Part shown: in pieces, positions 1 through 64,000 of the stretch | Numbering within the stretch: the first letter of the stretch is position 1 | Layout of the letters: every line of letters starts with the position of its first letter | Origin: Escherichia phage KEP4 | Reading direction: 5' to 3' (one strand) | Sequence record: PP047754 | Length of the DNA stretch: 64,000 nt | Notes under the pieces: model-generated | The model's database searches: none | Told to the model about the DNA's origin: nothing | What the model saw: the letters and a program-made list of their open reading frames with translations, nothing else | Position numbers and translations under genes: made by a program

Positions 1-269
1 ATGACGCGTTTACACGTGGTCTGTTCAGCAATGCGGTTCGTCCATATATTCGCCAGCTGGCGAATATGGGCGCGATTTACGATGGTAAAGTCAAGTGTGA
101 TGAAGATAACAACACTGCTGATGTCATTGCGGCAAACCAAATGGTTGCTGGTATCTGGTTGAAACCGGAATACAGCATAAATTGGGTGTATCTTGACTTT
201 GCTGCAGTTCGACCAGATATGGAGTTCAGCGAAATCGAATCCGGTGGCGGCATCGTTGCTGCTTCATAA
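1..269 (+). CDS. tail sheath protein (gp18-like), C-terminal fragment; 5' end upstream of window
   Basis: Open frame runs from the window edge to TAA 267-269; sits immediately upstream of gp19/gp20/gp21/gp22/gp23 in T4 order; followed by a terminator hairpin. Confidence 0.5.
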   Translation, partial: DAFTRGLFSNAVRPYIRQLANMGAIYDGKVKCDEDNNTADVIAANQMVAGIWLKPEYSINWVYLDFAAVRPDMEFSEIESGGGIVAAS

Positions 270-277
270 AATGACCA

Positions 278-298
278 ACCCCGCTTCGGCGGGGTTTT
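278..298 (+). terminator. rho-independent terminator after sheath gene
   Basis: Hairpin accccgc-ttcg-gcggggt followed by TTTT; same core hairpin recurs after gp23 at 6634-6655. Confidence 0.6.
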
Positions 299-326
299 CC
301 TTTGTCTTATTGATTTGAGTTATTGA

Positions 327-785
327 ATGATATACGCATACAAAATTGAAACGATAACTAATGGAAAGGTCTACATCGGTGTGACCAATCACCCACAACG
401 AAGATATGATCAGCATTTTGCGAATGCTTTTCATCATGGAGTCCAAAGTGAATTGTATGATGCCATGCGTAAGTATGGAACATCTGGATTTACTTTCGTT
501 GTAATTGCTCAGACCGATGAAGTCCATAAATGGGAATTAGAGAAGCAACTCATCGCTCAATATAATTCTTATGAGATGGGTTACAACATGAATAAAGGCG
601 GTAATGATGGAAGTCATATGCTGGGTAAAACTGCAGCAAAATTGACATCTACAGGTGAACACATTGGTCTTGTTTCTCTCATAGATCCCCGTTGGGAATT
701 GTGTGAAATCGAACCCGTTTTAAGCAATGTTGACCACGGATTTGATTTTTCTTCCATGAAGATTAAAAGATTGACGACTAATTAG
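327..785 (+). CDS. GIY-YIG family endonuclease (Seg-like homing endonuclease candidate), 152 aa
   Basis: N-terminus IYAYKIETITNGKVYIGVTNHPQRRYDQHF matches the GIY...YIG...R...H motif; inserted between gp18 and gp19, which are adjacent in T4. Confidence 0.6.
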   Translation: MIYAYKIETITNGKVYIGVTNHPQRRYDQHFANAFHHGVQSELYDAMRKYGTSGFTFVVIAQTDEVHKWELEKQLIAQYNSYEMGYNMNKGGNDGSHMLGKTAAKLTSTGEHIGLVSLIDPRWELCEIEPVLSNVDHGFDFSSMKIKRLTTN

Positions 786-815
786 AATTGTGTACTCTTA
801 TTTGGAGATATAAAA

Positions 816-1349
816 ATGGCGACAGTCAATGAGTTTCGCGCAGCCATGTCACGAGGGGGCGGCGTACAACGCCAACACCGCTGGCGTGTGACTGTAAACT
901 TTCCTTCTTTTGTTGCTGGTTCCGACACAATTCGTGACGTGTCCTTGCTGGCTGTAACCACCAACACCCCAACAGGTCAGCTGGGCGAAATTCTGGTGCC
1001 CTGGGGTGGTCGTGAACTTCCGTTCCCAGGGGATCGTCGTTTCGAAGCGCTTCCTGTGACGTTCATTAACGTGGTGAACAACGCTCCATACAATGCTTTT
1101 GAAGTGTGGCAGCAATTCATCAACGGTAGTGAAAACAACCGCGCCAGCGCGAATCCAGATGATTATTTCCGTGATATCATCATGGAACTTCTGGACGCGA
1201 ATGACAACGTGACTAAGACATGGACTTTGCAGGGTGGCTGGCCTCAAAACCTCGGCCAATTGGAACTCGATATGTCGGCAATGGACTCTTACACACAGTT
1301 CACTGTCGACTTGCGTTATTTCCAAGCCGTTTCTGACAAGTCATTGTAA
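816..1349 (+). CDS. tail tube protein gp19
   Basis: 177 aa; C-terminal TWTLQGGWPQNLGQLELDMS pattern resembles T4 gp19; position between sheath and portal. Confidence 0.75.
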   Translation: MATVNEFRAAMSRGGGVQRQHRWRVTVNFPSFVAGSDTIRDVSLLAVTTNTPTGQLGEILVPWGGRELPFPGDRRFEALPVTFINVVNNAPYNAFEVWQQFINGSENNRASANPDDYFRDIIMELLDANDNVTKTWTLQGGWPQNLGQLELDMSAMDSYTQFTVDLRYFQAVSDKSL

Positions 1350-1416
1350 TGTCCTCGGTGCTGGGGGAATGTTATTCCCCCTCACTAATTACAAGAAAAT
1401 GTTGAGGACTTAGATC

Positions 1417-3099
1417 ATGGCTGGATACGGCAGAGGGTTCTTCGGTTTGTTTGGCGGCGGCGGTTTAGTCAATGCCAAAGTCGACACCGATAAGTTAGCC
1501 CAAAAACAAGATGAATTGTTGCTCACCAAGGCGACAGTTGTTGCTCTGGACGATGCTCAAGACGGTTCTATAATCCTTCAGGGCGGTGCAAACACCTACA
1601 ACTATGTTGGCGTTGAGAGTGAACTTCTCAGCGTTAAAACAGTTGTGGAAGAATATCAGTCCATGGCTCAACAGCCTGAAATTCGCAAAGCGGTGGACAT
1701 TATTGTCAATGATGTTGTCACCTGTGAGGAAGATGAAACTCCAGTGACAGTAAACCTTGACAAAGTTGAAGGGATATCTGATACTGTTAAAGAATCTATC
1801 ACCGAATGCTTCAAAGAAGTTATGCACTTGATGGACTTTGACAATACAGCATATCAGAAGATCCGGAAATGGTATGTTGACGGTCGACAAGCATATCATG
1901 TCATCGTTGATCCCACGAATAAAAAAGGCGGGATCAAGAAATTGGTTATGCTTGATTCTCGTTGCATTCGTCCTGTCTATATCGTTGAGAAGGCGATGCG
2001 TGAAGGCGGTATTGAAGCAATAGAATCTGTAACATTGAAGTATTATTACAACCCGAATTATAATCGAAACCAATTCACTGGCCAATCTGGTACTTCCCAG
2101 AACTTCCAGCCTTCACAGCAAGAACTCGTATTCGATGACGAAAGCATTGTTTACATCGATAGTGGTGAAGAGCCATTGGCCAATGGTATTGTCCCAGGCC
2201 TTTTAAATCCTGCTATCCGTCCGTTGAACAACCTGGTTACGACTGAAGATGCGACTGTAATTTATGCCATCACTCGCGCCCCTGAGAAACGCGCATTCTA
2301 TCTTGACGTCGGTACTCTCGGTAAGAAATCTGCTGAAGAATACATGACCATGATGATGGGTAAATTCAAAAACCGCAACGCATATGACCGCACCACTGGT
2401 AAGATAACAGGTAATGCCCATCTTATGGGTATTGCAGAGGATTATTGGTTGCCGCGCCGCGAAGGTCAGAATGCTACAGAGATTGCGACTGTTGGGGGTG
2501 GGAATCAATTGGGCGAAATGGATCACGTGAACTATTTCCGTGAAAAACTCTATGATGCTCTAATGATCCCTAAGAGCCGCCTCCAAGAGGAAGGATCTAT
2601 TAACATTGGGGGTTCTAACCTTGCGGAGATTACACAGGAAGAGCTGCGCTTCAGCAAGTTCTGTGCTGGGTTACGACGCCGTTACTCCCATTTCTTCATG
2701 GAATTCTTGCGCCGCCAGTTAATTTTGAAAGGCGTTACGGATGAAAAGGATTGGAATGAGAAGATCAAACCGTTTATAAAGTTTGAATTCACATCCGATA
2801 GTTACATTCGTGAACAACAAGAAAACGCTATCTTGAATGATCGTCTGGCTTCATTGAACACTGTTGAGCCATTTGTTGGTTCCATTTTCTCCATAGACTA
2901 CGTCATGAGAAATGTATTGCGTATGTCTGATGAAGAAGTTAAAGAACAACAAACGAAGATCGCGGAAGAGAAAAAGAAAGGTCTCTATCCGAAGGTTCAA
3001 GCAGATGAAACTGGCAATTATAGCGGTTCAGATGTTAGTCCGTTGAAGTTTAAACCTGAGACTATCCCATTCTCCGGTTCAACAGACGATAGTATTTAA
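1417..3099 (+). CDS. portal vertex protein gp20
   Basis: 560 aa ORF with RBS; size and position (after gp19, before prohead core/protease/scaffold/capsid genes) match T4 gene 20. Confidence 0.7.
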   Translation: MAGYGRGFFGLFGGGGLVNAKVDTDKLAQKQDELLLTKATVVALDDAQDGSIILQGGANTYNYVGVESELLSVKTVVEEYQSMAQQPEIRKAVDIIVNDVVTCEEDETPVTVNLDKVEGISDTVKESITECFKEVMHLMDFDNTAYQKIRKWYVDGRQAYHVIVDPTNKKGGIKKLVMLDSRCIRPVYIVEKAMREGGIEAIESVTLKYYYNPNYNRNQFTGQSGTSQNFQPSQQELVFDDESIVYIDSGEEPLANGIVPGLLNPAIRPLNNLVTTEDATVIYAITRAPEKRAFYLDVGTLGKKSAEEYMTMMMGKFKNRNAYDRTTGKITGNAHLMGIAEDYWLPRREGQNATEIATVGGGNQLGEMDHVNYFREKLYDALMIPKSRLQEEGSINIGGSNLAEITQEELRFSKFCAGLRRRYSHFFMEFLRRQLILKGVTDEKDWNEKIKPFIKFEFTSDSYIREQQENAILNDRLASLNTVEPFVGSIFSIDYVMRNVLRMSDEEVKEQQTKIAEEKKKGLYPKVQADETGNYSGSDVSPLKFKPETIPFSGSTDDSI

Positions 3100-3140
3100 A
3101 GTTCAACTAAATATAGAAAATTAATTCGGAGATCAAAATC

Positions 3141-3311
3141 ATGAGCGCAATTGATATCGTTCGTGCAGTAATTGACGGTGACACTGAAACTGCTGTTGCA
3201 GAATGCAACATGGAACTTGATGCACGTAGTCAAGAACTATTAAACCAAGGCACCGCATATGTTCTGGATTCTATCGCAGCTGATATGAATTCAAACAACA
3301 ACGGCCAGTAA
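3141..3311 (+). CDS. small prohead core protein candidate (gp67 position), 56 aa
   Basis: Short ORF (below the ORF-track cutoff) with ATG at 3141; sits where T4 gene 67 lies between portal and gp68/gp21. Confidence 0.3.
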   Translation: MSAIDIVRAVIDGDTETAVAECNMELDARSQELLNQGTAYVLDSIAADMNSNNNGQ

Positions 3312-3319
3312 GGAGATGC

Positions 3320-3637
3320 ATGATGGAAATCACAGAGATCGCCACGTTCGCTGATTTCCTGGCCTCTCGTATGGACGAGCAGCGAGTCATCGATAAAGTG
3401 AACGCTCGTGGTAAACGCCGCCGCCGCTTGAAATGTGCCCCTGGGTTCAAATTGTCGGCTGATGGTTCACGTTGTGAAGTTATGGACGCCAGCGAACGTC
3501 GTGTTCGCAAGATCGGCAACCGCAAAGCCCTCCGCTCTAAAAAGCGTATGGGAATGGGCTATCAACGTAAAATCGAGCGCCGCAAGAAAAAGGCTATGAA
3601 GTTCCGCAAAATGATGGGACTGAGTAAGAACAAGTAA
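3320..3637 (+). CDS. prohead core protein candidate (gp68 position), very basic 105 aa
   Basis: AAGGAG RBS at 3311-3316; Arg/Lys-rich; position between portal and prohead protease as for T4 gene 68. Confidence 0.4.
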   Translation: MMEITEIATFADFLASRMDEQRVIDKVNARGKRRRRLKCAPGFKLSADGSRCEVMDASERRVRKIGNRKALRSKKRMGMGYQRKIERRKKKAMKFRKMMGLSKNK

Positions 3638-3644
3638 GGAGTTT

Positions 3645-4313
3645 ATGATGAAACTGTTGCGTGAGATCACAGCGATAGGGAAGGATCTTCAAATCGGTGA
3701 GGCCACAACCTCAACTGGTGGGAAGGCCATGTTCATCGAAGGTCCGTTTGTGATGTGTAACCAAGTCAACCGTAACGGGCGTAACTATGATCTGCAGAAA
3801 GTGGGTATTCCTGCTGTCGAAGCATACGACAAAGAGTATATCCAAGATCGTCGCGCAATCGGTGAAGTCACACATCCTGACTATCCTTTCCCTAATCTGG
3901 TGGAAGCTGCGCTCAAAACCGAATCCCTTCGCTGGGAAGGCACTAATGCCATCGGTCGGGCGCGAATTTTAAATACACCAAAAGGCCAAATCATACGTGC
4001 ATTGGCCGAAGCAGACTTCAATCTGGCCGTGTCTACACGTGGCCTGGGTGAGACCAAGTCAGTAAACGGTTATGATGACGTTCAGCCTGGCTTTATGCTC
4101 ACCGCTGTTGATGCAGTCGACCGTCCTTCTGGACAAGTTTGTTATGTTAAGGCTGTGAGTGAATCTGTTGAATGGCAGCTTGATGAGGCTTCGGGTATTT
4201 GGATGCCTCGTGATGTTAAAGGGAAAGTTGTAGACCAGTTGGTGAAAACCAATATCCAGGTTGAAGACGATTTCCTGCGCCGCCTTGATGCAGCATTGAA
4301 TCATCTGGGCTGA
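3645..4313 (+). CDS. prohead core scaffold/protease gp21
   Basis: 222 aa; T4 gp21-like size and position immediately upstream of scaffold gp22 and capsid gp23. Confidence 0.75.
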   Translation: MMKLLREITAIGKDLQIGEATTSTGGKAMFIEGPFVMCNQVNRNGRNYDLQKVGIPAVEAYDKEYIQDRRAIGEVTHPDYPFPNLVEAALKTESLRWEGTNAIGRARILNTPKGQIIRALAEADFNLAVSTRGLGETKSVNGYDDVQPGFMLTAVDAVDRPSGQVCYVKAVSESVEWQLDEASGIWMPRDVKGKVVDQLVKTNIQVEDDFLRRLDAALNHLG

Positions 4314-4359
4314 ATTTCAGCTCACTAAATACTGAAAAATCGTTCAGAAGGAAACTATC

Positions 4360-5199
4360 ATGAAACCTGAATTGCAAAATCTGTTTGAAGGCGTTAACGG
4401 CATCAGCCCAGATTTCCTGGATAAAGTATCCAATTTGCTGGAATCGAAAGTTGAAGCGGCTCGTCTGAAAGCTATCCAAGAAACCGAAGCAGCTGGCAAC
4501 GTCGAGCGCCTGAATTTGGTAGAATCTCACCAGAAAGAAATCGCCGACCTGAAAGAAAATTTCATTCTGCAATTGGCTGGGAAAGTTGACTCATTCCTCA
4601 ACGCGGTGGTTGAAGAATGGGCTAACAAAAATGCCCCAGCTATTGACGCTCAGATCAAAACTGAAGCTGCTGAACGCTTCCTCACTGGTTTCTCCAACGT
4701 GCTGAAAGAAGCAGGTGTGAGTTTCGCTACTGACCCAGACGGTCAGATTGCTGCCCTCACCAGTCGCCTTGCTGAAGCAGAACAACGCGCCAGCATTGCC
4801 AATACTGAATTGGCTCAGCTCAAAGAAAGTGAAACCAAACGCCAGCGCAATGATGTCATTGATCGTATTTGTGAAGGTATGGTTGACACCAAGAAAGACA
4901 CTGTTGTCAACCTGCTGGAAGGTATTGAATTCCAGACCGAGTCTGAATTTGAATCCCGTGTGCGCACCTTCCGTAACCTGGTAGAAGGCAAAGATGACTT
5001 CTCTGATAAAGTCGGCAAAGACAATGAAAAAGGCAAGCCGGATGGCGACAATTCTGAAAAAGACATCAAAGAAGGTAAAAAACCGAAGAAAGAAGGTGAA
5101 GCCGACGATGATGACGATGACGATGATGACAAAGACGAAGTTGGCAAAGAAGTCAACGAAGCCGTCCGTCGCCAGATCAGTGCTTTGATGAACGGCTAA
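4360..5199 (+). CDS. prohead scaffold protein gp22
   Basis: 279 aa, coiled-coil-like, poly-Asp/Lys-rich C-terminal tail (EADDDDDDDDDKDE); directly upstream of the capsid gene. Confidence 0.7.
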   Translation: MKPELQNLFEGVNGISPDFLDKVSNLLESKVEAARLKAIQETEAAGNVERLNLVESHQKEIADLKENFILQLAGKVDSFLNAVVEEWANKNAPAIDAQIKTEAAERFLTGFSNVLKEAGVSFATDPDGQIAALTSRLAEAEQRASIANTELAQLKESETKRQRNDVIDRICEGMVDTKKDTVVNLLEGIEFQTESEFESRVRTFRNLVEGKDDFSDKVGKDNEKGKPDGDNSEKDIKEGKKPKKEGEADDDDDDDDDKDEVGKEVNEAVRRQISALMNG

Positions 5200-5213
5200 T
5201 TTTAGCAGCCACA

Positions 5214-5237
5214 GCCCTCGAAAGGGGGCTTGATTTT
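5214..5237 (+). terminator. stem-loop / weak terminator after gp22
   Basis: gccctc-gaaa-gggggc hairpin followed by T-rich run. Confidence 0.35.
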
Positions 5238-5290
5238 GAACTACTAAGTAATTTCAACTTAACTGAATATCAATGTAAGGAACGAGCATC

Positions 5291-6613
5291 ATGACTAAGA
5301 AACTTGTAACCGAAGAAATGCGCAAACAGTGGCTGCCAGTTCTCCAAAAAGAATCTGAAGCTATTCAACCTCTGTCTGCCGAAAACGTAACCATCCGTCT
5401 GATGCAGAACCAGGCTGAATGGAACGCAAAAAACCTGGGCGAATCTGACGCACCTGGTTCTGTGAACAGCACTGTCGGTAAATGGCAGCCAGTTCTGATC
5501 GACATGGCAAAACGTCTGGCGCCGATCAACATCGCGATGGACTTCTTCGGTGTTCAGCCGCTGTCTGGTCCTGACGGTCAGATCTTTGCACTGCGCGCTC
5601 GCCAGGGTGTTGGTGACAGTTCCAACACCGCACAGTCTCGTAAAGAACTGTTCATGCAGGAAGCCGATTCCGGCTATTCCGGTGATGGTACTGTACAGGC
5701 TGGCGACCCGTCAGGCTTTAGTCAGGCTGAAATCGAAGGTTCTGGCTCTGGCGTGACCACTATCGGTAAAGGTATGCCGTCAACCGACGCGGAACTGCTG
5801 GGTACTACCACCAATCCGTGGGCGCGTGTTGGTATCACCGTTCAGAAAGCGACCGTTACTGCCAAGTCTCGCGGCCTGTATGCTGATTACAGCCATGAAC
5901 TGCGTCAGGATATGATGGCAATTCACGGCGAAGACGTGGATAATATCCTGTCTGACGTGATGGTAACTGAAATTCAGGCGGAAATGAACCGTGAATTCAT
6001 CCGTACCATGAACTTCAGTGCTGTTCGCTTCAAAAAATTCGGAACCAACGGTGTTGTTGATATCGCGCAGGACATCTCTGGTCGTTGGGCGCTGGAAAAA
6101 TGGAAGTTCCTGACTTTCATGCTGGAAGTTGAAGCGAACGGTATCGGTGTTGACACCCGTCGTGGTAAAGGCAACCGTGTTCTGTGTTCTCCGAACGTGG
6201 CATCCGCTCTGGCGATGTCTGGCATGCTGGACTATGCTCCAGTTCTGCAGGAAAACACTAAACTGGCTGTTGACCCGACTGGCCAGACCTTCGCTGGTGT
6301 TCTGTCCAACGGTATGCGCGTCTATGTTGACCCGTATGCTGTAGCAGAATATATCACTCTGGCATACAAAGGCGCAACTGCGCTGGATGCTGGTATCTTC
6401 TTCGCGCCGTATGTGCCGCTGGAAATGTACCGCACCCAGGGTGAAACCACCTTCGCTCCGCGTATGGCGTTCAAAACCCGTTACGGCATCTGTGCTAACC
6501 CGTTCGTACAGATTCCGGCTAACCAAGACCCGCAGGTTTACGTGACTGCTGACGGTATCGCTCAAGACAGCAACCCGTATTTCCGCAAAGGTCTGATCAA
6601 ATCTCTGTTCTAA
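5291..6613 (+). CDS. major capsid protein gp23
   Basis: 440 aa; motifs GVQPLSGPDGQIFALRA, FAPYVPL and KTRYGICANPF match T4 gp23; strongly biased, highly-expressed-type codon usage. Confidence 0.9.
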   Translation: MTKKLVTEEMRKQWLPVLQKESEAIQPLSAENVTIRLMQNQAEWNAKNLGESDAPGSVNSTVGKWQPVLIDMAKRLAPINIAMDFFGVQPLSGPDGQIFALRARQGVGDSSNTAQSRKELFMQEADSGYSGDGTVQAGDPSGFSQAEIEGSGSGVTTIGKGMPSTDAELLGTTTNPWARVGITVQKATVTAKSRGLYADYSHELRQDMMAIHGEDVDNILSDVMVTEIQAEMNREFIRTMNFSAVRFKKFGTNGVVDIAQDISGRWALEKWKFLTFMLEVEANGIGVDTRRGKGNRVLCSPNVASALAMSGMLDYAPVLQENTKLAVDPTGQTFAGVLSNGMRVYVDPYAVAEYITLAYKGATALDAGIFFAPYVPLEMYRTQGETTFAPRMAFKTRYGICANPFVQIPANQDPQVYVTADGIAQDSNPYFRKGLIKSLF

Positions 6614-6633
6614 TCGACAGGTTTTGATAACAA

Positions 6634-6655
6634 ACCCCGCTTCGGCGGGGTTTTT
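6634..6655 (+). terminator. rho-independent terminator after gp23
   Basis: ccccgc-ttcg-gcgggg hairpin followed by TTTTT; same hairpin core as at 278-298. Confidence 0.65.
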
Positions 6656-6747
6656 CTTTATAGGGATTCACTATAAGACCGCTAATAGTTTTCAATAAAT
6701 GGGCAATGAACGATCATTACCCAACTTTCACAATAGGAATACAACTC

Positions 6748-6942
6748 ATGGCAAAAGAAACTCTTAACAATGAAAACTCCAACTTTGCAGAATGGCATAC
6801 CGAATTAGAGCGCGTTGCCCGTTCTCAACATGGTTCTGCCGCTGATGCAGATGCTTGGCGTGAAGATTATGAATCTGGAAAAACTCCACGTCAGGCTTGG
6901 GAAGACGAATGGGGGTGGGATGATGCCGACTCTAATCCGTAA
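6748..6942 (+). CDS. hypothetical protein, 64 aa, acidic/Trp-rich
   Basis: ATG preceded by an AGGAA leader resembling the conserved cassette leader; start chosen inside ORF-track frame 6706. Confidence 0.35.
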   Translation: MAKETLNNENSNFAEWHTELERVARSQHGSAADADAWREDYESGKTPRQAWEDEWGWDDADSNP

Positions 6943-7153
6943 GATATATCTGGATAAGAACTATTTGGAATCTAAAATCGAAGTTTTCACGGCTCAAAAA
7001 ATATTTGAAGACGGTGAAACGAGATATTATCTGAATCCAGACCTTTATCTCCCAGGAAGTAATTTGAATCGCGACATATCCCAAATAGATGGCACAATCA
7101 TTCGTTGGGAAATAGCGACGCAAGAAGACAACTGTCACAACATAACACTTTGA
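6920..7153 (+). CDS. hypothetical protein, ~77 aa
   Basis: Tandem ATG at 6920/6923 overlapping the stop of the previous ORF; ORF-track frame 6815. Confidence 0.35.
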   Translation: MMPTLIRKIYLDKNYLESKIEVFTAQKIFEDGETRYYLNPDLYLPGSNLNRDISQIDGTIIRWEIATQEDNCHNITL

Positions 7154-7168
7154 AGAGAGAACTACATC

Positions 7169-7615
7169 ATGTCTAAACAAAATTATATCTTTATTAGTCC
7201 AGGACGTTCCCAGTTTTTTCGTAGCGACATCGATACACCTATCGAAGGTTTTCGCATTTTCAAATGCTATAAATTGGCCAGCGGTGACATTGATTATCAA
7301 AGTCACGACAATGACCGCCAAGACTTGGTTGATAACGGTTGGGAAGAAATAGATTCTCCTCAATATCTGACCGTCAACCTTTATTATATGAAGGAAAGCG
7401 GTAAATATTATTCGACTGGGGAGTTGAAAATCCGAGTTTCAGAAGCCCAATCCAATCCAGCAAAAAGTTGGTATGACACGCAAGAGTTAGTGCGTGATCT
7501 CCTGAAGAAAGGCGAACTGCCTGGCTTGGTTAAAGGTTCCCGTTTTGATACCTTCATGTCCTGTGAACAACACCCGTGCTATGTTCCGACTTTATTTAAA
7601 ATCAGCAACATATGA
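7169..7615 (+). CDS. hypothetical protein, 148 aa
   Basis: ATG preceded by gagaactacatc leader (same leader family as the cassette genes). Confidence 0.45.
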   Translation: MSKQNYIFISPGRSQFFRSDIDTPIEGFRIFKCYKLASGDIDYQSHDNDRQDLVDNGWEEIDSPQYLTVNLYYMKESGKYYSTGELKIRVSEAQSNPAKSWYDTQELVRDLLKKGELPGLVKGSRFDTFMSCEQHPCYVPTLFKISNI

Positions 7616-7626
7616 GAGATTAATAT

Positions 7627-8001
7627 ATGAGCAATTTACCACTGCTTCAAGTCGGCGATGTGTTCGTTCTCACAGAAGAAATGACCATTGAAACTCAGGT
7701 GCCTAAACATTTCTTGTATTCTAATTGCAAGGGAGATTGGCAAACGGACTCTGGTTATATCACCCCTGAGGGATTCTTCGGTTACATGCAAGGGCATTAT
7801 GTCGTTACCAAAACAGCTCTACAAGGAGGTAGCGCTGGTCACGACCCATACCCAGACGGTCATCATGTTTGGGCACAGCATACCGAAAATGAACGCATCA
7901 GGATCTGTTTTTATCAGACAGGCAGCTTCAGAAACATGCACCGTAACGTTCCAGTAGTCGGAAAAGCCAAGGCGCAAACATGGACTTGGGAGAAATTATG
8001 A
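7627..8001 (+). CDS. hypothetical protein, 124 aa
   Basis: ORF with ATG start, tightly packed after the previous gene. Confidence 0.45.
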   Translation: MSNLPLLQVGDVFVLTEEMTIETQVPKHFLYSNCKGDWQTDSGYITPEGFFGYMQGHYVVTKTALQGGSAGHDPYPDGHHVWAQHTENERIRICFYQTGSFRNMHRNVPVVGKAKAQTWTWEKL

Positions 8002-8234
8002 GAATCAAAAAGATTGGAGCAAGCCCGTTGACGGGCACTATCTTCCAAGGTACATTGAATACCAAAACCAGTATGTGGGTAGGTGAGAAGACCGACGTGA
8101 CTAACGACTGTGTAGCGGCTACGGCTGAACACATGCGCCACATCAAGAAAGACTACTGCTTCCCTACTAAAGACGGCAAGTTTCTGGTGCTGAGCGCTGA
8201 GGTTCACGACACTCTTCCTGATCGCTTCAAATAA
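7998..8234 (+). CDS. hypothetical protein, ~78 aa
   Basis: ATG at 7998 after GGGAGA; overlaps previous stop by 4 nt. Confidence 0.4.
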   Translation: MRIKKIGASPLTGTIFQGTLNTKTSMWVGEKTDVTNDCVAATAEHMRHIKKDYCFPTKDGKFLVLSAEVHDTLPDRFK

Positions 8235-8245
8235 ATTTAAAATTT

Positions 8246-8337
8246 ATTCAATAAACGGGGTTTACTTCTTCAATAAACCCCGTATACTTCATTCCATAAG
8301 CAGCACAACACTGACTCTGAAATGAAGGAACTACATC
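8246..8337 (+). promoter_or_regulatory. early promoter + stem-loop cassette (PeSL-like), copy 1
   Basis: ttattcaataaa - hairpin cgggg/ccccg - TTTACT (8261-8266) - 17 bp - TATACT (8284-8289) - conserved leader aggaactacatc - ATG. Confidence 0.55.
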
Positions 8338-8802
8338 ATGACAACCGTAAAAATCTCCGTCTGGGCATTCAACAATTTCACCAAATTTGACGCGTTTGTT
8401 AAAAACGCTCTGGGCATCACCAACATAGAATCTTTCACTTCTTATGACCGCGAAGATCAGGTCAAAATGCTTCGTCCTGAAATCGACCTTGATGCAATGC
8501 TGAACGCCATCAAGAATCACGATGACAATCTGGCTGAATTCGAAAACCTCCGCACCTCTATCTTCAAAAAGAATGGTGGCATCCGTAAGCTGAGCAACAA
8601 AACCATCAAATATGTCACCGAAGGGTTCTTTGTGGTGTTCGACTTCATAGAAACCAAGCCGAACGAACTTCGTAAAGATTTAGACGGCAACGTTATCACC
8701 CTGAAAATGTTTGGCGAAGCCAAGGCCGATATGATGCGTGACGGCCTGTGTGATGAGACATTCACATACGACGAATATTGCGATCAGTGCCAAGATCTGT
8801 AA
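8338..8802 (+). CDS. hypothetical protein, 154 aa (cassette-driven)
   Basis: ATG directly after the conserved aggaactacatc leader. Confidence 0.5.
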   Translation: MTTVKISVWAFNNFTKFDAFVKNALGITNIESFTSYDREDQVKMLRPEIDLDAMLNAIKNHDDNLAEFENLRTSIFKKNGGIRKLSNKTIKYVTEGFFVVFDFIETKPNELRKDLDGNVITLKMFGEAKADMMRDGLCDETFTYDEYCDQCQDL

Positions 8803-8870
8803 TTTGTTCTAAACCATTTGAACGGGTATGTTAAAATCATACCCAACCCCTACAAATAGAGGACTATAAC

Positions 8871-9188
8871 ATGGCTTGTAAAACACCAGAAATGAAATTA
8901 GTTGTTTCGTCAAAGGGGCGTCGCAGCCGCAGTCGAAATCTCATCACCCGTTTAGATATTCTACGTCAAAAATATCAAGGTCACAGCGTGTTCACACGCA
9001 TCCGTAACGCATTAAAGGAAGGGCGAATCGAGTTGGAGCTATATCGTCCAAACGGTTCGACTCGTGCGTATCAGACCACCGACGGTTTGCTGGAACTGAT
9101 CCGCCTCTCGGGAATGAGCATAGAACCTCGTTCATCAGGGACTCCCTTGTGCAGCCTGTATGTAATCGGCAATCTTGGGGCGCTGTGA
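8871..9188 (+). CDS. hypothetical protein, 105 aa
   Basis: ORF with GAGGA RBS. Confidence 0.45.
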   Translation: MACKTPEMKLVVSSKGRRSRSRNLITRLDILRQKYQGHSVFTRIRNALKEGRIELELYRPNGSTRAYQTTDGLLELIRLSGMSIEPRSSGTPLCSLYVIGNLGAL

Positions 9189-9193
9189 GTTCT

Positions 9194-9616
9194 ATGAAGA
9201 AGTATATCGTTCTTATAACGGGTTCCCGTTCTATAACTGAGCGGGATAAAATCTTCGCCAAACTGGATGAACTGTTAGATCCCCACGAGATCGAAACTTT
9301 TATAGAAGGTGAAGCGGTTGGTGTGGACTTGATATCTCGTGATTGGTGTGAAATCAATTATGTTCATGTTACACCAATGGAGATCCCTAAGAATTATCAC
9401 ACGATATATGGGAAAGGCGCAGGAAACCAACGTAACAAAGATATGTTAGACAAAGCTACAACCCTGGCCAAACAAAAAGGTCTTGAGGTCTTTGGAATTG
9501 CATTATGGGATGGTTCGTCTACTGGGACGCAAGACATGATTACCCGCATGAAAAAAGCAGGTGTCAATGTCAATATCACTCTCATGGGCAAACCCAAAAC
9601 CAAACGATTGTTATAA
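9194..9616 (+). CDS. SLOG/DUF2493-like Rossmann-fold protein, 140 aa
   Basis: N-terminal KKYIVLITGSRS motif typical of the LOG/DprA/YspA-type SLOG fold; assignment by motif only. Confidence 0.35.
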   Translation: MKKYIVLITGSRSITERDKIFAKLDELLDPHEIETFIEGEAVGVDLISRDWCEINYVHVTPMEIPKNYHTIYGKGAGNQRNKDMLDKATTLAKQKGLEVFGIALWDGSSTGTQDMITRMKKAGVNVNITLMGKPKTKRLL

Positions 9617-9619
9617 ATA
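9612..9619 (+). promoter_or_regulatory. T4-type late promoter TATAAATA
   Basis: Exact TATAAATA about 30 bp upstream of the 9651 ORF. Confidence 0.4.
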
Positions 9620-9650
9620 TGTTTGCCTTCACACCCATATGGAGTTAGCT

Positions 9651-9821
9651 ATGCTGCAATTAATTTTGATTCTTTGTGTCGCTTTTACCATGTACTTTCT
9701 GGCGCGAATCAGTTATATCACACTAAATGATCTGAAAGATACACCACGCGAACCTAAATTTATATTTCTAAAGAAATACACCAAAAAGTTCTGCGAGAAT
9801 TTTATCTATCATCTTCCGTGA
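9651..9821 (+). CDS. small hydrophobic membrane protein, 56 aa
   Basis: GGAG RBS; N-terminal hydrophobic helix LQLILILCVAFTMYFLA. Confidence 0.35.
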   Translation: MLQLILILCVAFTMYFLARISYITLNDLKDTPREPKFIFLKKYTKKFCENFIYHLP

Positions 9822-9822
9822 T

Positions 9823-9830
9823 TATAAATA
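9823..9830 (+). promoter_or_regulatory. T4-type late promoter TATAAATA
   Basis: Exact TATAAATA 22 bp upstream of ATG 9853, overlapping hairpin taccccc-aaaatt-gggggta. Confidence 0.45.
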
Positions 9831-9852
9831 CCCCCAAAATTGGGGGTATTTT

Positions 9853-10581
9853 ATGAACGCACAAATCTACGATGTCCTTTCCTCTGGTAATGCATTTAGC
9901 AACCCGCTTCCGTCCCTCTCCGGTCCCTCACAGGATTTAATCACCAGTGGTAGTACCAATATACCATTGATAACTGCCAACGCGACTCCGGAGATGCAGG
10001 CGGCTATGGTTGCTGGTGGACTAACACCAGAAAAACTCACAGCAGCCACCACCATGTATAGCGCCGCCAACACGGGGATAACGACACTGAACACATATGG
10101 AGACCAAAGTATCAATGACGCGTATTCTCGCATCGGTACTTCCGTGTCATACAAATCAGGTCTGAAGGGTATATCACGAGAGCCAAACAATTGTGATTTG
10201 ATCAACAAGGCTTTTGGTGTTGTTCAGGATTTAGGACGCCAATGGCTGAATGCTATGGAAGGTGCTCTACAGACCGTAACAAACAAGATATCGGAATTGT
10301 ATGACATGATTATGGAAGGTGCCTCAGAAGGGATGGCAAAACTACAGCAATTGGCTGCTGAAGTAACAGGACATATCAATGAGGCAATAACCGCCGTCAA
10401 TGGAGTTATAAACGATATCACCGATGGGATAGCTGCAGAACTTGCTCATATTGAAAGTATGATCAAAGAATGTCTAAACTTCTCTTTTGCGAATGTTCTT
10501 GGAGAATGGGCTAAAGATCTCTGTGCTGGAGGCGTTATTGATAAAATAGGGACTCCAGAATTAAAAGAGTCCCTGAAATAA
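9853..10581 (+). CDS. hypothetical late protein, 242 aa
   Basis: ORF immediately downstream of a consensus late promoter. Confidence 0.5.
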   Translation: MNAQIYDVLSSGNAFSNPLPSLSGPSQDLITSGSTNIPLITANATPEMQAAMVAGGLTPEKLTAATTMYSAANTGITTLNTYGDQSINDAYSRIGTSVSYKSGLKGISREPNNCDLINKAFGVVQDLGRQWLNAMEGALQTVTNKISELYDMIMEGASEGMAKLQQLAAEVTGHINEAITAVNGVINDITDGIAAELAHIESMIKECLNFSFANVLGEWAKDLCAGGVIDKIGTPELKESLK

Positions 10582-11202
10582 TCAATGTCTAGCGGGGAGA
10601 ACTCCCACTGGTTCGATACCTTCCATCACCAGGGAGTTCACCCCAACATCACTCATTCGAATCCATACTTTACCGCCTGGTCTTATTTCATAGATGTTCA
10701 TTTCATTACCCACAGCAGATCCATTAACGAAAACACCCTGAGTGGCAATTCGGATCGGAGATTTGGTGTTATTAACTATCTGAAATGATATTGCAACGTC
10801 TCTGGTGATTTCTACGTCCCTTGCTTGAGTATTCCTTCTGAGTTTGTCAAAGAAAGAAGGGTTGAAAGTCGCTATGATGCTATTATTCTGAGAGTAATAA
10901 ATACTTGCGGATAGATATGGGATCTTTCCTTCGTCACCTTTCCTCAATAGGGGAATCGTGGTTTTCCAGTATGGTCTCAGTGACTGGTTGTTATCATCAA
11001 AACAACCAACAGCTTGAAGAGTCTGGAAGTTCTGAAAATCAGATACTACTTGATTCAGAATATTTTTATTGCATTTATCAATGTCGGCTGAGATGTTAAC
11101 AGGTATGGTTCTGATTTCAGGATCCCAGAGGTCGGTTACAGAAATGACGGACGTGACAAAGATACGGCAACTTGTGAGTGCAAGCACCATTATCATCGTC
11201 AT
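10582..11202 (-). CDS. membrane-anchored or lipoprotein-like protein (start uncertain)
   Basis: 232-codon reverse ORF with no competing forward ORF; hydrophobic N-terminus MTMIMVLALTSC with lipobox-like LTSC; ORF-track start 11280 is a TTG, ATG at 11202 chosen. Confidence 0.4.
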   Translation of the reverse strand: MTMIMVLALTSCRIFVTSVISVTDLWDPEIRTIPVNISADIDKCNKNILNQVVSDFQNFQTLQAVGCFDDNNQSLRPYWKTTIPLLRKGDEGKIPYLSASIYYSQNNSIIATFNPSFFDKLRRNTQARDVEITRDVAISFQIVNNTKSPIRIATQGVFVNGSAVGNEMNIYEIRPGGKVWIRMSDVGVNSLVMEGIEPVGVLPARH

Positions 11203-11265
11203 GATCCATTTTCTGAATCCGCGTATCAGGAACACTAAAACGTTCTCCACAGCAAAGGTGCTAAC

Positions 11266-11760
11266 ATGACAGGTGTACAATTCAAAAACGAAAATCCTAA
11301 TTTCGCGGCTTCCGATAAATGGCGCTTAACTATCGGAGACCTAATATTGCTTACTCGTTCAATACATGACTTCAGTATTCCTGGAGTGTATTCTGAAGGT
11401 ATCGAGGGACCATCCCCTGGCGATGTGCTCAACTCCATACCTTCAGAACGTCTCACGTATGACCCCATCGTATTTACGTTCGTTATCGATGAGAGTTGGT
11501 ACAACTGGGAACAGATTTACAATTGGATTGCGTCCAATGCTGGATCTGATTTAGCTGTTAGCCGTGACATCACCATCGACCTTCTTGATAACATGAATCG
11601 ACCTGTTGGTCTACAATTGTTGTTGGAAGAAGCCCGTCCCACAGCTTTGGACAACGTATTGGTGGATGTGGATGCTGCGGTTCCCCAACTGGTCACGACT
11701 GTCACGTTCAAATATTTGAAACTGACTCCGACTCGCGTCACCCGCGAAATTGATAAATAA
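11266..11760 (+). CDS. hypothetical protein, 164 aa
   Basis: ORF with AAAGGTG RBS. Confidence 0.5.
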   Translation: MTGVQFKNENPNFAASDKWRLTIGDLILLTRSIHDFSIPGVYSEGIEGPSPGDVLNSIPSERLTYDPIVFTFVIDESWYNWEQIYNWIASNAGSDLAVSRDITIDLLDNMNRPVGLQLLLEEARPTALDNVLVDVDAAVPQLVTTVTFKYLKLTPTRVTREIDK

Positions 11761-11801
11761 TAAGTTATAATACAGAGAGTTGAAACAGCAGGGAATAAAT
11801 C

Positions 11802-12257
11802 ATGAGCGAAACAAAACTTGAAACGATGAAAACCGAAGATATAATGGCAGAATTGGAGCCTCTTATTTCGGTAAATCCTGAAGACATGAACTTAGACCAA
11901 ATGTCATTGAAAATTGGTCGTTCGTGGATGACTGTGCAACGCCATTATATTCGTGAAGGAAGATATCTGGAGTATCTAACTGGCAAATTCCGCCAAATAG
12001 ATCTCTATTTACGCCGATTTTATGCAGGGGAATTGCCGCCCAACGTTTATGTTGAACGCCCATTAAAAGTTCGACCCCTGAAATCTGATATAGATGTTTG
12101 GGTAAAAGCAGATGATGATTATATCGAATTGTCTAGCATGCTTCAAGAGCAGAAAGCCAAAGTCAAGTTTATCGAAAGTTGCTTAGATCGTTTGAACAAA
12201 CTCGGATATGAAGTGAAGAATGCTATTGATTGGCGAAAATATTTGGATGGGATGTAA
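11802..12257 (+). CDS. hypothetical protein, 151 aa
   Basis: ORF with ATG start. Confidence 0.5.
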   Translation: MSETKLETMKTEDIMAELEPLISVNPEDMNLDQMSLKIGRSWMTVQRHYIREGRYLEYLTGKFRQIDLYLRRFYAGELPPNVYVERPLKVRPLKSDIDVWVKADDDYIELSSMLQEQKAKVKFIESCLDRLNKLGYEVKNAIDWRKYLDGM

Positions 12258-13003
12258 TGGTTTCTCTACAGGCTTTGCGCAAACTTAATGACTTTGAAAA
12301 TCGTCATCATACATTTCAGCAATATTCCTTGCCGTTTAAGGAACTGACTTGCGTAACTACCGAAAATGGTCGTCACTATGTTTCCCCCACTGGAGTCAAA
12401 CTAACTTCAGTGACGACCATGTTAGGGCGTACTGGTGACCACACATGGTTAGAAGCCTGGCGGGACAAGTTGGGGCATGAAGCTGCTGATATAGAAACAC
12501 ATCGTTGCGCAGACCGTGGGGAAAAACTTCATTTGGCTTGTGAGTTGTATCTCAAAAACAGACCAATGAAGGAAGTTCTGGAAGCTGCAGGGGAATACGT
12601 GTTTATGTTCAAACAGGTTTTCCCCTACCTTAACAAAATGAGCAAGATATATGCACAAGAGATTCCATTATATAGCGAAGTCCTGGGTCTTGCTGGTCGT
12701 GTTGACCTCATCGGGGTTTACGAAGGAATTCCAAGCATAATCGATTTCAAAACATCTAACACCCTAAAAACTCGAAGCATGATAGAAGATTATAGTATTC
12801 AATTGTGTCTATACTCAGTCATGTTTCAACAAATGTTTAATGTCAAGATAGAGCGTTTAATCAATATTATATCCAACGAAAATGCCCTTGTTCCCACCAT
12901 AATCGAATTCGATCGCAAAGACGTTATTTCTAAAATGTTTGACCGTGTCCGTCTGTATCACAAAATGGACAAAGAACAGAAAGGAATCTGGGCGGATCGC
13001 TAA
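12257..13003 (+). CDS. PD-(D/E)XK family nuclease candidate (RecB/Cas4-like), 248 aa
   Basis: GRVDLIGVY ... IIDFKTS (D...E/D.K) and QLCLY motifs; start ATG overlaps previous stop (TAATG). Confidence 0.45.
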   Translation: MVSLQALRKLNDFENRHHTFQQYSLPFKELTCVTTENGRHYVSPTGVKLTSVTTMLGRTGDHTWLEAWRDKLGHEAADIETHRCADRGEKLHLACELYLKNRPMKEVLEAAGEYVFMFKQVFPYLNKMSKIYAQEIPLYSEVLGLAGRVDLIGVYEGIPSIIDFKTSNTLKTRSMIEDYSIQLCLYSVMFQQMFNVKIERLINIISNENALVPTIIEFDRKDVISKMFDRVRLYHKMDKEQKGIWADR

Positions 13004-13032
13004 ATACTCCATAATATTGGGGGAAATTAGTG

Positions 13033-14532
13033 ATGTCTGAGATCCAAATAGTCAAAGTGAACGAAGTTAGAATGCGGATCCTCGCCGAGGATTATATCCG
13101 TGAAGAACTCAACGATTACTTCAAATTTGAAGATCCTAATTTCCAACCGAATCCGTTCAGTAAATGGGACGGCGTAGTGCGGCTGTTCACAAAGAGTTCT
13201 GGGCTTATCGACATCGGCCTGTTATTTGAGGTGTTCAAATTCTGTAAGATGAACGGTTACACCATCAAATTAGATCCGACCTTAAAATATATTCAAGATA
13301 TTCCGGATGAAGAAATTCATGCGTTCATCGATACATTGAATGCGGTGTACCGAGACGAAAACAAACAATATCAAAAAGCGATTGTCCGTGATTATCAATT
13401 TGATTCTGTTGCCACAGCAATACGCCAAAGCAGATGTGTCCTCGAAGCTGCCACGAGTGCTGGCAAATCCTTTATTTTGTACATCATGGCGCGTTACTAC
13501 AGGCAACGCAGAGATGCCCTCGAAAGTAATCTGAGGACGTTAATTGTTGTACCATCCATTCATTTGGTGACTCAGTTGTATGACAACTTCGAAGAATATA
13601 GCCACGGGACAGAATGGAAGCCATTGATGAACGTCCAGACAATATACGAAGGGGCAACGAAAGAGATTTTCAAACCCATAGTTATTTCAACTTGGCAAGG
13701 TATCCAGAACCAACCCAAAGAGTGGTTCCATCAATTTGGAGATATCGTCGTTGACGAAGTACATACATCAAAATCAGATAAATTGTCTTACATCTTGAAC
13801 AACTGTATTAACGCTGATCAACGTTTGGGAGTAACCGGAACCCTGGCGAATACAAAGGTCGCAGGGTTACAAGTCGTTGCTCACTTTGGCGCATATCATA
13901 AAATTATTACAGCGCGCGATTTAATCGATCTAGGATATGCGGCAGACATCAATGTTAATATGATTGAAGTCATACATCCTATGGCAGACTGTATTGAAAT
14001 GCACGGTGCTGAGTATCAAAAGGAAATAGAATTCCTCATTGCTAACGAACGCCGAAATGAATTGATAGCTCGAATGGCTCTATCTTTGAAAGGGAACGTG
14101 GCAGTCATGTTCGAACGTATCGATGCACACATGATGTTGGTTTATGAAATGCTATCGGCAGTCAAGAAAAACGTATTCGTCATCAACGGGGAAGTCAAGA
14201 CAGAAGTTCGTAAACAGATTCAGGCTGCTATGGAAGAAGGGGAAGATATAACACTGTTGGCATCATATGGTACTATGCAACAGGGCGTATCTATCAAAAA
14301 ACTCCATCATCTGATATTGGCCCATCCCAGCAAATCTTATATCCGTGTTATACAGACATTGGGGCGTTTGATGCGTCAGCATTCCTCTAAGGATGTTGCG
14401 CGAATCTGGGACCTGGTAGACAACCTGCGTTACAACGGTTCCTACAACCATGCTCTCAGGCATTCTCATGAGAGATATAAATTTTATCTTATGGAGCGCC
14501 ACCCTGTTAAAATGAAAAAAGTGGCGCTCTAA
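13033..14532 (+). CDS. uvsW: UvsW-like SF2 DNA/RNA helicase
   Basis: 499 aa; Walker A LEAATSAGKS, DEVH box (VVDEVHT); T4 UvsW size; lies after the capsid region as in T4. Confidence 0.75.
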   Translation: MSEIQIVKVNEVRMRILAEDYIREELNDYFKFEDPNFQPNPFSKWDGVVRLFTKSSGLIDIGLLFEVFKFCKMNGYTIKLDPTLKYIQDIPDEEIHAFIDTLNAVYRDENKQYQKAIVRDYQFDSVATAIRQSRCVLEAATSAGKSFILYIMARYYRQRRDALESNLRTLIVVPSIHLVTQLYDNFEEYSHGTEWKPLMNVQTIYEGATKEIFKPIVISTWQGIQNQPKEWFHQFGDIVVDEVHTSKSDKLSYILNNCINADQRLGVTGTLANTKVAGLQVVAHFGAYHKIITARDLIDLGYAADINVNMIEVIHPMADCIEMHGAEYQKEIEFLIANERRNELIARMALSLKGNVAVMFERIDAHMMLVYEMLSAVKKNVFVINGEVKTEVRKQIQAAMEEGEDITLLASYGTMQQGVSIKKLHHLILAHPSKSYIRVIQTLGRLMRQHSSKDVARIWDLVDNLRYNGSYNHALRHSHERYKFYLMERHPVKMKKVAL

Positions 14533-14537
14533 CCATT

Positions 14538-14903
14538 TCAAATATCTTGATTCACATAGGCGGGGGTTGCCTCGCCTTCTTTGTTGGAACCAAATAAACA
14601 GTCGATCGTGCCAATACATTGTTGTAGCACTTTCGGCTCAAGAATCTGAGAAAACAATTCTTCATTAGATGCCAGCAGTGGAACAACTTTCACTTCCCGC
14701 GCCTGGCCTTGTTGAATAATGCCAACATACAGACCTTTGTTATTTGGGAGTAATGGTATCACCAACATCGGTGACACAATAAACCCCGATGTACAGAAAA
14801 GGCTTTGTAAATAAACGCCTTTTAATGACGAACGTTGTTCTGATATGGAAAGAATTGCTTCTTGGTCTTCCCCTACTGCGTATAAACCAACAAATTGCTT
14901 CAT
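14538..14903 (-). CDS. hypothetical protein, 121 aa, reverse strand
   Basis: ATG-initiated reverse ORF convergent on uvsW; no competing forward ORF. Confidence 0.4.
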   Translation of the reverse strand: MKQFVGLYAVGEDQEAILSISEQRSSLKGVYLQSLFCTSGFIVSPMLVIPLLPNNKGLYVGIIQQGQAREVKVVPLLASNEELFSQILEPKVLQQCIGTIDCLFGSNKEGEATPAYVNQDI

Positions 14904-15242
14904 ATATTATTTCTCACGTGTTAGCAAACTTGGCTACATAATAATGTCATGCTCTGTTTAGACCAAATAAAATATTTTACTTGTTGAATAAAAATCGCTT
15001 TCTTGTTGAACAATCCGTGCGTAATATACGAGTTGTGAGCTTTGCGAGCAACGAGTATTATCACGAGCGAAGCGAGTAGACTGATAAAGAAAGGTTTTAT
15101 TAAAACAGAATATTATAAATGCCGTCAGGCATTTATTTATCGCGCGTAGGGCAATTTATCACTTGTTCTATAACTACAAACACGCGATACTAATTTGCGT
15201 CAAATATGACTTGAACCCCACTATATTTTGAGGATACAACTA
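14904..15242. promoter_or_regulatory. 340-bp AT-rich intergenic control region upstream of gp45
   Basis: Largest non-coding gap in the replisome region; contains TATAAATg (15114-15121), clustered GCGAG/CGAGC repeats (about 15038-15078), duplicated cttgttgaa. Confidence 0.4.
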
Positions 15243-15911
15243 ATGCAAGAGATCACTCTCTCCGAACGCACTTTACAACTGCTGGCTAACTTTGAAACCA
15301 TCTGCCCCTCTATCGTTCTGGCACCTGGTAAAAAGTTGCGCACTGTTAACGATTCCAGTACAGTTATCGCTATTGCCGACATTGACGAAGACTTCCCGTT
15401 CGAATTCCCGATTCTGGATCTGACCAAATTGCTGGCAATCCAGCGTCTGCCGAGTTTTAAAGGCGGTAAAATTGAAATGTCGGAAGACCACATTTTGCTG
15501 AAAGGTGAAAACTCCCAACTGCAATTCTGGCGTTCCGCTAAAGAACTGACTGTCGTTCCGGCAGACAGCATCGATCTCCCGTCTGTAGAATTTGAAGCAA
15601 CAGTCACTCCTGAAAAAATGAAAGAGCTGACCCGCGCATGTTCTACTCTGGGCCACAAAACTGTACGCCTGGTTGCCAGCGGCGGTAAAACTCGTCTGGT
15701 GGGCACGACCACTACTATCGACAATTCCAACGATTACACTGTTGAGTTGGGTGAAACAACTCTGGGTGATTTTGCTATGCCTGTTGATGTGGTCAACCTG
15801 AAAATGATCGAAGGCAACTACGTGATCCGCGCCTGTGCCGAAATGCAACTGGTTAACTTCCAATCCGCAGACGGCACCATCAACTATTACGTCGGCATGC
15901 AGCTGGATTAA
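15243..15911 (+). CDS. sliding clamp gp45
   Basis: 222 aa; N-terminus LSERTLQLLANFETICPSIVL resembles T4 gp45 (DTTALLKNFATINSGIML); upstream of clamp loader genes. Confidence 0.8.
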   Translation: MQEITLSERTLQLLANFETICPSIVLAPGKKLRTVNDSSTVIAIADIDEDFPFEFPILDLTKLLAIQRLPSFKGGKIEMSEDHILLKGENSQLQFWRSAKELTVVPADSIDLPSVEFEATVTPEKMKELTRACSTLGHKTVRLVASGGKTRLVGTTTTIDNSNDYTVELGETTLGDFAMPVDVVNLKMIEGNYVIRACAEMQLVNFQSADGTINYYVGMQLD

Positions 15912-15941
15912 TCAATAACGATTCGGCGCTTTATTATCGGT

Positions 15942-15964
15942 GGCGGGGGTTTCCCCGCCCTTTG
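15942..15964 (+). terminator. terminator after gp45
   Basis: ggcggggg-ttt-ccccgcc hairpin followed by T-rich tract. Confidence 0.5.
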
Positions 15965-15989
15965 AAACGTTTTATCTAAAGAGGCTGCA

Positions 15990-16979
15990 ATGTCTAACAT
16001 CACTATCGTCACAGATCAATACGCGTGGGAAAACAAATATCGTCCTGACAATCTGGATGAGATCGTCCTCCCTTCAGACGTCCGTGCAAAAATCCATGGC
16101 TATGTTACATCAGGTAATGGAAACATCCCCTCAATGCTGTTCTATTCCCCTCAGCCTGGTACGGGCAAGACTACTTCTGCTCTGGCTGTGTGCAACGAAA
16201 TCGGTTGTATCAAACCGTTGACGATCAATGCGTCACTGGATAACAGCATTGATGTCATCCGTGACCGTGTTATTCAATACGCAACTGGCGTCAGTGTTTT
16301 CGGTGGCCGCAAAGTCGTTATCCTCGATGAAGTTGAGCGACTTTCCATGGCGGCGCAGGAATCCCTGAAAGGCATCGTAGAGAAAGTCTCAAAAAACTGC
16401 TCCTTCATCCTGACGACTAATGCGAAACAGCGCGTTAACGAACCTCTGCGTTCCCGCTGTCGTGAAATTGATTTTATCTGGTCTGAAAAGGAAGCAGATG
16501 AAGTTAAACTTCAATTCATGCGTCGTTGCGCAACTATCCTGACAGAGGAAGGCATTCCGTATGAAGCTGGTGTAATTGCTTCCATTGTGAAATCATATTT
16601 CCCAGATAATCGCAAAATTATGGGAACTCTTCAGGATAATGCCACCACGTTTGGTAAAATCGATGAACGCGCTCTGGCACAGGTTAAAGCAGGGGAATTC
16701 CAAGCGTTGGTGGATTTCCTAAAAACCAATGATTGGGCTGGGATGAAGCAGTGGGTGACCGACAACCAAAACTACATCACTGAAGATTTTTATTCCCGTT
16801 TCTTCCATTTCTGCGTTCCCCAGAACAAGGAAAAGACTCCTTTGATTCAAAACGAGTCAATCCCTGATCTGGTATGTGTCTGTGGTCAGTCTCAGATTGA
16901 ACATCGTTCCGTCGGCGACGTCTGGTTACACGGCGTTTACTTCTTGACTAACGTCATGCTCAACATCAAATGGAAGTAA
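15990..16979 (+). CDS. clamp loader large subunit gp44 (AAA+)
   Basis: Walker A PQPGTGKTT, Walker B VILDEVERL, SRC motif PLRSRCREI. Confidence 0.9.
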   Translation: MSNITIVTDQYAWENKYRPDNLDEIVLPSDVRAKIHGYVTSGNGNIPSMLFYSPQPGTGKTTSALAVCNEIGCIKPLTINASLDNSIDVIRDRVIQYATGVSVFGGRKVVILDEVERLSMAAQESLKGIVEKVSKNCSFILTTNAKQRVNEPLRSRCREIDFIWSEKEADEVKLQFMRRCATILTEEGIPYEAGVIASIVKSYFPDNRKIMGTLQDNATTFGKIDERALAQVKAGEFQALVDFLKTNDWAGMKQWVTDNQNYITEDFYSRFFHFCVPQNKEKTPLIQNESIPDLVCVCGQSQIEHRSVGDVWLHGVYFLTNVMLNIKWK

Positions 16980-16983
16980 TATT

Positions 16984-17406
16984 ATGGCCGCTCCGTCACT
17001 GTTCGATTACCTCGGTGCGTTGAATAGCACCAAAGAGAATCTGTTGATGACCGAAGACCCCGAAATCAGAAAGGCTTTTGATCCTTTCATGACTCGGCGC
17101 GGCCTTGCTCAGAGTAAAGACACGCTTGTGGTTGCTGAACAAATGAACCGCTTCCATGCCATTACTCCTTGGATGCAATGGAACCTGGCGTTTCATAGCA
17201 TTCCGGCAAAACGTCGCTATGGCAAGTGGTCTAAGAAGGGAGCTATGGATCCTGATGTGAAATTGATTTCTGAGTATTATTACATCAGTCCTGAAAAGGC
17301 TTCAGAATATGTTCGATTCCTGCCGAAAGAAGTCCTGGCTGAAATCAAGGCGAAGGTCGAACGTTCCAACAGCAACGAAAAAGCCAAACCGCGCAAGGCT
17401 AAGTAA
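16984..17406 (+). CDS. clamp loader small subunit gp62
   Basis: 140 aa between gp44 and regA as in T4; KRRYGKWSK motif. Confidence 0.6.
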   Translation: MAAPSLFDYLGALNSTKENLLMTEDPEIRKAFDPFMTRRGLAQSKDTLVVAEQMNRFHAITPWMQWNLAFHSIPAKRRYGKWSKKGAMDPDVKLISEYYYISPEKASEYVRFLPKEVLAEIKAKVERSNSNEKAKPRKAK

Positions 17407-17435
17407 TTCAAATAATTGTTAAAGGGGTATGAGTC

Positions 17436-17900
17436 ATGGCGCGTAATACGCTGGACATCTTAAAACTTTCAGCTGTCAACGATGAGGCCAGCATTGTTGA
17501 CTGTATGGTTGAAGTTCAATTGAACCAAGACAAACCAGGGATTTTCCTGGGTATCAAGGAAACGCTGAGTCGGATAGGGGTTAACACTCGTCAAGAGCCT
17601 AACACCTTGTATCAAACGTGCCATATCCTGCATAAATTTGGCAGATATCACATCGTGCATTTCAAGCATTTGTTCATGCTAGATGGGCACTACAACGGCT
17701 TTACGCGTGAAGATGTCCTGCGTATGAATCGGATTATACGGCTTCTGGAGCAATGGAATATGGTTAAGATCTTGCATCCGGAACAAATAACCGAAGTGGC
17801 TGACATGTCTCGGATCAAAGTTGTAAAACATGACCAAGTTTCTGAGTGGAAATTGGTTCCAAAATACACTATTCGCCCAAGTCGGGCAAAAAGCGAATAA
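17436..17900 (+). CDS. regA: translational repressor RegA
   Basis: Matches T4 RegA in KETLSRIGV ... LYQTCHILHKFGRYHIVHFKHLF ... SEWKLVPKYTI. Confidence 0.85.
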   Translation: MARNTLDILKLSAVNDEASIVDCMVEVQLNQDKPGIFLGIKETLSRIGVNTRQEPNTLYQTCHILHKFGRYHIVHFKHLFMLDGHYNGFTREDVLRMNRIIRLLEQWNMVKILHPEQITEVADMSRIKVVKHDQVSEWKLVPKYTIRPSRAKSE

Positions 17901-17916
17901 CTGGAGTCGCTATATT

Positions 17917-18780
17917 ATGACAACTACATTTAATAAAAACGTGAGATTGAATTTGGCTTTTGGTAATGCGGCTGGAGATATTACAGCCCCTGACTTCGGT
18001 AAAATTCGCAATCAGGCCAAACTGGTTCTGGAAGAGACCCGCGAATTACTGGAAGCGGCTTATTTCGATCATGACATCAAACTTGAGCTGGTGGCAACTC
18101 CAAAAGAAGACACCGATGATGTTGATATGGATAAAATCCTGAAAGCCATCATGGACGCTCAGGGTGATATCACAACTGTTAATGACGGCGTGGCCCATAT
18201 CGCTGGTTTTAATGGTGATGAATGTTTACAACGTGTGTTTGCCTCTAACATGAGCAAATTTATTCGCTCAGAAGATGAAGTCGGTCCGGCACTGGAATAT
18301 TATTATTCACGCGGTTTCCCAGATGGCCAGTTACGCGTTGAAGGTGAATTCCCTCAGGCATGCATCAAAGTGAATGAGACTGTGATGTGGAATGGAAAAG
18401 AATATCCGAAAGGAAAATTCCTGAAAAACATGGCTGTGTTCAAAGAGCCTGATTTCTCTGATATGCTGACGAATACCCCTTCCCGTCAGATCAATGACAT
18501 CGTTGCCAGCATGGCAATTGAAGAAGGTCAGGTATTTGTTGATGATCTGAACGGCGTGGCGTTGGTATCTCCAAAAACGTTGGAAGTAATTCTTTCTATG
18601 GCAGTTGAAAAATCTTCTCGACCCGTAGATGTTAACGGCCAAATTGAAAGTTATGTGCCAGCGTATATCATTAACGATACCAATATGCCTAAGCTGTGTG
18701 GGGTGTGGGGTGCTAATGTTCGTGTATACGCGTGCGCACCTGTTCAAAACACTGTGACACACCTCTCTCGCTTCGATTAA
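17917..18780 (+). CDS. hypothetical protein, 287 aa; N-terminal MazG/all-alpha NTP-pyrophosphatase-like motif (tentative)
   Basis: AKLVLEETRELLEA ... VDMDKILKAIMD resembles the EExxE ... ExxD signature; not verified by search. Confidence 0.3.
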   Translation: MTTTFNKNVRLNLAFGNAAGDITAPDFGKIRNQAKLVLEETRELLEAAYFDHDIKLELVATPKEDTDDVDMDKILKAIMDAQGDITTVNDGVAHIAGFNGDECLQRVFASNMSKFIRSEDEVGPALEYYYSRGFPDGQLRVEGEFPQACIKVNETVMWNGKEYPKGKFLKNMAVFKEPDFSDMLTNTPSRQINDIVASMAIEEGQVFVDDLNGVALVSPKTLEVILSMAVEKSSRPVDVNGQIESYVPAYIINDTNMPKLCGVWGANVRVYACAPVQNTVTHLSRFD

Positions 18781-18804
18781 TATAATCCGTTATTCACTAA
18801 ACAA

Positions 18805-18830
18805 CAGAGGCTATAATGGCCTCTGTTTTT
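18805..18830 (+). terminator. rho-independent terminator
   Basis: cagaggc-tataatg-gcctctg hairpin followed by TTTTT. Confidence 0.6.
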
Positions 18831-18849
18831 GTATTCTAGAGAGGATACC

Positions 18850-20076
18850 ATGAAAGATAAACCGTGTGACATTCCTTATTGCGGTGTTCGGGAAGCTAAA
18901 ATTAAATCTGCACATCCCATGTTAAGCCCATTCCATAAACAACTCGCATACGAATGGATGAGCGAGCGCTATAAGATCCACGTGAGAAAGGACGTCCAGC
19001 GTCTTCCTGCTCCTTGGACGGATAATCCCATACTACGGCAGGTCAAGTTCTGTAACGTCCGGAGAGAGCACGACAGGCAGTCTCTTAACCTGATCAATAA
19101 TATCGTCAAGAACGACGCTCTGAGCATGGCCGACAAAATGTTCAACTGTGTTCTGTTCCGCATGTTCAATCTCTGGGATCCGATCAAGGTGGCGCTCGAG
19201 GGCGCTATGACGATTTCAGACTTTGCTAAAATCAACCTGGACGAGACCCGCGCCCGTCTTCAGAAGTTTGAATCTGAAGGTGGTAAGATCTTCACCAACG
19301 CATTCAACACAGGCGGTCTAAAACAATGTCTGGCGTTCCCCGAACTTGTTGTCAACCACAAGGAGCAGCGCTTCGGTGGCATGATGGTTAAGGTACACCG
19401 TGTTGGCCAGGGTGTCGTGGATGAATTGGATTACAAGGTCGCCAAGAAGCTGGTTGAAGAGAATCCTGGGGAGTACACCATTGAGGGTTGGGAGCCGTAC
19501 ATGCCAATGCGTGTCATCCGCTCTTTGAAGGCATTCGTCAACAAGTACCCCGATTACTTCAATGATCTTTTACGTCTTGACTCTCCGCTGAAAGTTTACC
19601 AGCGCATGTATGATGACATTGAAGGGCTTGGGCCATTCCTGGCATATCAGATCTGGGTGGACTTCACATACATCCCTGAGTATCCATTCAGTGAGAATCA
19701 TTTCACTATTGCTGGTCCAGGTTGCCGTGCGGGTATTGACCTGATGTTCCTGGATAAGGACGGCATGACTCATGAAGAATGCATATTCTGGGTTCGTGAT
19801 CATCAGTATCAATTGTTTGCTCAGTATGGTTATGTCCAAGAGCAGTTCTGGTCAGCCGAAGCGCCGGAAGATCAGTGCATGAACGTCATGCAGCTGGAGA
19901 ACATGTTCTGTGAATTGAGCAAGTACACCCGCTGTGTTGAGGCTATCGAGAGAGGGGAAAAGCCACGCGGCAAGGTCGGTTATGATGGAGGCGGGAGATA
20001 CAAAAATCGATGCGATGAAATTGTCCTCAATCGCGGATCGGTCAATTTATTAGATCGTTTGAAGAAACCTGAATAA
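18850..20076 (+). CDS. hypothetical protein, 408 aa, with helix-hairpin-helix-like motif; candidate DNA base-modification enzyme
   Basis: GAGAGGA RBS; DIEGLGPFLAYQIWVDF fits an hxGhGxxxA HhH signature as in DNA-glycosylase-like folds; no P-loop. Confidence 0.3.
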   Translation: MKDKPCDIPYCGVREAKIKSAHPMLSPFHKQLAYEWMSERYKIHVRKDVQRLPAPWTDNPILRQVKFCNVRREHDRQSLNLINNIVKNDALSMADKMFNCVLFRMFNLWDPIKVALEGAMTISDFAKINLDETRARLQKFESEGGKIFTNAFNTGGLKQCLAFPELVVNHKEQRFGGMMVKVHRVGQGVVDELDYKVAKKLVEENPGEYTIEGWEPYMPMRVIRSLKAFVNKYPDYFNDLLRLDSPLKVYQRMYDDIEGLGPFLAYQIWVDFTYIPEYPFSENHFTIAGPGCRAGIDLMFLDKDGMTHEECIFWVRDHQYQLFAQYGYVQEQFWSAEAPEDQCMNVMQLENMFCELSKYTRCVEAIERGEKPRGKVGYDGGGRYKNRCDEIVLNRGSVNLLDRLKKPE

Positions 20077-20189
20077 AGAATCGCGTTACTTCGTTCTTCA
20101 ATAACTTTTTCAACGTATATATTGACCTCACTTTAACGACGCGCCCCGATAAGGGCGCTCACTTTGAACTGAAACAGGAAGACTATACC

Positions 20190-22205
20190 ATGGCAGAATT
20201 CAAACCCTTCGCAACGGCAGTTAATAACAACGTGCTGGCGATGTCCGCAACTGGTCTGTTCATGACCAATATCGATAAAGATGCTCTTTGGGATCTGTAT
20301 CTGGCATCTTTCCCTGCTGGTACCAACCCGCTCTACCGTGAGCGTACTGAGCACGACTGCACCTGCTGTAAACAATTCATCCGTAACATCGGCGGTGTGG
20401 TCACCATCGACTCCGACCTGAACGTAATTTCTATCTGGGACAACATTGATCTGGGTAATGAATATGACGTGGTGGCTGCGGCTCTTTCCGCGTATGTCAA
20501 ACAACACGCAATCGTCGATGTTTATTTTAACGATTCTGCCAAAGTCGGCCTGTCTCACAATCACGAAATGAAAGACGGCAATGTCCGCACCTACAACCAC
20601 TTCCACACCGACCTGCTGGGTAGCTATGTTCTGCGTCCGGACGCAATCGCTTCGAAAAAAGGTGAAATCCGCCAGGCTATTGAATTGTTTGAACGCGGTC
20701 TGCGTGAAATTACTCTGGAATCAGCTGAAATCGTTCTGGAACTGATTGACCAGAATTCTCTGTATCGCGGCGCAGAACACAAAGCAGCAGTGAAGGGATT
20801 TGTTGAAACCAAAAAGGCATATGAACAAATCCCCGAATCAGCCCGTTCTCTGTGGGCATGGCATACTGGATACCGTTCAAACAATCATGTTCCACACGGC
20901 ATCCGTAACACAGTTATCGGCACTCTGCTGACAGATATCAGCGAAGGCGTGGAACTGGAAAAGGCTGTTAAATCGTTTGAATCCAAAGTTGCTCCGGCGA
21001 ACTACAAACGTCCGACAGCGCTGGTTTCAAAATCCATGATCGAAAACGCTCAGAAAGAAGTTATTGCTCTGGGTTTGGAAGACTCACTGGCGCGTCGTTA
21101 TGCGGTTTATGATGATCTGACAATCAACAACGTTCTGTTCGCAGATCTGGCTGCTCAGAAAGCGATGGATCCGTTTGCTCAGCTGGCTGCCGAAGTGAAA
21201 ACTCCGACCAAGTCCCTGGAAAAAGTTGAAGAGATCAGCGTTGATGATTTCCTGAGCAATGTTCTGCCAAAAGCGCATTCAATGGAAGTGCTTGTAGAGA
21301 ATTCTCATACTAGCAACCTGATGTCCCTGGTTGCTCCGGCGAACCCAGATGCGCCTAACCTGTTCAAGTGGAACAACGGTTTCTCCTGGTCTTACAACGG
21401 TGAAGTGACCGATTCCATTAAAGAACGTGTAAAGGCTGCTGGCGGTAAAGTTGACGGGTATCTGCGCGTTTCCTTGGCGTGGCACAATAACGACGACCTC
21501 GATCTGCATATGTTCAACAACATGGAGCACGTTTACTTCCGCGATCGCCGCTCTATGACAGGTGCCCATCTGGATATCGATATGAACGGTATGGATGGTA
21601 TTGATCCAAACCGCGCTCCGGTGGAAAATATCATCTTTACAGATGAAAGCAAGCTGCGCGATGGTGAATACCGTTTCGAAATCCACAACTACAATCAACG
21701 TGAAAAAATCGACGAAGGGTTTGAAGTCGAAGTAGAATACAAAGGCGCAACGCATCGTTTCAGCCATCCTGGCCTGAAAGATCAGGGACGTATCACCGCA
21801 GTCATCTTGACTGTTAAAGACAAACAAGTTGTTGGCATTAAGTCCGAACTGGCTAATGTTGATAAGTCTAAAGAAGTTTGGGGTATCAAGACAGCGACCT
21901 TCCAGAAAGTACAGCTGGTCCTGAACTCACCAAACCATTGGGATGGCGAGCAGACAGGCAACAAGCACGTGTTCTTCATCCTGGAAGGTTGTGCTAATCC
22001 TGAAGGTACTCGTGGTTTCTACAACGAATATCTGAAGCCAGAACTGGATAAACATCGTAAGGTTTTTGAAATGTTGGGTAGTAAAATGAAAGTCCAGCCG
22101 AATGAAAACCAACTGTCCGGTCTGGGATTCTCGACGACGCAACGCAACCATGTGTTCGTCAAAGTGTCCGGCGCGTTTAACCGTACTGTAAAAGTCATTT
22201 TCTAA
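20190..22205 (+). CDS. hypothetical protein, 671 aa, highly-expressed-type codon usage
   Basis: Strong AGGAAG RBS and cassette-like upstream region; N-terminal Cys cluster HDCTCCKQF; no recognised catalytic motif. Confidence 0.5.
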   Translation: MAEFKPFATAVNNNVLAMSATGLFMTNIDKDALWDLYLASFPAGTNPLYRERTEHDCTCCKQFIRNIGGVVTIDSDLNVISIWDNIDLGNEYDVVAAALSAYVKQHAIVDVYFNDSAKVGLSHNHEMKDGNVRTYNHFHTDLLGSYVLRPDAIASKKGEIRQAIELFERGLREITLESAEIVLELIDQNSLYRGAEHKAAVKGFVETKKAYEQIPESARSLWAWHTGYRSNNHVPHGIRNTVIGTLLTDISEGVELEKAVKSFESKVAPANYKRPTALVSKSMIENAQKEVIALGLEDSLARRYAVYDDLTINNVLFADLAAQKAMDPFAQLAAEVKTPTKSLEKVEEISVDDFLSNVLPKAHSMEVLVENSHTSNLMSLVAPANPDAPNLFKWNNGFSWSYNGEVTDSIKERVKAAGGKVDGYLRVSLAWHNNDDLDLHMFNNMEHVYFRDRRSMTGAHLDIDMNGMDGIDPNRAPVENIIFTDESKLRDGEYRFEIHNYNQREKIDEGFEVEVEYKGATHRFSHPGLKDQGRITAVILTVKDKQVVGIKSELANVDKSKEVWGIKTATFQKVQLVLNSPNHWDGEQTGNKHVFFILEGCANPEGTRGFYNEYLKPELDKHRKVFEMLGSKMKVQPNENQLSGLGFSTTQRNHVFVKVSGAFNRTVKVIF

Positions 22206-22243
22206 TTGATTTTGACCACAAATTCGTAATAAGGAACAATGAA

Positions 22244-22615
22244 ATGTTTGATCAAGCAACCCGTTTAAAACTGCGTTTCAACTCTAACAAAGGTCTGCTA
22301 TCTGTTGAGCAGGTTTGGGATCTGAATCTGAACGCACTGAACGAGCTGGCGAAAGATCTGAGCCGTCAGGTGAAAGAAGCAGCCAGCGATGAAGAAGACT
22401 TCATCGGTGTGAAAAGCGCGGTCGATTCTCAGTTACAACTGCGGTTCGATATCGTGAAAGCGATCATCGGTGTTAAACTGAAAGAACGCGATGAAAGCGC
22501 GACCGCAGCAGAGCGTAAAGCGAACAACCAGGCGATCATGGAACTGATCCAGCGTAAGAAACAACAGGAACTGGAAGGTCTGTCTGTTGAAGAACTGGAA
22601 AAACTCCTGAAATAA
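22244..22615 (+). CDS. hypothetical charged/helical protein, 123 aa
   Basis: AAGGAAC RBS; followed by a strong terminator. Confidence 0.5.
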   Translation: MFDQATRLKLRFNSNKGLLSVEQVWDLNLNALNELAKDLSRQVKEAASDEEDFIGVKSAVDSQLQLRFDIVKAIIGVKLKERDESATAAERKANNQAIMELIQRKKQQELEGLSVEELEKLLK

Positions 22616-22636
22616 TCTGACGGCTCCGGCCTGAGA

Positions 22637-22663
22637 AACCCCGCCGTGTGCGGGGTTTCTTTT
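22637..22663 (+). terminator. rho-independent terminator
   Basis: aaccccgc-cgtgt-gcggggtt hairpin followed by TCTTTT. Confidence 0.6.
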
Positions 22664-22674
22664 GGACAAAAATC

Positions 22675-23085
22675 ATGAAATCTATTACGTGTGATTACTG
22701 CGGTCAACCTGCCCAATACGTCGGGTGTGATGTTGTATACCCCCACCGCCCCGACCTCCGCAATCTGAAGTTCTGGGTATGCTCGCCATGCGACGCTCGT
22801 GTGGGTTGCCATACCCATGGGGATGGTAGACAACCTCTGGGAAGGATGGCGAATGCCGCTCTCCGTGCTGCTAAGCAGGAAGCTCATAGATCGTTTGACC
22901 CTATCTGGAAAGGTGGGCAGAGGAGCAGGAGTGATGCTTACAGCTGGCTGGCTCATAATCTGGGGATCAAGAAGCGCGATTGCCATATCGGCTTGTTCGA
23001 TATCGATATGTGCCGTAAAGTAGTCGCTGTGTGTAATCAACTAAAGGCACAAGATAATGTCAAAGGAAATACAAGAAGCATTTGA
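22675..23085 (+). CDS. zinc-finger protein (phage DUF3268-like), 136 aa
   Basis: CDYCGQPA ... VYPHRPDL ... FWVCSPCDARVGCH Cys-rich pattern. Confidence 0.45.
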   Translation: MKSITCDYCGQPAQYVGCDVVYPHRPDLRNLKFWVCSPCDARVGCHTHGDGRQPLGRMANAALRAAKQEAHRSFDPIWKGGQRSRSDAYSWLAHNLGIKKRDCHIGLFDIDMCRKVVAVCNQLKAQDNVKGNTRSI

Positions 23086-23308
23086 AAATTTATCTCAGGT
23101 AATGACCGACTGTAACCGCCGGAATTATTGTGATGAAGCGTATACCAAATTGAAAACTACTGTTGAAACCGAGCTGGCAGGTCTTTCCGTTTTCAAAGAT
23201 ATTCAGACCGAAGCGCTATATCTGTCGGATGAAGATTTAAGGCGTTGCCCCCGCAAGATTTACCAATTACTGGATCGTTTGGTGAAAGTGGGGGTGAATA
23301 ATGGGTAA
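23057..23308 (+). CDS. hypothetical protein, 83 aa
   Basis: ORF overlapping its neighbours at both ends. Confidence 0.3.
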   Translation: MSKEIQEAFENLSQVMTDCNRRNYCDEAYTKLKTTVETELAGLSVFKDIQTEALYLSDEDLRRCPRKIYQLLDRLVKVGVNNG

Positions 23309-24026
23309 TCGTGAAGGGATTAAACTCACACCAGAACTTCTGAAGTCACATATTGCTGAAGTGATTTATGAAGACCGTGAAGTTGGTGGTCACCGCGTCA
23401 TTACATGCCATTTCAAGATGGACAATGGGTTCGTTGTGTGGGGTAAGAATAGTTCCACATCGGTAGACCCTGCCAACTTCGATGAAGAAATGGGCAAGCA
23501 GCTGGCCTATGAAAAGACCTTTTCTCAACTGTGGGAACTGGAAGCATATCGCGCGATGGTAGAAAAGCAGATCATCGATGTGTCTGCCGAAGATGCTAAG
23601 ATCAACATTGATGAATATGTGTCAGAAAGGGAAGCGATACATGAGATGGGTGGTTCTGAATTTCTTAAGGGTAAAGGACAATCCATCGTGTTTCGTCATC
23701 CCAAAGATCCAAGTCGGGGATTTCGCGTTGAATTTGTTCGCACCGATAATGAACGTTATAACGAACGACGCAATGGTGAGGCACGATCTTTGGTGGAAGC
23801 GTATCTTCGCTCGTTCATGACTTCTGAAGAACTAAATTCTGAACTTGTCTTGCGTTTGGCGAAAACGTGTAATGCTGCTTCAGGGGATTATCCGTGGTGT
23901 GACCTGTCAGAAGACAAACGCCAAGCAGCCTGTGATCGTGTTAAGAAATTCTTGTTAGATCCGAAAGCCCAACCTGGTGATTCCGTAGGGGCACTGTATA
24001 GAGCCATTGTGGTGTCCTACTTGTAA
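23301..24026 (+). CDS. hypothetical protein, 241 aa
   Basis: ORF with ATG start and GGTG RBS. Confidence 0.5.
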   Translation: MGNREGIKLTPELLKSHIAEVIYEDREVGGHRVITCHFKMDNGFVVWGKNSSTSVDPANFDEEMGKQLAYEKTFSQLWELEAYRAMVEKQIIDVSAEDAKINIDEYVSEREAIHEMGGSEFLKGKGQSIVFRHPKDPSRGFRVEFVRTDNERYNERRNGEARSLVEAYLRSFMTSEELNSELVLRLAKTCNAASGDYPWCDLSEDKRQAACDRVKKFLLDPKAQPGDSVGALYRAIVVSYL

Positions 24027-24293
24027 TTCTTCAAAAGTCTTTCAAAATCAATAACGTCCGGCAAAATGCTGGGCGTTTCAATTAATAAGCCAAGGTATAA
24101 TGGCCCAACTGAAAACGCGGGGGAATTTCTTTGTCCAAGCCATTCATTCGTTCCGGAGTTGATTCTCTAGACTCCCAATTTAAGCCGAGCGAAGTTTTAA
24201 TCCAACAAATTGAAACCAATCGTGAATTCATAGAACACATGTTGGCAAAGCCGGAAGGTGAAGCCGCTCAAACCACCAAAGAAGGTAATAACG

Positions 24294-26510
24294 ATGATTG
24301 AATCATTAACATTTAAAAATGCGGTAGCAACCGTCGCGCCGTCTAACCATGTAATCGTTGTGGATATCTCCGGTTCCATGTACCGTTCACTTCCTGAAGT
24401 TCGCAAGCATCTGAAGGAAAATCTCCCGTCTCTGGTTAAACCAGAAGATACCGTCAGCATTCTTTACTTTTCATCCCGTGGTGATTTCGGTACGGTATTC
24501 GCTGGCCGTCAGATCAATAGCGCGACCGATCTCAGTGAAATCAATAAACTGATTGACCGCTTCCTGCAACCGTCCGGTTGTACGGGATTTGTAGAACCTC
24601 TGAAGTTGGCTGCTGAAACCGCGTTGAGCCTGAACAAACCTGGTTATGTCAATAACCTGGCGTTCATGACCGACGGCTATGACAACTGCTGGCGCTCTAA
24701 TGAAATTCTGGCAGCAGCTGAAGTACTGCCCAAGGCGTTCGATAATATTACATTCATCGAATATGGCTGGTATTGTAACCGCGAACTTCTGGCTCTGATG
24801 TCCGAGCGTTCTGGCGCGACTCACGTGTTTGCCGAAGGTCAGACTGAATATCAGACCGAACTGGAAAACGTACTGAAATCATCTACGCCGAAAGTGGTTG
24901 TTGATGTTCCCCTGGTTTACACTCATGCCATCTACGTTGAAAACGGCGTGGCAACTGTGCTAGCCGTACAACCCGATGAAGAACACCCGATTGGCCACGT
25001 CAGCATCCCTGAAAGCGTTTCTCAGCTGTGGGTTGTAAACCCTAACATGATCGACCAGCTGGATAATCTGGCAGACACCCAGGCGGCATACGTGCTGGCA
25101 TTCTATGGCGTGTACACCATGGACGCCGATCTGGTCTGGGCCGCGCTGAAGAAGACGGGTGACGTCCGCTTCATCAAACAATACAGCAACTGTTTCACCA
25201 AGCAGGACTATTCCAACATCAAAGTCGATCTGACCCAGGCTATCGTGGATGAAACTCTACGCGGCGTAGATGGCATCGATTACAATATGGTTCCAGCTGA
25301 AGATGCAACGACCATTGTTGATGTCTTGACCTACCTGGCCGAAGCCGATGTCTCTGTTGTCACTAAGCATCCATTGTTCTCTTACAACAGCATCGGTCGC
25401 GGCACTGTGCAGAAAGTTGATGACACTGAAGACAAGCTGGCTGAACAAATCGCCGAAGCCAAAACCAAAGCAGAGCGTAAAGCGCTGGCTCTCAAACTGG
25501 CTGAGCACGAAGATTGGACACCGGAATTTACTCCGGTTGATGACAAAGGGATTGTCCCAATTAGCAATCTGGTCTACAATTCAGAGCGCCCTAACATCAG
25601 CATTCAGACCGTTCAGCATGGGACGGTTGTTGTGCCGGAGTTCGTACAGAAGAAATATGAACTCCCTGAAGAACTGGGAACCTGGCGTTATCGTAATTAC
25701 ACCATCGTCAAAGATGGAATCATCAACCTGAAGACGATGCCGATTACTGCCGAATCTCCGATTGTCCGAGCTAAGGTTGTCCAAGATTTGATCGCCATGG
25801 GCGTTAATGTATTTGGTGGACCGGAAATCTTCATCGTTAATTTAGAAAGCGTTCCGATGGTCAACCGCGCCATGACCAAGAACATCAGTGCTGCCGAATT
25901 CTTCGCTGACAACGTTCGTCGCGAAGCGCTGAAGGCAAAACAGAAAGTTCTGAAATTCTATCGTGATGAACTGGTTGGCAAAGGCAATGCAACTGGTCTG
26001 GCTTCTAAATATGGTAAAGAAGCCGCCGATTTCTTGTCGGCAAATGGCATTCGCGACTACGGGTTCTCGCCGAAAACTACTTCTGTGGAATCAACCGATG
26101 TCTACATGAGCCGTGAGCTGAATGTGAAAATCAAAGGTGCTTCGTCGCTGCCGAGCATTGCGTCAGTTATCAAAAAGCAAGCAGATGGTAAAAAACTGAA
26201 TGTCGCTGATCAGTTGATTGCCAATGCTTTGGCCGAATACGACGCTTTTGTTAAATCGCCAATGATCACCAGCGTACCTGAAGAGACTCAGAAAAAGCTG
26301 ATTGAAAGCTGGATCGGGGACGCAGCAAAAGCGGCCATTAACGAAGTCCGCGCCCTGAACAAAACTCTGTCTAAAGTAGTTTACGGCATCGTCGCTGGTC
26401 ATGGTTGGTTCACTGATTTGGATCTGGAAGAGTCTACGATGGATGTAGAAGTTGATGGGGTGAAATACACCGTCACTGCCGAACTGGCCGAAAAAGAAAT
26501 CAAAATCTAA
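24294..26510 (+). CDS. von Willebrand factor A (vWA) domain protein, 738 aa
   Basis: MIDAS motif VVDISGSM (DxSxS) near the N-terminus, then MTDGYDN; ORF-track start 24258 is a GTG, ATG 24294 chosen. Confidence 0.6.
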   Translation: MIESLTFKNAVATVAPSNHVIVVDISGSMYRSLPEVRKHLKENLPSLVKPEDTVSILYFSSRGDFGTVFAGRQINSATDLSEINKLIDRFLQPSGCTGFVEPLKLAAETALSLNKPGYVNNLAFMTDGYDNCWRSNEILAAAEVLPKAFDNITFIEYGWYCNRELLALMSERSGATHVFAEGQTEYQTELENVLKSSTPKVVVDVPLVYTHAIYVENGVATVLAVQPDEEHPIGHVSIPESVSQLWVVNPNMIDQLDNLADTQAAYVLAFYGVYTMDADLVWAALKKTGDVRFIKQYSNCFTKQDYSNIKVDLTQAIVDETLRGVDGIDYNMVPAEDATTIVDVLTYLAEADVSVVTKHPLFSYNSIGRGTVQKVDDTEDKLAEQIAEAKTKAERKALALKLAEHEDWTPEFTPVDDKGIVPISNLVYNSERPNISIQTVQHGTVVVPEFVQKKYELPEELGTWRYRNYTIVKDGIINLKTMPITAESPIVRAKVVQDLIAMGVNVFGGPEIFIVNLESVPMVNRAMTKNISAAEFFADNVRREALKAKQKVLKFYRDELVGKGNATGLASKYGKEAADFLSANGIRDYGFSPKTTSVESTDVYMSRELNVKIKGASSLPSIASVIKKQADGKKLNVADQLIANALAEYDAFVKSPMITSVPEETQKKLIESWIGDAAKAAINEVRALNKTLSKVVYGIVAGHGWFTDLDLEESTMDVEVDGVKYTVTAELAEKEIKI

Positions 26511-26518
26511 ATCTAATT

Positions 26519-26540
26519 GGCGGGGAAACCCGCCTTTACT
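26519..26540 (+). terminator. stem-loop after vWA gene
   Basis: ggcggg-gaaa-cccgcc hairpin followed by TTTACTTT. Confidence 0.45.
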
Positions 26541-26548
26541 TTCAGGAA

Positions 26549-26866
26549 ATGAATATGAGCAACAAACCGACTTATGTTGATGTCATGCGCGATTTGGCCC
26601 AATACGCATGTGACAACCTGAACATGGAAACTTGGCGCGACGGCGATCATAAAGAAAAGTTCGATAATATCGACGACAACATCGATGCGTTGGCTCCTCT
26701 TCGGGCCAAGAGCGATCTCGGCGGTGATGATCTTGACATGATTGAACTCATCATGGAAGTTGAAGAACAATATGATGTTGAAATCAGTGATGACTGGGTA
26801 GGCAAACATGGTGATGATCCCACGCTCGGCGAATTAGCTGAATTGGTAGTTGCCCTCAGCAAGTAA
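26549..26866 (+). CDS. acyl carrier protein-like protein with Ser-to-Asp at the attachment site, 105 aa
   Basis: DLGGDDLDMIELIMEVEEQYDVEISDD aligns with E. coli ACP [27 protein letters not shown]; the phosphopantetheinylated Ser is Asp; AGGA RBS. Confidence 0.55.
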   Translation: MNMSNKPTYVDVMRDLAQYACDNLNMETWRDGDHKEKFDNIDDNIDALAPLRAKSDLGGDDLDMIELIMEVEEQYDVEISDDWVGKHGDDPTLGELAELVVALSK

Positions 26867-26874
26867 ACCAAAAG

Positions 26875-26986
26875 AATCCCCAATATTTATTGGGGATTTT
26901 TACTTTTAGGGGTTTACTTCTTCTAAAGAATATCCTATTATTCAATAACTGGCTAACGTGGGGTTGGCTAGAAAAGGAGATACAAA
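26875..26986 (+). promoter_or_regulatory. early promoter + stem-loop cassette (PeSL-like), copy 2
   Basis: Hairpin aatcccc/ggggatt + TTTTT, TTTACT (26913-26918) - 17 bp - TATTAT (26936-26941), ttattcaataa box, AAAAGGAGA RBS. Confidence 0.5.
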
Positions 26987-27226
26987 ATGAAACTACCAGG
27001 TCATATTGAAGTTTATATGCGGTTATACAAAGAAGGTAACGCCGCTGCTAAAGAACTACACGAACTGATTTTGTCATACGGCGTTAAGTCTGTTACAGAA
27101 GTAAAGAACAACAAAATAGACGGCGAATATGTGTCAATCAATGGGCGTGGTCTGAAAACCAACCCAACATATTTTGTGGGTGTCCATTTAGACACAGGGA
27201 AAGAAGTCGTGGAGATCGTGGCATAA
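26987..27226 (+). CDS. hypothetical protein, 79 aa
   Basis: ORF after AAAAGGAGA RBS. Confidence 0.45.
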   Translation: MKLPGHIEVYMRLYKEGNAAAKELHELILSYGVKSVTEVKNNKIDGEYVSINGRGLKTNPTYFVGVHLDTGKEVVEIVA

Positions 27227-27465
27227 TGTCTAATAAGAAAGTTGAAACGACGGTAGAAATTGATCGTAATTGGGGATTACTCCGCGCTAAAGGTTTTCGT
27301 CGTGTTTATATGACCAAGGAAGTTTATGTTCAGCGTCGCGACGTTATTATCAGCAAGAAAGGTAAAGAGTGGGTTGCTGAAGAAGTTGACATTGAAACAG
27401 GTGTCGTGGGCAAAGTAAAAGCGAAGGCGGCTATTTTGTTTTCTCTTCTGAAGCATATCAATTAA
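27226..27465 (+). CDS. hypothetical protein, 79 aa
   Basis: ATG overlaps previous stop (TAATG). Confidence 0.45.
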   Translation: MSNKKVETTVEIDRNWGLLRAKGFRRVYMTKEVYVQRRDVIISKKGKEWVAEEVDIETGVVGKVKAKAAILFSLLKHIN

Positions 27466-27478
27466 TTCTATAAACTCC

Positions 27479-27506
27479 GGCGGGGTATGATTACCCCGCC
27501 TATTTG
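27479..27506 (+). terminator. rho-independent terminator
   Basis: ggcggggta-tgat-taccccgcc hairpin followed by T-rich run. Confidence 0.55.
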
Positions 27507-27549
27507 AAATTGCAGGAACTTATATCATGATCTCTGTCGAGGGTATAAT

Positions 27550-27837
27550 ATGACAAAGGAACAAGAACTCGCTTTGTTCTCTATGGTTCGCAGTAATGTT
27601 AAATTGAGTTTTAGACAAGTGGACTCCATTATTGATCTTATGAAAATTAAGAATTCCATAGATAACGATCATTTGCGCACCGCTCTTTTGGGATTGTTGG
27701 AATTCGTTTTGCGCGGATCTGATCTTGGACCAGTGAATGATATTGACGACCTGACCAAATTGTTAAACACTGGCGGTGATGGTTTCGATACCGCTCGTAT
27801 TCTGATTAACTGTGGTCCTAACAAAGAAGAGGTATGA
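27550..27837 (+). CDS. hypothetical protein, 95 aa
   Basis: ORF with ATG start. Confidence 0.4.
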   Translation: MTKEQELALFSMVRSNVKLSFRQVDSIIDLMKIKNSIDNDHLRTALLGLLEFVLRGSDLGPVNDIDDLTKLLNTGGDGFDTARILINCGPNKEEV

Positions 27838-28029
27838 TGTGGACAAAGATTTGGTTTGGGAAATCGTGAAAGGTATCCTGGTAATAATTGCTGTGGTCTT
27901 TATCCTAGGAGGAAACTTCTTCTATTGGTTATTGCGGTATGAAGAGAAGCGTCGAGAGCGGAAAGAACAGAAGAGAAAAGATCGATGGATGAACTAACTA
28001 AGGGATAACCCTATATCCCGAGGTGTGTC

Positions 28030-28479
28030 ATGTTTCTTACATCCTTTATTGACTGGATGAATATCATAAATGGCCTGAGGATTCCTGTTGGGAATCTTGG
28101 GCTTTCTCGTTCTTCTATGCCGCAAATCGATACCGACAAACAAGAAGATTTTCACAAATATCTTGAAGACAACGGCGTGTCCATAGATGCTGCGCAAGTG
28201 CCCATCAAAATGCTTCGTCTTACCCAGAACGAAATCAATAAAATGAAGGTCTGGAAGATCATGAAGCAAATCAGAAATAAGAAACCTATGGGTAGAGTTT
28301 GGGTGTCTTCTGACAATTACGTTGTTGACGGTTCTCACCGATTTGTCGCTGCGTTGAACATGGATGGTAAACAGCGCATGAAGGTCTACAAAGTTGATTT
28401 GCCTGCGATGGAATTCGTAAAACTCGCCAAACAATTTCATGGTGTGCGGTACAGAACGGTCAGCGATACCCGTTTCTGA
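28030..28479 (+). CDS. ParB-like nuclease domain protein, 149 aa
   Basis: VVDGSHRFVAA resembles the ParB/Srx DGxHR box; GAGGTG RBS. Confidence 0.45.
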   Translation: MFLTSFIDWMNIINGLRIPVGNLGLSRSSMPQIDTDKQEDFHKYLEDNGVSIDAAQVPIKMLRLTQNEINKMKVWKIMKQIRNKKPMGRVWVSSDNYVVDGSHRFVAALNMDGKQRMKVYKVDLPAMEFVKLAKQFHGVRYRTVSDTRF

Positions 28480-28558
28480 ATACGATAGTTTATTGAAACC
28501 CTTTACTCAACATGGTGAGTCGACTATCATTTTATCCAATGAAATAAGGAGAATCACC

Positions 28559-29248
28559 ATGAAACGTTTAATCCTCGGGGTTGTGCTGGCAGGTCTGGCA
28601 TTACCCGCCGCCGCCAAGCTGAACTCCACAGGTGACAAACTGTGGTCTGATCTTTCCTACTGTGCTGGGTTCTCCCAGGCGGTCGCTATCGACAAGTCCG
28701 GTTCCATAGAGAATTTCGCTGAACTTTGGAACACGGGTAACGTCTCCACTGCTGTTGTTAATGCTGGGATTGAGTTCAACCGTTACAAACAGGGAGCCTA
28801 CAACTTGAAAGGCTACCTGAATGACGATGAATTTAACCGAGGAGGCATGGAGGCTGGCGATCTCATCATGACTGGCCGTATGGGCACACAAGGCCGTATG
28901 ACTGTAAGGCAATGCCGTTCTCTCCCCTCTCCGGCATTACAGAAGGGTGTGCAAATCGGGCGTCGACATTTGGATCTGATCAATGATGGCAACCAATGCA
29001 TCAAGGTGTTTGAATATAGTGCCGACCAAGAATCAGATCGACGTTTGAAAAAGGAATGGCGGACACGTGCCCTTGGATTGAGAGCATGGCTCGTAGAAAA
29101 CGATTATTACTACGAGGATCGTGTTCAGAACGGATTGAAAGATCTTTCTACTAATTTGTCTGTCAATCTAGACGACCCAAGGCTTTCGCGTGAACTCAAG
29201 CAAACACGGATTGACTGCGACAATATGATGAAGGAGAACGAAAGATGA
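28559..29248 (+). CDS. secreted/periplasmic protein with signal peptide, 229 aa
   Basis: AAGGAGA RBS; N-terminus MKRLILGVVLAGLALPAAAK is a classic Sec signal peptide. Confidence 0.55.
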   Translation: MKRLILGVVLAGLALPAAAKLNSTGDKLWSDLSYCAGFSQAVAIDKSGSIENFAELWNTGNVSTAVVNAGIEFNRYKQGAYNLKGYLNDDEFNRGGMEAGDLIMTGRMGTQGRMTVRQCRSLPSPALQKGVQIGRRHLDLINDGNQCIKVFEYSADQESDRRLKKEWRTRALGLRAWLVENDYYYEDRVQNGLKDLSTNLSVNLDDPRLSRELKQTRIDCDNMMKENER

Positions 29249-29565
29249 GAAACATAATATTCTTGTTATTCTTTTCTATGTTGGCATCATTCCAAGTTGT
29301 GGCAACTCCGGCTAGCAAATTGAATATCTGTGCGGCCTGGTTGTCTACTTATCAACAATTTCACCCTGATGATAAAGATACATCCATCCTTTTATCAGAT
29401 TATGAAGGTGAGTTGAAACGCCTTGATCTCTACAGCGTGGATCAAATAGAGAATGCTTTGGATTTGCCAATGATGGAGTCCGCTGCCGACAATAGCAAAC
29501 AGACGATCAAAGATCTGACTATGTGTCGGGAAATAGCGACTAATTTCGTTGGAAATCAAAGATAA
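29245..29565 (+). CDS. small secreted/periplasmic protein with signal peptide, 106 aa
   Basis: Overlaps previous gene by ATGA; N-terminus MRNIIFLLFFSMLASFQVVA. Confidence 0.5.
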   Translation: MRNIIFLLFFSMLASFQVVATPASKLNICAAWLSTYQQFHPDDKDTSILLSDYEGELKRLDLYSVDQIENALDLPMMESAADNSKQTIKDLTMCREIATNFVGNQR

Positions 29566-29615
29566 TTTTCAGGTTAAAATTTAACTTCCATTGAACTGAA
29601 AGGAAATACTTCGTG

Positions 29616-30578
29616 ATGATTATTACTAAAAAGATCGCCGAATCGATCGTTGAAAAGAATAAGATGTTCGCGCCCAACAAAGCAAAGGTCATTCTGATTC
29701 ACGAAGACGGGCGCGTCATCTTCGCTGAGAAGTTTGAGCAGGGTTGTGCTTTCTGGTTCGCAGATACTATGCGCGAAAGCAAGCTGCAGGGCATCATCTA
29801 TAAATTGACTCTGGTTGCCAAGCGCAATGATCAGGGTGATTGGGTTACGGTCTGCGATTTCAGCTCTAAAGTTGAAACTAAACCCAAAACCCGCCAAGAA
29901 AGGATTTTAGAGGCTCAGGAAAAACTTCGAGTCGCTCGCACATCATCCGCGGAGAAGCCGGAAATCAAACCAGCCGTTATGCCTGTCACCAAACTGCCTC
30001 CAGTGAGTGAAAAATCTGTTGAGCAGTACGCCGAGAAGCGCAAGGGTGACGGCATGTCTGTTTCTAAGATGTGTAAGATTGTTGAGCCTTTTAAGGGCGA
30101 TTCTCCACATGAGCCGAATCCAGTATCTGAATCCCAGCGTTTGGTGAAACTGGAAGACGGCCATGTTGTGGAGAAGTCTGTTTTGACAGTAGAACCGTTC
30201 TTTCCAGATACAGCAAAAGTCAAATCGCTGGCTGAAAAAGTTCACGGTTCAGAATTCATCTCCCTGCGCGAACTCGAACCACCTACCCGCCGCCGGATCG
30301 CAAATGAGTTATTTGTGTCTTTCAGACCTGACGGGAAGATCATCCTGTGTAAAGCCCTGCGGGATTCTCTACCTTGGACAACCTTGAACATGGTAGTGAC
30401 ACGCGACTTCAATAGATTCGGTATCATGCAAGGCAAGGATTACAACGTTAACCAGAGCGGCACTTACGTCAATCGTGCCATGTGTTCCAAGTTGGTCTTC
30501 CCTGAAGATACCGGAACCATACGTGTTCGTTTAGAATGGGATGAAACCCTGAACATGTATGTTGGTGATATAAAATAA
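29616..30578 (+). CDS. hypothetical protein, 320 aa
   Basis: AAAGGAAA RBS; ATG 29616 (GTG 29613 also possible). Confidence 0.5.
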   Translation: MIITKKIAESIVEKNKMFAPNKAKVILIHEDGRVIFAEKFEQGCAFWFADTMRESKLQGIIYKLTLVAKRNDQGDWVTVCDFSSKVETKPKTRQERILEAQEKLRVARTSSAEKPEIKPAVMPVTKLPPVSEKSVEQYAEKRKGDGMSVSKMCKIVEPFKGDSPHEPNPVSESQRLVKLEDGHVVEKSVLTVEPFFPDTAKVKSLAEKVHGSEFISLRELEPPTRRRIANELFVSFRPDGKIILCKALRDSLPWTTLNMVVTRDFNRFGIMQGKDYNVNQSGTYVNRAMCSKLVFPEDTGTIRVRLEWDETLNMYVGDIK

Positions 30579-30590
30579 TTCAATAACATT

Positions 30591-30620
30591 AAGGCGGTTA
30601 TTATTAAACCGCCTTTTATT
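30591..30620 (+). terminator. rho-independent terminator
   Basis: ggcggtt-attatta-aaccgcc hairpin followed by TTTTATTT. Confidence 0.6.
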
Positions 30621-30635
30621 TGAGAGATCTATATT

Positions 30636-31304
30636 ATGAATAAGAAGAGTCGTATCATCATCGGCGCGGATCAGGGAAATCTGTATTTTGATACAACTGG
30701 TGCTATCGCCCACGCCATCCTTCCAACAGGTATTTCTGTTTATTGCGTCGAACATCCAGATCCAGCGATCAAACGACTTTGTTACATCCATCGTGAAAAG
30801 GGATTGATCGTATTACCAGAAGGCGCAATTATGCGCGCTCGTTTTTGGCCGATTGATTTTAATTCCATGAGCAATAGGGAGATCGACGCCCGTTTCTTCG
30901 CATATAATATGAACCGGACTCTAAAAAATGAAACTCAGAGAGTTGTTCATTTCGACAATGAAACTCATGGAGTGACGTTAGAATTCAGAATTCGTGGTGA
31001 AGCTATTCAGGTGAAGAAATCAAGCTGGAAAACTGAAGGGACGTTCACATATGATTATGCGTTAATCGACAAATTGTGCAATCAGTTTCGCATTAGTCTG
31101 ACTGCCAACGACGATTTAGGTCAGTATGTTGTATGGACAGCCCGTTCACCACATATGAACGGTATCATGATGGAGAGTGAAACTCGTAATCGCGCTGTGC
31201 TCCAACTGCTGCTGTTAGACGCGTATTCTCGCAACCCGTTGGAATATCTGTCTCGGGAACAGATTGATAACGCGCTTTCTCATTGTAACCGTCTGGAGGT
31301 GTAA
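30636..31304 (+). CDS. hypothetical protein, 222 aa
   Basis: ORF with ATG start. Confidence 0.5.
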   Translation: MNKKSRIIIGADQGNLYFDTTGAIAHAILPTGISVYCVEHPDPAIKRLCYIHREKGLIVLPEGAIMRARFWPIDFNSMSNREIDARFFAYNMNRTLKNETQRVVHFDNETHGVTLEFRIRGEAIQVKKSSWKTEGTFTYDYALIDKLCNQFRISLTANDDLGQYVVWTARSPHMNGIMMESETRNRAVLQLLLLDAYSRNPLEYLSREQIDNALSHCNRLEV

Positions 31305-31305
31305 T

Positions 31306-31593
31306 ATGTCCGGCGTATGGTGTGATGTATTATTAGTGAGATTTTCAAATGGGATGGATAACCAGATTATTTCATTCTTTTATCCTGTTCCCTTTTCTTC
31401 TATGGGTCTGACTGTCAAGCGCGTTCTTGACATAGAAGAAAACCTCAACGCTATGCCGTATATGGCGCGACCACACGTGCTGGGTTGTGAACTGTTAAAC
31501 GAAATGATGATTGATGAGAATCTTGTTGAAACAATTATCACGCGTGAACAGATGAAAACCATACTGGCTCAGGGAGAACCCCATGTCGAATAA
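31306..31593 (+). CDS. hypothetical protein, 95 aa
   Basis: ATG after GGAGGTG; ORF-track start 31264 is an alternative codon. Confidence 0.4.
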   Translation: MSGVWCDVLLVRFSNGMDNQIISFFYPVPFSSMGLTVKRVLDIEENLNAMPYMARPHVLGCELLNEMMIDENLVETIITREQMKTILAQGEPHVE

Positions 31594-31903
31594 ACCGTTT
31601 GAACTTAAATTTCGCGTTTGGCATATTCCCCAGGTTCCTGGGATCGCTTTTCATGTTGAGGTTCCAACATTTGAAGAAGCGCAGCGCCTGAAGAATGCTC
31701 TGGGTGATTATGATTTGTTCCAGTTCAACAACAATATCAAGCCGGATTATTGCAATGCTTCGGGCATTCAGATTTATCAACATGATCTGACCGATGATGA
31801 TCTTAATGATATGGGTCTGGATGATCGTTGGGTTGATATGGAAGATGTTGACGAACTCAACGATTATTTCGAGCATCTGCGCAGTACAGGGTGGGAAATA
31901 TGA
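31583..31903 (+). CDS. small acidic protein, 106 aa (DNA-mimic-like composition)
   Basis: AGGGAGAA RBS; C-terminal half very Asp/Glu-rich (DLTDDDLNDMGLDDRWVDMEDVDELNDYFEHL). Confidence 0.45.
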   Translation: MSNKPFELKFRVWHIPQVPGIAFHVEVPTFEEAQRLKNALGDYDLFQFNNNIKPDYCNASGIQIYQHDLTDDDLNDMGLDDRWVDMEDVDELNDYFEHLRSTGWEI

Positions 31904-32208
31904 TTTCAAAATATATTGTAAAGCCTGGGGATACTCTGTCCAGGATCGCTCTAAAATTATATGGTGATGCCCAACAGTATATCAAATTAGCCAGATTCAA
32001 CAATATCCAAAACCCAGGCCATATCACGGTTGGTCAGATTATTTGTTTACCCACACCTGTCGAAGACAAAGAACACATTATGATTCCGGTTCAACCGACT
32101 CAGAAGTGTTTGGATGCGATAGCTGGTTTATTTCGGCCAGGTTTTTGTGATGGAACTATTGAACGTCACATTTATCAAGCGATTGTGGAAAACGCAGGTG
32201 TAAAATGA
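31900..32208 (+). CDS. LysM domain protein, 102 aa
   Basis: YIVKPGDTLSRIALKLYGDAQQYIKLARFNNIQNPGHITVGQIICLP matches the LysM peptidoglycan-binding motif. Confidence 0.6.
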   Translation: MISKYIVKPGDTLSRIALKLYGDAQQYIKLARFNNIQNPGHITVGQIICLPTPVEDKEHIMIPVQPTQKCLDAIAGLFRPGFCDGTIERHIYQAIVENAGVK

Positions 32209-32414
32209 TCGGATTAATTCGTTACCTGTTCATATTCGTAATTTCAACATTCATTTTATTTTTCTTTTTCAAATACTTGAAAGAGACTAAAATCTACCGA
32301 AGTAAACGTTGGCGCAAACGGGTGAGGGTAACTTTCCTGCTGCTGATTTCTTCGGTTACAATAACCGCACTCACATTGGGTGCATATATCTACATTTTTG
32401 AAGGGGTACATTGA
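32205..32414 (+). CDS. small membrane protein with two predicted TM helices, 69 aa
   Basis: Hydrophobic segments LFIFVISTFILFFFF and VTFLLLISSVTITALTLGAYIYIF separated by a basic loop; start and stop overlap both neighbours. Confidence 0.45.
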   Translation: MIGLIRYLFIFVISTFILFFFFKYLKETKIYRSKRWRKRVRVTFLLLISSVTITALTLGAYIYIFEGVH

Positions 32415-33205
32415 TGTTCAAGAAATTGGTGTTCGGTGCAATTATGGTTCTGGCTGCAAGTCTACTTTCTGGTTGTGGCGGCGTTATCGATGAAGGTAAT
32501 GTCGGCGTTCGCACCCAATGGGGTGAAGTAGACATGAACCCTGTAACAGCGGGGATCTACACCAGCTTTGTTTCAAGCGTGGATGTTTACACGACCAAAG
32601 AAGCCGTTGTGAGTCTGACTAAAATGACGCCAAAGGCCAAAGACAACCTGACTCTGGAAGACTTGGATGTGGATGTTTATTACACACCCAATGTCGCAAA
32701 GGTTCCGTGGTTCCATACCAAATTTGCTGGCCAGAGCGCCGAACTCGATGATGGCACGATAGCGGTGGGTTTCAATCTAGTTAAAACTGCTGCAGCATCT
32801 TCTTCGATGGACGCCGTTTCTTCTCTTGATTCTATGACAATTCACACCCAACGTGCTGAATTAGAGAAGATGATTAAAGACCGCACTCAGCAACAATTAG
32901 AGACTGCTGCGCCTGGCATGTTCACAATCACACGCGTGTTGGTCAAAAAGGCGCTGACGGATCCTTCTATTGAGCAGTCTATCCGTGATAATGTTATGGC
33001 GGACAAACGATTGGATACGGCAAGAAAGAACGTTGAAATTCGCGAGCAAGAAGCCCAAGCGAACCAGAAACTGACCACTTCGCTGACGCCTGAATATCTT
33101 CAACATGAATATAACATGGTATTACAATCATGTGCCAATAGTGGAAAATGTACTCTGATCGTTGACGGATCCGGCTCAGGTAAAATGCTGAACGTCGGCA
33201 AATAA
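32414..33205 (+). CDS. SPFH/band-7 (HflK/C-, stomatin-like) lipoprotein, 263 aa
   Basis: Lipoprotein signal MFKKLVFGAIMVLAASLLSGC (lipobox LSGC), then GNVGVRTQWGEV SPFH-type N-terminal motif and coiled-coil region. Confidence 0.5.
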   Translation: MFKKLVFGAIMVLAASLLSGCGGVIDEGNVGVRTQWGEVDMNPVTAGIYTSFVSSVDVYTTKEAVVSLTKMTPKAKDNLTLEDLDVDVYYTPNVAKVPWFHTKFAGQSAELDDGTIAVGFNLVKTAAASSSMDAVSSLDSMTIHTQRAELEKMIKDRTQQQLETAAPGMFTITRVLVKKALTDPSIEQSIRDNVMADKRLDTARKNVEIREQEAQANQKLTTSLTPEYLQHEYNMVLQSCANSGKCTLIVDGSGSGKMLNVGK

Positions 33206-33288
33206 ACGCTTTATTCAATAATATTTGTTAGGTAAGCTGTAGTCCTCTTGTAGTGAAACATTGTAAACAACTAACTGGAGTAATCCGA

Positions 33289-33567
33289 ATGAACCGTACT
33301 GATTTTATCGCTCACATCGCCCAGACTCAGGGTATGACCAAAGGCGAAGCAGAGAAGATCGTGGCATCCTTTATCAACGGCGTAAAAACTGCAGTCGCAG
33401 CTGGCCAATCTGTCCAATTCGTCGGCTTTGGCGCGTTTGAAGTTAAACATCAGGAAGCGCGCACTGGCCGCAACCCGCTGAACGGGCAAGCGATTCAGAT
33501 CGAAGCGAAAAATGTTGTTAAATTCAAAGTCGGTGAAGGTCTGAAAGCTGCTGCCAACGGCCAGTAA
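33289..33567 (+). CDS. HU/IHF-family histone-like DNA-binding protein
   Basis: 92 aa; VQFVGFGAFEVKHQEARTGRNPLNGQAIQIEAKNVVKFKVG matches the HU signature GFGxF...R.GRNP.TG. Confidence 0.85.
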   Translation: MNRTDFIAHIAQTQGMTKGEAEKIVASFINGVKTAVAAGQSVQFVGFGAFEVKHQEARTGRNPLNGQAIQIEAKNVVKFKVGEGLKAAANGQ

Positions 33568-33615
33568 TCACATCCAGAGCGGTCGTGCCTAGCACAGCGT
33601 GTTAGGCTAAAAGAG

Positions 33616-33645
33616 AAAGCCGAGGTTAATGCCTCGGCTTTTTCG
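33616..33645 (+). terminator. rho-independent terminator after HU gene
   Basis: aagccgagg-ttaat-gcctcggctt hairpin followed by TTTT. Confidence 0.65.
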
Positions 33646-33692
33646 TTGTTGGAATTCGGGTAAACTATAACAGAACCCAAAGGAGGAACAAC

Positions 33693-35414
33693 GTGACAGC
33701 ATTTAATCAATACCGAAAGGCGATTGACGCCATAGGCCGTAAGGTTCCTATAGAAGAAATACAAAGCCTTGCCAAAAACGAATTTCCATATGACAAGGCG
33801 AACCAAGGCCAGATGGAATGTATCGTCGAAGCCGTTGATGCCTTGGTCAACAAAAAGGTCAAACACGTGATCATTGAAGCCCCAACTGGCGTGGGGAAAT
33901 CTTTGATTGGGACAACAATTCATAAAGTGATTCGCCATTTGGTTTTACAGGCCGATCCTTATGGGCAATTCCGCACGTCTATCAGTACGCCTACCAAAGG
34001 TCTACAAGATCAGTATGCTGCTGAAAAGGCGGTAGCGATAGACATCCTGAAAGGCAAGAAGAACTATCGTTGCCACGTACACCCAGATGTGTATTACAAC
34101 GCTGTGCAATGCCGTATAGCATGCCGCGACGGGCATTGTAGCAAACGCCGTTGTCCTTATGTACAGGCGCGTAATTTGTGGACGGATATTTCATCATTGC
34201 GTTGTACTAATGCTGCCATGATGATCGAAATGTGTACAACCATCTGCATGAAGCCCGAAAACCGTTCCGATATGCTGATCCTTGACGAGTGCCATAAAAT
34301 GCCCTCTACGCTCCTAGAGCACACGATCATGGAATACAATACAAAGGCCGTGGAGGGGCTGCGTTCTATCCCTGAGGGCAAGGAGATCGTCTCTACCATT
34401 GGTGATATCGTAGAACGTACCAAGGACTATGTCCTGGGCAAGTTATATTCTTTGTCTGGTGAACTACATTCAATGTTTGAAGACCTCCATCTCAAAGTAG
34501 AAAATTTGTTGGAAGTTCTTGAAGAATTGGTCGAAGATGATCGCTTGAGTGAAAGCCAAGTGATGAAACTCGCCGACATTATAGATGTCTTGCATAACTT
34601 GAGTGATTATTGTGGTATTATGTCACAAACCCAAGCAAGTACATTTATTGTGCAAGATAAGGGGGAAGATTTTATCCGGTTTAAACCTGTTATGCCTTCT
34701 GATGTAAGCGAATTCGGGTTATTCCGAAAAGCCGATTATCACGTTCATATGTCAGCAACGATCTGTGGTATAGATTCGTATGCTCGTTCATTGGGTATTC
34801 GACAGGGGGATTATCATTCCATTCAGATCGGCAATCCTATCCCAATTGAAAACAGAAAAGTCAACTATATGCCCATAGTGAAGATGACTAACAATATGGG
34901 CGACTATGAAATGAAAAGGTTGACGGAATATATTGATGAAATAATCGCGTTCCACCCAGGTCAGTCCGGCATTATCCATACAGTGAGTTATGATCGCGCC
35001 TTGGCAATACAAAAATTCAGCAAATATCAGAATTTTATCCATGTTCCGCGTACCCGAAAGGCGTTGATGGATATTATGGAAAATGCTTTTAGAACAAAGT
35101 CCCCATGCGTCATTGCCAGTCCGGCTATGGAAGAAGGTTATGATTTCAAAGGGGATTACAGCCGTTTCCAAATACTGATCAAAGTCCCTTATGATTATCT
35201 GGGCGATCCACTGATAGCACATATCAATTCAGTGGATCCGTCGGCATATTTCCGCAATGCAGTACTGCGCATTGTTCAAATGTGTGGACGTTCGGTCAGG
35301 GGTGTTGATGACTGGGCTGCGACATACATCATTGATTCATCCTTTGAATCTCTTATGATGCGCAACCCAGAATTCTTCCCAACCTGGTTCACCGATGCAG
35401 TGTTTGAGGTTTAA
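33693..35414 (+). CDS. DinG/Rad3(XPD)-family Fe-S helicase, 573 aa
   Basis: Walker A APTGVGKS, DECH box LILDECHKM, four-Cys cluster CHVHPDVYYNAVQCRIACRDGHCSKRRCPY; GTG start 7 nt after AGGAGG. Confidence 0.65.
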   Translation: MTAFNQYRKAIDAIGRKVPIEEIQSLAKNEFPYDKANQGQMECIVEAVDALVNKKVKHVIIEAPTGVGKSLIGTTIHKVIRHLVLQADPYGQFRTSISTPTKGLQDQYAAEKAVAIDILKGKKNYRCHVHPDVYYNAVQCRIACRDGHCSKRRCPYVQARNLWTDISSLRCTNAAMMIEMCTTICMKPENRSDMLILDECHKMPSTLLEHTIMEYNTKAVEGLRSIPEGKEIVSTIGDIVERTKDYVLGKLYSLSGELHSMFEDLHLKVENLLEVLEELVEDDRLSESQVMKLADIIDVLHNLSDYCGIMSQTQASTFIVQDKGEDFIRFKPVMPSDVSEFGLFRKADYHVHMSATICGIDSYARSLGIRQGDYHSIQIGNPIPIENRKVNYMPIVKMTNNMGDYEMKRLTEYIDEIIAFHPGQSGIIHTVSYDRALAIQKFSKYQNFIHVPRTRKALMDIMENAFRTKSPCVIASPAMEEGYDFKGDYSRFQILIKVPYDYLGDPLIAHINSVDPSAYFRNAVLRIVQMCGRSVRGVDDWAATYIIDSSFESLMMRNPEFFPTWFTDAVFEV

Positions 35415-36178
35415 TAACCCGCAATAAACGATAAATGGCACTTGATATTTGGTTCAAGTGTCGTTATCGTGATAATCATATTGTCCACATCTTGGCTGAA
35501 AGATATATTTGCGATCGGTTTGGTTTGAACATGATTATACAGGCTATAAATCAGATCTTCACCACGATAACCGATTTTGCCATCAGTGTCCTGCCAATGA
35601 CCGAGGGTAGACTCTCGAGCGTGTACTCGGAATTCGACCATATGAAACAATGCTTTTGGGATTGTCTTCAGTATGCTGGTCCCAACAACCGGAATATCAA
35701 TAGAAGAGTCGTTGGAGTTTCCTTCATAAACAGATTCCCAACCAAATGTTGGATCCCCACCAGCTACAGGAGTTCTTTTCCAGTATTGGAATTCTGGGTT
35801 TCCGGCGGAGTTCTTTTGTAGGAGTATTACTTCACCGCCTTCAAAATTGGAAGTGTCTATATCGTCCCTTGCTAATAAATCTGCCGGAGAACCAATAAAT
35901 TTCCAAGTTTCGCGATCTAAAATAGACTTATAATGATCGGTGAATACGTTACTGTCGTCAGCTGAATTAATTGCGTCTTTAAGACCTTGACCTGTGACCA
36001 TCTCATTGAGTTTGATCCACATGTTCTTAACAGCTGACGCAGCTGCGACCTGACCTTCAGTCCCACCCGCCGTGTAGTCATATACGATGTCCAGCTTTTG
36101 GATGGAGTCGTTTATGGACAAGAGCAAACGCTCAATTTCTGGGGCGGTCAGACTGAAACGATATGCGCGTTCTGACAT
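35411..36178 (-). CDS. hypothetical protein, 255 aa, reverse strand
   Basis: ATG start with GAGGAAC RBS on the - strand; convergent with the helicase gene, 4-nt overlap. Confidence 0.5.
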   Translation of the reverse strand: MSERAYRFSLTAPEIERLLLSINDSIQKLDIVYDYTAGGTEGQVAAASAVKNMWIKLNEMVTGQGLKDAINSADDSNVFTDHYKSILDRETWKFIGSPADLLARDDIDTSNFEGGEVILLQKNSAGNPEFQYWKRTPVAGGDPTFGWESVYEGNSNDSSIDIPVVGTSILKTIPKALFHMVEFRVHARESTLGHWQDTDGKIGYRGEDLIYSLYNHVQTKPIANISFSQDVDNMIITITTLEPNIKCHLSFIAGY

Positions 36179-36220
36179 GATTCGTTCCTCATCGATAAAA
36201 CCAGTTTGGGATACTTATAC

Positions 36221-36748
36221 ATGATTGAAATATACACTGACGGGGCATCATCCCCTCAGAAGACACAAGCCGCAGGTTGGGCATTTGCTATCAGTCCAAT
36301 CACTGGAGAGCAATGGAAAGTGTTTTATGGGTATTTACCCCCACCGTCAACGAATAATATCGCTGAGTTGCTTGGGGTTATAAACGCCTTGAAGATTCTA
36401 TGGAAATTCTCTAATTGCGGGGAACGCTGTATTCCCCCAGCCCGTATTATATCCGACAGCCAATATGTTATCAATAGTGTTTTGGAGTGGCGTAGAAAAT
36501 GGGAATATGAAGGGATGCCGCCTAAGAACACAGAACTCCTACTCGAATTGTTCAATTATTATGACAAAGTTTGTTCAATTTGTGAACTTGAATTAAAATG
36601 GGTGAAAGGTCATGCGGGGAATATCGGCAACGAAATCGCGGATCAGTGGAGCGTCAGAGCCAAAGAAAATAGCTCGATGGTTCTTGAAAATAATCGTTTC
36701 CTGGTCAGAAAGGTTGTTGGTTCTTTCAATGAATTCATTGGTATTTGA
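36221..36748 (+). CDS. ribonuclease HI (type 1 RNase H)
   Basis: IYTDGAS, NNIAELLGVINAL, KWVKGHAGNIGNEIADQ match the RNase HI DEDD catalytic motifs. Confidence 0.8.
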   Translation: MIEIYTDGASSPQKTQAAGWAFAISPITGEQWKVFYGYLPPPSTNNIAELLGVINALKILWKFSNCGERCIPPARIISDSQYVINSVLEWRRKWEYEGMPPKNTELLLELFNYYDKVCSICELELKWVKGHAGNIGNEIADQWSVRAKENSSMVLENNRFLVRKVVGSFNEFIGI

Positions 36749-36759
36749 GGATTATCACG

Positions 36760-37530
36760 ATGGGTATGAATTTTGTAGACAGGGGTGATAACGTCACCAA
36801 ATATTTCACTGACGAAGATAACGATCGAGTTGTGGGGATATTGCGTGATTGGATCCCTGCTCGTAAAAAGGCATTAGCCGAAGGAACACCCCTACCAAGA
36901 ATCCCCAATTATGTGGCCATGAATGTTCAGATGATAATCAAGAATATGAGTATGCGCTACAACTACCGTGATTATCCATATCGTGAAGACATGGTGAGTG
37001 AAGCGGTTGTGAACATCCTTCGTTACCTTCACACCTTTGATGTTAGCCATATCGGCAAGAAAGGAAAGATCAACTTCTTCTCTTGGGTGACTATGTGTGC
37101 CGATCGCTCATTCGCCAAGAAACTCACGAGTGAAGAAGAACACAACTACATTAAATTGCGTTCCTTTGAAGAAGCAGGTGGGTTCGCAGCTTTATCGGAT
37201 GACCCAGACTTCCAACAACAAACCTTCGTTGATAGCACTGGGATAACGATGGACTTTCGTGAACGCATCGGTAATTTCGAAAATAAGAAAGAAGCCCAGC
37301 GTGAAAAGGAACGCCAAAAGCAAACGGCTATCAAAGAAGAGGAAAAGAATAAGAAAATCCCTCGCGGTATACTTCAATGTCTTACGAAGAGTGAAAATAC
37401 CATTACTGCTGACGCCGAAGATAATTCAGATAATGACTTCGGCTCTACTCAATTTAGTCTTGAAGATATAATGGACAGTCCCACATTGTTAGCCGAATCA
37501 GTTGGAGAAAAGAATAATGGCGATTGCTAA
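36760..37530 (+). CDS. late-transcription sigma factor gp55
   Basis: NYVAMNVQMIIKNMSMRYNYRDYPYREDMVSEAVVNILRYLHTFD parallels the T4 gp55 N-terminal region; adjacent to gp47/gp46 as in T4. Confidence 0.6.
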   Translation: MGMNFVDRGDNVTKYFTDEDNDRVVGILRDWIPARKKALAEGTPLPRIPNYVAMNVQMIIKNMSMRYNYRDYPYREDMVSEAVVNILRYLHTFDVSHIGKKGKINFFSWVTMCADRSFAKKLTSEEEHNYIKLRSFEEAGGFAALSDDPDFQQQTFVDSTGITMDFRERIGNFENKKEAQREKERQKQTAIKEEEKNKKIPRGILQCLTKSENTITADAEDNSDNDFGSTQFSLEDIMDSPTLLAESVGEKNNGDC

Positions 37531-38632
37531 AATTGGCGATTTACACATCGGGAGCCGCAATGGTTCCCGTTACGTTCGTGAATTCATAAAGAATTATCTC
37601 ATCAACTATTTTATTCCCGAATTGGTAGATGCAGACATTAAAGAAGTTTGGCAATTCGGCGACACATTTGATGTTCGTAAATTTATGTACGGGCGCGACA
37701 AAGATTGGTTGAAAGATGAACTGACTCCAGCCCTGAGAAAGGCGGGTATCAAATGGAATGGCATCGTTGGAAACCATGATATCACCTTAGAAGAATCTAA
37801 CCGTATCAACTGGCCATCCTATCTGAATGAATTAGCGCCAGACGTCTATCATTATTACAGTGAACCCACTGAAGTTTCGATTGAAGGCGAAAAGGTATTG
37901 CTTCTCCCATGGATCAATAAAGAGAATTATGATGCATCTGTTAAAGCGATACAAGATACAGACGCCAAGTACTGTTTTGCGCATCTGGAGTTGGCAGGGT
38001 TCAAAATGTACCAGTCCTCTGTTTGTGATAAAGGTCAGATCGACGTGGCGCTCCTTTCCAAGTTCGAACGCGTGGATACCGGACATTTCCATACCCGTTC
38101 GATGGAAGGTAACATTCAGTATATTGGGACTCCTTATCACCTTACCTGGGAAGACCATAAAGACGGGACGAACCGAGGATTCTATGTAGACGACATGAAA
38201 GGCGGGGAATTGTTTATTCCCAACAACGAGCAACAAACGTTGTTCCGATTCATCGAATACGACTACACCCAAATGTCTTCCGACACCGAAGGAAACTGGA
38301 TTGACCCAGATTGGCTAAACAATGGTTTGGGTATTGAAGGGCAAATCGTTAAAGTGATTGTACAGAACCGCGATAATGCCAAGCATTATGAAAAGTTCTG
38401 CGACGCGCTGAAGCGCTGTAAATGCATCGATTACAACTTTATAGATCGGACTATCACAGTCTCGTCTGAGAAGGTAGAAGTCACTGAAGAGATGGTGGCG
38501 ACTGATGCTGTGGAAGTCCTGAAGAAAGATATCCGCGCCGCCAATAATATCCAGCGCCCTGAAAATGTTTGCAAATTAGCAGAACAATTCTATAATGCTG
38601 CCCAACAACGCCTGAACACATTGGATGCATAA
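37517..38632 (+). CDS. recombination endonuclease subunit gp47 (Mre11/SbcD-like)
   Basis: N-terminal IGDLHIG phosphoesterase motif, GNHD; start overlaps the gp55 3' end. Confidence 0.8.
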   Translation: MAIAKIGDLHIGSRNGSRYVREFIKNYLINYFIPELVDADIKEVWQFGDTFDVRKFMYGRDKDWLKDELTPALRKAGIKWNGIVGNHDITLEESNRINWPSYLNELAPDVYHYYSEPTEVSIEGEKVLLLPWINKENYDASVKAIQDTDAKYCFAHLELAGFKMYQSSVCDKGQIDVALLSKFERVDTGHFHTRSMEGNIQYIGTPYHLTWEDHKDGTNRGFYVDDMKGGELFIPNNEQQTLFRFIEYDYTQMSSDTEGNWIDPDWLNNGLGIEGQIVKVIVQNRDNAKHYEKFCDALKRCKCIDYNFIDRTITVSSEKVEVTEEMVATDAVEVLKKDIRAANNIQRPENVCKLAEQFYNAAQQRLNTLDA

Positions 38633-38634
38633 TA

Positions 38635-40968
38635 ATGAGAAACGTAGATCTATTATCAAAATTTGGTTCGCTGTTGAAAGAAGCGGACGCTCCTGTTATT
38701 GTTGAAGCACCATTTGAAATCCGTGGGGATATTACTCACAAACTGACTTTCCATCGTGGTCGCGCTAAGAACTTTCGTTCTATCGGTAATGAATTCATGG
38801 AAATTGATTACCAACGCAATTCGGCAACCTTGGTTACATCCGATGACAATGGCGCTGGTAAATCCACCATGCTTGTCTGGCTGCTGTTCTTCGTTCTGTA
38901 CAACGACACGTACAGCAAGAAAGAGAAGAAAGCCGGATTGGTTAACTCTCAAAACAAAAAAGAATGCGTGGGTGAAGTTGAGTTCTCAACTCGCGGTAGT
39001 GAATGGAAAGTCCGTCGCGGTATCAAACCAGATTTTGTAGAAGTTTATCAGATGGTGGAAGGAGAGTGGAAGCAAGTCGTGAACGATGCGGCCAAAGCTG
39101 ATATGAACAAGTACATCGTGAATCTCATCGGTGTGGACCAGAAGATGTTCGAGAACTCTTTGGTTCTGGGTAAGGAGAAGTTTATTCCTTTCACAGAGAT
39201 GTATACTGCTGACCGCCGCGCCATGGTTGAAACAATTTGGGACTTGGGTTTCTTCAGCCTGATGAATGAGGATGTTAAAGCATCTATCAAGGCGGTAACG
39301 AACGAACTCACGACGGTCACCAATGATTACGCCTTTCATGATGTGAATCTAAAAGGCCAGCAAGCGCAGTTGGAACAGATCAATAATTCCAATGCGATGA
39401 TTCAGCAACAATCTGCGGATATCCTTGTCCAAGAGAAGGAACGTCTGAATAGCCTGAATTCAGATATCGGCGCAGTGCAGGAACAACTGACAGAGTCCCG
39501 TGCTCAAGACTCTAAATTGGAATCAGAATTATCAGAAGTCCGTAATCGTCTGAACGCTGAAATGAAGGTGGATATCGATGCCATCAATGACGAGTATTTT
39601 GCCAAAATTCAAGCGGTTCAGGATGAGGCTGATACCAAGGCTGAAGACTATGAACGTATCGAGGTGTCTGATGGCGAACGTTCATTACAAGAAATTCGGG
39701 AGAGAATGGCGGTAGTCGCGGAACGTAAAAATGATCTGGTCAGCCAACGGAATGCTAACCTGGATGAACTGAACAAAGCATTAGCGCGGCGTCAGCAGGG
39801 TGAGAACTTCCGTATCAAATTCGTAACAGAAATGGAAGGACATGAATCTGCCATCAAACGTTTCCACGATATGGGCACTTGCCCTACGTGTACGCAATTA
39901 GTGTCGGACGATACCAAATCACGCATTGAAAGTCAATATTATCCACAAATCAGTGAACTGACTGACAAGATTCTTCAGGTTGACACAGCCCTAGAAGAAG
40001 TTAATTCCCTGATTGAGAATTACAATGTCAGAGATTCAGAATTATCTTCTCAGATTTCGGTTATTGACAAAGAACTGGATGCTTTGCGCAATGAAATCCG
40101 AGAAGCGGAATCAGCGATCGCAGCTTTAAAACGCGACATCCAAGGATTCTATGATGTCGCTGCTGTTGAGAAAACATCTTTACAGCGGGAACAACAGTCC
40201 AAAATTAACGATATCCTCAAGGCCGTAGACACCCGTTATGAAGATATCACAACTTCTATTCGCCAAGCCCGTGAGCAGCTCTCTAAGAGTATCAACGACA
40301 CGGCTGATAAACTCACCAGCCTGAAATCACGCCGTGCCCCTCTGGAGGCATCCATTGCCGATTTAGAGCGTAAATTGGCGGTTAAGCCGACACCAACTGA
40401 CGCCCTGGAAGAAGAGATCGCTCGCATCACGGCGTTAATGGAAGATCTGAATGCGCGGCGCGTAGAGTTGGATGAGAAATTGCAAGACCTGAACCATCTT
40501 CTGTTCTTCCTAAAAGATGATCAGACCAAGGCTCGAATTATCAGCCTGTATTTGCCTTTCCTCAATAGTAAAATAAACGAGTATCTTGAAGCACTCAATA
40601 TGTTCTTGGATATTGCTGTTGATGATACATTTGAAATCACCATGAGCGCTGCAGGTCGTAAAGGGCAAAGCATCTTCTCATTATCTACTGGTCAGCGTAG
40701 TCGCCTGAACCTGGCTGTGACATTAGCTTTACGCGATGTTGCAAACCTCAAGGCGTCGGTGCAATGTAACCTGTTTGTGTTAGATGAAATCCTTGAGAAC
40801 ATGAGCGAGCGCGGCGTACAAGAATCGGTTGAGATGCTGAAGCATAAATTTGGCGGGAACAATCTGTTCGTTATCAGTCAACGCGAGCAGGAATTCCAAG
40901 AGTATTTCCAACACAACATCCGTTATGGTCTGCGTAATGGCATGACTGAAGTGATTAAGAAGGATTGA
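38635..40968 (+). CDS. recombination endonuclease subunit gp46 (Rad50/SbcC-like ATPase)
   Basis: Walker A NGAGKSTM, long coiled-coil, ABC signature LSTGQRSRL, Walker B LFVLDE. Confidence 0.85.
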   Translation: MRNVDLLSKFGSLLKEADAPVIVEAPFEIRGDITHKLTFHRGRAKNFRSIGNEFMEIDYQRNSATLVTSDDNGAGKSTMLVWLLFFVLYNDTYSKKEKKAGLVNSQNKKECVGEVEFSTRGSEWKVRRGIKPDFVEVYQMVEGEWKQVVNDAAKADMNKYIVNLIGVDQKMFENSLVLGKEKFIPFTEMYTADRRAMVETIWDLGFFSLMNEDVKASIKAVTNELTTVTNDYAFHDVNLKGQQAQLEQINNSNAMIQQQSADILVQEKERLNSLNSDIGAVQEQLTESRAQDSKLESELSEVRNRLNAEMKVDIDAINDEYFAKIQAVQDEADTKAEDYERIEVSDGERSLQEIRERMAVVAERKNDLVSQRNANLDELNKALARRQQGENFRIKFVTEMEGHESAIKRFHDMGTCPTCTQLVSDDTKSRIESQYYPQISELTDKILQVDTALEEVNSLIENYNVRDSELSSQISVIDKELDALRNEIREAESAIAALKRDIQGFYDVAAVEKTSLQREQQSKINDILKAVDTRYEDITTSIRQAREQLSKSINDTADKLTSLKSRRAPLEASIADLERKLAVKPTPTDALEEEIARITALMEDLNARRVELDEKLQDLNHLLFFLKDDQTKARIISLYLPFLNSKINEYLEALNMFLDIAVDDTFEITMSAAGRKGQSIFSLSTGQRSRLNLAVTLALRDVANLKASVQCNLFVLDEILENMSERGVQESVEMLKHKFGGNNLFVISQREQEFQEYFQHNIRYGLRNGMTEVIKKD

Positions 40969-40970
40969 TC

Positions 40971-41279
40971 ATGGGAAGTCTGATTCGTGTTTCTAAGATA
41001 TCCAAGGGCGCTGAAAAGCGCCTGTACAAAGCCGTTCGCCTGATGATCCTCTACAAGTACACTGCTGAGAATCGGTGCTGGCGAAAGAAAACACGTGCCC
41101 GATATCAGTTAGCTCAGTACAATATGAGGCGTCATGTCGTCCGGTTGGCGTTGAAGATCGCGGGGAATTACAAGTATTGGACTTGTGAGGCTGTTGGTAG
41201 CCGCAAGGCTATTGACCTCATAAATGACCGGAATCTGTCTTTCCTGATCAATCTATCGGATTATGAGGACATGTCGTGA
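40971..41279 (+). CDS. hypothetical protein, 102 aa
   Basis: AAGAAGGA RBS; overlaps gp46 stop. Confidence 0.4.
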   Translation: MGSLIRVSKISKGAEKRLYKAVRLMILYKYTAENRCWRKKTRARYQLAQYNMRRHVVRLALKIAGNYKYWTCEAVGSRKAIDLINDRNLSFLINLSDYEDMS

Positions 41280-41605
41280 AAGTCGTCCACTTCAAGAAGG
41301 AGCCATATGACGTCTACATTGGGCGGCCTGGCAAATGGGGTAATGACTTCGAAGTCAAAGACCATGGGCGCGGCGTTTGTATCGAGTTATTCGAAGACGA
41401 TTTGTATGTGCGTCTGATTGAAGGGGAAATCACTGAGGATGAACTCCTTGAACTGGACGGAAAGATTCTAGGGTGCTGGTGTAAACCACGCCCCTGCCAC
41501 GGGGATGTTTACGTCAAAGTGATCGGTCGTATTAAACTATTCCGTAAGTTGGGTAAATCTTTTACTGAATATTTGAGACAAACATATGTCAGAAGAGAAA
41601 GATGA
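41276..41605 (+). CDS. hypothetical Cys/His-containing protein, 109 aa
   Basis: GTG start after GAGGA; CWCKPRPCHGD motif. Confidence 0.35.
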   Translation: MKVVHFKKEPYDVYIGRPGKWGNDFEVKDHGRGVCIELFEDDLYVRLIEGEITEDELLELDGKILGCWCKPRPCHGDVYVKVIGRIKLFRKLGKSFTEYLRQTYVRRER

Positions 41606-41870
41606 AATACAGATTGCTTGTGATATCGCTGTGGAATTATGGAATCAGCGAAATAAACATCATCAGGTAGCATTGACACCAAAACGTTACCTAGAGCAAG
41701 GTGGGTTGATCGTTGTTGACGCCGTCTTGGGTTTCAACAAGTACACAGATATGCAAATCCTCCAAGGGGATTTCATAGTGGCATCAAAATCAGCATGGGA
41801 CGATCCTATGGAATTTGTCTACGGTTGGTTGGAATGCATCGAGGAATCATACCATCTGATCTACGAATAA
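41586..41870 (+). CDS. hypothetical protein, 94 aa
   Basis: ORF with ATG start. Confidence 0.4.
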   Translation: MSEEKDEIQIACDIAVELWNQRNKHHQVALTPKRYLEQGGLIVVDAVLGFNKYTDMQILQGDFIVASKSAWDDPMEFVYGWLECIEESYHLIYE

Positions 41871-41875
41871 GGTGA

Positions 41876-41907
41876 AGGGCACTAAATATCAAGTGCCCTT
41901 TATCTTT
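41876..41907 (+). terminator. rho-independent terminator
   Basis: gggcac-loop-gtgccc hairpin followed by TTTATCTTTT. Confidence 0.5.
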
Positions 41908-41966
41908 TAACCCTGTCAGGAGGCTCAATCGAGCTGCAAGTCGACAAACACATAAGGAACGCCATC

Positions 41967-42584
41967 ATGACGATGACAACGTTGAAGGCCATGGCCTTGT
42001 CCGTGACCTTTACCATTGCCAGCGGGAGTGTGCACGCTTCCCAAAGTACCACCCAATGTGATTACGAATTTTCTGATCAACAACTTTCAACCATGGCCAC
42101 AGCCTATCACATAGGCAAACAACAAGACCTTGGTTTCACCCTCGCCGCGATATCATGGAGGGAAAGCCGCGCCGGAGAAGATGTTGTATCCATGCGGAAT
42201 AACCTGAAATCGGCTAACATGGGGGCATTTCAAAATCGCGTCCAAACCGTCGGGAAACGGGAGGGATGCAAAACACAGAAGTGTTACGCCAACGTGGCGA
42301 TTAAATTGCTGGTCAATCAAGAGTACGCAGCCAATGCTGCCCTTGATGAAATGAATTTCTGGCTAGAATATCATAACCAAAACATCCGCAAATCCCTTTC
42401 CTCTTACAATGCCGGTTTCAGTCGTAACCAAAAATCCAATTCATACGCTGCTGATGTCGTGAAGAAGGCTAAATATCTTCAACGATGTGTGTCTTTCAAA
42501 GGCATGGCAATAAACCCAAAGGTCGACCCAGGAGTGATCGCCATGAATAAGCGCACGATTGAGAAACTCAAGAGGACCCGATAA
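41967..42584 (+). CDS. secreted lytic transglycosylase (SLT domain), 205 aa
   Basis: Signal-peptide-like N-terminus; AISWRESRAG (catalytic ES), GAFQ, SYNAGFS motifs of family-1 lytic transglycosylases; AAGGAAC RBS. Confidence 0.55.
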   Translation: MTMTTLKAMALSVTFTIASGSVHASQSTTQCDYEFSDQQLSTMATAYHIGKQQDLGFTLAAISWRESRAGEDVVSMRNNLKSANMGAFQNRVQTVGKREGCKTQKCYANVAIKLLVNQEYAANAALDEMNFWLEYHNQNIRKSLSSYNAGFSRNQKSNSYAADVVKKAKYLQRCVSFKGMAINPKVDPGVIAMNKRTIEKLKRTR

Positions 42585-43222
42585 TGAATATCACTCCATC
42601 TCAGACCGGATACGAGCACTTAATGGTGTTTATTGCGATTCAGGGGGCAAAAGAAGGCATCATCAGTTCTGAATATTCTGGAACGATGCGCCTGGCTGAT
42701 TATGTTGCTCCCGAAGCGTTTATCAAGAAATGTATCGACGCATGGTGCCTTTATGCTATCGGCACGTATCCTACTCCTCCGGCAGGTGAGCTACTGTTTA
42801 CCGTTCCGACCCCAGCCGCTGGCGACACAGACGCGATCTTTGCTGATATGTTGGCCAAAGGTTATCTGGCATATGATAGTGCTCACAATGTCTATGACTT
42901 CTCGGCATTGAATCGTATCTTCGGATACACCATAACATCCGAAGCCAATATTCCGGACTATGGAATTCTGGCATGGGGTATTGACGGTCTCGGCGCAACA
43001 TATGCGTCTTCTGATGTTGGTCCTGTATTGATTGACACAGGTGTGACAATGGAGCAATACATGTCACAATTCCCTCAGCATAATGTTACCGGAAGCGACA
43101 TCATTATTGTCTATCCTGGTTCTAATGCGTTGTCCCGCCTGGTGGACGGCTGGAAGCCTCAGCTGAAAGACATCGTTGCTGGAATCAGATTTCACATCCC
43201 TGTCGTCAATCCCACACCTTAA
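42584..43222 (+). CDS. hypothetical protein, 212 aa
   Basis: ATG overlaps previous stop (TAATG). Confidence 0.5.
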   Translation: MNITPSQTGYEHLMVFIAIQGAKEGIISSEYSGTMRLADYVAPEAFIKKCIDAWCLYAIGTYPTPPAGELLFTVPTPAAGDTDAIFADMLAKGYLAYDSAHNVYDFSALNRIFGYTITSEANIPDYGILAWGIDGLGATYASSDVGPVLIDTGVTMEQYMSQFPQHNVTGSDIIIVYPGSNALSRLVDGWKPQLKDIVAGIRFHIPVVNPTP

Positions 43223-43326
43223 ATTATTCAATAAAAGGGGCGTTTGCCCCTTTACTTCTTCAATAACCCACGTATAATTCTAAACATAAGCAGTACGACA
43301 CCAACTTGAAAAGCAGGAACTATATC
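43223..43326 (+). promoter_or_regulatory. early promoter + stem-loop cassette (PeSL-like), copy 3
   Basis: ttattcaataaa - hairpin ggggc-gttt-gcccc - TTTACT (43251-43256) - 16 bp - TATAAT (43273-43278) - leader aggaactatatc - ATG. Confidence 0.6.
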
Positions 43327-43695
43327 ATGACCAAAACTGAATTGAACAACATTCTGAACGTTGCTGGGTACAAGAATATTCTTCGTGGGAACAACAAAAT
43401 CGCGCGTGACCGTAGCAACAAAATCATCAAGGGGTTCCCCCTGTGTAAAACTGGTCCGCTCGATATCAGCAACCCGTCCAAGCGCTTGTTTAAAGACTTA
43501 TTGCGTGAACTCGGCACTAAAGGCCTGGTGCTAGATAAAAAGGATGACCTGGTTGACTTTGGCATCGCGGTTATGAAGATTGCCAAATTCAAAATAACTC
43601 TGTGCGTACAGACAATTCAGACATATGACTACTCTGAAGGCCGTGACCCGAATTACGAAACAAAATATGTCAACGTAAGGATTGAAGGGTTATAA
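43327..43695 (+). CDS. hypothetical protein, 122 aa (cassette-driven)
   Basis: ATG directly after the conserved leader. Confidence 0.5.
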   Translation: MTKTELNNILNVAGYKNILRGNNKIARDRSNKIIKGFPLCKTGPLDISNPSKRLFKDLLRELGTKGLVLDKKDDLVDFGIAVMKIAKFKITLCVQTIQTYDYSEGRDPNYETKYVNVRIEGL

Positions 43696-43704
43696 TACGA
43701 ATAT

Positions 43705-43730
43705 GCGGGGGCTTGATGCCCCTTTCTTTT
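43705..43730 (+). terminator. rho-independent terminator
   Basis: gggggc-ttgat-gcccc hairpin followed by TTTCTTTT. Confidence 0.55.
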
Positions 43731-43776
43731 CGCTAATTAAGGAAAACCGCACCGATTTATTATCAGGAGAATTACA

Positions 43777-46164
43777 ATGGCCATCCAATCTTTCTTAAAT
43801 TTCCTTGACGAGTCCAAACAATTGGACGAAGCGTTTAACTCCGCTCCATACGAATTGACTTTCGGCAAGAAAAATGCTGGTGACATTTTCTTCACGTTCG
43901 TAGACGAAGATGAAAAAGAATTCCGCATTCAATTTTATACCCCGCAGGGGCTGGGCAAGAACGTTCGTCAGGTCTTCATAGGCCAGAAACGTGGTTCAAC
44001 CTATCCAGACGCAATCGGTCGTTTCAAAAACCCAATGCGTGTCATCGCATCCATGATCGAAGCGACTAAACAATTCATGGCGACACCGCTGGGTAAAACC
44101 ATTGATGGGTTTGCGATTAACTTCTCCAAGAAAGCTCTAGAACGCGGAACGACGTTACTCCCAAAAATTATTCGTCAATCTGGTCTGAAGCAGAAACTCA
44201 ACGTCATGGATCTGACTTATACCCCAATCCCTGACCGTGCCTTCGTATGGGTTGTACGCAAAGGCAAGGATCCTGCTCAGGTATTCGATGGTCCGAAAAT
44301 GAAAGGCGTGACTTGGGACGACCCAGACAAAGTCGGTGACGTTCCTGACCAGGCTGCTCGTGACGCCGCACTACAAGGTGACATGGATGATTTGAGCCAA
44401 TCCATAAATGCCGATTCTCGCTGGATTCTGACCAAAGCTGATCATACTCAGCCTATGCTGGTCTGGTCTGGTAAAGAACGTGGGCGGACTATTACCGCCA
44501 ATATCGCACCTCACGCGAATGAACCTGGTGTGTATGCTGGTAGTATCATGAACGAGAAACGGATCCGCGCTCAATCCCCAGACGCTATTGTACGCCAACT
44601 GGGATTACCGCAGATCCCTGTGAATATTCTGAATGATTTCACCAAGCAGTCGTCCATCTTCTGGAAAGAGATGACGGGGGATTCTGGAAAAATAGACATG
44701 CAGACTTTGCCAAAAACAGGATCTGTGGATGACTTACGAAATCAGGGTTATATTGCTCGCCTTCTGGGGATTGTAGACACATATGCTCCACAACAGGTCG
44801 GTATGTATGCAGGTGAGAAACTAACACGAATCGGCGCGGGCAAATATCGTACTTCGGGTGGTCTGGACATTCAGGTTTATTTCTGGGGAATTGTCAACGG
44901 AAAACTTTCTGTAGAAGTAGTATCAGATTTGTCTGGTCATGACCAACTTATGCTGGAAGGAGACGTGAAAAACTCCGCTTATGAAATAGTGGGCGCAATC
45001 TCCCGTGCAGCCGATTCTCAATTTGCTGGAGAAGTAGAATGCCGTGTGGTTCCTATCAATAACGCCCCATATCCGATTCAAAAAATTTCCCGTTCCCAGG
45101 GATATTCTTACGTTGATTGTGGTTCTTTCACATTGAAGATCGCTGACGCTCTGCTGAATCGGTTTACCTTGGGCAAGGCGGTCAAACTTGATCTGATGAA
45201 AGAGTTTCCTCGTACAACATTCAAAGTCCGCTATGATTGGCGTGGAAAAGATACTCTGTTGGTTCAATCTTCCGACGAGCGTACTATCTTTGGTGAAATC
45301 AACACCAATTCCAGTGAAAATGCAGTGATCACTGCAAACATCAAAGTACCAAGCAACGCTAAATTTTTTGGTGAAACCGTTCATGGCTTCTCTGTGGCTT
45401 GGGACTTCCAGTTCCCTGCGGGTAGCCAGCTGCAAGCCGCACGGTTCGTTACGAACGTGACTTACGACTTCGATCGTAATAAGGCCAACATCACGACCAT
45501 GCTGACAGAAAATGGCCGAAATGTAGTCAATAGCAGCGGATATGACATTCAGTTATCTGTCAAGTCTGTGCAAGATGCATTGAATGAGACTTCACAACGC
45601 CTGAAAGACGCTGCGGCTCAATTGAGCCACCTCAGTTCATCAAACTATAACCCGAACAAGCTGTTCCTGAATGATATCACCGTCAGTAAGTTTGGTGCAA
45701 TTATGTTCCAAGACAAAGATCTGGCACAGTCCAAAAACCGCACGGCAGTCATTGATGCTTTGGCTCGGGCGAAAGATCAGGTCGCTGGTGGTAAGAATGC
45801 AGGCGATCTGGCCACCTATGCCGGATCCATTCGTGATAGCGCTCCTAATGGACGAGATCTGGATTGGCAGGTATACACAGCCAGTAATGGTACAGTTCTG
45901 AATGTTGCCTGGGATATCACTTTCCGTCGCAATACGACCGAAGGAGCATATCGTGAATTCAAGGATCAGATCAACCGTGCCAACCAATACCTGCAAACGG
46001 TATACAACGACGCGAAATCTAAAGGCTATAATCCTACCGAGCCAAATCTCATGACTCTTGAACGCGCTCGCCAATCCGACGAATGGGCTATGAGTAATGG
46101 TGATAGTGCATACAGTGAATATGAACAATCGCTGGGTGGTAATCTTCAGATTAGTCTGAAATAA
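43777..46164 (+). CDS. large hypothetical protein, 795 aa; candidate capsid-packaged internal protein
   Basis: AGGAGA RBS; N-terminus MAIQSFLNFLDE resembles a T4 capsid-targeting sequence with an LxE cleavage site; shares LGLPxIPxNxLxxF motif with the next gene. Confidence 0.45.
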   Translation: MAIQSFLNFLDESKQLDEAFNSAPYELTFGKKNAGDIFFTFVDEDEKEFRIQFYTPQGLGKNVRQVFIGQKRGSTYPDAIGRFKNPMRVIASMIEATKQFMATPLGKTIDGFAINFSKKALERGTTLLPKIIRQSGLKQKLNVMDLTYTPIPDRAFVWVVRKGKDPAQVFDGPKMKGVTWDDPDKVGDVPDQAARDAALQGDMDDLSQSINADSRWILTKADHTQPMLVWSGKERGRTITANIAPHANEPGVYAGSIMNEKRIRAQSPDAIVRQLGLPQIPVNILNDFTKQSSIFWKEMTGDSGKIDMQTLPKTGSVDDLRNQGYIARLLGIVDTYAPQQVGMYAGEKLTRIGAGKYRTSGGLDIQVYFWGIVNGKLSVEVVSDLSGHDQLMLEGDVKNSAYEIVGAISRAADSQFAGEVECRVVPINNAPYPIQKISRSQGYSYVDCGSFTLKIADALLNRFTLGKAVKLDLMKEFPRTTFKVRYDWRGKDTLLVQSSDERTIFGEINTNSSENAVITANIKVPSNAKFFGETVHGFSVAWDFQFPAGSQLQAARFVTNVTYDFDRNKANITTMLTENGRNVVNSSGYDIQLSVKSVQDALNETSQRLKDAAAQLSHLSSSNYNPNKLFLNDITVSKFGAIMFQDKDLAQSKNRTAVIDALARAKDQVAGGKNAGDLATYAGSIRDSAPNGRDLDWQVYTASNGTVLNVAWDITFRRNTTEGAYREFKDQINRANQYLQTVYNDAKSKGYNPTEPNLMTLERARQSDEWAMSNGDSAYSEYEQSLGGNLQISLK

Positions 46165-46215
46165 GTCATAGCCCCTTCGGGGGCTAAATACATCAAAATC
46201 CTTAGGAGATCCACG

Positions 46216-46761
46216 ATGAAACCGTTTATCGAATATTTTAAAGAACAAGCTCAACAACCGCAAACTCATGGCGGCATACAAGGCAAAAGTGTAACCATCA
46301 CCAAACAGGCCGACGGAACCCAATGGTGTACTGGTGCCACCGTGACCCAGATCACTCCAGATAATCAGGCCGACATCTATAATCTGGAATTGACTAATGG
46401 CAACACCATCAAAGTGAAGCTAACTCCAGACCAGACCCACGGCATTACCCAAGGCCAAGAAGTCGTTGCCGTCCATGATGGTTTTGAATTTTTCTTCGGC
46501 AAGTCAGCTGACAAAGGTCAGGTTACTGAAGCGGAAGGCTGGCGTTTCGTCGGTGACCGTGGCGCTCATATTCTGATGTATGACGCAAAAGTTGGCGGTG
46601 CCTCCACTATCCTTCGCAGTCCAACAGATCGAACCAAATTTGTTGGTGGTCTCATCAACGGTAGAAAAATTTTGGGTAATTCCCCAGAAGAACTGGCGGC
46701 AAAATTAGGTCTTCCAAAAATTCCTGATAATTTATTAAAATCGTTTTTTGGTAAAAAGTGA
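46216..46761 (+). CDS. hypothetical protein, 181 aa; candidate internal head protein
   Basis: N-terminus MKPFIEYFKE closely resembles the T4 internal-protein CTS MKTYQEFIAE; C-terminal LGLPKIPDNLLKSF motif shared with the 795-aa protein. Confidence 0.45.
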   Translation: MKPFIEYFKEQAQQPQTHGGIQGKSVTITKQADGTQWCTGATVTQITPDNQADIYNLELTNGNTIKVKLTPDQTHGITQGQEVVAVHDGFEFFFGKSADKGQVTEAEGWRFVGDRGAHILMYDAKVGGASTILRSPTDRTKFVGGLINGRKILGNSPEELAAKLGLPKIPDNLLKSFFGKK

Positions 46762-46773
46762 TTATAAAATACA

Positions 46774-46805
46774 ATCCCCCTAAATACAGGGGGATTTTCT
46801 TTTTA
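46774..46805 (+). terminator. rho-independent terminator
   Basis: atccccct-aaatac-agggggat hairpin followed by TTTCTTTTT. Confidence 0.55.
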
Positions 46806-46817
46806 GGGGTAAATATC

Positions 46818-47171
46818 ATGGTCAATGCGAGTATATTCATCAACCGTGGACTGCTTGCTATAGCCCACTCTCATGCCCTCCACTTCGTTACAACGTCCTA
46901 TGCCAAGCACAAGGCACTCGGGGAGTTCTACGGGGAACTGGAGGACTTGCTGGATACCTTTACGGAAGCGTATATTGGTGCGGGAGGTATATACATTCCA
47001 GGATTCGAGAACATCAAATTGTACAATCCTGAACCGATATCGTATATCAACAGCGTGGTCATCGACGTTAATGGGATCTACAATCAGTGTGATAGCCATT
47101 TACAAAACACGCTTGATGAAATCAAAACTTTGTGCTATCAAACGATTTACAAACTGAAGCAATTGTCCTAA
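46818..47171 (+). CDS. hypothetical protein, 117 aa
   Basis: ATG within ORF-track frame 46758. Confidence 0.4.
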   Translation: MVNASIFINRGLLAIAHSHALHFVTTSYAKHKALGEFYGELEDLLDTFTEAYIGAGGIYIPGFENIKLYNPEPISYINSVVIDVNGIYNQCDSHLQNTLDEIKTLCYQTIYKLKQLS

Positions 47172-47234
47172 CTCAATAGGATCATCGTCAGGTTATAATT
47201 TTGCCCATTCGTCATCAATAGGATACAGATAACA

Positions 47235-47852
47235 ATGGGCAAAATCTTTATACCTTCTCACTCAGAAGGTTGTCAAATCGCTGCAAAATTTCTACACAAA
47301 CAAATGAATTGTGGTGCTGTGTTCGTAGAACCAAATTCATTCGATAATCGTGAATCCCCTGACGCCATCGGGTTCAGACCTGGGGGTTGTTCTATATTAA
47401 TGGAAGTTAAAGTCTCCCGCGCCGACTTCCTGACAGACAAAAAGAAACCTCATCGCATGAATCCTTCCATAGGCATGGGAGCATATCGTTTCTATGTTTG
47501 CCCAGCAGATGTTATTAAAATTGAAGACCTCCCTCCCAAGTGGGGTTTGTTTTACTTCACCCCCAGAAAATCTTTGAAGCCCGTTCACGTTCCGAATATG
47601 CAATATTCCTCTTTGTCTTCACCGGAACATTATGCATCATATTTGTCTAAATCTTTGGGCAAAAGAAGACCTACAGATATCCCTCCTTATCTATTAGGGT
47701 ACAAACAGATGCTGGAAGAATTCGCCCACTTTGAACGCAATCAGGTTGCGGAACAAAATATTCTGTATGGGGCTTGGCGACAGCTTTGCATAGCTCAAAG
47801 TCGCGGGGTGGATTATAATGTGACAGAAGTGTTCCAGAGGCCAAATATCTAA
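47235..47852 (+). CDS. hypothetical protein, 205 aa (possible PD-(D/E)XK-like core)
   Basis: PDAIGF ... SILMEVKVS arrangement reminiscent of a D...E.K nuclease core; weak. Confidence 0.4.
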   Translation: MGKIFIPSHSEGCQIAAKFLHKQMNCGAVFVEPNSFDNRESPDAIGFRPGGCSILMEVKVSRADFLTDKKKPHRMNPSIGMGAYRFYVCPADVIKIEDLPPKWGLFYFTPRKSLKPVHVPNMQYSSLSSPEHYASYLSKSLGKRRPTDIPPYLLGYKQMLEEFAHFERNQVAEQNILYGAWRQLCIAQSRGVDYNVTEVFQRPNI

Positions 47853-48916
47853 TGAAATTCTTGGACGAACAATACATCAATTTTCTCGCCCCCCGACTTG
47901 ATAAATTCAGTTGGGAACGTGTTGGCGCTGTCGCCAAATTTCGTTGCCCATTATGTGGGGATTCTAAGAAGAGTGCCAACAAGCGTCGTGGTCACTTCTT
48001 TTATGATCGTGATGACGATGTGTTTCGTTTCAAGTGCCACAACTGTAATGAAATGAGCGGTTGGGCGTTTGAATTCTGGTTGAAGAAGTTTGACGAGCGT
48101 CTGTATAATGAATACAACCTTGAAAAATTCAGGATCATGGGGGATACCAGTTCCCGCCCGTTACAAAAACTCAAACCACTACAGCGCCTGACCCAGACAG
48201 CACGTATCGGTTCTCAGGTCGCCAAACGGGATGAAGAGCACCTTGGGAATATGATACGCCTTGATCTTCTTGACCGTGATCATATCGCCCGTCGTTATGT
48301 TGAAGGCAGGGGAATGCCGGAGAGCACGTTATCTTTGTTATATTACAGCAGGAATTTTCGTCAAGATCTTCTGAGTTTTGAAACGGATGTTGAGAAGCAA
48401 AAGAAGATACCCGAAGATGAGCGGCTGGTAATCCCATTCTGGACCCAAGACGGGCGCATGAAGATAGTTCAGGGGCGCGCATTCGGCGATAACCTTCCTG
48501 ATGGGGTATTACGGTATGCCACTGTCAAGCCTAAGAACGAAGACACTAAAATCTACGGGGAAGAGCGCATCATTTGGAACAAAACAAAGTTGGTAGTAGA
48601 AGGTCCAATTGATAGCTTGTTTCTACCCAATTGTCTTGCGACTGCCGATGCCGACTTATTAAGTGCTAAGGGGGATATCTATATCCCCGATAACCAATAC
48701 AGGAACAAACAAGTTTGTGACGGTATACAGAAGATGATAGACAGCGGAGTCAAAGTCGTTCTGTTTCCACCGGAAATACCGTGGAAGGATATCAATGATA
48801 TGGTTCGCCCCGACAAGGGAAATATCCCGATACGGGATCTGCTTCAGATCATAGCCAAGAACGTATATCAGGGACTGTCGGCGTCCTTACGATTTTCTGA
48901 CTTGAGGAAGATATGA
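47852..48916 (+). CDS. DNA primase gp61
   Basis: N-terminal zinc ribbon FRCPLCGDSKK ... FKCHNC and Toprim-like VVEGPIDSLFL. Confidence 0.65.
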   Translation: MKFLDEQYINFLAPRLDKFSWERVGAVAKFRCPLCGDSKKSANKRRGHFFYDRDDDVFRFKCHNCNEMSGWAFEFWLKKFDERLYNEYNLEKFRIMGDTSSRPLQKLKPLQRLTQTARIGSQVAKRDEEHLGNMIRLDLLDRDHIARRYVEGRGMPESTLSLLYYSRNFRQDLLSFETDVEKQKKIPEDERLVIPFWTQDGRMKIVQGRAFGDNLPDGVLRYATVKPKNEDTKIYGEERIIWNKTKLVVEGPIDSLFLPNCLATADADLLSAKGDIYIPDNQYRNKQVCDGIQKMIDSGVKVVLFPPEIPWKDINDMVRPDKGNIPIRDLLQIIAKNVYQGLSASLRFSDLRKI

Positions 48917-49122
48917 TGGATTTGAAAGAACTGAATAGTATGGACGATGAAGAGATTCTTCGCGGGTATATGCAAGCCCGTGAAGGATATGTCCTATCTG
49001 GTTTAGAATCTAAGAGTTTCATCCATGGTTGGAGGAACGGAATGGTGGACTTCGGCGGTTGTCCTATCACTGAAGAACAAATGAATTTGGCTCGCCAGTA
49101 TTTGAAAAAGAAGCCGACCTAA
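48913..49122 (+). CDS. hypothetical protein, 69 aa
   Basis: ATG overlapping primase stop (ATGATG). Confidence 0.4.
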   Translation: MMDLKELNSMDDEEILRGYMQAREGYVLSGLESKSFIHGWRNGMVDFGGCPITEEQMNLARQYLKKKPT

Positions 49123-49150
49123 AACTTTTTAACTCAAAAACCTTCTCTCT

Positions 49151-49321
49151 AGGCCTCATTCTACGAGGCCTTTTAAAATACTTCAAAAATAATTTAAAAA
49201 TTTATTGAAAAAGACTTTACTCTTCAATAATCATGCACTATTATAGTTCACATAGGGCGGTACACAACACCCCGCCGAATGAAAAGTGAAACGACCCAAC
49301 TACATTATGAGGAATTACATC
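49151..49321 (+). promoter_or_regulatory. terminator + early promoter cassette (PeSL-like), copy 4
   Basis: Hairpin aggcctc-attctac-gaggcct + TTTT, TTTACT (49216-49221) - 17 bp - TATTAT (49239-49244), leader aggaattacatc - ATG. Confidence 0.55.
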
Positions 49322-49810
49322 ATGGCTACTACCAAAACTCTGATCACCAACGGCACCATCTCTTTTGAACTGAACACCGAAGTTGCAAAAGTTGAAATGT
49401 TCCGCATCGCTCAGGCAGCTGGTTTCACTGGTGGCAAAACTTCCTTCATGAATCTGCTGAACGGCAAAGTGAAAGCGACCAACGGCTTCACCCTGGTAGA
49501 GCAGGTTGTCGTAGACAAAGCCGTGGTTGCCAAAACTGCTGACAAGGTTGGCATGCTGAAAGACCTGGGCCATGACATCCACGTTGTCGAAGCGAATACC
49601 GAAACTTACGGCACCATCGTAGTCGGTAAAGGTCGCATTCAGCTGAACCCGCTGAACAACGGAACCTTCTCCGTGATGGTATTCCCGAAAAAGGGTTATG
49701 ACAACAGTGATATCGTGAAAGCCGCTGGCGGTGAAGCGAAATCCCAGTATGTCAAAATGGGTAAACTGAGCGCCGACGCAGTAGAAACTCTGGTGAACAA
49801 ACTGGCTTAA
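49322..49810 (+). CDS. hypothetical protein, 162 aa, highly-expressed-type codon usage
   Basis: Cassette-driven; codon usage similar to gp23; followed by a strong terminator. Confidence 0.55.
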   Translation: MATTKTLITNGTISFELNTEVAKVEMFRIAQAAGFTGGKTSFMNLLNGKVKATNGFTLVEQVVVDKAVVAKTADKVGMLKDLGHDIHVVEANTETYGTIVVGKGRIQLNPLNNGTFSVMVFPKKGYDNSDIVKAAGGEAKSQYVKMGKLSADAVETLVNKLA

Positions 49811-49815
49811 CCGCA

Positions 49816-49836
49816 AGGGGGAAACCTCCCCCTTTC
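49816..49836 (+). terminator. rho-independent terminator
   Basis: aggggga-aacc-tccccct hairpin followed by TTC. Confidence 0.55.
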
Positions 49837-49860
49837 AAAGTTTTGGTAGGAGAATGAGAC

Positions 49861-50049
49861 ATGAGTAGAGCAATTATCCAAGCCTCTCCTGGCGCTCTAT
49901 GGGTTGCCGACCGAATTCCCAACGCGCACTTTCCTCAGTTCCAAGAGGAACTGGAACAAACGATGTTGAAAATATTTGAAAAATATGGGTATGATTCCGA
50001 AGTTAGGACTTCCTTCAAAGAAATCATGCCTGTCGTCGTAGTCAGATAA
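49861..50049 (+). CDS. hypothetical protein, 62 aa
   Basis: Short ORF with GGAGAATGAG upstream. Confidence 0.3.
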   Translation: MSRAIIQASPGALWVADRIPNAHFPQFQEELEQTMLKIFEKYGYDSEVRTSFKEIMPVVVVR

Positions 50050-50118
50050 TCGACACTAAATCCTCAAGTTCGACTTTCACTTTAAATACCTTCGCATACA
50101 TTGCGGAGGTATTTTCTT

Positions 50119-50913
50119 ATGGCCATTCTAAAACTTGGCAACCGAGGTTCTGAAGTCAAAGCACTTCAACAAAGCCTCAACAAAATCGGTTTCTCCCTTA
50201 CAGCCGATGGCATATTTGGTAAAGCAACAGAGAATGCAGTCAAATCCGTTCAGGCAGGTGCTGGATTGGTTATTGATGGTATTGCTGGGCCAAAGACCTT
50301 CTATGCTATCCGCAACGCTGGAGACGCTCACCAGGAACATCTGACCGAAGCGGACTTGGTTGACGCAGCACGTGAACTTGGTGTTGAGCTGGCCAGTATG
50401 AAAGCTGTGAATCAGGTAGAATCCCGTGGCACGGGTTTTACCAAAACTGGCAAGATCAAAACTCTGTTTGAGCGCCACATCATGTACAAAAAGGTGACGG
50501 CCAAATTCGGGCAAGCAAGAGCCAATGCTCTGTACCAACTCTACCCAACATTGGTTAACCCCAATTCTGGCGGGTATATCGGCGGAGACGCGGAGTTGGA
50601 ACGCCTTCAGGGTGCAATCGCCCTTGACGAGGACTGCGCTTACGAGAGTGCTTCCTACGGCCTATTCCAGATCATGGGGTTCAACTGCCAAATCTGTGGA
50701 TATCCAAATGCCAAAGAGATGTTCACTGATTTCCTGACTGGTGAACGCGCTCATCTTCTGGCATTTGTCAAGTTCATCAAGGCTGATGCCAATATGTGGA
50801 AAGCCCTGAAGAACAAGAATTGGGCCGAGTTTGCTCGTCGGTACAATGGTCCGGCATATGCGAAAAACCAGTATGATACTAAACTGGCGGCAGCATACAA
50901 GAGTTTCTGCTAA
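50119..50913 (+). CDS. endolysin: N-terminal peptidoglycan-binding domain + C-terminal muramidase-like domain
   Basis: GGAGG RBS; LKLGNRGSEVKALQQSLNKIGF ... DGIFGKATENAVKSVQ (PG_binding_1-like); C-terminal YGLFQIMGFN ... WAEFARRYNGP. Confidence 0.7.
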   Translation: MAILKLGNRGSEVKALQQSLNKIGFSLTADGIFGKATENAVKSVQAGAGLVIDGIAGPKTFYAIRNAGDAHQEHLTEADLVDAARELGVELASMKAVNQVESRGTGFTKTGKIKTLFERHIMYKKVTAKFGQARANALYQLYPTLVNPNSGGYIGGDAELERLQGAIALDEDCAYESASYGLFQIMGFNCQICGYPNAKEMFTDFLTGERAHLLAFVKFIKADANMWKALKNKNWAEFARRYNGPAYAKNQYDTKLAAAYKSFC

Positions 50914-50918
50914 TTCTC

Positions 50919-50944
50919 AAGGCCGGAAACGGCCTTTTTCTTTA
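50919..50944 (+). terminator. rho-independent terminator after endolysin
   Basis: ggccg-gaaa-cggcc hairpin followed by TTTTTCTTT. Confidence 0.6.
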
Positions 50945-51020
50945 TCTGATATACAGGTATGCTGGGCGTGTCGCTTAATTAAAGGTGTCGACAACCCCTG
51001 TAGATATAGGAAGGTTCAAC

Positions 51021-51860
51021 ATGCAATCTGCGTCTAAAGTTGTATCCATGAAGCCAGCGAAGACAAAATCTGCTCGTAAGAAAGACACCATCCAGAAGGA
51101 AGAAGACTGGATGAAGTTTTCCAAAGGCGATTTCAAAATTGCTCCGTTCAATGGCCTCTCAGAAAATCAGAACCTCGCATATCAATCCGCACTCAATGAA
51201 CATCTCACTATCGCTATCGGTCCGGCAGGTACAGGCAAATCCTATTGTGGTGCGTCCGCTGCTGCCAAGCATCTGATTGACAAAACAATCAACAAGATCA
51301 TCATCACACGTTCTCCCCTTCCAACTGGCACCACAGCGGGGTTCCGGCCTGGTGACACATATGAAAAACTGATGCCTTATTTGATGCCGCTCATACAGAC
51401 ATTCAAAAAGGTTCTCAAAACAGATACGGGTTCCGACGGTTTCTTCAACTATCTGTGGGAGAAACGCATCATAGAAATTCAAGACCTTGAAACTGTAAAA
51501 GGGATGACTTTCGATGATTGTTTCCTGATTATCGAAGAGGCGCAGGAATGCGATATGGAGCAGCTGAAAAACTTGTTGACTCGTGCTTCAGATTCTTCGT
51601 ACATCTTCGTAAATGGAGATATCAAACAGTCTAACAAGCGACTGCGTGATAGTGCGTTACAGACGTATGTGGATTCCTTTAAAGACTTCAACAACAAGCT
51701 GGAAACAGGTTCCTTGCAAATTGACGGTGTAGAAATCGGGGATGAATATCCAGAGTGGGTTCAACCATTCAGCATCATCGAATTCGATAAGTCTGATCGT
51801 AATGGTCGCGGCAACTTCACCCGCCTGATGTTAGAAATTAACGACCTGTACAACATTTAA
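51021..51860 (+). CDS. phoH: PhoH-like ATPase
   Basis: Walker A GPAGTGKS, Walker B-like FLIIEEAQ, overall PhoH architecture. Confidence 0.8.
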   Translation: MQSASKVVSMKPAKTKSARKKDTIQKEEDWMKFSKGDFKIAPFNGLSENQNLAYQSALNEHLTIAIGPAGTGKSYCGASAAAKHLIDKTINKIIITRSPLPTGTTAGFRPGDTYEKLMPYLMPLIQTFKKVLKTDTGSDGFFNYLWEKRIIEIQDLETVKGMTFDDCFLIIEEAQECDMEQLKNLLTRASDSSYIFVNGDIKQSNKRLRDSALQTYVDSFKDFNNKLETGSLQIDGVEIGDEYPEWVQPFSIIEFDKSDRNGRGNFTRLMLEINDLYNI

Positions 51861-51944
51861 ATACCACACGAACTTCCCCGCCGCCTTCAATCCATGGAGG
51901 CGGTGTATAATAACAGCCTGCATAAACACAAACCGAGGATCGCT

Positions 51945-54221
51945 ATGATTAACATCATAAAGCGGGACGGATCTTCTGTCCCCTTTGACATTGAAAAACT
52001 CCATACCGTTATTGAACGAGCATGTGACGGCCTTGAAGGAGTATCAGTGTCTGAGGTGGAAGCTGCATCGAAGATTCAATTCACCGATAACATGAAAACC
52101 GAACGCATTCAGGATATCATTATCCAAGCTGCGGCCACCTTAATTTCTGTTGATAAACCCAATTATCAATATGTTGCTGCCCGCCTGAAGTCGTATGACC
52201 TGCGCAAGGTTGTCTATGGTCAGTACAAACCACCTCATTTGCTGGATATCTTTGCAAAGAACACCAAGCTGGGTGTTTATGACCGCGAATTCCTCGAACT
52301 TTACTCTAAAGAAGAATTCGAAGAACTTAACACAGTCATCAACCACAAACGCGACAAGAATTTCACTTGGGCAGCAATGGGCCAGCTGACTCAAAAATAT
52401 CTTTTGCGTGATCGTTCTTCTGACAGCAAAGTGTATTATGAAACCCCTCAAGTCATGTACATGGCAATCGCTATGGCATTATTCTCAGCGTGGGATAAAG
52501 AAAGCAGACTGACAATGGTGAAGAAGTTCTATGAATACGCCAGTACAGGCAAATTCAGTCTTCCAACACCTATTATGTCCGGCGTCCGCACCCCGACCCG
52601 ACAGTTCAGCTCTTGTGTATTGATCAAAACTGGTGATACATTGGACTCAATTAATGCCACTGCGAAAAGCATCGTGGATTATGTTTCCAAACGTGCTGGC
52701 ATCGGATTCGATGTTGGAGCAATTCGTGGCATCGGTAGCCCTATCCGTAAAGGGGAAATGGTCCATACAGGTCTGGTTCCATTCATCAAGTATTTGACTG
52801 GTGCCCTGAAGTCTTGCTCTCAAGGCGGTATCCGTGGTGGATCGGCAACATGCTATGTTCCCATCTGGCATTATCAATTTGATGATGTCGTTGTTCTCAA
52901 AAACAACCGTGGATTGGAAGAGAACCGTGAACGCCGTATCGACTATGGGATTCAGATTAACCGCGTCATGTTCGAGCGCCTGGTGAACAAACAGCCTCTA
53001 TACCTGTTTGATCCAAAAGACAACCGCGAAATGTATGAAGCATTTTTCGCAGACGTCAATAAATTCCGCGAAATGTACGACAATATGATCAAGGCCGCCG
53101 ACGCCGGATTATGTCGTTCCAAAAAGCTGCAAGCTGAAGAAGTGTTCCAAATGCTACTAGACCAGCGTTCTGACACTGGCCGGATCTACATCGCATTCGT
53201 TGATCACATGAACGAGTATAGTCCGTTCAATTTGGACACGATTTATAGCTCTAATCTATGTTTAGAAATCGCGCTCCCGACTCGTGAGTTCCAACAGTAT
53301 GATGATGAAGATGGTCGCATTGCCCTGTGTACACTCGCATCATTTAACCTGACGGCATTTGAAGATCCAACAGAAATGGAAGATGTTGCTTTCGTTCTGG
53401 TTTCAGCTTTGGATATGTTGTTGGAATATCAGGACTACCCAGCTCGCCAAGCCCGTTTGGCCGTAGAAGAATATCGTCCTCTGGGTATCGGTATCGTCAA
53501 CGTCGCACATTTCCTGGCCAAGAATTTCACGGGTTATGGATCGCCTATCGGATTAGAACTTCTAGACAAGTGGATGGCGCATCTTCATTTCTACTTGGTC
53601 AAAGCGTCCAACCGTCTGGCCATGCGTTTCGGATCTTGTAAGAAGTCAACTATCCATGATTCCGGATTTGTAACAGCCGACCTTCAGCCTCTCCCGCTGG
53701 ACATCCTACCCAATGGCAAAAAGCCTGTTGGGCAAGCCTATGGTCTTGACTGGGAAGGTCTTAAGCAGAACCTATCCGAGTATGGGATCCGTAACGCCAC
53801 GTTGTTAGCCGTAGCACCAACTGAAAGCTCCTCTCAGGTGCTGAACGCAACGAACGGTATAGAGCCACCAAAAGGTCTCATCAGCATCAAAGGCAGCAAG
53901 GATGGCGTCTACAAGCAGATCGTTCCGGACGTTGAAACCCTTGGTCCTCTATATGACCTGAAATGGAATCTGGATTGTATTGAATACCTGAAGACGGCTG
54001 CGGTCATACAACGTTGGGTAGATCAATCTATCAGTACCAACACATGGTATGACCCAGAGAAATATCCAGAAGGCAAGATCCCGCGCTCTCTTATGATGCA
54101 GGATATTCTGTCTTTCTACATGTGGGGTGGTAAAACTCTGTATTACAACACCAACAAAGACTCCAAGGAAGATGAAGAGTTGAAACAAGTTGAAGAAATT
54201 TGTGATACCTGTGTTGTTTGA
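51945..54221 (+). CDS. nrdA: ribonucleotide reductase class Ia large subunit NrdA
   Basis: N-terminal ATP-cone MINIIKRDGSSVPFDIEKL; about 758 aa; GAGGA RBS before 51945 (in-frame ATG at 51894 has no RBS). Confidence 0.9.
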   Translation: MINIIKRDGSSVPFDIEKLHTVIERACDGLEGVSVSEVEAASKIQFTDNMKTERIQDIIIQAAATLISVDKPNYQYVAARLKSYDLRKVVYGQYKPPHLLDIFAKNTKLGVYDREFLELYSKEEFEELNTVINHKRDKNFTWAAMGQLTQKYLLRDRSSDSKVYYETPQVMYMAIAMALFSAWDKESRLTMVKKFYEYASTGKFSLPTPIMSGVRTPTRQFSSCVLIKTGDTLDSINATAKSIVDYVSKRAGIGFDVGAIRGIGSPIRKGEMVHTGLVPFIKYLTGALKSCSQGGIRGGSATCYVPIWHYQFDDVVVLKNNRGLEENRERRIDYGIQINRVMFERLVNKQPLYLFDPKDNREMYEAFFADVNKFREMYDNMIKAADAGLCRSKKLQAEEVFQMLLDQRSDTGRIYIAFVDHMNEYSPFNLDTIYSSNLCLEIALPTREFQQYDDEDGRIALCTLASFNLTAFEDPTEMEDVAFVLVSALDMLLEYQDYPARQARLAVEEYRPLGIGIVNVAHFLAKNFTGYGSPIGLELLDKWMAHLHFYLVKASNRLAMRFGSCKKSTIHDSGFVTADLQPLPLDILPNGKKPVGQAYGLDWEGLKQNLSEYGIRNATLLAVAPTESSSQVLNATNGIEPPKGLISIKGSKDGVYKQIVPDVETLGPLYDLKWNLDCIEYLKTAAVIQRWVDQSISTNTWYDPEKYPEGKIPRSLMMQDILSFYMWGGKTLYYNTNKDSKEDEELKQVEEICDTCVV

Positions 54222-54291
54222 TTAGGTCTATACAACACAAACGTTTAATATCAGGGGTGATTCGTCACCCCTTATTCATCAGGAAAGAAAC

Positions 54292-55395
54292 ATGAACGAA
54301 CAAAAGCAATTTTCAGTATTTGACCCATCTTCAGATAATACAGGACTGCCGTTCTTTGGCGACCCTGTGAGCATTCAGCGCTATGACATCGTGGCATGGC
54401 CTTTTGTACAGAAGTGGTATGAGAAAGGTCTCAGCCAGTTCTGGCGTCCGGAAGAAGTGGATGTCACCAAAGACAAAGCAGACTTTGCCACTCTATCCGC
54501 TGCGGAACAACACATCTACTTCAGCAACCTGAAACGCCAAACCATGCTGGACTCTATTCAGGGCGCTGCTCCGTTCGAAGCGTTTGGCCCATGGGCATCA
54601 ACTCCGGAAATCCAATTTGCTATTCTGGAGTGGACGCGCCAAGAAGCCATCCACTCACTATCTTACACGCATATCCTTCGTAACACAGTGAATGATCCTG
54701 GTATCGTTTTTGACCATGTTCTGGACGTTCAGGAGATCGTCGATTGCGCCGGACAGATCAGCGTGTACTACGACGACATGGTGCGTTACAGCGGGATGCG
54801 TATGGCTGGACGCGCGTTCACCCGTGAAGACATCATGAACGCCAAGCGTGCATTCTGGCGTGCTCTGTTTGCTGCTAACTCCCTCGAAGGCGTTCGTTTC
54901 TATGTTTCATTTGCGTGTTCTTGGGCATTCATGCAATTCCTCAACAAAATGGAAGGCAACGCTAAAATCATCCGTCAGATTGCTCGTGATGAGCAAGATC
55001 ACCTCATCCTGACCCAGACTTTCCTGAACCGTCTGCCGCTGTTGGACCCTGATTTTGCCATTATTAGAGAAGAACTGCGCGGCGAAATGACCCAGATGTA
55101 TGTCGACGTTGTCAACCAAGAAAAAGAATGGGCGAATTATCTGTTCAAAGACGGCTCAATGCTGGGACTGAATGCCAATATCCTTCATCAAATGGTGGAC
55201 TGGTTGGCAACACATCGTATGGGGGCTATTGGCCACCCATACCCAGGACAAGCCCGTAAAGACAATCCGGTGCCATGGATAAATGAGTGGCTAGATAATA
55301 AAACAATGCAATATGCATTACAGGAAGCGGAAGCTCCTGATTATCTGACTGGTGTCCTTACTGGATCAGTCTCCGACGGTCTGAAATTTGCCTAA
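54292..55395 (+). CDS. nrdB: ribonucleotide reductase small subunit NrdB
   Basis: 367 aa; di-iron ligand motif EAIHSLSYTHI; directly downstream of nrdA. Confidence 0.9.
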   Translation: MNEQKQFSVFDPSSDNTGLPFFGDPVSIQRYDIVAWPFVQKWYEKGLSQFWRPEEVDVTKDKADFATLSAAEQHIYFSNLKRQTMLDSIQGAAPFEAFGPWASTPEIQFAILEWTRQEAIHSLSYTHILRNTVNDPGIVFDHVLDVQEIVDCAGQISVYYDDMVRYSGMRMAGRAFTREDIMNAKRAFWRALFAANSLEGVRFYVSFACSWAFMQFLNKMEGNAKIIRQIARDEQDHLILTQTFLNRLPLLDPDFAIIREELRGEMTQMYVDVVNQEKEWANYLFKDGSMLGLNANILHQMVDWLATHRMGAIGHPYPGQARKDNPVPWINEWLDNKTMQYALQEAEAPDYLTGVLTGSVSDGLKFA

Positions 55396-55404
55396 AGGTG
55401 AGAA

Positions 55405-55629
55405 ATGATTACGATTTATTCCAAACAAGGTTGTGCGCAATGTTTACAAGCTGAAAACATCTGTCGCATTCGCGGTATTGAACACCAAATTCTGAAGCTA
55501 GACAAAGACTACAAGCTGGAAGAATTACAGAAAATCACTGGTAAGCAACGCATGTCTATGCCCGTGATTGTTCTGGCTGACCAAACCGTGACCGACGTTA
55601 CTGGACTCGCCGCAAGTTTGAAACGCTGA
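55405..55629 (+). CDS. glutaredoxin/NrdH-like redoxin, 74 aa
   Basis: MITIYSKQGCAQC CxxC active site; adjacent to nrdAB. Confidence 0.6.
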   Translation: MITIYSKQGCAQCLQAENICRIRGIEHQILKLDKDYKLEELQKITGKQRMSMPVIVLADQTVTDVTGLAASLKR

Positions 55630-55637
55630 TCTTTCAA

Positions 55638-55735
55638 AGCCCCTCAATGAGGGGCTTTACTTTTGAAACCTTTCCGCCTATACTTCCCAGTAATTCATTG
55701 GCAAACGCCACAAATTGAATAGCAGGAACTATATC
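55638..55735 (+). promoter_or_regulatory. early promoter + stem-loop cassette (PeSL-like), copy 5
   Basis: Hairpin agcccctc-aat-gaggggct, TTTACT (55656-55661) - 17 bp - TATACT (55679-55684), leader aggaactatatc - ATG. Confidence 0.6.
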
Positions 55736-55969
55736 ATGACCAACTCTGAAATATATCATGCTTCTATGCATTATCACGACCTACGCGCCCGTCCAGGACA
55801 CGCCAAACAAAAAGCATTCTGGGTGGCAGAACTCAGATTACGCCGTGCTGTCGTTAACCACCAAATAATCATGAATCGGAAAAACGACAAATCACCGTTG
55901 TTGGCAGATTCTTATCTTGAACTCCGCACAGCCTATGAACAAGCCAAACAGCACGTAATAGGAGCATAA
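55736..55969 (+). CDS. hypothetical protein, 77 aa (cassette-driven)
   Basis: ATG directly after the conserved leader. Confidence 0.45.
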   Translation: MTNSEIYHASMHYHDLRARPGHAKQKAFWVAELRLRRAVVNHQIIMNRKNDKSPLLADSYLELRTAYEQAKQHVIGA

Positions 55970-55970
55970 T

Positions 55971-56432
55971 ATGTCCAACAAATTACTCACCAACCCCCGC
56001 CACAACTTTGGTTATATCCAATTACCAGAAGTGATAGACACGTTGTTTGCTGAAGACAAGGAAGAAGTTTGTTGGGCACCAGCGACCCTTATTGAACGCG
56101 AAATTTTCAAATCTGAAGTAGACGTGATGTTCCGCATCGGTTCATCCGGAGACCTCCATTATTTGGGGAAAGTGACCGAGTTAAAGACCTGCCATGCTCA
56201 AAGATTTTTGCGCATTGACACCACTCAATGTGAAGACTTTTCATTCAGCATTCTGCGTGAATATGTTCAGGTCAACCGTCCTGTGTATCAACACCGTCCT
56301 TATTTGACGTCGATGCATATAGACAATTATATTTCTGACATTCATTTACGTGCATCAACTATCCATGAAGAAGATTCTGGTGTCGCGGTTGATACGGTAC
56401 TCAACATGATTGTGATTACGTTGGTGCCATGA
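55971..56432 (+). CDS. hypothetical protein, 153 aa
   Basis: ATG overlapping previous stop (TAATATG). Confidence 0.45.
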   Translation: MSNKLLTNPRHNFGYIQLPEVIDTLFAEDKEEVCWAPATLIEREIFKSEVDVMFRIGSSGDLHYLGKVTELKTCHAQRFLRIDTTQCEDFSFSILREYVQVNRPVYQHRPYLTSMHIDNYISDIHLRASTIHEEDSGVAVDTVLNMIVITLVP

Positions 56433-56433
56433 T

Positions 56434-56772
56434 ATGTATAAATTCCCGATATTAGAGACGGTGTATTCCGTCAATAACAAAGAAGAACCTTTATTTGAAA
56501 ATTTAGATATCCTGTTAAAGGAAAGCGCACATGTTCCTCTTGTCCTCAAAGGGAAAGAAATAGGGTACAGCCATGACTGTCAAATAATGCGTTCTGAAGG
56601 CAGTGATGTCCTGCGCATTCGTTTAACATTTGTGTTGACGGGGAGACTAGATGGTATGGTGGTTAACCTAAAGCCAACCACCATAGTCCATAGAATAGGT
56701 GGGAAATTACTGTACCGTTTACTGACGCATTTTGAAATAATTACCAACCGCTCCAATACCAACGCACCTTAA
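56434..56772 (+). CDS. hypothetical protein, 112 aa
   Basis: ATG overlapping previous stop. Confidence 0.45.
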   Translation: MYKFPILETVYSVNNKEEPLFENLDILLKESAHVPLVLKGKEIGYSHDCQIMRSEGSDVLRIRLTFVLTGRLDGMVVNLKPTTIVHRIGGKLLYRLLTHFEIITNRSNTNAP

Positions 56773-57153
56773 TCAGTTTGTGCGTTTTAACCATATGGTG
56801 TCTGTTATCGGCTCTGGGTTGTTGACCACATAGAACGTGATGGTTACGCCCAGAGAATGATAATCGTCCGACAATGATACATCAACAGATTGCAATTCAG
56901 CTCTTGGCTCAAAAAGAGCAATGGCATCTTCAACTTTGTTCTTCACGTCGACCTGTATCGTGGGATTTGTGTTTTCCCCCAACATGGTATACAACCCTGC
57001 CCCAATACTCGGATACGTCGGCCAATCACCTACCGTCGACATCACTATATTACGCACAGATTGTAGTACAGCATAAATGCCTGTTTTCTTAGTGACATCT
57101 TTGGTGACCGGATGCATGCCAAACTTCAGGTCAATGTCCTTGTACTCTTTCAT
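56773..57153 (-). CDS. baseplate wedge protein gp25 (GpW/lysozyme-like fold)
   Basis: 126 aa; PSIGAGLYTMLGEN ... VEDAIALFEPRAEL pattern parallels T4 gp25 (FGCDLSDQLFEN ... YEPRIDKL). Confidence 0.65.
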   Translation of the reverse strand: MKEYKDIDLKFGMHPVTKDVTKKTGIYAVLQSVRNIVMSTVGDWPTYPSIGAGLYTMLGENTNPTIQVDVKNKVEDAIALFEPRAELQSVDVSLSDDYHSLGVTITFYVVNNPEPITDTIWLKRTN

Positions 57154-57217
57154 GTTAAACCCCTTTGGATATTGCCTCTCCAGCACGAGAGGGCATTATC
57201 TGCCCTCACCAGTGTAA

Positions 57218-58843
57218 TCATGCGCCTTTACCACCAAAATTGCCGCCGTTATCCTCTAACTCCGGTTTTATATCAATTGGACCTGGGCCTGTAGTTGTTA
57301 CAGGAGTTGCCCCCGCACGTGAGGCGGCGCGACCAGCGCCTTCAGCATATTTGATGTTGCCTTCAATAGTCTGCGCCACCGACAACTTATCACAAACTAT
57401 TTCACTAGCCAGTATTTTAGGCACTTTCAAAGTATTGGAAACTTCCAACATTTCACAGATGAGACGCAACACGTTCTGTGCCTGTATCTCTGCCAATTGG
57501 GAAAATTTCATCAACGCCGTGCCAGCGACCACATTGGAGTAGTTAGAAGAGTGCAAGTGGTAAACTTCTCCTGTCTTACGCTGTACTTCAGTCCCGCCGA
57601 TAGTCAGGTTGTGATCACGACCAACATAGTAACGTTTGTCAAACATCGTCAGATCATAATGATCTTTGACTGATTTATTGACCACGTCCCCGTCAGGAAG
57701 CATCTGCTTATAAGACCCCGAGGAGTGCATCCAATGGAGACGTTCCCCGCCTGGTGTGTCATCAACCTCCATAATATGCCCCGACCGAGATGCCATGACA
57801 TTGTTGTAAGGATAACGAGACCCGCCAGCAGAAGGAACCGACACCTCTCCTGTGTTATCAATATCTTGAACACGCCCAGAAGGAGGCGGAGTTTCCTGAA
57901 CTTTTGGTGTACGATCAGGGATTGGCTCAGACCATTTACCATTTTGTTGTGTAGGAGCCGCCGATGCTGTCGTAGCAGGACCAGGCCAACGATAACCCAA
58001 CACAGATGAGCGGCTGAAGCGACTCACCTTCACAGAATCTGATTGGTTGCCTCCAATACACCAAACATAATTGGCATCGAATTTCTGCACGAACGCAACG
58101 TGTCCGAATGTTGGGTTGTTGCCACGCCGGAATACAACAACAGCGCCGTAGCGGGGTTCCGACAAAGGGGAACCCCATTGCAAATATGAACGAGCCAAAG
58201 CCGAGCGCGTTGAAGTGTATCCTGCTTGGATCAACACCCATCCCACAAATGAAGCGCACCAGCTGACTTCATCTTCCGAAGCGCCCAAAGATGTTGTCTT
58301 GTGATATTCCAAAATCCTTGGGTTATTATTGAATTTGCCAGAATATTCTTTGACACCTAATTCACCACGAGCCACTGTCATCCATTTCTCAGGATCATAA
58401 CCGTCTACAGGCGGTTGAGGTTCTGGTTGTGGGTCGTCTTCAATCTTGACAGGAACATTTTCAACGGCGTTATATTTCTGTCTTTCTATAGATTGAACAA
58501 CCTGGCCCAGCGCCAACGGGTTTGTGTCTGAACCATCCGTTGGTGTCGCCGCTGGCCAAACCCAGGCGATACGAATATTTTGGTATGCTTCATCCAAAGC
58601 AAATCCCATAACATCCGACCCGACTGTAATACCCGTTGGAGACCAGCCTAAACCTGCCGAGGAGGCGTTGGATGCTGGCATGAGCATTTTACCCCAAGGC
58701 AATAATTCGGTAGGTAAGAGAGTGGTATCTTCCGTGTGTACACCATAGATGCGCACAGCGACGCGCCCGTTCTGGTCGGGATCATTCACGTCTTCAACGC
58801 GCCCGTAAAACCAACGCAAGTTGTCTAACATATTGAAACCCAT
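57218..58843 (-). CDS. baseplate central spike/hub protein gp5 with CHAP/NlpC-P60-like peptidase domain
   Basis: N-terminus LRWFYGRVEDVNDPDQNGRVAVRIYGVHTEDTTLLPTELLPW matches the gp5 OB domain; middle VSWCASFVGWVLIQAGY ... GHVAFV resembles a Cys/His CHAP core, not a T4-lysozyme domain. Confidence 0.65.
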   Translation of the reverse strand: MGFNMLDNLRWFYGRVEDVNDPDQNGRVAVRIYGVHTEDTTLLPTELLPWGKMLMPASNASSAGLGWSPTGITVGSDVMGFALDEAYQNIRIAWVWPAATPTDGSDTNPLALGQVVQSIERQKYNAVENVPVKIEDDPQPEPQPPVDGYDPEKWMTVARGELGVKEYSGKFNNNPRILEYHKTTSLGASEDEVSWCASFVGWVLIQAGYTSTRSALARSYLQWGSPLSEPRYGAVVVFRRGNNPTFGHVAFVQKFDANYVWCIGGNQSDSVKVSRFSRSSVLGYRWPGPATTASAAPTQQNGKWSEPIPDRTPKVQETPPPSGRVQDIDNTGEVSVPSAGGSRYPYNNVMASRSGHIMEVDDTPGGERLHWMHSSGSYKQMLPDGDVVNKSVKDHYDLTMFDKRYYVGRDHNLTIGGTEVQRKTGEVYHLHSSNYSNVVAGTALMKFSQLAEIQAQNVLRLICEMLEVSNTLKVPKILASEIVCDKLSVAQTIEGNIKYAEGAGRAASRAGATPVTTTGPGPIDIKPELEDNGGNFGGKGA

Positions 58844-59350
58844 TAGTCAATTAGAATCATGGGTTATTTATGGCGGGGATTTGAAATCTGTCGAATAGTA
58901 ATATTATAGGAAGCTCTGCTTCCGTTCAATTTTATTCTTTTCGTTTCTACTCGCTGAAGCTCGTAACACCGCCTTGACAGGCAGTCCCATTCCAATGCCA
59001 TGGAGGCATAAAGGCGAGGAAAATACTGTACACCTCAGAACATGCGTAGAAAAGGATTATTTTTGCTTCAAAACAAATTCAAACCCCAATTTACACAACA
59101 CTTACTTCAGCAACAACGGTGTTATAGCAATTTAAGGTTAAACGTTCCTGTCTTAACCTATAAAACAGGTAAGCAAAGAAAACCCCACATTACGTGGGGT
59201 TGGAAGATTTCTTGGACAAACGTATCTTTAGTGTCTCTGTTAGCAAATCAAGATGCCAAGGCATCGACTCGCTTATTTCAAATATGCTATAGCCATGTGC
59301 CTTTAATTCGTCACACATCACAAAGTAGGAGAGTAAATCAATTTCAAAAA

Positions 59351-60154
59351 TTAAATGAAAATTTCAGTGACACTGTTAAATTTGACTTCATGTTCTTTCC
59401 CACACGAAGGACATTTAATTTTCGTCGCGTAACGGATACGAGGAATCTTTTTAAAGAAATCGTCGGATATATCTTGAACAATCTCAGATTCAATATTTTC
59501 CCCCACCCATTTAACAAATTCATCTTTGACGCGTTGACGTTCTTTAGCAACATCAGGTGCTATGCCAGGCTCTGCCGGATTCTCTACTTTCCAAACCTGA
59601 CCATCATCGTCATACAAACAATCAATAAATGTCGCGATCATTTGCTCCACAGATGATGCTTCGTTGAGCACTGAGGCGTCCGAGAAGGACGGTTGACGCA
59701 TCTTGATGTGATAGCCACCAGGGAGGTCAAATGTTTCCCTGAAGCCTTCTGGGGACACGCATTTCACTTGGTTGAGGGGGATCGGTAAAACAAGTTCTTG
59801 ACCACATTCTTTAAGGCCAGAAACTGGTTCTTCACCTTCATTTGTGTCGGATGGAACTTTGTTGTTACATTTGTATCGTATCTTCATGACCTCGCCGATA
59901 GATATACAGCGCATCTTTAAAAATACTTCTTCAGTAACACCGATTGGCAGTTTACTAAAGGGAACCCCAGCGTCAACACAACTATCAAACAGTTGCTCCA
60001 GCGTCGCCACACGTTCACTCATAGGAGTGTTCGGATCAGCAACCTGAAGTAACATGGTCTGTTGCCCTGCTGTGAAAGCGCGGTATTTAATCACCGTCGG
60101 CCAGAAATCACTTTTGTGTGTTCTCTCAGTTTTGGGCAATGATGGTAAATTCAT
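59351..60154 (-). CDS. late structural protein, probable baseplate component (identity uncertain), 267 aa
   Basis: GGAGA RBS and TATAAATA late promoter upstream on the - strand; co-oriented with gp5 and gp25; C-terminal CPSCGKEHE zinc-ribbon-like motif; ORF-track start 60247 not used. Confidence 0.4.
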   Translation of the reverse strand: MNLPSLPKTERTHKSDFWPTVIKYRAFTAGQQTMLLQVADPNTPMSERVATLEQLFDSCVDAGVPFSKLPIGVTEEVFLKMRCISIGEVMKIRYKCNNKVPSDTNEGEEPVSGLKECGQELVLPIPLNQVKCVSPEGFRETFDLPGGYHIKMRQPSFSDASVLNEASSVEQMIATFIDCLYDDDGQVWKVENPAEPGIAPDVAKERQRVKDEFVKWVGENIESEIVQDISDDFFKKIPRIRYATKIKCPSCGKEHEVKFNSVTEIFI

Positions 60155-60182
60155 AATGTATCTCCACGGTATATTGTAACCA

Positions 60183-60190
60183 TATTTATA
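60183..60190 (-). promoter_or_regulatory. T4-type late promoter TATAAATA (reverse strand)
   Basis: Forward tatttata = TATAAATA on the - strand, about 29 bp upstream of reverse ATG 60154. Confidence 0.45.
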
Positions 60191-60203
60191 ATGAGGACCG
60201 AAA

Positions 60204-60728
60204 ATGCACGCGTTCTGTTTCAGTAAAGTTGGAGAACAACTTACCATTAATTATCCGGATACAAATACGGATTTCTTTGTATTGCTAACGGATTTCGCAA
60301 ATAAATTGGGGATCAAGAATATCGCCATGACTGTGGACGATATGAAATTTGGTCGTCTGGGTGTAAAAGATTTATTGAATTACGGATTCAACGTAATCAT
60401 CGTCGATCAGACATACAGCCCAATTGACGAGGAAGATGTTATTCCAGTTTGGGTTCAACGAGACATAAACACTCTGGATAAACATTATCCCGATTGTGTC
60501 ATCATTGGCGAATTAATACTATATTTTCATAAACGTCGTCGGCTTGAATCAATTAAAAGTTATTTTCAAGATAGCGATGACGGATATAAAATGGATGTCC
60601 TTACGAGCGGTTGGGTTGTGAAGAATACCACAGGCAATGCCGACCGAATTACTTCCCGTCTTTATGAATATGTTAAAGAACGGGATTATGAACTGGAGAA
60701 CAATAATGCCAAACGTAGAACGCGCTGA
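60204..60728 (+). CDS. hypothetical protein, 174 aa
   Basis: ATG after GAGGA RBS; divergent from the baseplate gene. Confidence 0.45.
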   Translation: MHAFCFSKVGEQLTINYPDTNTDFFVLLTDFANKLGIKNIAMTVDDMKFGRLGVKDLLNYGFNVIIVDQTYSPIDEEDVIPVWVQRDINTLDKHYPDCVIIGELILYFHKRRRLESIKSYFQDSDDGYKMDVLTSGWVVKNTTGNADRITSRLYEYVKERDYELENNNAKRRTR

Positions 60729-61191
60729 TATTCAGCAGGTACAAGACGTCATCCTTCAACGCCTCCGCGCTGTGATCACAAATGAAAAGGGAGAAATTGC
60801 GCCAGGGTTTGAAGGCGCATTCGACAGTTTCGTTGCCGATGACCAGGGGAACCCCGTTGTACAAACGATCGCTGGCATGATTATGCTGAATAGCGAATTT
60901 ATGGCTGATGGTAAAATCCATTATTCTCCCAATCTCAGTGTTGACGGAGAATCTTTGGCTTCCGAAGTGGTTGATTTAACGGTTGCCGTTGGTGAGTTGG
61001 GTTATGTTTTGATGGTTTGCACCGCGCATTATGTGGACGCCAACGGCCATGTGTCATATGGTGATGAAGCGCGGGGAATCAAACGTCATGTAGATACTGC
61101 GGCGGTTCTGCAGCAGATCCGTCAGATGCAAGACAATATGGATTCCAAACCCCGCCTGATTTTGCCAGATAGTAAAATCGTGACAAGATAA
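60706..61191 (+). CDS. hypothetical protein, 161 aa
   Basis: ATG after GGAGAA; overlaps previous gene by 23 nt. Confidence 0.4.
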   Translation: MPNVERADIQQVQDVILQRLRAVITNEKGEIAPGFEGAFDSFVADDQGNPVVQTIAGMIMLNSEFMADGKIHYSPNLSVDGESLASEVVDLTVAVGELGYVLMVCTAHYVDANGHVSYGDEARGIKRHVDTAAVLQQIRQMQDNMDSKPRLILPDSKIVTR

Positions 61192-61240
61192 TCCGGTCTA
61201 AATACCCATAACACAATGAAACTTCGTTATGGGTATTTTT

Positions 61241-61840
61241 ATGAAATTTTGCGGAATCGACTATTCTTATGGCTGTCCTGCCATGTGCTTCTGGGATGAT
61301 AAAGATCCTTTGGATTTTGACCATCTTCATTTCTATGCGCATCATACTGTAGAAAAACATTGTCGTCAGGTACGGCATAACATCCTCATTTTACGCCAGC
61401 CGAAATATGAATCCCCAGAAGAACGCTTCTACAATATCTCCAAATGGGCCGAAGCTGTTCTTCTAACCGAGAAGCCTGATTTCATCACCCTTGAGGGGTA
61501 CGCAATGGGCAACTCGAAGAATTCCAATAACATATGCCAGACTGCTGAAAATACATCTTTATTGAAGCAAGCAATGCGCCGGAATAATATGGAATTCCAG
61601 ATCGTCACTCCTTCTTTCGTTAAAAAGCATTTCTGTGGTAAAGGAAACGCCGATAAATTGGTAATGATCGATCATTTCGAGAAGCTGTTCAACGTTAAGA
61701 TGCGTGGTATAATGGACATGTTGGACGTGAAGGATCCAAAGCCTATCGATGATCTTGTAGACTCATTCGCAAACATGGTGTCTGGACCTTACTTCATAGA
61801 AAATTATCCCGATTTCAATAGAGGTGTAAGAAATGATTAA
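61241..61840 (+). CDS. RuvC-like Holliday junction resolvase candidate, 199 aa
   Basis: N-terminal FCGIDYS (cf. RuvC ILGIDPG catalytic Asp) and downstream FITLEGYAMG acidic motif; by eye only. Confidence 0.35.
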   Translation: MKFCGIDYSYGCPAMCFWDDKDPLDFDHLHFYAHHTVEKHCRQVRHNILILRQPKYESPEERFYNISKWAEAVLLTEKPDFITLEGYAMGNSKNSNNICQTAENTSLLKQAMRRNNMEFQIVTPSFVKKHFCGKGNADKLVMIDHFEKLFNVKMRGIMDMLDVKDPKPIDDLVDSFANMVSGPYFIENYPDFNRGVRND

Positions 61841-62129
61841 TTACTGGCTGTTGGCAGACATACTGCTTTTCGCCTTGCTGTTGATAACGGCATTTATTTG
61901 GGTTAAGGGATTTCTGACATTCCTACACTCGTTGAGTGCCATGATATCTTTCTATGCTGTGTCCCCCCATAGTGACGTCAATGTACGAGCAGCAAATCAA
62001 TCTGACATGTTGGCTGAATACGTCATGATGCGTGATAAAGCAACCAGGATCGTCCTGTTTTCTACACTGGCGGGGGCGGTTATTATATTCATACAACACG
62101 TCTTGGAGGCAACTCATGCCGTTTTATGA
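61833..62129 (+). CDS. small membrane protein, two predicted TM helices, 98 aa
   Basis: GAGGTG RBS; hydrophobic segments WLLADILLFALLLITAFIWV and IVLFSTLAGAVIIFI. Confidence 0.4.
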   Translation: MINYWLLADILLFALLLITAFIWVKGFLTFLHSLSAMISFYAVSPHSDVNVRAANQSDMLAEYVMMRDKATRIVLFSTLAGAVIIFIQHVLEATHAVL

Positions 62130-62361
62130 TTATGCCTGTACAGGTTGTGGTAATTCTTTCAGTACCAGAAGGTCTTGTGCTGAACGCCATACGCCTGAAT
62201 TAGATCCATGTTCTGAATGTGGCGGTGAAATCAAAATGGTCATTGGAGCACCAAAGATCGTATCTGGTGTCCGTGGCCCACAATCCGCACCTGATGGCTT
62301 CAAAGACGTATTGCGTCATATTAAGAAGCAGTCTGGGAAGGGGAATACAATCGATGTCTGA
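62116..62361 (+). CDS. FmdB-type zinc-ribbon protein, 81 aa
   Basis: GGAGG RBS; MPFYDYACTGCGNSF ... CSECGG has the CxxC...CxxC zinc-ribbon pattern. Confidence 0.45.
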   Translation: MPFYDYACTGCGNSFSTRRSCAERHTPELDPCSECGGEIKMVIGAPKIVSGVRGPQSAPDGFKDVLRHIKKQSGKGNTIDV

Positions 62362-62596
62362 TCAACAAATAGCACAAGTGCTCACACCAGATTCTTTTTC
62401 TGAATTGGTGTTGATGAGAGCAAGCCAACGCAAGGAATCAATCCTTGAAACGATGGCCAGTGTTTGTGAAGAGTATGACATCGAAGAAGCAAAGGTCAAA
62501 AAATTGATCACGCCTCCTCTTCTGTCAAGGCTAACAGCTGAATGTTCTGATGCTCGGTTGTTGAAGGGTGAATTGAAATCTAAAAAACTCATTTAA
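62354..62596 (+). CDS. hypothetical protein, 80 aa
   Basis: ATG after AAGGGGA; overlaps previous stop. Confidence 0.35.
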   Translation: MSDQQIAQVLTPDSFSELVLMRASQRKESILETMASVCEEYDIEEAKVKKLITPPLLSRLTAECSDARLLKGELKSKKLI

Positions 62597-62605
62597 GGTT
62601 GTAAC

Positions 62606-62845
62606 ATGAGCAAAGAGCAAATCTATAAAATGTTGAAGGCGCAAGAGTATCTGCCAGGTTCTATCCGCTGGCGTCATGGTAGCCTCAATGAACATGCTGA
62701 TGATATGGATCGTGTACGTTACACGACGCCGGAAGGTAAATCCTATGTCATCGAATACCATACATTCTTGGAAGGACACAAAACCTTCTCAGATGTGTAC
62801 GACATTATTGAAATAGACCCAGCAAAACAAATGATTGCGGGTTAA
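62606..62845 (+). CDS. hypothetical protein, 79 aa
   Basis: ORF with ATG start. Confidence 0.4.
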   Translation: MSKEQIYKMLKAQEYLPGSIRWRHGSLNEHADDMDRVRYTTPEGKSYVIEYHTFLEGHKTFSDVYDIIEIDPAKQMIAG

Positions 62846-62941
62846 CTCAATAGCAAAACGCAGTATAATTACACCGTCGGAATAATTGACAAATACATTT
62901 ACAGAATAGCCCGAAGGGGCGGATTATAGAGGAATATTAAA

Positions 62942-63973
62942 ATGGGTAATTTATTTGATCGTCTTAAACAATCTCGTGGCCAACAAGCCGAAGCTATGCA
63001 ACAGCGACTCGCTCAGCAAGGCCAGCGTGTTGGTGGCGGTCGTGACCCACGCATCTGGAAGTGGACCTGGAATGACAAGGGTACTTCTGAAAACATCATT
63101 CGTTTCCTGCCGATCCCTTTGGTGGACATGAAGGCTCAAGAAGAAGGCACTATCCCTGAAGATGCTGTGTTAACTCCGTGTGCCATGATCATGAAACACG
63201 CATTCCAGGGCGCTGGCGGCTGGTATATCGAAAACTCTCCGCAGACTTTCGGTAACGATGATCCTGTTCGTGACCACGATCGTCCTCTGTGGGCACAACA
63301 GAAAGAAACGAATGATGAAAAGCTGAAAACAGTTCTCAAAAAACGTCTGCCGGACACCAAATACTACGCCAACATCCTGGTGATCAAAGATGGCAACAAT
63401 CCGGAAAACAACGGCAAGGTCTTCTTGCTTGAGTTCGGTAATGCCGTCAAGAAAATCCTGGATTCGGCTCAGAATCCTAAGTTCTCAACTGACCCTAAAT
63501 TCGACCCGTTCGATATGTGGGAAGGCGCGAACCTGATTCTGAACCTCTTTGGCGAAGAGAAAGAGTTCGGCAACTGGAAAGGTCTGGTGGCCAACTTCAC
63601 CAATGTGAAGTGGGATACTCCGGCACCTTTGGGGACAGACGAATACATTGAAGAGATCTGGGAAAAAGAACACAGTCTGTTTGAGTTCTTTAATCCGGCC
63701 AACTTCAAATCGTACGAAGATCTGGAAAAACGTTTGCGCAAAGTTCTGGCCATCCCTGATAATCAGCCTCTGGTTGAAGGTGGTGCTTCTACTATGGCAC
63801 ATGCGCCTACCCAGTCTCAGGAACCCCAGCGCCCAACAGCGCAGGAAAGTCTGAACCAACAACAATCTCAGCCTTCTAATGCACAGCAATCTGTTCCAGC
63901 CAATAATGGTGGTGCCGATGCGAAACAGACGGCTTCCATTGATGAGTTCGAGCAGTTCCTGAAGCAAGACTAA
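62942..63973 (+). CDS. single-stranded DNA-binding protein gp32
   Basis: IIRFLP, GWYIEN, GKVFLLEFG, DMWEGANLILNL, FEFFNPANFKSYEDLEKRLRK and acidic C-terminal tail parallel T4 gp32. Confidence 0.85.
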   Translation: MGNLFDRLKQSRGQQAEAMQQRLAQQGQRVGGGRDPRIWKWTWNDKGTSENIIRFLPIPLVDMKAQEEGTIPEDAVLTPCAMIMKHAFQGAGGWYIENSPQTFGNDDPVRDHDRPLWAQQKETNDEKLKTVLKKRLPDTKYYANILVIKDGNNPENNGKVFLLEFGNAVKKILDSAQNPKFSTDPKFDPFDMWEGANLILNLFGEEKEFGNWKGLVANFTNVKWDTPAPLGTDEYIEEIWEKEHSLFEFFNPANFKSYEDLEKRLRKVLAIPDNQPLVEGGASTMAHAPTQSQEPQRPTAQESLNQQQSQPSNAQQSVPANNGGADAKQTASIDEFEQFLKQD

Positions 63974-63980
63974 TTTCGCT

Positions 63981-64000
63981 AAAGCCCCTTCGGGGGCTTT
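63981..64000 (+). terminator. stem-loop after gp32 (runs to window edge)
   Basis: aaagcccc-ttcg-ggggcttt hairpin; T-run not visible. Confidence 0.4.

What the first reader, a model, noticed from the sequence alone, without database searches (positions are those of the whole stretch)
49322..49810. Abundant-looking 162-aa unknown protein driven by its own cassette and terminator
This ORF has codon usage as biased as gp23, its own promoter/stem-loop cassette and a strong terminator, which suggests a very highly expressed monocistronic gene. I can place no motif. Candidates include a decoration protein, a DNA-binding protein or a host-shutoff factor.
Basis: seen in the sequence. Interest (0 to 1): 0.4.

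Follow-up and report, generated by a model that had tools for sequence, protein, structure and literature searches.

The report
Highly expressed early phage orphan protein
This is a real, conserved gene of Vi1/CBA120-type phages (family Ackermannviridae) that looks built for very high early expression; it encodes a 17-kDa two-domain protein that is not part of the virus particle, and its function is still unknown, most plausibly nucleic-acid or transcription related.

Summary
The window is a Kuttervirus genome, about 99.5% identical to CBA120. The ORF at 49322-49810 is CBA120 orf104, annotated "hypothetical" in more than 350 phage records.

The observation largely holds:
- E. coli CAI is 0.65, second of 84 ORFs after the major capsid gene (0.70). 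Neighbouring genes score 0.21-0.39.
- A sigma-70-type promoter (TTTACT-17-TATTAT) lies upstream. It belongs to a class with 5 copies on the + strand, against 0.18 expected.
- There is an AT-rich upstream stretch, a 5'-UTR hairpin and a good ribosome-binding site.
- The "strong terminator" is a GC-rich hairpin without a proper T-tract. A hairpin sits at this position in 8 of 8 lineages examined.

The protein family has no Pfam match, PHROG 3764 is "unknown", and no PDB sequence or fold match was found. Only 38 cluster representatives were found among 1.84 billion. It has an N-domain, a variable linker and a C-domain, and is mildly basic. Homologues are absent from two virion proteomes, so a decoration protein is unlikely.

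My best guess, at low confidence, is an abundant early cytoplasmic protein that binds nucleic acid or the transcription machinery stoichiometrically. Its C-domain has the same secondary-structure order as the C-terminal half of T4 Alc, but profile comparisons do not support homology. The gene is ordinary as a feature and worthwhile as an experimental target.

The parts
49151..49174 (+). Upstream intrinsic-terminator-like hairpin (AGGCCTC-N7-GAGGCCT followed by TTT) that ends the primase/orf105 transcript and insulates the gene
   Evidence: Folds at -12.1 kcal/mol, z -5.4. Annotated as a terminator in Mutine and LIMEstone1 at the equivalent place. Conserved in Kutter-, Limestone- and Taipeivirus. 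It narrowly fails the tool's T-tract rule.
49175..49215 (+). AT-rich, A-tract-rich stretch upstream of the -35, resembling an UP element
   Evidence: Read directly from the sequence. A similar AAATTTATT(C/G)AA(T/A)AA box lies upstream of the sister promoters at 8261 and 43251. The UP-element function is inferred.
49216..49244 (+). Sigma-70-type promoter: -35 TTTACT (49216-49221), 17-nt spacer containing CTTCAATAA, -10 TATTAT (49239-49244)
   Evidence: Listed by the promoter scan. It is a member of a class with 5 copies on the + strand and 0 on the - strand, against 0.18 expected. It is conserved across genera. LIMEstone1 annotates the same -10 as a 'putative middle promoter'.
49256..49276 (+). 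5'-UTR stem-loop (GGCGG, 11-nt loop, CCGCC) starting about 4-6 nt after the expected transcription start; presumed mRNA stabiliser
   Evidence: -10.6 kcal/mol, z -3.7. The same stem is present in Limestone-, Taipei- and Nezavisimistyvirus. The stem never varies, so there is no covariation evidence. The stabiliser role is inferred from established knowledge of 5'-terminal hairpins in E. coli mRNAs.
49309..49313 (+). Shine-Dalgarno sequence GAGGA, 8 nt before the ATG, inside the shared block AGGAA(C/T)TA(C/T)ATCATG
   Evidence: The 15-mer has 9 matches against 1.9 expected, including the sister genes at 8326, 43315 and 55724.
49322..49810 (+). CDS of 162 aa (CBA120 orf104 family, PHROG 3764); 17.2 kDa, pI 9.25
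49322..49513 (+). N-terminal domain (aa 1-64): strand-strand-helix-helix-strand, with the conserved G34...G-[KR]-T-S-F...L45...G55 signature
   Evidence: AF2 model md8ad47ae93d7 and alignments A1-A3. The domain also occurs alone or fused to a DUF3489 region in other proteins.
49514..49543 (+). Inter-domain linker (aa 65-74)
   Evidence: pLDDT below 50 at residues 65-70. In homologues the linker varies from about 10 to about 100 residues and is Pro/Ala/Glu-rich in some.
49544..49807 (+). C-terminal domain (aa 75-162): helix, four strands, helix, strand, helix. Carries most of the invariant polar residues (T93 E94 T95 Y96 T98, R105 Q107, S117, K124, Q142 Y143).
   Evidence: It has the same element order as residues 82-167 of a T4-type Alc model.
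49815..49834 (+). GC-rich 3' hairpin (AAGGGGGA-AACC-TCCCCCTT) 5 nt after the stop codon. Read as a leaky terminator, attenuator or 3' stabiliser, not a canonical terminator.
   Evidence: -13.8 kcal/mol, z -3.2. A hairpin is present at this position in 8 of 8 lineages with different sequences. It is not called by the scan or by annotators.
49861..50049 (+). Downstream 62-aa ORF (CBA120 orf103, PHROG 3594, unknown function), probably reached by read-through
   Evidence: CAI is 0.21. No promoter match lies between 49835 and 49861.
50084..50118 (+). First canonical terminator downstream (13-bp stem followed by a T-run). Its 3' arm contains the endolysin GGAGG Shine-Dalgarno sequence (50105-50109).
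   Evidence: -18.0 kcal/mol, z -5.1. Annotated as a terminator overlapping the ribosome-binding site in Mutine and LIMEstone1.

Best explanation
The gene is CBA120 orf104. It is conserved across the enterobacterial and Vibrio-infecting Ackermannviridae genera sampled and is non-structural.

How the gene is expressed (inferred). It is transcribed by host sigma-70 RNA polymerase from a T4-early-like promoter. It is equipped for maximal output:
- an upstream terminator that insulates it;
- an AT-rich region resembling an UP element;
- a 5'-proximal hairpin expected to stabilise the mRNA;
- a good Shine-Dalgarno sequence;
- host-optimal codons;
- a 3' hairpin that stabilises the message or attenuates read-through into the poorly adapted orf103.

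What the product does (inferred, low confidence). The product is a cytoplasmic, mildly basic 17-kDa protein with two small alpha/beta domains joined by a flexible linker of variable length. I infer that it acts stoichiometrically rather than catalytically. Most likely it binds nucleic acid (phage or host DNA) or the transcription machinery through the conserved polar face of the C-terminal beta-sheet. The N-domain would then supply a second contact, either self-association or a partner.

What is shown and what is not. Shown: gene anatomy, conservation, domain architecture, absence from virions, and lack of any known family. Inferred: early timing, high abundance, and nucleic-acid or transcription binding.
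For: Expression design:
- CAI is 0.654, second only to the capsid gene. It exceeds the HU-like gene (0.56), the sliding clamp (0.52) and the gp32-like SSB (0.44).
- The bias is conserved in five genera.
- The promoter class is enriched: 5 copies against 0.18 expected, all on the + strand and all intergenic. The other four copies sit upstream of small ORFs of unknown function (79-154 aa), as is typical of early genes.
- The -35 TTTAC matches the T4 early-promoter consensus (my own knowledge; Liebig & Ruger 1989, cited in PMC3184105).
- These phages have no MotA/AsiA (PMC3184105), and gp55-type late promoters lack a -35 element.
- The 5' and 3' hairpins are conserved in position.

Conservation and location:
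- tblastn finds it in 356 phage records, one copy each.
- The gene order primase, small ORF, gap, this gene, small ORFs, endolysin, PhoH, NrdA holds in five genera.

Not in the virion: absent from the LIMEstone1 and Sajous1 virion proteomes.

Protein:
- The AF2 model has pLDDT 83.5 and shows two domains plus a disordered linker.
- The linker length is hypervariable.
- Most members have pI 8.4-9.9.
- Invariant polar and aromatic residues alternate along the C-domain strands (E94/Y96/T98, R105/Q107/N109, S117). This indicates a conserved exposed sheet surface (inference).
- In other proteins the N-domain is fused to a DUF3489 region (P0096, P0101).
- The C-domain has the same element order, at nearly the same positions, as the C-terminal half of T4-type Alc. 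The forward Foldseek hit to an 'ALC protein' has probability 0.80, 99 columns and rmsd 4.0.
- The Alc model in turn matches the MotA DNA-binding proteins.
Against: - No expression data for any Ackermannviridae were found in the paper library. Timing and abundance are therefore inferred only.
- Net charge is modest (+4), and a few homologues are neutral or acidic.
- There is no significant sequence or fold match to any DNA- or RNA-binding protein: Pfam, NCBIfam and PDB profile searches and Foldseek against PDB, best E 0.3.
- The phage already encodes an HU-like protein and a gp32-like SSB.
- The Alc link is not supported at sequence level. hhalign probability is 1-2%. The local score has z of about 2-2.7 against column shuffles, and the global score has z 0.1.
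- The reciprocal Foldseek search with the Alc model does not return this family in its top 50.
- LIMEstone1's annotators called the promoter 'middle' rather than early.
Confidence: 0.35

Rival explanations
1. Stoichiometric inhibitor or sponge. The protein is made in bulk early to titrate something abundant. That could be a host protein (for example H-NS, HU, a protease or a ribosome-associated factor) or an immune signalling molecule. The precedents are T7 Ocr and gp5.5, and the anti-CBASS and anti-Thoeris sponges.
For: - The same expression design argues for a stoichiometric role.
- The promoter class otherwise drives small ORFs of unknown function, typical of host-takeover or anti-defence genes.
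- A conserved polar sheet surface could equally be a ligand or protein-binding site.
- No nucleic-acid-binding fold was recognised.
Against: - Foldseek against PDB (entries to April 2026), which should include the solved sponge and Ocr/ArdA structures, found nothing with E below 0.3.
- The protein is basic, so it is not a DNA mimic.
- It is strictly conserved and syntenic across genera that infect very different hosts. That is less typical of fast-evolving anti-defence genes.
Confidence: 0.25
2. Alc-like factor. The C-terminal domain is a very divergent relative of the T4 Alc C-terminal domain (MotA-CTD-like). The protein would then discriminate host thymine-DNA from the phage's hypermodified hydroxymethyl-dU-derived DNA, to terminate host transcription or unfold the nucleoid.
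For: - Foldseek hit to an 'ALC protein': probability 0.80, 99 aligned columns, rmsd 4.0.
- Near-identical order and positions of secondary-structure elements in the C-terminal halves.
- Similar size (162 aa against 167 aa).
- The hhalign local score is exceeded by only 1 of 60 column shuffles.
- The Alc model also hits a protein of phage PhiW-14, which has hypermodified thymine, and hits MotA.
- These phages use hydroxymethyl-dU (PMC3184105).
- A distant family member lies on a contig with a 5-hmdU DNA kinase domain.
Against: - No match to the Alc Pfam family PF17527 at E up to 1.
- hhalign probability is 1-2%. For the C-domain alone the local z is 2.0 and the global z is 0.1.
- The N-terminal halves differ: Alc has a 47-residue helix that is absent here.
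- The reciprocal Foldseek search did not recover this family in its top 50.
- One Vibrio phage appears to encode both families (accessions A0A2I7RYQ1 and A0A2I7RYS7). That argues against orthologous replacement.
Confidence: 0.1
3. Non-virion assembly chaperone or scaffold, made in bulk to fold or assemble abundant structural proteins, for example the four tailspikes or the capsid.
For: - Non-virion yet apparently abundant.
- The weak top PDB Foldseek hits are type-III secretion chaperones (SycE, SycH) and the chaperone-like protein DR_1245, with probability 0.1-0.33.
Against: - Those hits are not significant (E at least 0.3, TM at most 0.37).
- The promoter is sigma-70-type rather than late-type.
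- The gene lies in the replication and nucleotide-metabolism region, far from the structural modules.
Confidence: 0.07
4. Capsid decoration or internal head protein.
For: Codon bias comparable to that of the capsid gene.
Against: - Absent from the 39-protein LIMEstone1 virion proteome, which detected proteins down to a single peptide.
- Absent from the Sajous1 virion table.
- A separate Hoc-like decoration protein exists in LIMEstone1.
- The promoter is early-type.
Confidence: 0.03

Closest known systems
T4 Alc (Pfam PF17527), inhibitor of host transcription on cytosine-containing DNA
   Same: - Small early phage protein of similar size (167 aa against 162 aa) from a phage with modified DNA.
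- The C-terminal half has the same predicted order of elements at almost the same positions: four strands, helix, strand, helix.
- Weak Foldseek hit with probability 0.80.
   Different: - No significant sequence or profile similarity.
- The N-terminal halves are unrelated: Alc has a beta-hairpin plus a 47-residue helix.
- The reciprocal fold search was negative in its top 50.
- No functional data exist.
T4 MotA (two domains joined by a linker, with a C-terminal 'double-wing' DNA-binding domain)
   Same: - Two small domains joined by a flexible linker.
- The Alc model, whose C-terminal half resembles this protein's C-domain, matches MotA proteins at E 1e-3 to 2e-2.
   Different: - hhalign against T4 MotA gives probability 0.2%.
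- MotA did not appear among this protein's own Foldseek hits.
- MotA is a sequence-specific activator that is not expected to need capsid-level expression.
- The literature reports no MotA/AsiA in these phages (PMC3184105).
SPO1 TF1 and HU-type abundant phage DNA-binding proteins (Pfam PF00216)
   Same: Functional analogy only: a very abundant small protein in a phage with hydroxymethyl-uracil-type DNA (TF1 properties from my own knowledge).
   Different: - Not an HU fold or sequence.
- The window has its own HU homologue at 33289-33567, which matches PF00216 at 1e-29.
H-NS-type bridging nucleoid proteins (architecture only)
   Same: Two modules separated by a flexible, length-variable linker, in a small and abundant protein.
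   Different: No sequence or fold similarity. The N-domain is alpha/beta, not a coiled coil. DNA binding has not been demonstrated.
T7 gene 0.3 (Ocr) and gp5.5: bulk-expressed early proteins that neutralise host factors
   Same: An early gene under a strong host-type promoter, apparently made in stoichiometric amounts.
   Different: Ocr is a highly acidic DNA mimic, whereas this protein is basic. No structural match in PDB.

Membership tests
T4 Alc family (PF17527) | Sequence or profile match to the Alc family | tested here: not met
   - No Pfam hit at E up to 1 for this protein or for 38 family members.
- hhalign of the family profile against Alc alignments gives probability 1-2%.
- Local score z is 2.0-2.7 and global z is 0.1 against column-shuffled nulls.
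T4 Alc family (PF17527) | Overall fold: N-terminal hairpin, long (about 47-residue) helix, then a C-terminal domain of four strands, helix, strand(s), helix | tested here: inconclusive
   - The C-terminal element order and positions agree, and the forward Foldseek hit has probability 0.80 at E 0.33.
- The N-terminal half differs, and the reciprocal search did not return this family in its top 50.
- No direct superposition was possible.
T4 Alc family (PF17527) | Terminates host RNA polymerase on unmodified DNA and interacts with the beta subunit | not testable with these tools
   Needs in-vitro transcription and genetics.
HU/IHF-type DNA-binding proteins (PF00216) | Match to Bac_DNA_binding | tested here: not met
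   No hit. A separate HU homologue exists at 33289-33567.
P-loop NTPases | Walker A motif [AG]-x4-G-K-[ST] in a strand-loop-helix context, with the lysine conserved | tested here: not met
   - A33-GFTG-G38-K39-T40 fits the pattern, and profile searches weakly align it to the FeoB P-loop (E 0.35-1).
- K39 is R, S, Q, V or M in homologues.
- The model places the motif between two helices.
Virion structural or decoration proteins | Detected in purified particles | tested here: not met
   - LIMEstone1 ORF073 is not among the 39 proteins identified by mass spectrometry.
- The Sajous1 homologue is the first CDS of record MW021757. Whole-word 'gp1' occurs in the paper only in the tailspike table, referring to ChubbyThor, and the visible part of Table 6 does not list it. 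This assumes the paper's gene numbering follows the GenBank record.
Intrinsic (Rho-independent) terminator, for the element at 49815-49834 | GC-rich hairpin | tested here: met
   8-bp stem with 5 G-C pairs, -13.8 kcal/mol, z -3.2. A hairpin is present in 8 of 8 lineages.
Intrinsic (Rho-independent) terminator, for the element at 49815-49834 | U-tract immediately after the stem | tested here: not met
   - The stem is followed by TCAAAGTTTT, and the element was not reported by the scan.
- It is not annotated as a terminator in Mutine or LIMEstone1.
- Only the VAP7 phage locus and metagenomic contig L005 show a clear T-run.
Sigma-70-type (T4-early-like) promoter | -35 and -10 hexamers with a 16-18-nt spacer, intergenic, correctly oriented, recurrent | tested here: met
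   TTTACT-17-TATTAT. The class has 5 copies against 0.18 expected, all on the + strand and all upstream of ORFs. It is conserved across genera.
Sigma-70-type (T4-early-like) promoter | Active early in infection | not testable with these tools
   No transcriptome of any Ackermannviridae was found in the paper library.
GW / SH3b-like cell-wall-binding repeats (Atl R repeats, PDB 4epc) | Profile match and SH3b fold | tested here: inconclusive
   - The C-domain profile hits 4epc_A with a whole-sequence E of 4.9e-4. This sums two repeats with individual E values of 0.3 and 1.2, each over about 40 residues.
- 4epc is not among the top 50 Foldseek PDB hits.
- I treat it as a shared beta-meander motif or a chance match.

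The most novel reading that the evidence does not exclude
The orf104 family could be a previously unrecognised, extremely divergent Alc/MotA-CTD-like 'DNA-reading' protein. Made in bulk from the first minutes of infection, it would distinguish host thymine-DNA from the phage's hypermodified hydroxymethyl-dU-derived DNA. It would then shut off host transcription, or remodel the nucleoid, without touching the phage genome. That would supply the early host-takeover mechanism that Kutter et al. (PMC3184105) could not identify in CBA120.
Probability: 0.1. Interest if true: 0.8.

Novelty: new member of a known kind. Interest (0 to 1): 0.4.

Why it matters
Ackermannviridae (the CBA120, Vi1, Det7 and LIMEstone group) are widely used biocontrol and therapy phages. 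Their early programme is essentially uncharted: the CBA120 genome paper reported that early promoters and T4-type early regulators could not be identified.

This gene appears to be the most expression-optimised non-structural gene in the 64-kb window. It is found in every genus of the family sampled and has no recognisable fold or family. That makes it a prime candidate for a major, still unknown, stoichiometric step of host takeover or phage DNA handling.

The promoter class that drives it (TTTACT-N16/17-TATAAT, with a conserved spacer and a conserved 5' UTR/ribosome-binding block) is also a concrete, testable candidate for the missing early promoters. As a sequence feature, though, it is an ordinary, already-annotated hypothetical gene.

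Tried and rejected
- **Family libraries.** Pfam, NCBIfam and PHROGs gave nothing informative. Scattered weak hits to beta-rich domains (GlcV C-terminal, NIL, SdrD_B, CarboxypepD_reg) each occur in only 1-3 of 38 members, so I dismissed them.
- **PDB by sequence.** The single sequence, the whole-family profile, and the N-domain and C-domain profiles gave nothing significant. The FeoB P-loop-like 'GKTSxxNLxxG' match was rejected as a P-loop: the lysine is not conserved and the structural context is helix-loop-helix. The 4epc GW-repeat match is borderline and has no structural support.
- **Foldseek against PDB.** Best E was 0.3. The secretion-chaperone-like and serpin hits all have TM at most 0.37.
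- **Foldseek against BFVD.** Only uncharacterised family members were significant.
- **Exhaustive HMM search of 1.84 billion cluster representatives.** It returned 38 hits, none carrying any annotation I could see; the library holds no names. A second word-indexed search with the wider profile added nothing annotated except DUF3489 fusions.
- **hhalign against T4 Alc, Ndd and MotA, and against Alc family alignments.** None was significant. My by-eye collinear Alc alignment (NPL loop, GLSxDxVExxxxL C-terminus, LITN N-terminus) was not reproduced by hhalign, so I treat it as possible pattern-seeking.
- **N-domain as a Xis/MerR-type helix-turn-helix or a LysM domain.** I considered both by eye. 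No profile support was found, so neither is claimed.
- **Rfam scan of 49000-50200.** Nothing relevant.
- **Literature.** I searched for Ackermannviridae transcriptomes, infected-cell proteomes and orf104 itself and found nothing.
- **The 191-aa antisense ORF at 49241-49816.** Rejected as a by-product of the strong codon bias on the sense strand.
Full report
**Identity of the locus**

The window is a Kuttervirus (Ackermannviridae) genome. The segment 48900-50200 is 99.5-99.6% identical to Salmonella phages bering and ISTP3, and to Escherichia phage CBA120. The ORF at 49322-49810 (+) is CBA120 orf104, Mutine gene 138, bering gp093, Det7 gene 79 and LIMEstone1 ORF073. It is "hypothetical protein" in every record. 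tblastn finds it in 356 phage records, one copy per record. These include Salmonella, Klebsiella, Escherichia, Dickeya, Serratia, Shigella, Erwinia, Enterobacter and Aeromonas phages and about 70 Vibrio phages, down to 34% identity.

In five enterobacterial genera the gene order is primase, small ORF, intergenic gap, this gene, one to three small ORFs, endolysin, PhoH, NrdA. In Vibrio phages the neighbours differ, but the gene keeps an upstream gap and a downstream hairpin.

**Checking the observation**

- **Start codon.** The ATG at 49322 has a GAGGA Shine-Dalgarno sequence 8 nt upstream and gives the conserved N-terminus.
- **Codon bias.** E. coli CAI (Sharp-Li weights) is 0.654, against 0.705 for the major head gene. 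With a slightly long start the ORF ranked second of 84 ORFs (window mean 0.306, sd 0.103). All 12 Leu codons are CTG. The adjacent primase, orf105, orf103, endolysin and phoH score 0.21-0.39. Homologues in Limestone-, Taipei-, Nezavisimisty- and Miltonvirus score 0.58-0.69, against 0.25-0.42 for their neighbours. The bias is therefore real and maintained.
- **Promoter.** Upstream lies TTTACT (49216-49221), a 17-nt spacer and TATTAT (49239-49244). The pattern TTTAC[TA]-N16/17-TAT[AT][ACT]T occurs five times on the + strand (8261, 26913, 43251, 49216, 55656) and never on the - strand, with about 0.18 expected per strand. Every copy is intergenic and sits 50-105 nt upstream of a small ORF of unknown function.
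- **Shared blocks.** Three of the five promoters (8261, 43251 and the target) share the spacer box (T)CTTCAATAA. The 16-mer has 9 matches against 0.99 expected. Four of the five share the ribosome-binding block AGGAA(C/T)TA(C/T)ATCATG.
- **5' hairpin.** A GGCGG/CCGCC hairpin at 49256-49276 (-10.6 kcal/mol, z -3.7) starts a few bases after the expected transcription start. The same stem is present in three other genera.
- **Upstream insulation.** A hairpin followed by a T-run at 49151-49174 closes the primase operon.
- **The "strong terminator".** This is the weak point. The hairpin at 49815-49834 is stable (-13.8 kcal/mol), and a GC-rich hairpin follows the stop codon in all 8 lineages examined, with different sequences. 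However, it is followed by TCAAAGTTTT. It is not called by the scan and is not annotated as a terminator by the Mutine or LIMEstone1 authors. The 62-aa orf103 (CAI 0.21) follows 50 nt later, with no promoter match in the gap between them (one weak match, 49966-49995, lies inside its coding sequence). The first canonical terminator is at 50084-50118. I read the hairpin as an attenuator or 3' stabiliser.

**The protein**

The product is 17.2 kDa, with pI 9.25 and no Cys or Trp. By eye there is no signal peptide or hydrophobic segment.

There is no Pfam or meaningful NCBIfam hit, and PHROG 3764 is "unknown function". An exhaustive profile search of 1.84 billion cluster representatives gave only 38 hits at E below 1e-3.

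The AF2 model (pLDDT 83.5) shows three parts:
- an N-domain (residues 1-64): strand, strand, helix, helix, strand;
- a low-confidence linker (residues 65-70);
- a C-domain (residues 75-162): helix, four strands, helix, strand, helix.

Across the family the linker varies from about 10 to about 100 residues and is Pro/Ala/Glu-rich in some members. The N-domain also occurs alone or fused to a DUF3489 region. Most members are mildly basic.

Invariant residues concentrate in the C-domain: TETY-T, GR-Q--P, S117, P-KG and QY. They alternate along the strands, which suggests a conserved exposed sheet surface. That last point is inference.

Foldseek against PDB gave nothing better than E 0.3. PDB profile searches with the whole family or with single domains were also negative or borderline. 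The Walker-A-like A33-x4-GKT motif is not a P-loop: the lysine is not conserved, and the motif lies between two helices.

**Where the protein is not**

LIMEstone1 ORF073 is absent from the 39 virion proteins identified by mass spectrometry, a list that includes single-peptide identifications (PMC3296691). The Sajous1 homologue is the first CDS of its record and is not in the virion table (PMC10892097). This makes a decoration or internal head protein very unlikely.

The window also already encodes an HU homologue (33289-33567, PF00216 at 1e-29, CAI 0.56) and a gp32-like SSB (62942-63973, CAI 0.44; identified from its translated sequence, not from a family search). The protein is therefore neither of those.

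**Timing**

Timing is inferred, not measured. The promoter has both -35 and -10 hexamers at sigma-70 spacing, preceded by an AT-rich tract. TTTAC at -35 is the T4 early-promoter signature (my own knowledge; Liebig & Ruger 1989, cited in PMC3184105). gp55-type late promoters have no -35 element.

Kutter et al. reported no MotA/AsiA in CBA120 and said they could not identify its early promoters. LIMEstone1's annotators labelled the same -10 a "putative middle promoter". I found no transcriptome or infected-cell proteome for any Ackermannviridae.

**The Alc lead**

The only functional hint from structure was a BFVD hit to an "ALC protein": rank 21, E 0.33, probability 0.80, 99 columns, rmsd 4.0. 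I followed it up in four ways.
- **Profile comparison.** hhalign of the family against T4 Alc and against Alc alignments gives probability 1-2%. The local score lies 2-2.7 sd above column-shuffled nulls, and the global alignment is at null level.
- **Alc model.** An AF2 model of T4-type Alc (pLDDT 92.7) has, after a 47-residue helix, strands at 87-92, 95-100, 103-108 and 116-121, a helix at 127-133, strands at 139-141 and 148-154, and a helix at 156-167.
- **Comparison with the target.** The target has strands at 86-89, 96-101, 104-110 and 116-122, a helix at 128-135, a strand at 144-149, and a helix at 151-161. The element order and positions are strikingly alike.
- **Reciprocal search.** The reciprocal Foldseek search returned Alc relatives, a PhiW-14 protein and MotA proteins, but not this family in its top 50. 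The N-terminal halves of the two proteins differ.

Verdict: a possible shared C-terminal fold, with homology not established.

**Conclusion**

The gene anatomy, its conservation, the promoter class, the two-domain architecture, the non-virion status and the absence of any known family are shown. High early expression is a strong inference. The mechanism is a weak inference, at roughly 0.35: stoichiometric binding of nucleic acid or the transcription apparatus through the C-domain sheet, with the N-domain as a second contact. A titrating inhibitor or sponge is the main rival.

The finding is an ordinary, already-annotated hypothetical gene. It is nevertheless a good experimental target, and its promoter class may be the missing early promoters of this phage family.

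Noticed in passing
window 8261-8288, 26913-26941, 43251-43278, 49216-49244, 55656-55684 (+): A recurrent sigma-70-like promoter class, TTTACT-N16/17-TAT(A/T)(A/C/T)T, has 5 copies on the + strand, none on the - strand, and 0.18 expected. Three copies share the spacer box (T)CTTCAATAA. Four share the ribosome-binding block AGGAA(C/T)TA(C/T)ATCATG, and two (8261 and 43251) also share a CATAAGCAG-type leader. Each drives a small ORF of unknown function (154, 79, 122, 162 and 77 aa). The CBA120 genome paper stated that early promoters could not be identified, so these are candidates. The role of the conserved spacer box is unexplained.
   Followed up: partly
window 50084-50118 (+): A strong terminator hairpin (13-bp stem, -18.0 kcal/mol, z -5.1) carries the endolysin Shine-Dalgarno sequence GGAGG (50105-50109) in its 3' arm, and the endolysin ATG is at 50119. 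Read-through transcripts from upstream would have the endolysin ribosome-binding site sequestered, which may be a way of keeping lysis late. LIMEstone1 annotates a late promoter just upstream of the equivalent hairpin.
   Followed up: partly
window 20190-22205 (+): A 671-aa protein of unknown function (bering gp053, PHROG 1735) has a high CAI (0.51), a CTTCAATAA-containing upstream region and a GC-rich 5'-UTR hairpin (GCGCCC-N6-GGGCGC). There is no Pfam hit. It is another apparently highly expressed unknown.
   Followed up: no
window 33289-33567 (+): An HU-family DNA-binding protein (PF00216 at 1e-29) has the third-highest CAI in the window (0.56) and a TTTATTCAATAA box upstream. The phage therefore already makes an abundant HU-like protein.
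   Followed up: partly
window 49241-49816 (-): A 191-aa open frame lies antisense to the target gene. It is almost certainly a by-product of the strong sense-strand codon bias and is not a gene.
   Followed up: partly
Model m3ac7508f5fc5 (T4-type Alc, protein P0103) searched against BFVD: The AF2 model of T4-type Alc (pLDDT 92.7) matches T4-like MotA proteins at E 1e-3 to 2e-2. It also matches an uncharacterised protein of Delftia phage PhiW-14, the putrescinyl-thymine phage, at E 3e-4 over 161 columns. This suggests that Alc's C-terminal domain is MotA-CTD-like, and that an Alc-like protein exists in a phage with hypermodified thymine.
   Followed up: no
L005 (ENA ERZ27281801 k141_158303), gene at 6001-6756: A distant family member (P0080, 251 aa) has a Pro/Ala/Glu-rich linker of about 100 residues. 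It lies on an 87-kb contig that also carries a 5-hmdU DNA kinase helical domain (PF18723) and a T4-type clamp loader and RegA. The family thus extends to other phages that probably hypermodify thymidine.
   Followed up: no
Hit H26, OR844944.1 'Enterococcus phage Efm 3-10' (38,511 bp), 24415-24900: A record labelled as an Enterococcus phage encodes a protein 100% identical to this Kuttervirus protein. Single Pseudomonas- and Yersinia-labelled records also match the locus by megablast. These are probably contamination or mislabelling in the public records.
   Followed up: no
BFVD accessions A0A384ZS87 and A0A384ZSA2 (Vibrio phage YC): Vibrio phage YC has two paralogues of this family (141 and 142 aa). 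Kuttervirus records have a single copy.
   Followed up: no

What the first reader, a model, noticed from the sequence alone, without database searches (positions are those of the whole stretch)
57218..58843. gp5 baseplate spike with a CHAP/NlpC-P60-type peptidase domain in place of the lysozyme domain
The N-terminus is an unmistakable gp5 OB-domain (WFYGRVEDVNDPDQNGRVAVRIYGVHTEDT ... LPW). The central region has a Cys ... His arrangement (VSWCASFVGWVLIQAGY ... GHVAFV) typical of CHAP or NlpC/P60 cysteine peptidases rather than the T4-lysozyme fold found in T4 gp5. The phage would then cut peptide cross-links, not glycan strands, during tail penetration.
Basis: partly seen in the sequence, partly recalled or inferred. 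Interest (0 to 1): 0.55.

Follow-up and report, generated by a model that had tools for sequence, protein, structure and literature searches.

The report
Phage tail spike carrying a peptidase

Summary

"Cross-links" is one of three possibilities.

The finding is not new. Kutter et al. 2011 (Virol J 8:430) described exactly this for CBA120 gp5, which is 528/537 identical and identical throughout the catalytic domain. About 280 sequenced Ackermannviridae share the architecture. Most records still label the gene "tail lysozyme".

No biochemical test was found. Interest is low, and lies in an untested enzyme family and a misleading annotation. In passing, I found a conserved, mostly unannotated 42-codon ORF just upstream.

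The parts
57218..58843 (-). Whole ORF: gp5-type baseplate central spike, 541 codons plus stop. The probable real start is Met5, at the ATG at 58829-58831, which gives 537 aa.
   Evidence: ORF list. PHROG 430 E=4e-157. 99.8% identical to phage bering bering_104. 528/537 identical to CBA120 gp5. Met5 is invariant.
58550..58825 (-). N-terminal OB-fold domain (aa about 7-98). In T4 this domain docks the spike onto the gp27 hub.
   Evidence: Pfam Gp5_OB aa 39-98 E=5e-10. phmmer to T4 gp5 (1k28/1wth/1pdl) aligns aa 7-87 to gp5 6-91, domain i-E about 1e-11. Confident strands at aa 10-96 in the AF2 model.
58385..58549 (-). Linker 1 (aa 99-153), Pro/Glu-rich and predicted disordered. Its length is similar to the T4 gp5 linker 130-173.
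   Evidence: pLDDT <50 for aa 100-146. Sequence. T4 domain boundaries from PMC4576200.
57986..58384 (-). Middle enzyme domain (aa 154-286): TIGR02594 / CHAP, a papain-like cysteine peptidase of the NlpC/P60 superfamily. It sits where T4 gp5 has its lysozyme.
58256..58258 (-). Codon of Cys196, the predicted catalytic nucleophile (W195-C196 motif).
   Evidence: 43 of 44 aligned domain copies have Cys. W195 is present in 44/44. Codon checked.
58100..58102 (-). Codon of His248, the predicted general base (G-H-V motif).
   Evidence: 44/44 conserved, and V249 is also 44/44. Codon checked.
58043..58054 (-). Codons of G264-G265-N266-Q267. Asn266 (or Gln267) is the predicted third, polar member of the triad.
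   Evidence: All four residues are 44/44 conserved. The assignment as third triad residue is inferred from the pattern of CHAP and NlpC/P60 enzymes. It was not measured on the model.
57833..57985 (-). Linker 2 (aa 287-337), Pro-rich and predicted disordered. It corresponds to the T4 gp5 linker 340-388, which holds the maturation cleavage site in T4.
   Evidence: pLDDT <50 for aa 294-344. Sequence. T4 boundaries. The T4 cleavage site is from my own knowledge. Cleavage was not tested here.
57332..57832 (-). C-terminal beta-helix region (aa 338 to about 504), homologous to T4 gp5C. This is the membrane-piercing needle, and it would be trimeric.
   Evidence: phmmer aligns aa 341-434 to T4 gp5 384-475, domain i-E about 1e-14. 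The PHROG 430 alignment runs to aa 504. Beta strands at aa 347-407 in the AF2 monomer. Beyond about aa 440 the assignment is inferred from alternating hydrophobic residues and conservation among orthologs.
57221..57331 (-). Gly/Pro-rich C-terminal tail (aa 505-541) ending in the conserved ...ELEDNGGNF motif. Orthologs in other Ackermannviridae genera carry about 70 more residues after this motif.
   Evidence: C-terminal alignment of 8 orthologs. pLDDT <50.
56773..57186 (-). Downstream gene on the same strand: gp25-type baseplate wedge subunit.
   Evidence: Pfam GPW_gp25 E=1.2e-8. PHROG 261/43.
59351..60247 (-). Upstream gene on the same strand: T4 gp26-type baseplate hub subunit.
   Evidence: Pfam T4_baseplate E=1.9e-51. 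PHROG 150 E=1.2e-63. Annotated gp26 in CBA120.
50101..50913 (+). Separate endolysin (PG_binding_1 plus N-acetylmuramidase). It is not part of the spike. It shows that the phage's predicted exit enzyme is a glycosidase unrelated to the spike enzyme.
   Evidence: Pfam Muramidase PF11860 E=3.6e-58 and PG_binding_1 E=3e-16. Listed as 'endolysin N-acetylmuramidase' among the conserved proteins of Vi01-like phages, PMC10892097.

Best explanation
The gene encodes the central cell-puncturing spike of a Kuttervirus (Ackermannviridae) contractile tail. It has the same three-part plan as T4 gp5:
- an N-terminal OB domain that seats the trimer on the hub;
- an enzyme domain held between two flexible linkers of about 50 residues each;
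- a C-terminal triple-stranded beta-helix needle.

The enzyme cassette is a TIGR02594/CHAP-type papain-like cysteine peptidase (Cys196, His248, Asn266), not the GH24 lysozyme of T4.

On sheath contraction the needle is driven through the outer membrane. Three copies of the peptidase are carried into the periplasm, where they locally open the peptidoglycan by cutting its peptide part, and the tail tube can then pass. The most likely cut is the gamma-D-Glu-mDAP bond of the stem. The cross-link or the MurNAc-L-Ala amide bond is also possible.

Shown here: domain identities, conservation of the catalytic residues, the fold, the gene neighbourhood and the absence of any glycosidase signature. Taken from the literature: orthologs are present in virions. 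Inferred: trimer formation, delivery to the periplasm, enzymatic activity and bond specificity.
For: Domains:
- Gp5_OB and CHAP above Pfam cut-offs.
- TIGR02594 full length at E=8.5e-39.
- T4 gp5 structures match both flanks but not the middle.

Catalytic residues: C196 43/44, H248 44/44, GGNQ 44/44, across copies down to about 29% identity.

Fold:
- pLDDT 91.6.
- Foldseek agrees.

Peptidoglycan as substrate:
- The closest non-spike relatives join this domain to LysM, PG_binding_1, SLT, phage lysozyme or Hydrolase_2 domains.
- TIGR02594 proteins are annotated as phage endolysins and T6SS effectors.
- One TIGR02594 T6SS effector is reported to make target cells burst.

Context:
- The gene lies between gp26-type hub and gp25-type wedge genes on the same strand.
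- Orthologs were detected in purified virions of Sajous1 (20 spectra) and of Vi01 (as cited).

Anatomy: linkers of 55 and 51 residues, against 44 and 49 in T4.
Against: - No enzymatic assay exists for this protein, and none was found for any Ackermannviridae gp5.
- No TIGR02594 member has a solved structure detectable by sequence (best E=0.1), and no bond specificity was found in the papers searched.
- The Pfam NlpC/P60 model itself (PF00877) does not match this protein at E<=1. NlpC/P60 placement rests on fold and on NCBI's and the literature's superfamily assignment.
- The full-length monomer model is poor outside the OB and enzyme domains (mean pLDDT 63.9), so the trimeric needle is inferred from homology.
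Confidence: 0.85

Rival explanations
1. The middle domain is an N-acetylmuramoyl-L-alanine amidase or a DD-endopeptidase that cuts cross-links. It is not a stem-cutting DL-endopeptidase. The spike works in the same way, but the bond cut is different. The cross-link case is the first reader's wording.
For: - Pfam's best match is CHAP, a family that includes amidases and cross-bridge endopeptidases.
- MepS, a DD-endopeptidase/LD-carboxypeptidase, is among the top Foldseek hits.
- The S. rhizophila paper calls its TIGR02594 effector an 'amidase'.
Confidence: 0.35
2. The domain is a catalytically inactive or purely structural remnant, for example a peptidoglycan-binding or spacer module. The needle penetrates mechanically without enzyme help.
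For: - No activity has been measured.
- One aligned homolog (P0041) has Ala in place of the Cys, so inactive copies of the domain exist.
- Some contractile phages lack enzymatic domains altogether (abstract of PMC11948020).
Against: - Cys196, His248 and GGNQ are strictly kept in every spike ortholog and in 43/44 copies overall. That is the pattern expected of an active site under selection.
- The fold is a complete papain-like core with high confidence.
Confidence: 0.05
3. The middle domain is a glycoside hydrolase after all (a very divergent lysozyme or transglycosylase), as the public annotation 'tail lysozyme' implies.
For: Only the product names in database records. These were transferred from T4 gp5 through the flanking domains.
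Against: - No glycosidase family matches at E<=1 in Pfam or NCBIfam.
- T4 gp5 structures do not align to aa 88-337.
- The invariant residues are Cys/His/Asn, not the Glu/Asp of lysozymes.
Confidence: 0.01

Closest known systems
Escherichia phage CBA120 gp5 (orf092, AEM91805.1), described in Kutter et al. 2011, Virol J 8:430 (PMC3184105)
   Same: The two proteins are 528/537 identical, and identical through the whole catalytic domain. The gene order gp26 - gp5 - gp25 is the same. The paper states that the protein lacks the usual lysozyme and has a CHAP / TIGR02594 / NlpC_P60 domain at aa 150-282, flanked by T4 gp5-like regions 3-109 and 334-437.
   Different: Nine substitutions outside the enzyme domain. 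The ORF in this window can be read four codons further upstream.
Bacteriophage T4 gp5 (tail-associated lysozyme; PDB 1K28, 1WTH, 1PDL)
   Same: - Three-domain plan: OB domain, then enzyme, then beta-helix.
- Sequence homology of the OB domain (aa 7-87) and the start of the helix (aa 341-434).
- Similar linker lengths.
- Located among baseplate genes.
   Different: - The enzyme cassette is unrelated: a papain-like Cys peptidase of about 133 aa here, against a GH24 lysozyme of about 166 aa in T4.
- In T4 the spike lysozyme is related to the phage's own endolysin (as the CBA120 paper also notes). Here the endolysin is an unrelated N-acetylmuramidase.
- The distal half of the needle and the C-terminal tail show no detectable similarity to T4.
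TIGR02594 family (NlpC/P60 superfamily): phage endolysins, T6SS effectors and multi-domain wall hydrolases
   Same: Full-length match above the curated cut-off. The family's invariant WC...GHV...GGNQ pattern is shared.
   Different: Here the domain is inserted into a structural spike protein instead of standing alone or being joined to wall-binding modules. No member appears to have a solved structure or a defined cleavage site.
NlpC/P60 DL-endopeptidases with solved structures (C. difficile Acd24020, B. subtilis LytE and CwlO, E. coli MepS)
   Different: Only 16-24% identity. Pfam PF00877 does not match this protein. The N-terminal helical part (aa 150-190) lies outside the shared core.
Peptidase-bearing hubs and tips of other contractile or tailed machines: diffocin hub-hydrolase CD1368 (8V3W), Staphylococcus phage 812 hub CHAP domain (9EUF/9EUM), phage Andhra gp10, phage K ORF56
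   Different: Those machines attack Gram-positive walls and use other scaffold proteins. This one is a Gram-negative, T4-type gp5 scaffold.

Membership tests
T4 gp5-type baseplate central spike | N-terminal gp5 OB-fold domain | tested here: met
   Pfam PF06714 40.2 bits against a cut-off of 25. Aligns to T4 gp5 residues 6-91 in solved structures.
T4 gp5-type baseplate central spike | C-terminal gp5C-type beta-helix | tested here: met
   aa 341-434 align to T4 gp5 384-475, domain i-E about 1e-14. Only the proximal part is detectably homologous. Trimeric intertwining could not be tested with a monomer model.
T4 gp5-type baseplate central spike | Middle GH24 (T4-type) lysozyme domain | tested here: not met
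   No PF00959 or other glycosidase match at E<=1. T4 gp5 does not align to aa 88-337. The fold is NlpC/P60-like. The protein is therefore a gp5-scaffold homolog but not a 'tail lysozyme'.
T4 gp5-type baseplate central spike | Encoded among baseplate genes and present in the virion | tested here: met
   Flanked by gp26-type hub and gp25-type wedge genes. Virion presence comes from the literature on orthologs (Sajous1 gp13; Vi01, cited) and was not tested for this phage.
TIGR02594 (NCBIfam subfamily) | Score above the curated cut-off with full model coverage | tested here: met
   132.9 bits against 70.55, model positions 2-132 of 132, aa 154-286.
CHAP domain (Pfam PF05257, peptidase family C51) | Score above Pfam's gathering threshold | tested here: met
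   40.7 bits against 26, aa 191-266, model positions 4-81 of 81.
CHAP domain (Pfam PF05257, peptidase family C51) | Conserved N-terminal Cys and C-terminal His | tested here: met
   C196 43/44 and H248 44/44 in aligned domain copies.
NlpC/P60 (Pfam PF00877, peptidase family C40) | Match to the family's own profile | tested here: not met
   PF00877 is absent at E<=1 for this protein. Two related multi-domain proteins (P0024, P0025) do carry precomputed PF00877 hits. Membership therefore holds at superfamily or clan level only.
NlpC/P60 (Pfam PF00877, peptidase family C40) | Papain-like alpha+beta fold with a Cys on a helix N-terminus facing a His on a beta strand | tested here: met
Peptidoglycan peptidase/amidase (functional class) | Hydrolysis of a peptide or amide bond of peptidoglycan that depends on the Cys | not testable with these tools
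   This needs a zymogram or muropeptide analysis of the wild type and of C196A.

The most novel reading that the evidence does not exclude
No TIGR02594 member appears to have a solved structure or a mapped cleavage site, so the spike enzyme could have a specificity not yet described for a virion-associated lysin of a Gram-negative phage. One example would be a strict cross-link DD-endopeptidase. Another would be an enzyme tuned to a particular wall feature. Showing this would give the first biochemically defined peptidase on a T4-type spike. A 2017 review lists only phi6 P5 as a proven endopeptidase among virion lysins of Gram-negative phages. Related open points are whether the host or a superinfected cell has a peptidase-specific counterpart of T4's Spackle inhibitor, and what the conserved 42-codon ORF next door does.
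Probability: 0.12. Interest if true: 0.4.

Novelty: already known. Interest (0 to 1): 0.15.

Why it matters
The practical value is modest.

1. About 280 deposited Ackermannviridae genomes, and papers that rely on them, call this gene a 'tail lysozyme'. One paper reasons about 'lysis from without' on that basis. The enzyme is a cysteine peptidase, so the label is chemically wrong.

2. It is a clear example of cassette exchange in the gp5 scaffold. In the protein database, gp5-OB proteins carry lysozyme, M15 metallopeptidase or CHAP/TIGR02594 modules.

3. The activity has not been tested. A muropeptide analysis would define the specificity of the whole TIGR02594 family, which also supplies T6SS effectors and endolysins. 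It would also add a peptidase-type virion lysin active on Gram-negative walls to the enzybiotic toolbox.

None of this would surprise a specialist.

Tried and rejected
- Lysozyme or glycosidase reading: rejected by Pfam, NCBIfam, PDB sequence search and two fold searches.
- Direct membership of Pfam NlpC/P60 (PF00877): not met. Kept at superfamily level only.
- Profile search of solved structures for a close template of the middle domain: only weak NlpC/P60 hits (E 0.1-1.3).
- Full-length monomer AlphaFold model: uninformative for the needle (mean pLDDT 63.9).
- Search for experimental work or a cryo-EM baseplate structure of an Ackermannviridae phage naming this protein: none found in the held library. 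The library lacks most subscription-journal papers, so absence is not proof.
- Rfam scan of the whole window, to explain the 507-nt gap upstream of the gene: no family at gathering score.
- The T4-late-promoter-like GCCATAAATA just upstream of the start is conserved in phiMAM1. It is not enriched in the window: 4 matches with up to one mismatch against 4.2 expected. No promoter claim is made.
- Sigma-70 promoter scan: no more sites than in shuffled sequence.
- The answer did not depend on them.

Full report
**What is there.** The coordinates 57218..58843 delimit exactly one ORF of 541 codons on the minus strand. The plus-strand translation is full of stops.
- WFYGRVEDV... at aa 11;
- LPW at aa 48;
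- VSWCASF... at aa 193, with Cys196;
- GHVAFV at aa 247, with His248.

The real start is probably the second ATG (Met5, nt 58829-58831). Met5 is an invariant column in a 34-sequence alignment. The CBA120 and phage May genes are annotated from it.

**Where the window comes from.** The 4 kb around the gene is 98.3% identical to Salmonella phage vB_SenM-2 and 95-96% identical to many other Kuttervirus genomes. The protein is 99.8% identical to bering_104 of Salmonella phage bering (Ackermannviridae, Kuttervirus). About 280 phage records hold a full-length homolog of at least 60% identity, all from Enterobacterales phages of this family.

The gene lies between a T4 gp26-type hub gene (59351..60247, Pfam T4_baseplate E=1.9e-51) and a gp25-type wedge gene (56773..57186). 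All three are on the minus strand.

**Domain anatomy.**
- Pfam gives Gp5_OB (aa 39-98, E=5e-10) and CHAP (aa 191-266, E=3.5e-10). Both are above their gathering scores, and nothing else credible matches at E<=1.
- NCBIfam gives TIGR02594 over aa 154-286, covering positions 2-132 of a 132-position model (E=8.5e-39, 132.9 bits against a cut-off of 70.55).
- Against all solved structures, T4 gp5 (1K28, 1WTH, 1PDL) and a related spike (9F4A) match in two separate stretches only: aa 4-87 (OB domain) and aa 338-434 (start of the beta-helix). The 250 residues between them find nothing.

According to PMC4576200, T4 gp5 has an OB domain at 1-129, a lysozyme at 174-339 and a beta-helix at 389-575. Here the corresponding parts are about 7-98, 154-286 and 338 to about 504. 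The linkers are 55 and 51 residues, against 44 and 49 in T4, and both are predicted disordered. The scaffold and linker lengths are therefore kept, and only the enzyme cassette differs.

**Is the middle domain a cysteine peptidase?** I cut the domain out of every homolog recovered by one database search and aligned 44 copies, down to about 29% identity.
- W195, H248, V249, G264, G265, N266, Q267 and V271 are invariant.
- C196 is present in 43 of 44 copies. The one exception, a non-spike protein, has Ala.
- A second alignment made by the alignment tool gave the same invariant set.

This is the Cys...His...polar pattern of papain-like wall peptidases.

An AlphaFold2 model of aa 145-300 is confident (mean pLDDT 91.6, pTM 0.87).
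- Foldseek against the PDB puts NlpC/P60 enzymes first (MepS, C. difficile Acd33800 and Acd24020, LytE). CHAP domains follow (LysK CHAPK, LysGH15).
- No lysozyme or transglycosylase appears in either list.
- In the viral structure library the best matches are spike and tail proteins and endolysins carrying the same domain.

That condition is not met.

**Is peptidoglycan the substrate?** This is inferred, from several lines.
- The closest non-spike relatives join the domain to LysM, PG_binding_1, SLT, phage lysozyme or Hydrolase_2 modules.
- TIGR02594 proteins are annotated as endolysins in Pseudomonas phages.
- They are also annotated as NlpC/P60-type T6SS effectors in Stenotrophomonas.
- One such effector is reported to cause rapid bursting of target cells.
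- Orthologs of the spike itself were found by mass spectrometry in purified virions of the Vi01-like phage Sajous1 (gp13, 20 spectra, next to the wedge protein gp12). According to Kutter et al. they were also found in Vi01.

**How it most likely works.** By homology with T4 gp5, three chains form a spike. The OB domains sit under the hub and the C-terminal parts intertwine into a needle. On sheath contraction the needle crosses the outer membrane and carries three peptidase domains into the periplasm. There they cut the peptide part of the wall locally, so that the tube can reach the inner membrane.

The domain identities, fold, conserved triad and context are shown. Trimerisation, delivery, activity and specificity are inferred.

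The bond cut is not determined.
- The nearest folds are mostly gamma-D-Glu-mDAP endopeptidases.
- MepS and (from my own knowledge) Tae3 act at the cross-link.
- CHAP enzymes include amidases.

'Not glycan strands' is well supported.

The same window also encodes a separate endolysin made of PG_binding_1 plus an N-acetylmuramidase (50101..50913). The predicted entry and exit enzymes are thus unrelated. In T4, by contrast, the spike lysozyme is related to the endolysin, as the CBA120 paper also notes.

**Comparison with what is known.** The finding is already in the literature. Kutter et al. 2011 (Virol J 8:430, PMC3184105), in the section 'Baseplate Lysozyme', make three statements about the 537-aa gp5 homolog of CBA120:
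[quoted passage not shown] - This domain is flanked by regions 3-109 and 334-437 shared with T4 gp5.

I fetched that gene. It is 528/537 identical to the window's protein, with no difference inside the catalytic domain. Public protein records already carry PF05257 plus PF06714, and one copy is named 'TIGR02594 family protein'.

The same OB-plus-TIGR02594 fusion also occurs outside the family: Rhizobium phage RL2RES (35.6% identity over aa 7-286) and metagenomic proteins P0026, P0028 and P0030. The domain alone occurs in hub proteins of Vibrio phages. Other gp5-OB proteins carry lysozyme or M15 peptidase modules, so exchange of the enzyme cassette is a general feature of this scaffold.

What has not been done, as far as the held library shows, is any biochemical test. 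A 2017 review lists only phi6 P5 as a demonstrated endopeptidase among virion lysins of Gram-negative phages. Most genome records, and some papers, still call the protein a 'tail lysozyme'.

**Verdict.** The novelty rating is 'already known'. It was predicted in silico in 2011 for a 98%-identical ortholog and is a routine domain call today. Interest is low (0.15). The remaining value lies in correcting a misleading annotation and in an easy experiment that would define an uncharacterised peptidase family.

**Things seen in passing.**
- The 507 nt between the hub gene and the spike gene are unannotated in many records. Their first part is a 42-codon ORF (ATG at 59318, stop at 59190-59192, minus strand; MCDELKAHGYSIFEISESMPWHLDLLTETLKIRLSKKSSNPT).
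  - In the first 32 codons, 12 codons differ synonymously from phiMAM1 and 8 non-synonymously.
  - It is found by tblastn in 280 phage records, the same set of phages that has the spike. It is usually not annotated.
  - A hairpin-plus-T-run terminator at 59201..59181 overlaps its stop.
- Kuttervirus spikes end just after a conserved ...ELEDNGGNF motif. Serratia and Erwinia phage orthologs and related metagenomic proteins of 605-617 aa have about 70 extra C-terminal residues with a small beta-rich domain.
- The window holds no tRNA genes and no Rfam family at gathering score.

Noticed in passing
window 59190..59318, minus strand (within the unannotated gap 58844..59350): A 42-codon ORF (MCDELKAHGYSIFEISESMPWHLDLLTETLKIRLSKKSSNPT) lies directly after the gp26-type hub gene. 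Against phiMAM1 and phage May, changes are frequent at synonymous sites: 12 synonymous against 8 non-synonymous codon differences in the first 32 codons with phiMAM1. tblastn finds it in 280 phage records, the same Ackermannviridae set that has the spike. It is mostly unannotated there, and sometimes called 'hypothetical protein'. It is probably a real small gene of unknown function in the baseplate cluster.
   Followed up: partly
window 59181..59201, minus strand: An intrinsic-terminator-like hairpin (AACCCCACGTAATGTGGGGTT followed by TTCTTTGCTT) overlaps the stop of the 42-codon ORF. Phages May, Maynard and Menlow have a terminator annotated at the equivalent place. This suggests that the spike gene has its own promoter in the roughly 330 nt that follow.
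   Followed up: partly
window 58865..58874, minus strand: GCCATAAATA lies about 21-30 nt upstream of the first ATG and resembles the T4 late promoter TATAAATA. It is identical in phiMAM1, although the surrounding sequence has diverged. The motif is not enriched in the window (4 matches with up to one mismatch against 4.2 expected), so it is only a candidate late promoter.
   Followed up: partly
window 57221..57331 (aa 505-541 of the spike); orthologs P0014, P0016, P0021, P0022: Kuttervirus spikes stop a few residues after a conserved ELEDNGGNF motif. Orthologs of 606-617 aa (Serratia phage vB_SmaA_3M, Erwinia phage phiEa2809 and two metagenomic proteins) continue for about 70 residues, ending in a small conserved beta-rich segment (…VVVLKVAGQKPVFKFSDGSSWEDM). 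The spike tip therefore differs among these relatives. What caps it is unknown.
   Followed up: partly
window 50101..50913, plus strand: A separate endolysin with PG_binding_1 plus an N-acetylmuramidase (PF11860, E=3.6e-58) lies next to a PhoH-like gene (50985..51860). The ORF as listed starts at TTG, and the true start was not examined.
   Followed up: partly
window 51894..55629, plus strand: Class Ia ribonucleotide reductase alpha and beta subunits and a glutaredoxin lie immediately beside the baseplate cluster, as in all relatives. In phage bering both the alpha and the beta gene are labelled 'alpha subunit', which is an annotation slip in that record.
   Followed up: no
whole window: No tRNA genes and no Rfam family at gathering threshold.
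   Followed up: yes

What the first reader, a model, noticed from the sequence alone, without database searches (positions are those of the whole stretch)
58844..59350. 500-bp structured non-coding gap between reverse-strand baseplate genes
Between the gp5 start and the upstream reverse-strand late gene there is about 500 bp without a credible ORF (forward ORF 59042-59656 overlaps the reverse gene and lacks an RBS). It contains a strong hairpin that reads as a terminator on the - strand (about 59172-59200), a second hairpin (about 59145-59168), and a CATAAATA late-promoter variant about 20 bp upstream of the gp5 start. I found no tRNA cloverleaf. It may hold a small RNA or a decayed gene.
Basis: seen in the sequence. 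Interest (0 to 1): 0.4.

Follow-up and report, generated by a model that had tools for sequence, protein, structure and literature searches.

The report
Micro-gene, terminator and conserved promoter–RNA cassette
The 500-bp "empty" gap before the tail-lysozyme gene of this Vi01-like phage holds a tiny conserved protein gene, its terminator, and an undescribed conserved folded element that recurs before two other key genes; the element's function is unknown.

Summary
The window is a Kuttervirus (Vi01-like, Ackermannviridae). The gap between gp26 and gp5 is real, but it is not ORF-free.

On the minus strand it contains, in order:
1. A conserved 42–53-codon micro-gene (59351/59318 to 59190). It matches phrog_9633 and weakly resembles the C-terminus of T4 gp51. 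Substitutions fall mostly on third codon positions.
2. An intrinsic terminator (59201–59172). Its stem changes by compensation in five genera, and the micro-gene's stop codon lies inside the hairpin.
3. A stretch that diverges at the neutral rate.
4. A 123-nt element, "E" (59065–58943). Its 5' half is a fixed-spacing promoter-like motif. Its 3' half folds into a pseudoknot, a hairpin and a stem with tandem G·A pairs, all with covariation.
5. A structure-conserved hairpin lying between a −35-like box and TATAAT.
6. The invariant late promoter CATAAATA (58872–58865).

E has paralogues upstream of gp6 and gp45 (window 14987–15083), only in this phage family. It matches no Rfam family and there is no tRNA.

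My best reading is a leaky terminator followed by a promoter-plus-leader RNA cassette and then the late promoter. What the element does remains inferred.

The parts
59190..59351 (-). Conserved micro-gene. It is 53 codons if it starts at ATT 59351–59349, which overlaps the gp26 stop (TAA-TT), or 42 codons from the invariant ATG 59318–59316. The stop TAA is at 59192–59190. Product: (I)FEIDLLSYFV-MCDELKAHGYSIFEISESMPWHLDLLTETLKIRLSKKSSNPT.
   Evidence: phrog_9633: E = 7.5e-29 for the 42-aa form and 1.9e-36 for the 53-aa form. phrog_634 'baseplate hub assembly catalyst' (T4 gp51): E = 0.036 / 0.0035 here and 3e-6 to 4e-4 in relatives. Variable columns by codon phase are 14/9/35 of 53 each; the N-terminal 11 codons give 1/1/5. 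The ORF is annotated in LIMEstone1 (ORF060), Ag3, Bue1 and SilasIsHot. A library-wide HMMER search found only 24–49-aa phage proteins.
59172..59201 (-). Intrinsic terminator: AACCCCAC-GUAAU-GUGGGGUU followed by UUUUCUUUG. The micro-gene's stop codon sits in the loop.
   Evidence: -13.2 kcal/mol, z = -3.9. Compensatory stems: CCCCGC/GCGGGG in Taipeivirus, UCCCGC/GCGGGA in Aglimvirinae, GGCCGC/GCGGCC in Miltonvirus. Annotated as a terminator in Maynard, May and LIMEstone1.
59147..59169 (-). It is specific to this lineage and probably not functional as a hairpin.
   Evidence: -10.4 kcal/mol here, -1.8 in a 92%-identical Kuttervirus, and ≥ -4.5 in other genera.
59121..59130 (-). TTGCTATAAC, an extended -10-like box. 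It is conserved as AAATT(G/C)nTATAA(C/T). Candidate host-type promoter behind the terminator.
   Evidence: Alignments. The consensus scan did not call it because there is no -35.
59066..59105 (-). Variable spacer evolving at about the neutral rate.
   Evidence: 32–40% identity to Taipeivirus and Limestonevirus. gp5 third codon positions are 44–46% identical.
59019..59065 (-). 5' half of element E, a promoter-like motif with fixed spacing: A-tract 59065–59056, box CCTTTTCTAC 59055–59046, 15 nt, then TG-TACAGT (TAnnnT) 59030–59025. The implied transcription start is near 59018.
   Evidence: TTTTC.A and TGTAnnnT are invariant in 17 sequences from two loci and three genera. The composite motif occurs in Vi01 only at the gp5, gp6 and gp45 loci plus two likely chance hits; shuffles give 1.9 ± 1.7. 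No covariation is seen in this half.
58943..59018 (-). 3' half of element E, the folded part. H1 is AUGCC (59009–59005) paired with GGCAU (58999–58995). The pseudoknot pairs the loop CCAU (59003–59000) with AUGG (58990–58987). H2 is ACUGCCU (58985–58979) paired with AGGCGGU (58974–58968). The G·A stem UUACGAGC-UUCA-GCGAGUAG spans 58966–58947.
   Evidence: Model R1 scores 103.9 bits, E = 2e-23. 96.4% of cells are paired and 6 pairs change on both sides, one in every helix with more than one pair including the pseudoknot, against 0–3 in slid controls. G·U pairs form on this strand only. No 3-base periodicity: 14/18/19. ORFs here match no PHROG.
58903..58929 (-). Element F: a -35-like TTGAAC (58929–58924), the hairpin GGAAGC-AGA-GCUUCC (58923–58909) filling the 15-nt spacer, and TATAAT (58908–58903). 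It is preceded by an AT-rich stretch (58946–58925). The layout resembles a PeSL terminator/promoter composite.
   Evidence: Hairpin: -8.1 kcal/mol, z = -2.8. The structure is kept with different sequences: GGAUGC/GCAUCC in Taipeivirus, UUAAUUC/GAAUUAA in Miltonvirus, GGCGGC/GCCGCC in Bue1. PeSL layout: PMC2839356.
58865..58872 (-). T4-type late promoter CATAAATA for gp5.
   Evidence: Invariant in Kuttervirus, Taipeivirus, Limestonevirus, Agtrevirus, Miltonvirus and Bue1. It matches the (C/T)ATAAATA / CTAAATA boxes found 25–50 nt before other late genes of Vi01. gp55, gp33 and gp45 homologues are annotated in Vi01.
58829..58843 (-). gp5 start region. The ATG at 58843 exists only in Kuttervirus. 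The ATG at 58831 (MLDN...) is conserved in all genera and is the likely true start.
   Evidence: Alignments. Maynard annotates the shorter form.
14987..15083 (+). Third, partial paralogue of element E, 160–260 nt upstream of the sliding-clamp gene gp45. It has the A-tract and CTTTC box, the hairpin UACGAGUUG..CAACGAGUA, and the G·A stem CACGAGC-GAA-GCGAGUAG. It lacks the pseudoknot and H2.
   Evidence: R1 scores 17.2 bits here (E = 0.069). The same locus scores 47.8 bits (E = 5.5e-10) in Limestonevirus and Agtrevirus, and 29.5 bits in Taipeivirus. Alignment A4.

Best explanation
The gap is a densely packed junction between two late transcription units. It is not empty DNA and not a single small-RNA gene.

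**Shown**
1. Right after gp26 lies a tiny conserved gene of 42–53 codons.
2. Its stop codon lies inside the stem-loop of a conserved intrinsic terminator.
3. About 110 nt further on lies a 123-nt element, E. The phage family keeps it in three copies, upstream of gp5, gp6 and gp45, always in the orientation of the downstream gene and upstream of that gene's late promoter.
4. E has two halves. The 5' half is conserved as sequence with fixed spacing. The 3' half is conserved as base-paired structure on the sense strand.
5. gp5 has an invariant T4-type late promoter 34 nt before its conserved start codon.

**Inferred**
- The micro-protein is a minimal relative of the C-terminal part of T4 gp51, the hub-assembly catalyst. 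It is made in small amounts by re-initiation at the AUU that overlaps the gp26 stop, or at the AUG 33 nt downstream.
- A ribosome finishing the micro-gene covers the 5' arm of the terminator. Termination is therefore leaky and tied to translation.
- The 5' half of E is a promoter: an A-tract, a -35-position box and a TAnnnT -10 box. The 3' half is the start of its transcript. This transcript is a folded leader (pseudoknot, hairpin, G·A stem) that acts in cis on the pre-late transcript heading into gp5. Its effect could be on stability, read-through of the next hairpin, or translation.
- The hairpin-plus-TATAAT (F) is a PeSL-like attenuator/promoter.
- The bulk of gp5 expression comes from the late promoter, whose transcripts start downstream of all of this.
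For: **Identity of the phage and gap.**

**Selection.** Between genera, gp5 third codon positions are 44–46% identical and the spacer 59105–59066 is 32–40% identical. The micro-gene (79–82%), E (66–72%; 98–99% within Kuttervirus) and F (65–81%) are far more conserved.

**Micro-gene.**
- PHROG matches.
- Codon-phase variability of 14/9/35.
- The N-terminal 11 codons are conserved with synonymous changes, although the first codon is ATG only in Aglimvirinae. It is ATT, ATC or ATA elsewhere.
- A divergent member starts M-F-E-M-D-L at that position.
- hhalign places the family on T4 gp51 residues 209–236.
- The gene sits next to gene 26, as gene 51 does in T4.

**Terminator.**. The stop codon lies in the loop or the 5' arm in all five genera.

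**Element E.**
- Exactly two high-identity copies per genome in IMG/VR.
- The covariance model finds only the gp5, gp6 and gp45 loci in a whole Vi01 genome, and finds them in other genera.
- Pairing statistics and compensatory changes in every helix with more than one pair.
- G·U pairs are specific to the sense strand.
- The promoter-like motif is restricted to the three loci.
- All covarying helices lie downstream of the implied start site.

**Other parts.** F hairpin. Late promoter.
Against: - No transcript data exist for this phage family in the searchable literature. Every promoter, start site and terminator here is predicted only.
- The promoter-like motif has a poor match to the sigma-70 -35 box, and the consensus scanner did not call it.
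- In the gp45 copy the implied start site falls inside the 5' arm of one hairpin. That hairpin would not form in the RNA.
- Covariation is thin, with one compensatory pair per helix, because the sequences are close. The shuffle control on the number of covarying pairs is not significant (168 of 500).
- The link to gp51 is weak for this phage's own sequence (E = 0.036–0.0035; hhalign probability 10%).
- The hairpins could form in single-stranded DNA rather than RNA.
- There is no obvious reason why baseplate genes need a pre-late transcript.
Confidence: 0.55

Rival explanations
1. Element E and its two paralogues are stand-alone small-RNA genes. Each would have its own promoter, a folded RNA of about 100–150 nt, and an end at the next hairpin. 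These RNAs would act in trans on host or phage targets and would not be leaders of the downstream genes.
For: The promoter-like 5' half is followed by a structured 3' half. A hairpin follows each copy: GGAAGC/GCUUCC here, AACGC/GCGUU + UUUGAUU before gp6, and AUAAAUGCC/GGCAUUUAU before gp45. The family is multi-copy.
Against: None of the three downstream hairpins has a proper U-tract on the sense strand. The tail here is UAUAAUAUU, and the scanner called none of them on that strand. The strict co-orientation and constant position just upstream of a late promoter suggest action in cis. No conserved single-stranded seed with an evident target was found.
Confidence: 0.2
2. The three E cassettes work at the DNA level as R-loop elements. 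In this reading a dedicated promoter transcribes a segment whose non-template strand folds into very stable hairpins. These contain GCGAAGC-type mini-hairpins and tandem G·A pairs. An AT-rich stretch follows. The resulting RNA–DNA hybrid would either prime replication, as at T4 oriF and oriG, or give the clamp loader a junction for loading gp45 next to the late promoter.
For: There are three copies per genome, about 41–71 kb apart: Vi01 47.9, 92.5 and 133.9 kb. The order promoter-like motif, then structure, then a 19–41-nt AT-rich stretch, then late promoter holds at all three loci and in Erwinia phage Bue1. One copy precedes the clamp gene itself. T4 oriF is a promoter whose transcript is the primer (annotation). 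d(GCGAAGC) is an unusually stable DNA hairpin (my own knowledge, not checked here).
Against: This rests purely on analogy. Nothing here measures replication or R-loops. The pseudoknot covariation is more natural for RNA than for displaced DNA. T4 origins need no such structures. Loop sequences other than GNA occur: UUCA in this window and AAC in a Taipeivirus.
Confidence: 0.12
3. The non-coding part is only spacer, or the remains of a lost gene, containing a terminator and a late promoter. Under this reading the rest has no function.
For: Part of the gap (59105–59066 and 58899–58874) does evolve at the neutral rate. The region as a whole folds no better than shuffles.
Against: E and F are 65–81% identical between genera whose synonymous sites are saturated at 44–46%. 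E is the most conserved segment within Kuttervirus at 98–99%. Paralogues exist at two other loci. Helices change by compensation.
Confidence: 0.04
4. Element E encodes another small protein, for example the 45-codon ORF 58864–59001 (-) or the 64-codon ORF annotated before gp5 in Klebsiella phage May.
For: Such ORFs are annotated in SilasIsHot, May and others. The gp5 and gp6 copies share a possible MA(L/A)EWDCLSRRCYE reading.
Against: The start codon is CTG in Taipeivirus. Indels of 1–2 nt occur within the region. There is no third-position excess: 14/18/19. No PHROG match.
Confidence: 0.03

Closest known systems
T4 gene 51 product (baseplate hub assembly catalyst; phrog_634), and phrog_9633
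   Same: The micro-gene is a full-length member of phrog_9633. It and its orthologues match positions ~60–110 of the 121-position gp51 profile and residues 209–236 of T4 gp51. It lies next to gene 26, as gene 51 does in T4.
   Different: It is 42–53 aa, against 249 aa in T4, so it covers only a C-terminal segment. It is co-directional with and downstream of gene 26, whereas in T4 gene 51 is divergent from it. The first codon is AUU, not AUG. The statistical support is weak for this phage's own sequence.
PeSL (promoter-early stem-loop) cassettes of T4-type phages (PMC2839356, PMC4122927)
   Same: Both have an AT-rich stretch, a -35 box, a stem-loop between -35 and -10, and a TATAAT box. PeSLs are proposed to stop upstream transcription from spilling into late virion genes while re-initiating. 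Element F (58946–58903) has this layout and this position.
   Different: PeSLs are many-copy and cluster around ORFans in hyperplastic regions. F is a single orthologous site in the conserved core. Its -35 matches 4 of 6 positions and its spacer is 15 nt. Neither activity was tested.
T4-type late promoter (TATAAATA, read by gp55/gp33/gp45)
   Same: An 8-bp A/T box lies 22–34 nt before the start codon of a virion gene. The phage encodes gp55, gp33 and gp45.
   Different: The first base is C (CATAAATA). Many late genes of this family use CTAAATA.
Cis-acting phage leader RNAs: HK022 put antiterminator RNAs and the T-even gene 32 leader pseudoknot (my own knowledge)
   Same: These are folded RNA elements placed just downstream of a promoter. 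They are conserved by structure, present in more than one copy per genome (putL and putR), and act on the transcript that carries them. The gene 32 leader has a compact H-type pseudoknot far upstream of the start codon.
   Different: There is no sequence or model-level similarity, and neither was available as a model to test. The partner, whether RNA polymerase, a protein or nothing, is unknown. Here a late promoter lies between the element and the gene.
T4 oriF/oriG replication origins
   Same: Both combine a promoter with a downstream AT-rich segment, occur several times per genome, and in T4 one of them lies beside genes 25 and 26.
   Different: T4 origins use MotA-type middle promoters and have no conserved folded segment. 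The box here is 19 nt from the -10 element, against ~12 nt for a MotA box. No replication data exist.

Membership tests
Intrinsic (Rho-independent) terminator | G+C-rich stem-loop followed directly by a U-run | tested here: met
   8–9 bp stem with 5–6 G-C pairs and a tail of UUUUCUUUGCUU. -13.2 kcal/mol, z = -3.9.
Intrinsic (Rho-independent) terminator | Structure, not sequence, conserved in relatives | tested here: met
   Four different stem sequences in five genera fold to -13 to -16.6 kcal/mol at the same position.
Intrinsic (Rho-independent) terminator | Transcripts end there | not testable with these tools
   No RNA 3'-end data are available.
T4-type late promoter | TATAAATA-like box at the right distance from a late gene | tested here: met
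   CATAAATA at 58872–58865, 22 and 34 nt before the two ATGs. It is invariant across genera and of the same class as other Vi01 late boxes.
T4-type late promoter | The phage encodes gp55, gp33 and gp45 | tested here: met
   All three are annotated in Vi01, which is 85–99% identical to the window over the aligned segments.
T4-type late promoter | Late-phase transcription start 6 nt downstream of the box | not testable with these tools
   No 5'-end data are available.
phrog_9633 (small phage protein, function unknown) | Significant full-length profile match | tested here: met
   E = 1.9e-36 over profile positions 1–49 of 49 for the 53-aa reading.
T4 gp51 / phrog_634 (baseplate hub assembly catalyst) | Significant profile match | tested here: inconclusive
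   Window protein: E = 0.036 (42 aa) and 0.0035 (53 aa). Orthologues: 4.4e-4 (LIMEstone1), 3.2e-6 (Miltonvirus), 7.9e-6 (Bue1). hhalign against T4 gp51: E = 0.0032, probability 10%.
T4 gp51 / phrog_634 (baseplate hub assembly catalyst) | Comparable length and full domain | tested here: not met
   42–53 aa, covering only ~45 of 121 profile positions. T4 gp51 is 249 aa.
T4 gp51 / phrog_634 (baseplate hub assembly catalyst) | Adjacent to gene 26 | tested here: met
   It lies immediately downstream of gp26 in all genera. In T4, gene 51 is the divergent neighbour of gene 26.
PeSL composite terminator/promoter | AT-rich stretch, sigma-70-like -35 and -10 boxes, stem-loop within or next to the promoter | tested here: inconclusive
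   TTGAAC (4 of 6), a 15-nt spacer that is the hairpin, and TATAAT (6 of 6). The AT-rich stretch is 58946–58925. The scanner did not call it, which is consistent with the 15-nt spacer lying outside its 16–18-nt range.
PeSL composite terminator/promoter | Repeated many times, flanking variable ORFans | tested here: not met
   It is a single orthologous site in a conserved core junction. A similar hairpin + TATAGT occurs before gp6 only in Bue1.
Any Rfam family, tRNA or tmRNA | Covariance-model or ARAGORN match | tested here: not met
   Nothing below E = 1 overlaps the element in the window, the gp6 locus, or LIMEstone1, Bue1 or Ds25CZ. ARAGORN finds 0 genes.
Hammerhead ribozyme (considered because Aglimvirinae copies read CUGAUGAGCGAAGCGAA) | Conserved CUGAUGA...GAAA core in all members | tested here: not met
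   Kuttervirus copies read GUUACGAGC...GCGAGUA. No Rfam hammerhead hit in LIMEstone1.
T4 MotA-dependent middle promoter | TGCTTtA box ~12 nt upstream of the -10 element | tested here: not met
   Some copies read (T/C)GCTTTC, but the box lies 19 nt from TAnnnT.
T4 oriF/oriG-type origin | Promoter whose transcript forms a primer R-loop in a downstream AT-rich unwinding element | not testable with these tools
   Only the layout is seen: a promoter-like motif and a 19–41-nt AT-rich stretch.

The most novel reading that the evidence does not exclude
The three E cassettes, before gp5, gp6 and the clamp gene gp45, may be R-loop elements. A dedicated promoter would transcribe a segment whose displaced strand locks into hyper-stable G·A hairpins next to an AT-rich stretch. 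The RNA 3' end would then serve as a replication primer. If so, these would be the family's unmapped origins. Alternatively, it would give the clamp loader a fixed site for placing gp45 beside a late promoter. That would be a hard-wired version of the nick-dependent 'mobile enhancer' of T4 late transcription.
Probability: 0.1. Interest if true: 0.85.

Novelty: new variant of a known kind. Interest (0 to 1): 0.5.

Why it matters
Most genome records of this widely used group of therapeutic and biocontrol phages (Vi01, CBA120, LIMEstone and relatives) leave this junction blank.

Three results are useful and testable:
- A family-wide micro-protein sits next to the hub gene gp26. It may be the missing counterpart of T4 gp51, and it appears to start at a non-AUG codon overlapping the upstream stop.
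- Its terminator contains its own stop codon, which points to translation-tuned read-through.
- A three-copy, family-specific cassette combines a promoter-like motif with a pseudoknotted, G·A-rich fold in front of gp5, gp6 and gp45.

The third result gives the first concrete candidates for either pre-late regulatory leaders or replication/late-transcription control sites in Ackermannviridae. I found nothing published on either. A single 5'/3'-end RNA-seq experiment on any of these phages would decide between the readings.

Tried and rejected
- **Rfam.** I ran permissive scans of the gap, the gp6 locus and three relatives, plus a gathering scan of the whole window. Nothing was found.
- **tRNA/tmRNA.** None.
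- **Internal repeat within the window.** None at blastn level. The 'second place' in every record turned out to be the gp6-upstream copy, which lies outside the window.
- **'Enterococcus phage Efm 3-10' hit.** This suggested spread beyond the family, but the record is a mislabelled Kuttervirus contig carrying gp6.
- **Host origin of E.** No match in 5,426 E. coli genomes.
- **Protein-coding readings of E and of the forward ORF.** No PHROG match, no codon periodicity, and frame-breaking indels.
- **Closing helices.** A helix CGCCUU/AAGGCG, and another CUCGC/GCGAG, are not maintained in Taipeivirus and Aglimvirinae respectively. The competing H2 and G·A stem are compensated instead.
- **Long-range pairing of UUUUCUAC with GUAGAAA.** Present in Kuttervirus only.
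- **Hammerhead, MotA-box and RfaH ops readings.** All were rejected on sequence or geometry.
- **IMG/VR scan for ACGAGCGWAGCGAGT.** It returned >120 hits in unrelated contigs. By my rough estimate from the size of the collection, that is about what chance gives, so it is uninformative.
- **Full-library HMMER search with the micro-protein.** It found no longer relatives. One 869-aa hit is a tandem-repeat artefact.
- **-1 frameshift fusion of gp26 to the micro-ORF.** The -1 frame is open only 4–12 codons upstream of the stop-overlapping codon and there is no X XXY YYZ site, so re-initiation is preferred.
- **Literature.** I found no transcriptome or promoter mapping for Ackermannviridae in the library.
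- **RBS occlusion in Kuttervirus.** ACCCAUG (58864–58858) pairs with AUGGGU (58843–38), and the late start falls inside the 5' arm, as for T4 gene e. This is not conserved in other genera.
Full report
**What the window is.** The region 58700–59500 is 99.8–99.9% identical to Salmonella and Escherichia phages of the genus Kuttervirus (Vi01, ECML-4, Maynard, Marshall). The flanking reverse-strand genes are annotated there as the gp26 baseplate hub subunit and the gp5 hub/tail lysozyme. PF12322 and phrog_150 confirm gp26. Most records leave the ~507 bp between the two genes blank. A few annotate a terminator, and a few annotate small hypothetical ORFs.

**Checking the observation.**
- The terminator hairpin is real: stem 59201–59194 / 59188–59181, then a U-run, -13.2 kcal/mol, z = -3.9.
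- The second hairpin (59169–59147) is real in this sequence at -10.4 kcal/mol. It drops to -1.8 in a Kuttervirus that is 92% identical in the gap, and it is absent in other genera. I treat it as incidental.
- CATAAATA lies at 58872–58865 on the minus strand.
- There is no tRNA in the window and no Rfam match.
- As a whole the non-coding part does not fold better than shuffled sequence (z = -1.44 and +0.02 for the two strands).
- The count of terminator-like sites in the neighbourhood is at chance.
- So 'structured gap' holds only for particular elements, and their support comes from comparison with relatives.

**A yardstick for selection.** The gap aligns over ~450 bp at ~74% identity with Taipeivirus (Klebsiella), Limestonevirus (Dickeya) and Agtrevirus (Shigella, Enterobacter). 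Between these genera gp5 protein is 83–87% identical. Third codon positions are only 44–46% identical, which is saturated. Inside the gap, 59105–59066 is 32–40% identical and 58899–58874 is 38–42% identical, so those stretches drift freely. The remaining segments are 60–87% identical. The gap is therefore a mosaic of constrained blocks and neutral spacers.

**Block 1: a micro-gene.** Directly after the gp26 stop there is an open frame ending at TAA 59192–59190.
- Variable alignment columns fall 14/9/35 on codon positions 1/2/3.
- The 42-aa product from the invariant ATG (59318) matches phrog_9633 at E = 7.5e-29.
- Extending it to the codon that overlaps the gp26 stop (ATT 59351–59349) improves the match to E = 1.9e-36 over the whole profile.
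- Those 11 extra codons are conserved with mostly third-position changes (1/1/5). Yet the first codon is ATG only in Aglimvirinae. It is ATT in Kuttervirus and Taipeivirus, ATC in Miltonvirus and ATA in Erwinia phage Bue1.
- A divergent database member begins M-F-E-M-D-L at that position.
- The frame is -1 relative to gp26. It is open for only 4–12 codons upstream of the stop-overlapping codon and has no slippery heptamer. I therefore favour termination–re-initiation at a near-cognate AUN codon, or at the AUG 33 nt downstream, over frameshifting. This is inference.
- The family also hits phrog_634, 'baseplate hub assembly catalyst', which is T4 gp51. The E-values are 0.036 / 0.0035 for this phage, 4.4e-4 for LIMEstone1, 3.2e-6 for Miltonvirus and 7.9e-6 for Bue1.
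- hhalign places it on T4 gp51 residues 209–236 of 249 at low probability. In T4, gene 51 is the neighbour of gene 26.
- A search of 1.8 billion representative proteins found only 24–49-aa relatives.
- I conclude that it is a real, family-specific micro-protein, possibly a minimal gp51-like factor. It fails the length criterion for membership of gp51 proper.

**Block 2: the terminator.** The stem sequence differs between genera but always pairs: CCCCAC/GUGGGG, CCCCGC/GCGGGG, UCCCGC/GCGGGA, GGCCGC/GCGGCC. In all five genera the micro-gene's stop codon lies in the loop or the 5' arm. A ribosome at that stop would cover the 5' arm. I infer that termination is reduced when the micro-gene is translated in step with transcription. 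This is plausible but untested.

**Block 3: element E.**
- A 49-bp piece (58959–59007) recurs at 96% identity in Vi01. There it lies 117–165 nt upstream of the gp6 start, the same distance as from the gp5 ATG here.
- In IMG/VR the core occurs exactly twice in each complete Ackermannviridae genome and nowhere else at that stringency.
- The gp6 copy is almost invariant across genera over ~170 nt.
- An alignment of 17 copies shows two halves.
- The 5' half has no covariation. It has fixed-spacing invariants: an A-tract, the box (C)TTTTC(T/A)A, 15–16 nt, then TG-TAnnnT. This is the geometry of a -35 box, spacer and -10 box with an upstream A/T element. In the whole Vi01 genome this composite occurs only at three loci, plus two probable chance sites. 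Shuffles give 1.9 ± 1.7.
- The 3' half is base-paired. H1 is AUGCC/GGCAU, and CAGCC/GGCUG in the gp6 copy.
- A compact H-type pseudoknot pairs the H1 loop CCAU with AUGG five nucleotides downstream. In Taipeivirus both paralogues read CCCU/AGGG.
- H2 is CUGCCU/AGGCGG, and CUGUCU/AGACGG in Taipeivirus.
- A further stem reads UACGAGC-loop-GCGAGUA with tandem G·A pairs. One flanking pair switches from C-G to U-A in Aglimvirinae. The loop ranges from GAA to an inserted hairpin.
- On this structure 96.4% of cells pair. Six pairs change on both sides, one in every helix with more than one pair, against 0–3 when partners are slid.
- The covariation is thin. The control on the number of covarying pairs is not significant (168 of 500).
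- G·U pairs in H2 would be mismatches on the other strand, so the fold belongs to the gp5-sense strand.
- There is no codon periodicity (14/18/19). The small ORFs annotated here by some authors match no PHROG and are broken in other genera.

**A third copy.** A covariance model built from the 17 copies finds a third site in the complete Vi01 genome besides the gp5 and gp6 sites. It lies upstream of the sliding-clamp gene gp45, at window 14987–15083. The same locus scores 47.8 bits (E ≈ 5e-10) in Limestonevirus and Agtrevirus and 29.5 bits in Taipeivirus. Bue1's gp6 locus scores 26.5 bits. A 14-kb T4 segment containing genes 25, 26 and 51 scores nothing. The gp45 copy keeps the A-tract and box, a G·A hairpin and the G·A stem, but lacks the pseudoknot and H2. 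In Bue1 all three loci share the same order. It runs: promoter-like motif, hairpins with CGAG motifs, the stem CCGAGC-GUA-GCGAGUG, an AT-rich stretch, a CCGCGCGAGAG box, then a CTAAATA/CATAAATA late promoter. The cassette is therefore a family-wide feature tied to three particular late promoters.

**Block 4: element F and the late promoter.**
- Between E and the late promoter lie an AT-rich stretch, TTGAAC, the hairpin GGAAGC-AGA-GCUUCC and TATAAT.
- The hairpin is kept by structure with unrelated sequences in Taipeivirus, Miltonvirus and Bue1.
- This layout matches the commonest PeSL arrangement in T4-type phages. PeSLs are composite attenuator/promoter motifs proposed to stop early transcription from spilling into late genes.
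- F is not a repeated, ORFan-flanking element, so I call it PeSL-like, not a PeSL.
- CATAAATA is invariant and belongs to the box class seen before other late genes of Vi01.
- The conserved start of gp5 is the ATG at 58831, not the one at 58843.

**How it most likely works.**
- *Shown:* the parts, their order, their conservation and their pairing.
- *Inferred:* transcription of the gp26 unit ends, leakily, at the terminator.
- *Inferred:* a second, pre-late transcript starts at the promoter-like half of E near 59018 and begins with the folded leader.
- *Inferred:* it meets the F hairpin. Late in infection, gp55-directed transcripts start at ~58859 and carry none of this.
- For gp45 a pre-late promoter in its divergent intergenic region is biologically required, which fits this reading.
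- For gp5 and gp6 the purpose of a pre-late transcript is unclear.
- In Kuttervirus only, ACCCAUG just after the late box can pair with the AUGGGU that contains the probable ribosome-binding site. The late start site falls inside the 5' arm, as in T4 genes e and 49.
- Rivals are stand-alone small RNAs, an R-loop origin or clamp-loading site, functionless spacer, and a further small protein. The last two are contradicted by the data. The first two cannot be excluded without RNA or replication data.

**Comparison with what is known, and novelty.** The terminator, the late promoter and the existence of a small hypothetical ORF are already annotated in some records. The following appear to be undescribed:
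- the coding evidence for the micro-gene
- the gp51 lead
- the non-AUG start overlapping the upstream stop
- the stop codon inside the terminator
- above all, the three-copy promoter-plus-fold cassette

E is not in Rfam. I found nothing about it in the searchable literature. I rate the finding as a new variant of known kinds of phage intergenic regulatory cassettes, of moderate interest. There is a small chance that it marks origins or late-transcription control sites, which would be much more interesting.

Noticed in passing
window 14904-15242: The whole 340-bp divergent intergenic region upstream of the sliding-clamp gene gp45 is conserved at 73.6–81.2% across genera (84% mean column identity in a four-genus alignment). 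Besides the third E-like copy it holds invariant blocks: TGTTTAGACCAA, CACTTGTTCTATAA, GCGATACTA and TTGCGTCAAA.ATGACTTGAAC. It is likely a dense set of promoters and operators for the gp45–gp44–gp62–regA operon.
   Followed up: partly
window 58829-58843: gp5 is annotated from the ATG at 58843 in Vi01 and many other records. That ATG exists only in Kuttervirus. The ATG at 58831 (MLDN...) is conserved in all genera and is used in the Maynard record.
   Followed up: yes
window 58838-58864: In Kuttervirus only, ACCCAUG immediately after the late-promoter box can pair with AUGGGU, which contains the likely ribosome-binding site of gp5. Transcripts from the late promoter would start inside the 5' arm and escape the hairpin. 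This is the arrangement known for T4 genes e and 49. It is not conserved in Taipeivirus or Aglimvirinae.
   Followed up: partly
L011 (OR844942.1, 'Enterococcus phage Efm 3-10') and MN871475.1 ('Pseudomonas phage Pa-sanjiao'): These public records carry improbable host names. The 5-kb stretch fetched from OR844942.1 encodes Kuttervirus gp6, and MN871475.1 encodes a gp5 that is 98.3% identical. They are likely mislabelled or contaminated.
   Followed up: partly
Vi01 124058, 126651, 129879, 141818 (L006); outside or partly outside the window: Several late promoters, notably before the tailspike genes, read CCTAAATAccccata... They are followed by a hairpin whose 5' arm starts right at the expected transcription start (ccccat...atgggg). 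This looks like a recurrent 5'-end stem-loop on late mRNAs.
   Followed up: no
window 58947-58966 and 15062-15081; L212, L214: The most universal piece of the cassette contains GCGAAGC or GCGTAGC flanked by 5'-CGAG-3' on both strands. As DNA, GCGAAGC is known as an exceptionally stable mini-hairpin (my own knowledge). Aglimvirinae copies read CUGAUGAGCGAAGCGAA, which mimics a hammerhead core but has no Rfam match.
   Followed up: partly
L093 1930-1945; L216 20140-20125 (-); L215 13200-13185 (-); L012 (Miltonvirus gp5 upstream); Vi01 gp6 upstream: A GC-rich box CCGCGCGAG(A/G)(A/G) sits 15–25 nt upstream of the late-promoter box at the cassette loci. T4-type late promoters are not supposed to need upstream elements. 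The box is absent before gp5 in Kuttervirus, Taipeivirus and Aglimvirinae.
   Followed up: no
Vi01 134830-138943 (L006 34830-38943), outside the window: This ~4-kb stretch has no annotated feature in the Vi01 record. In Bue1 a tRNA gene lies about 4 kb beyond gp6, on the same side. I did not examine the stretch.
   Followed up: no
P0005: An 869-aa database 'protein' made of 11 near-identical repeats matched the micro-protein at E = 1e-18. It looks like a translated tandem DNA repeat, so the match is a composition artefact and not a relative.
   Followed up: yes
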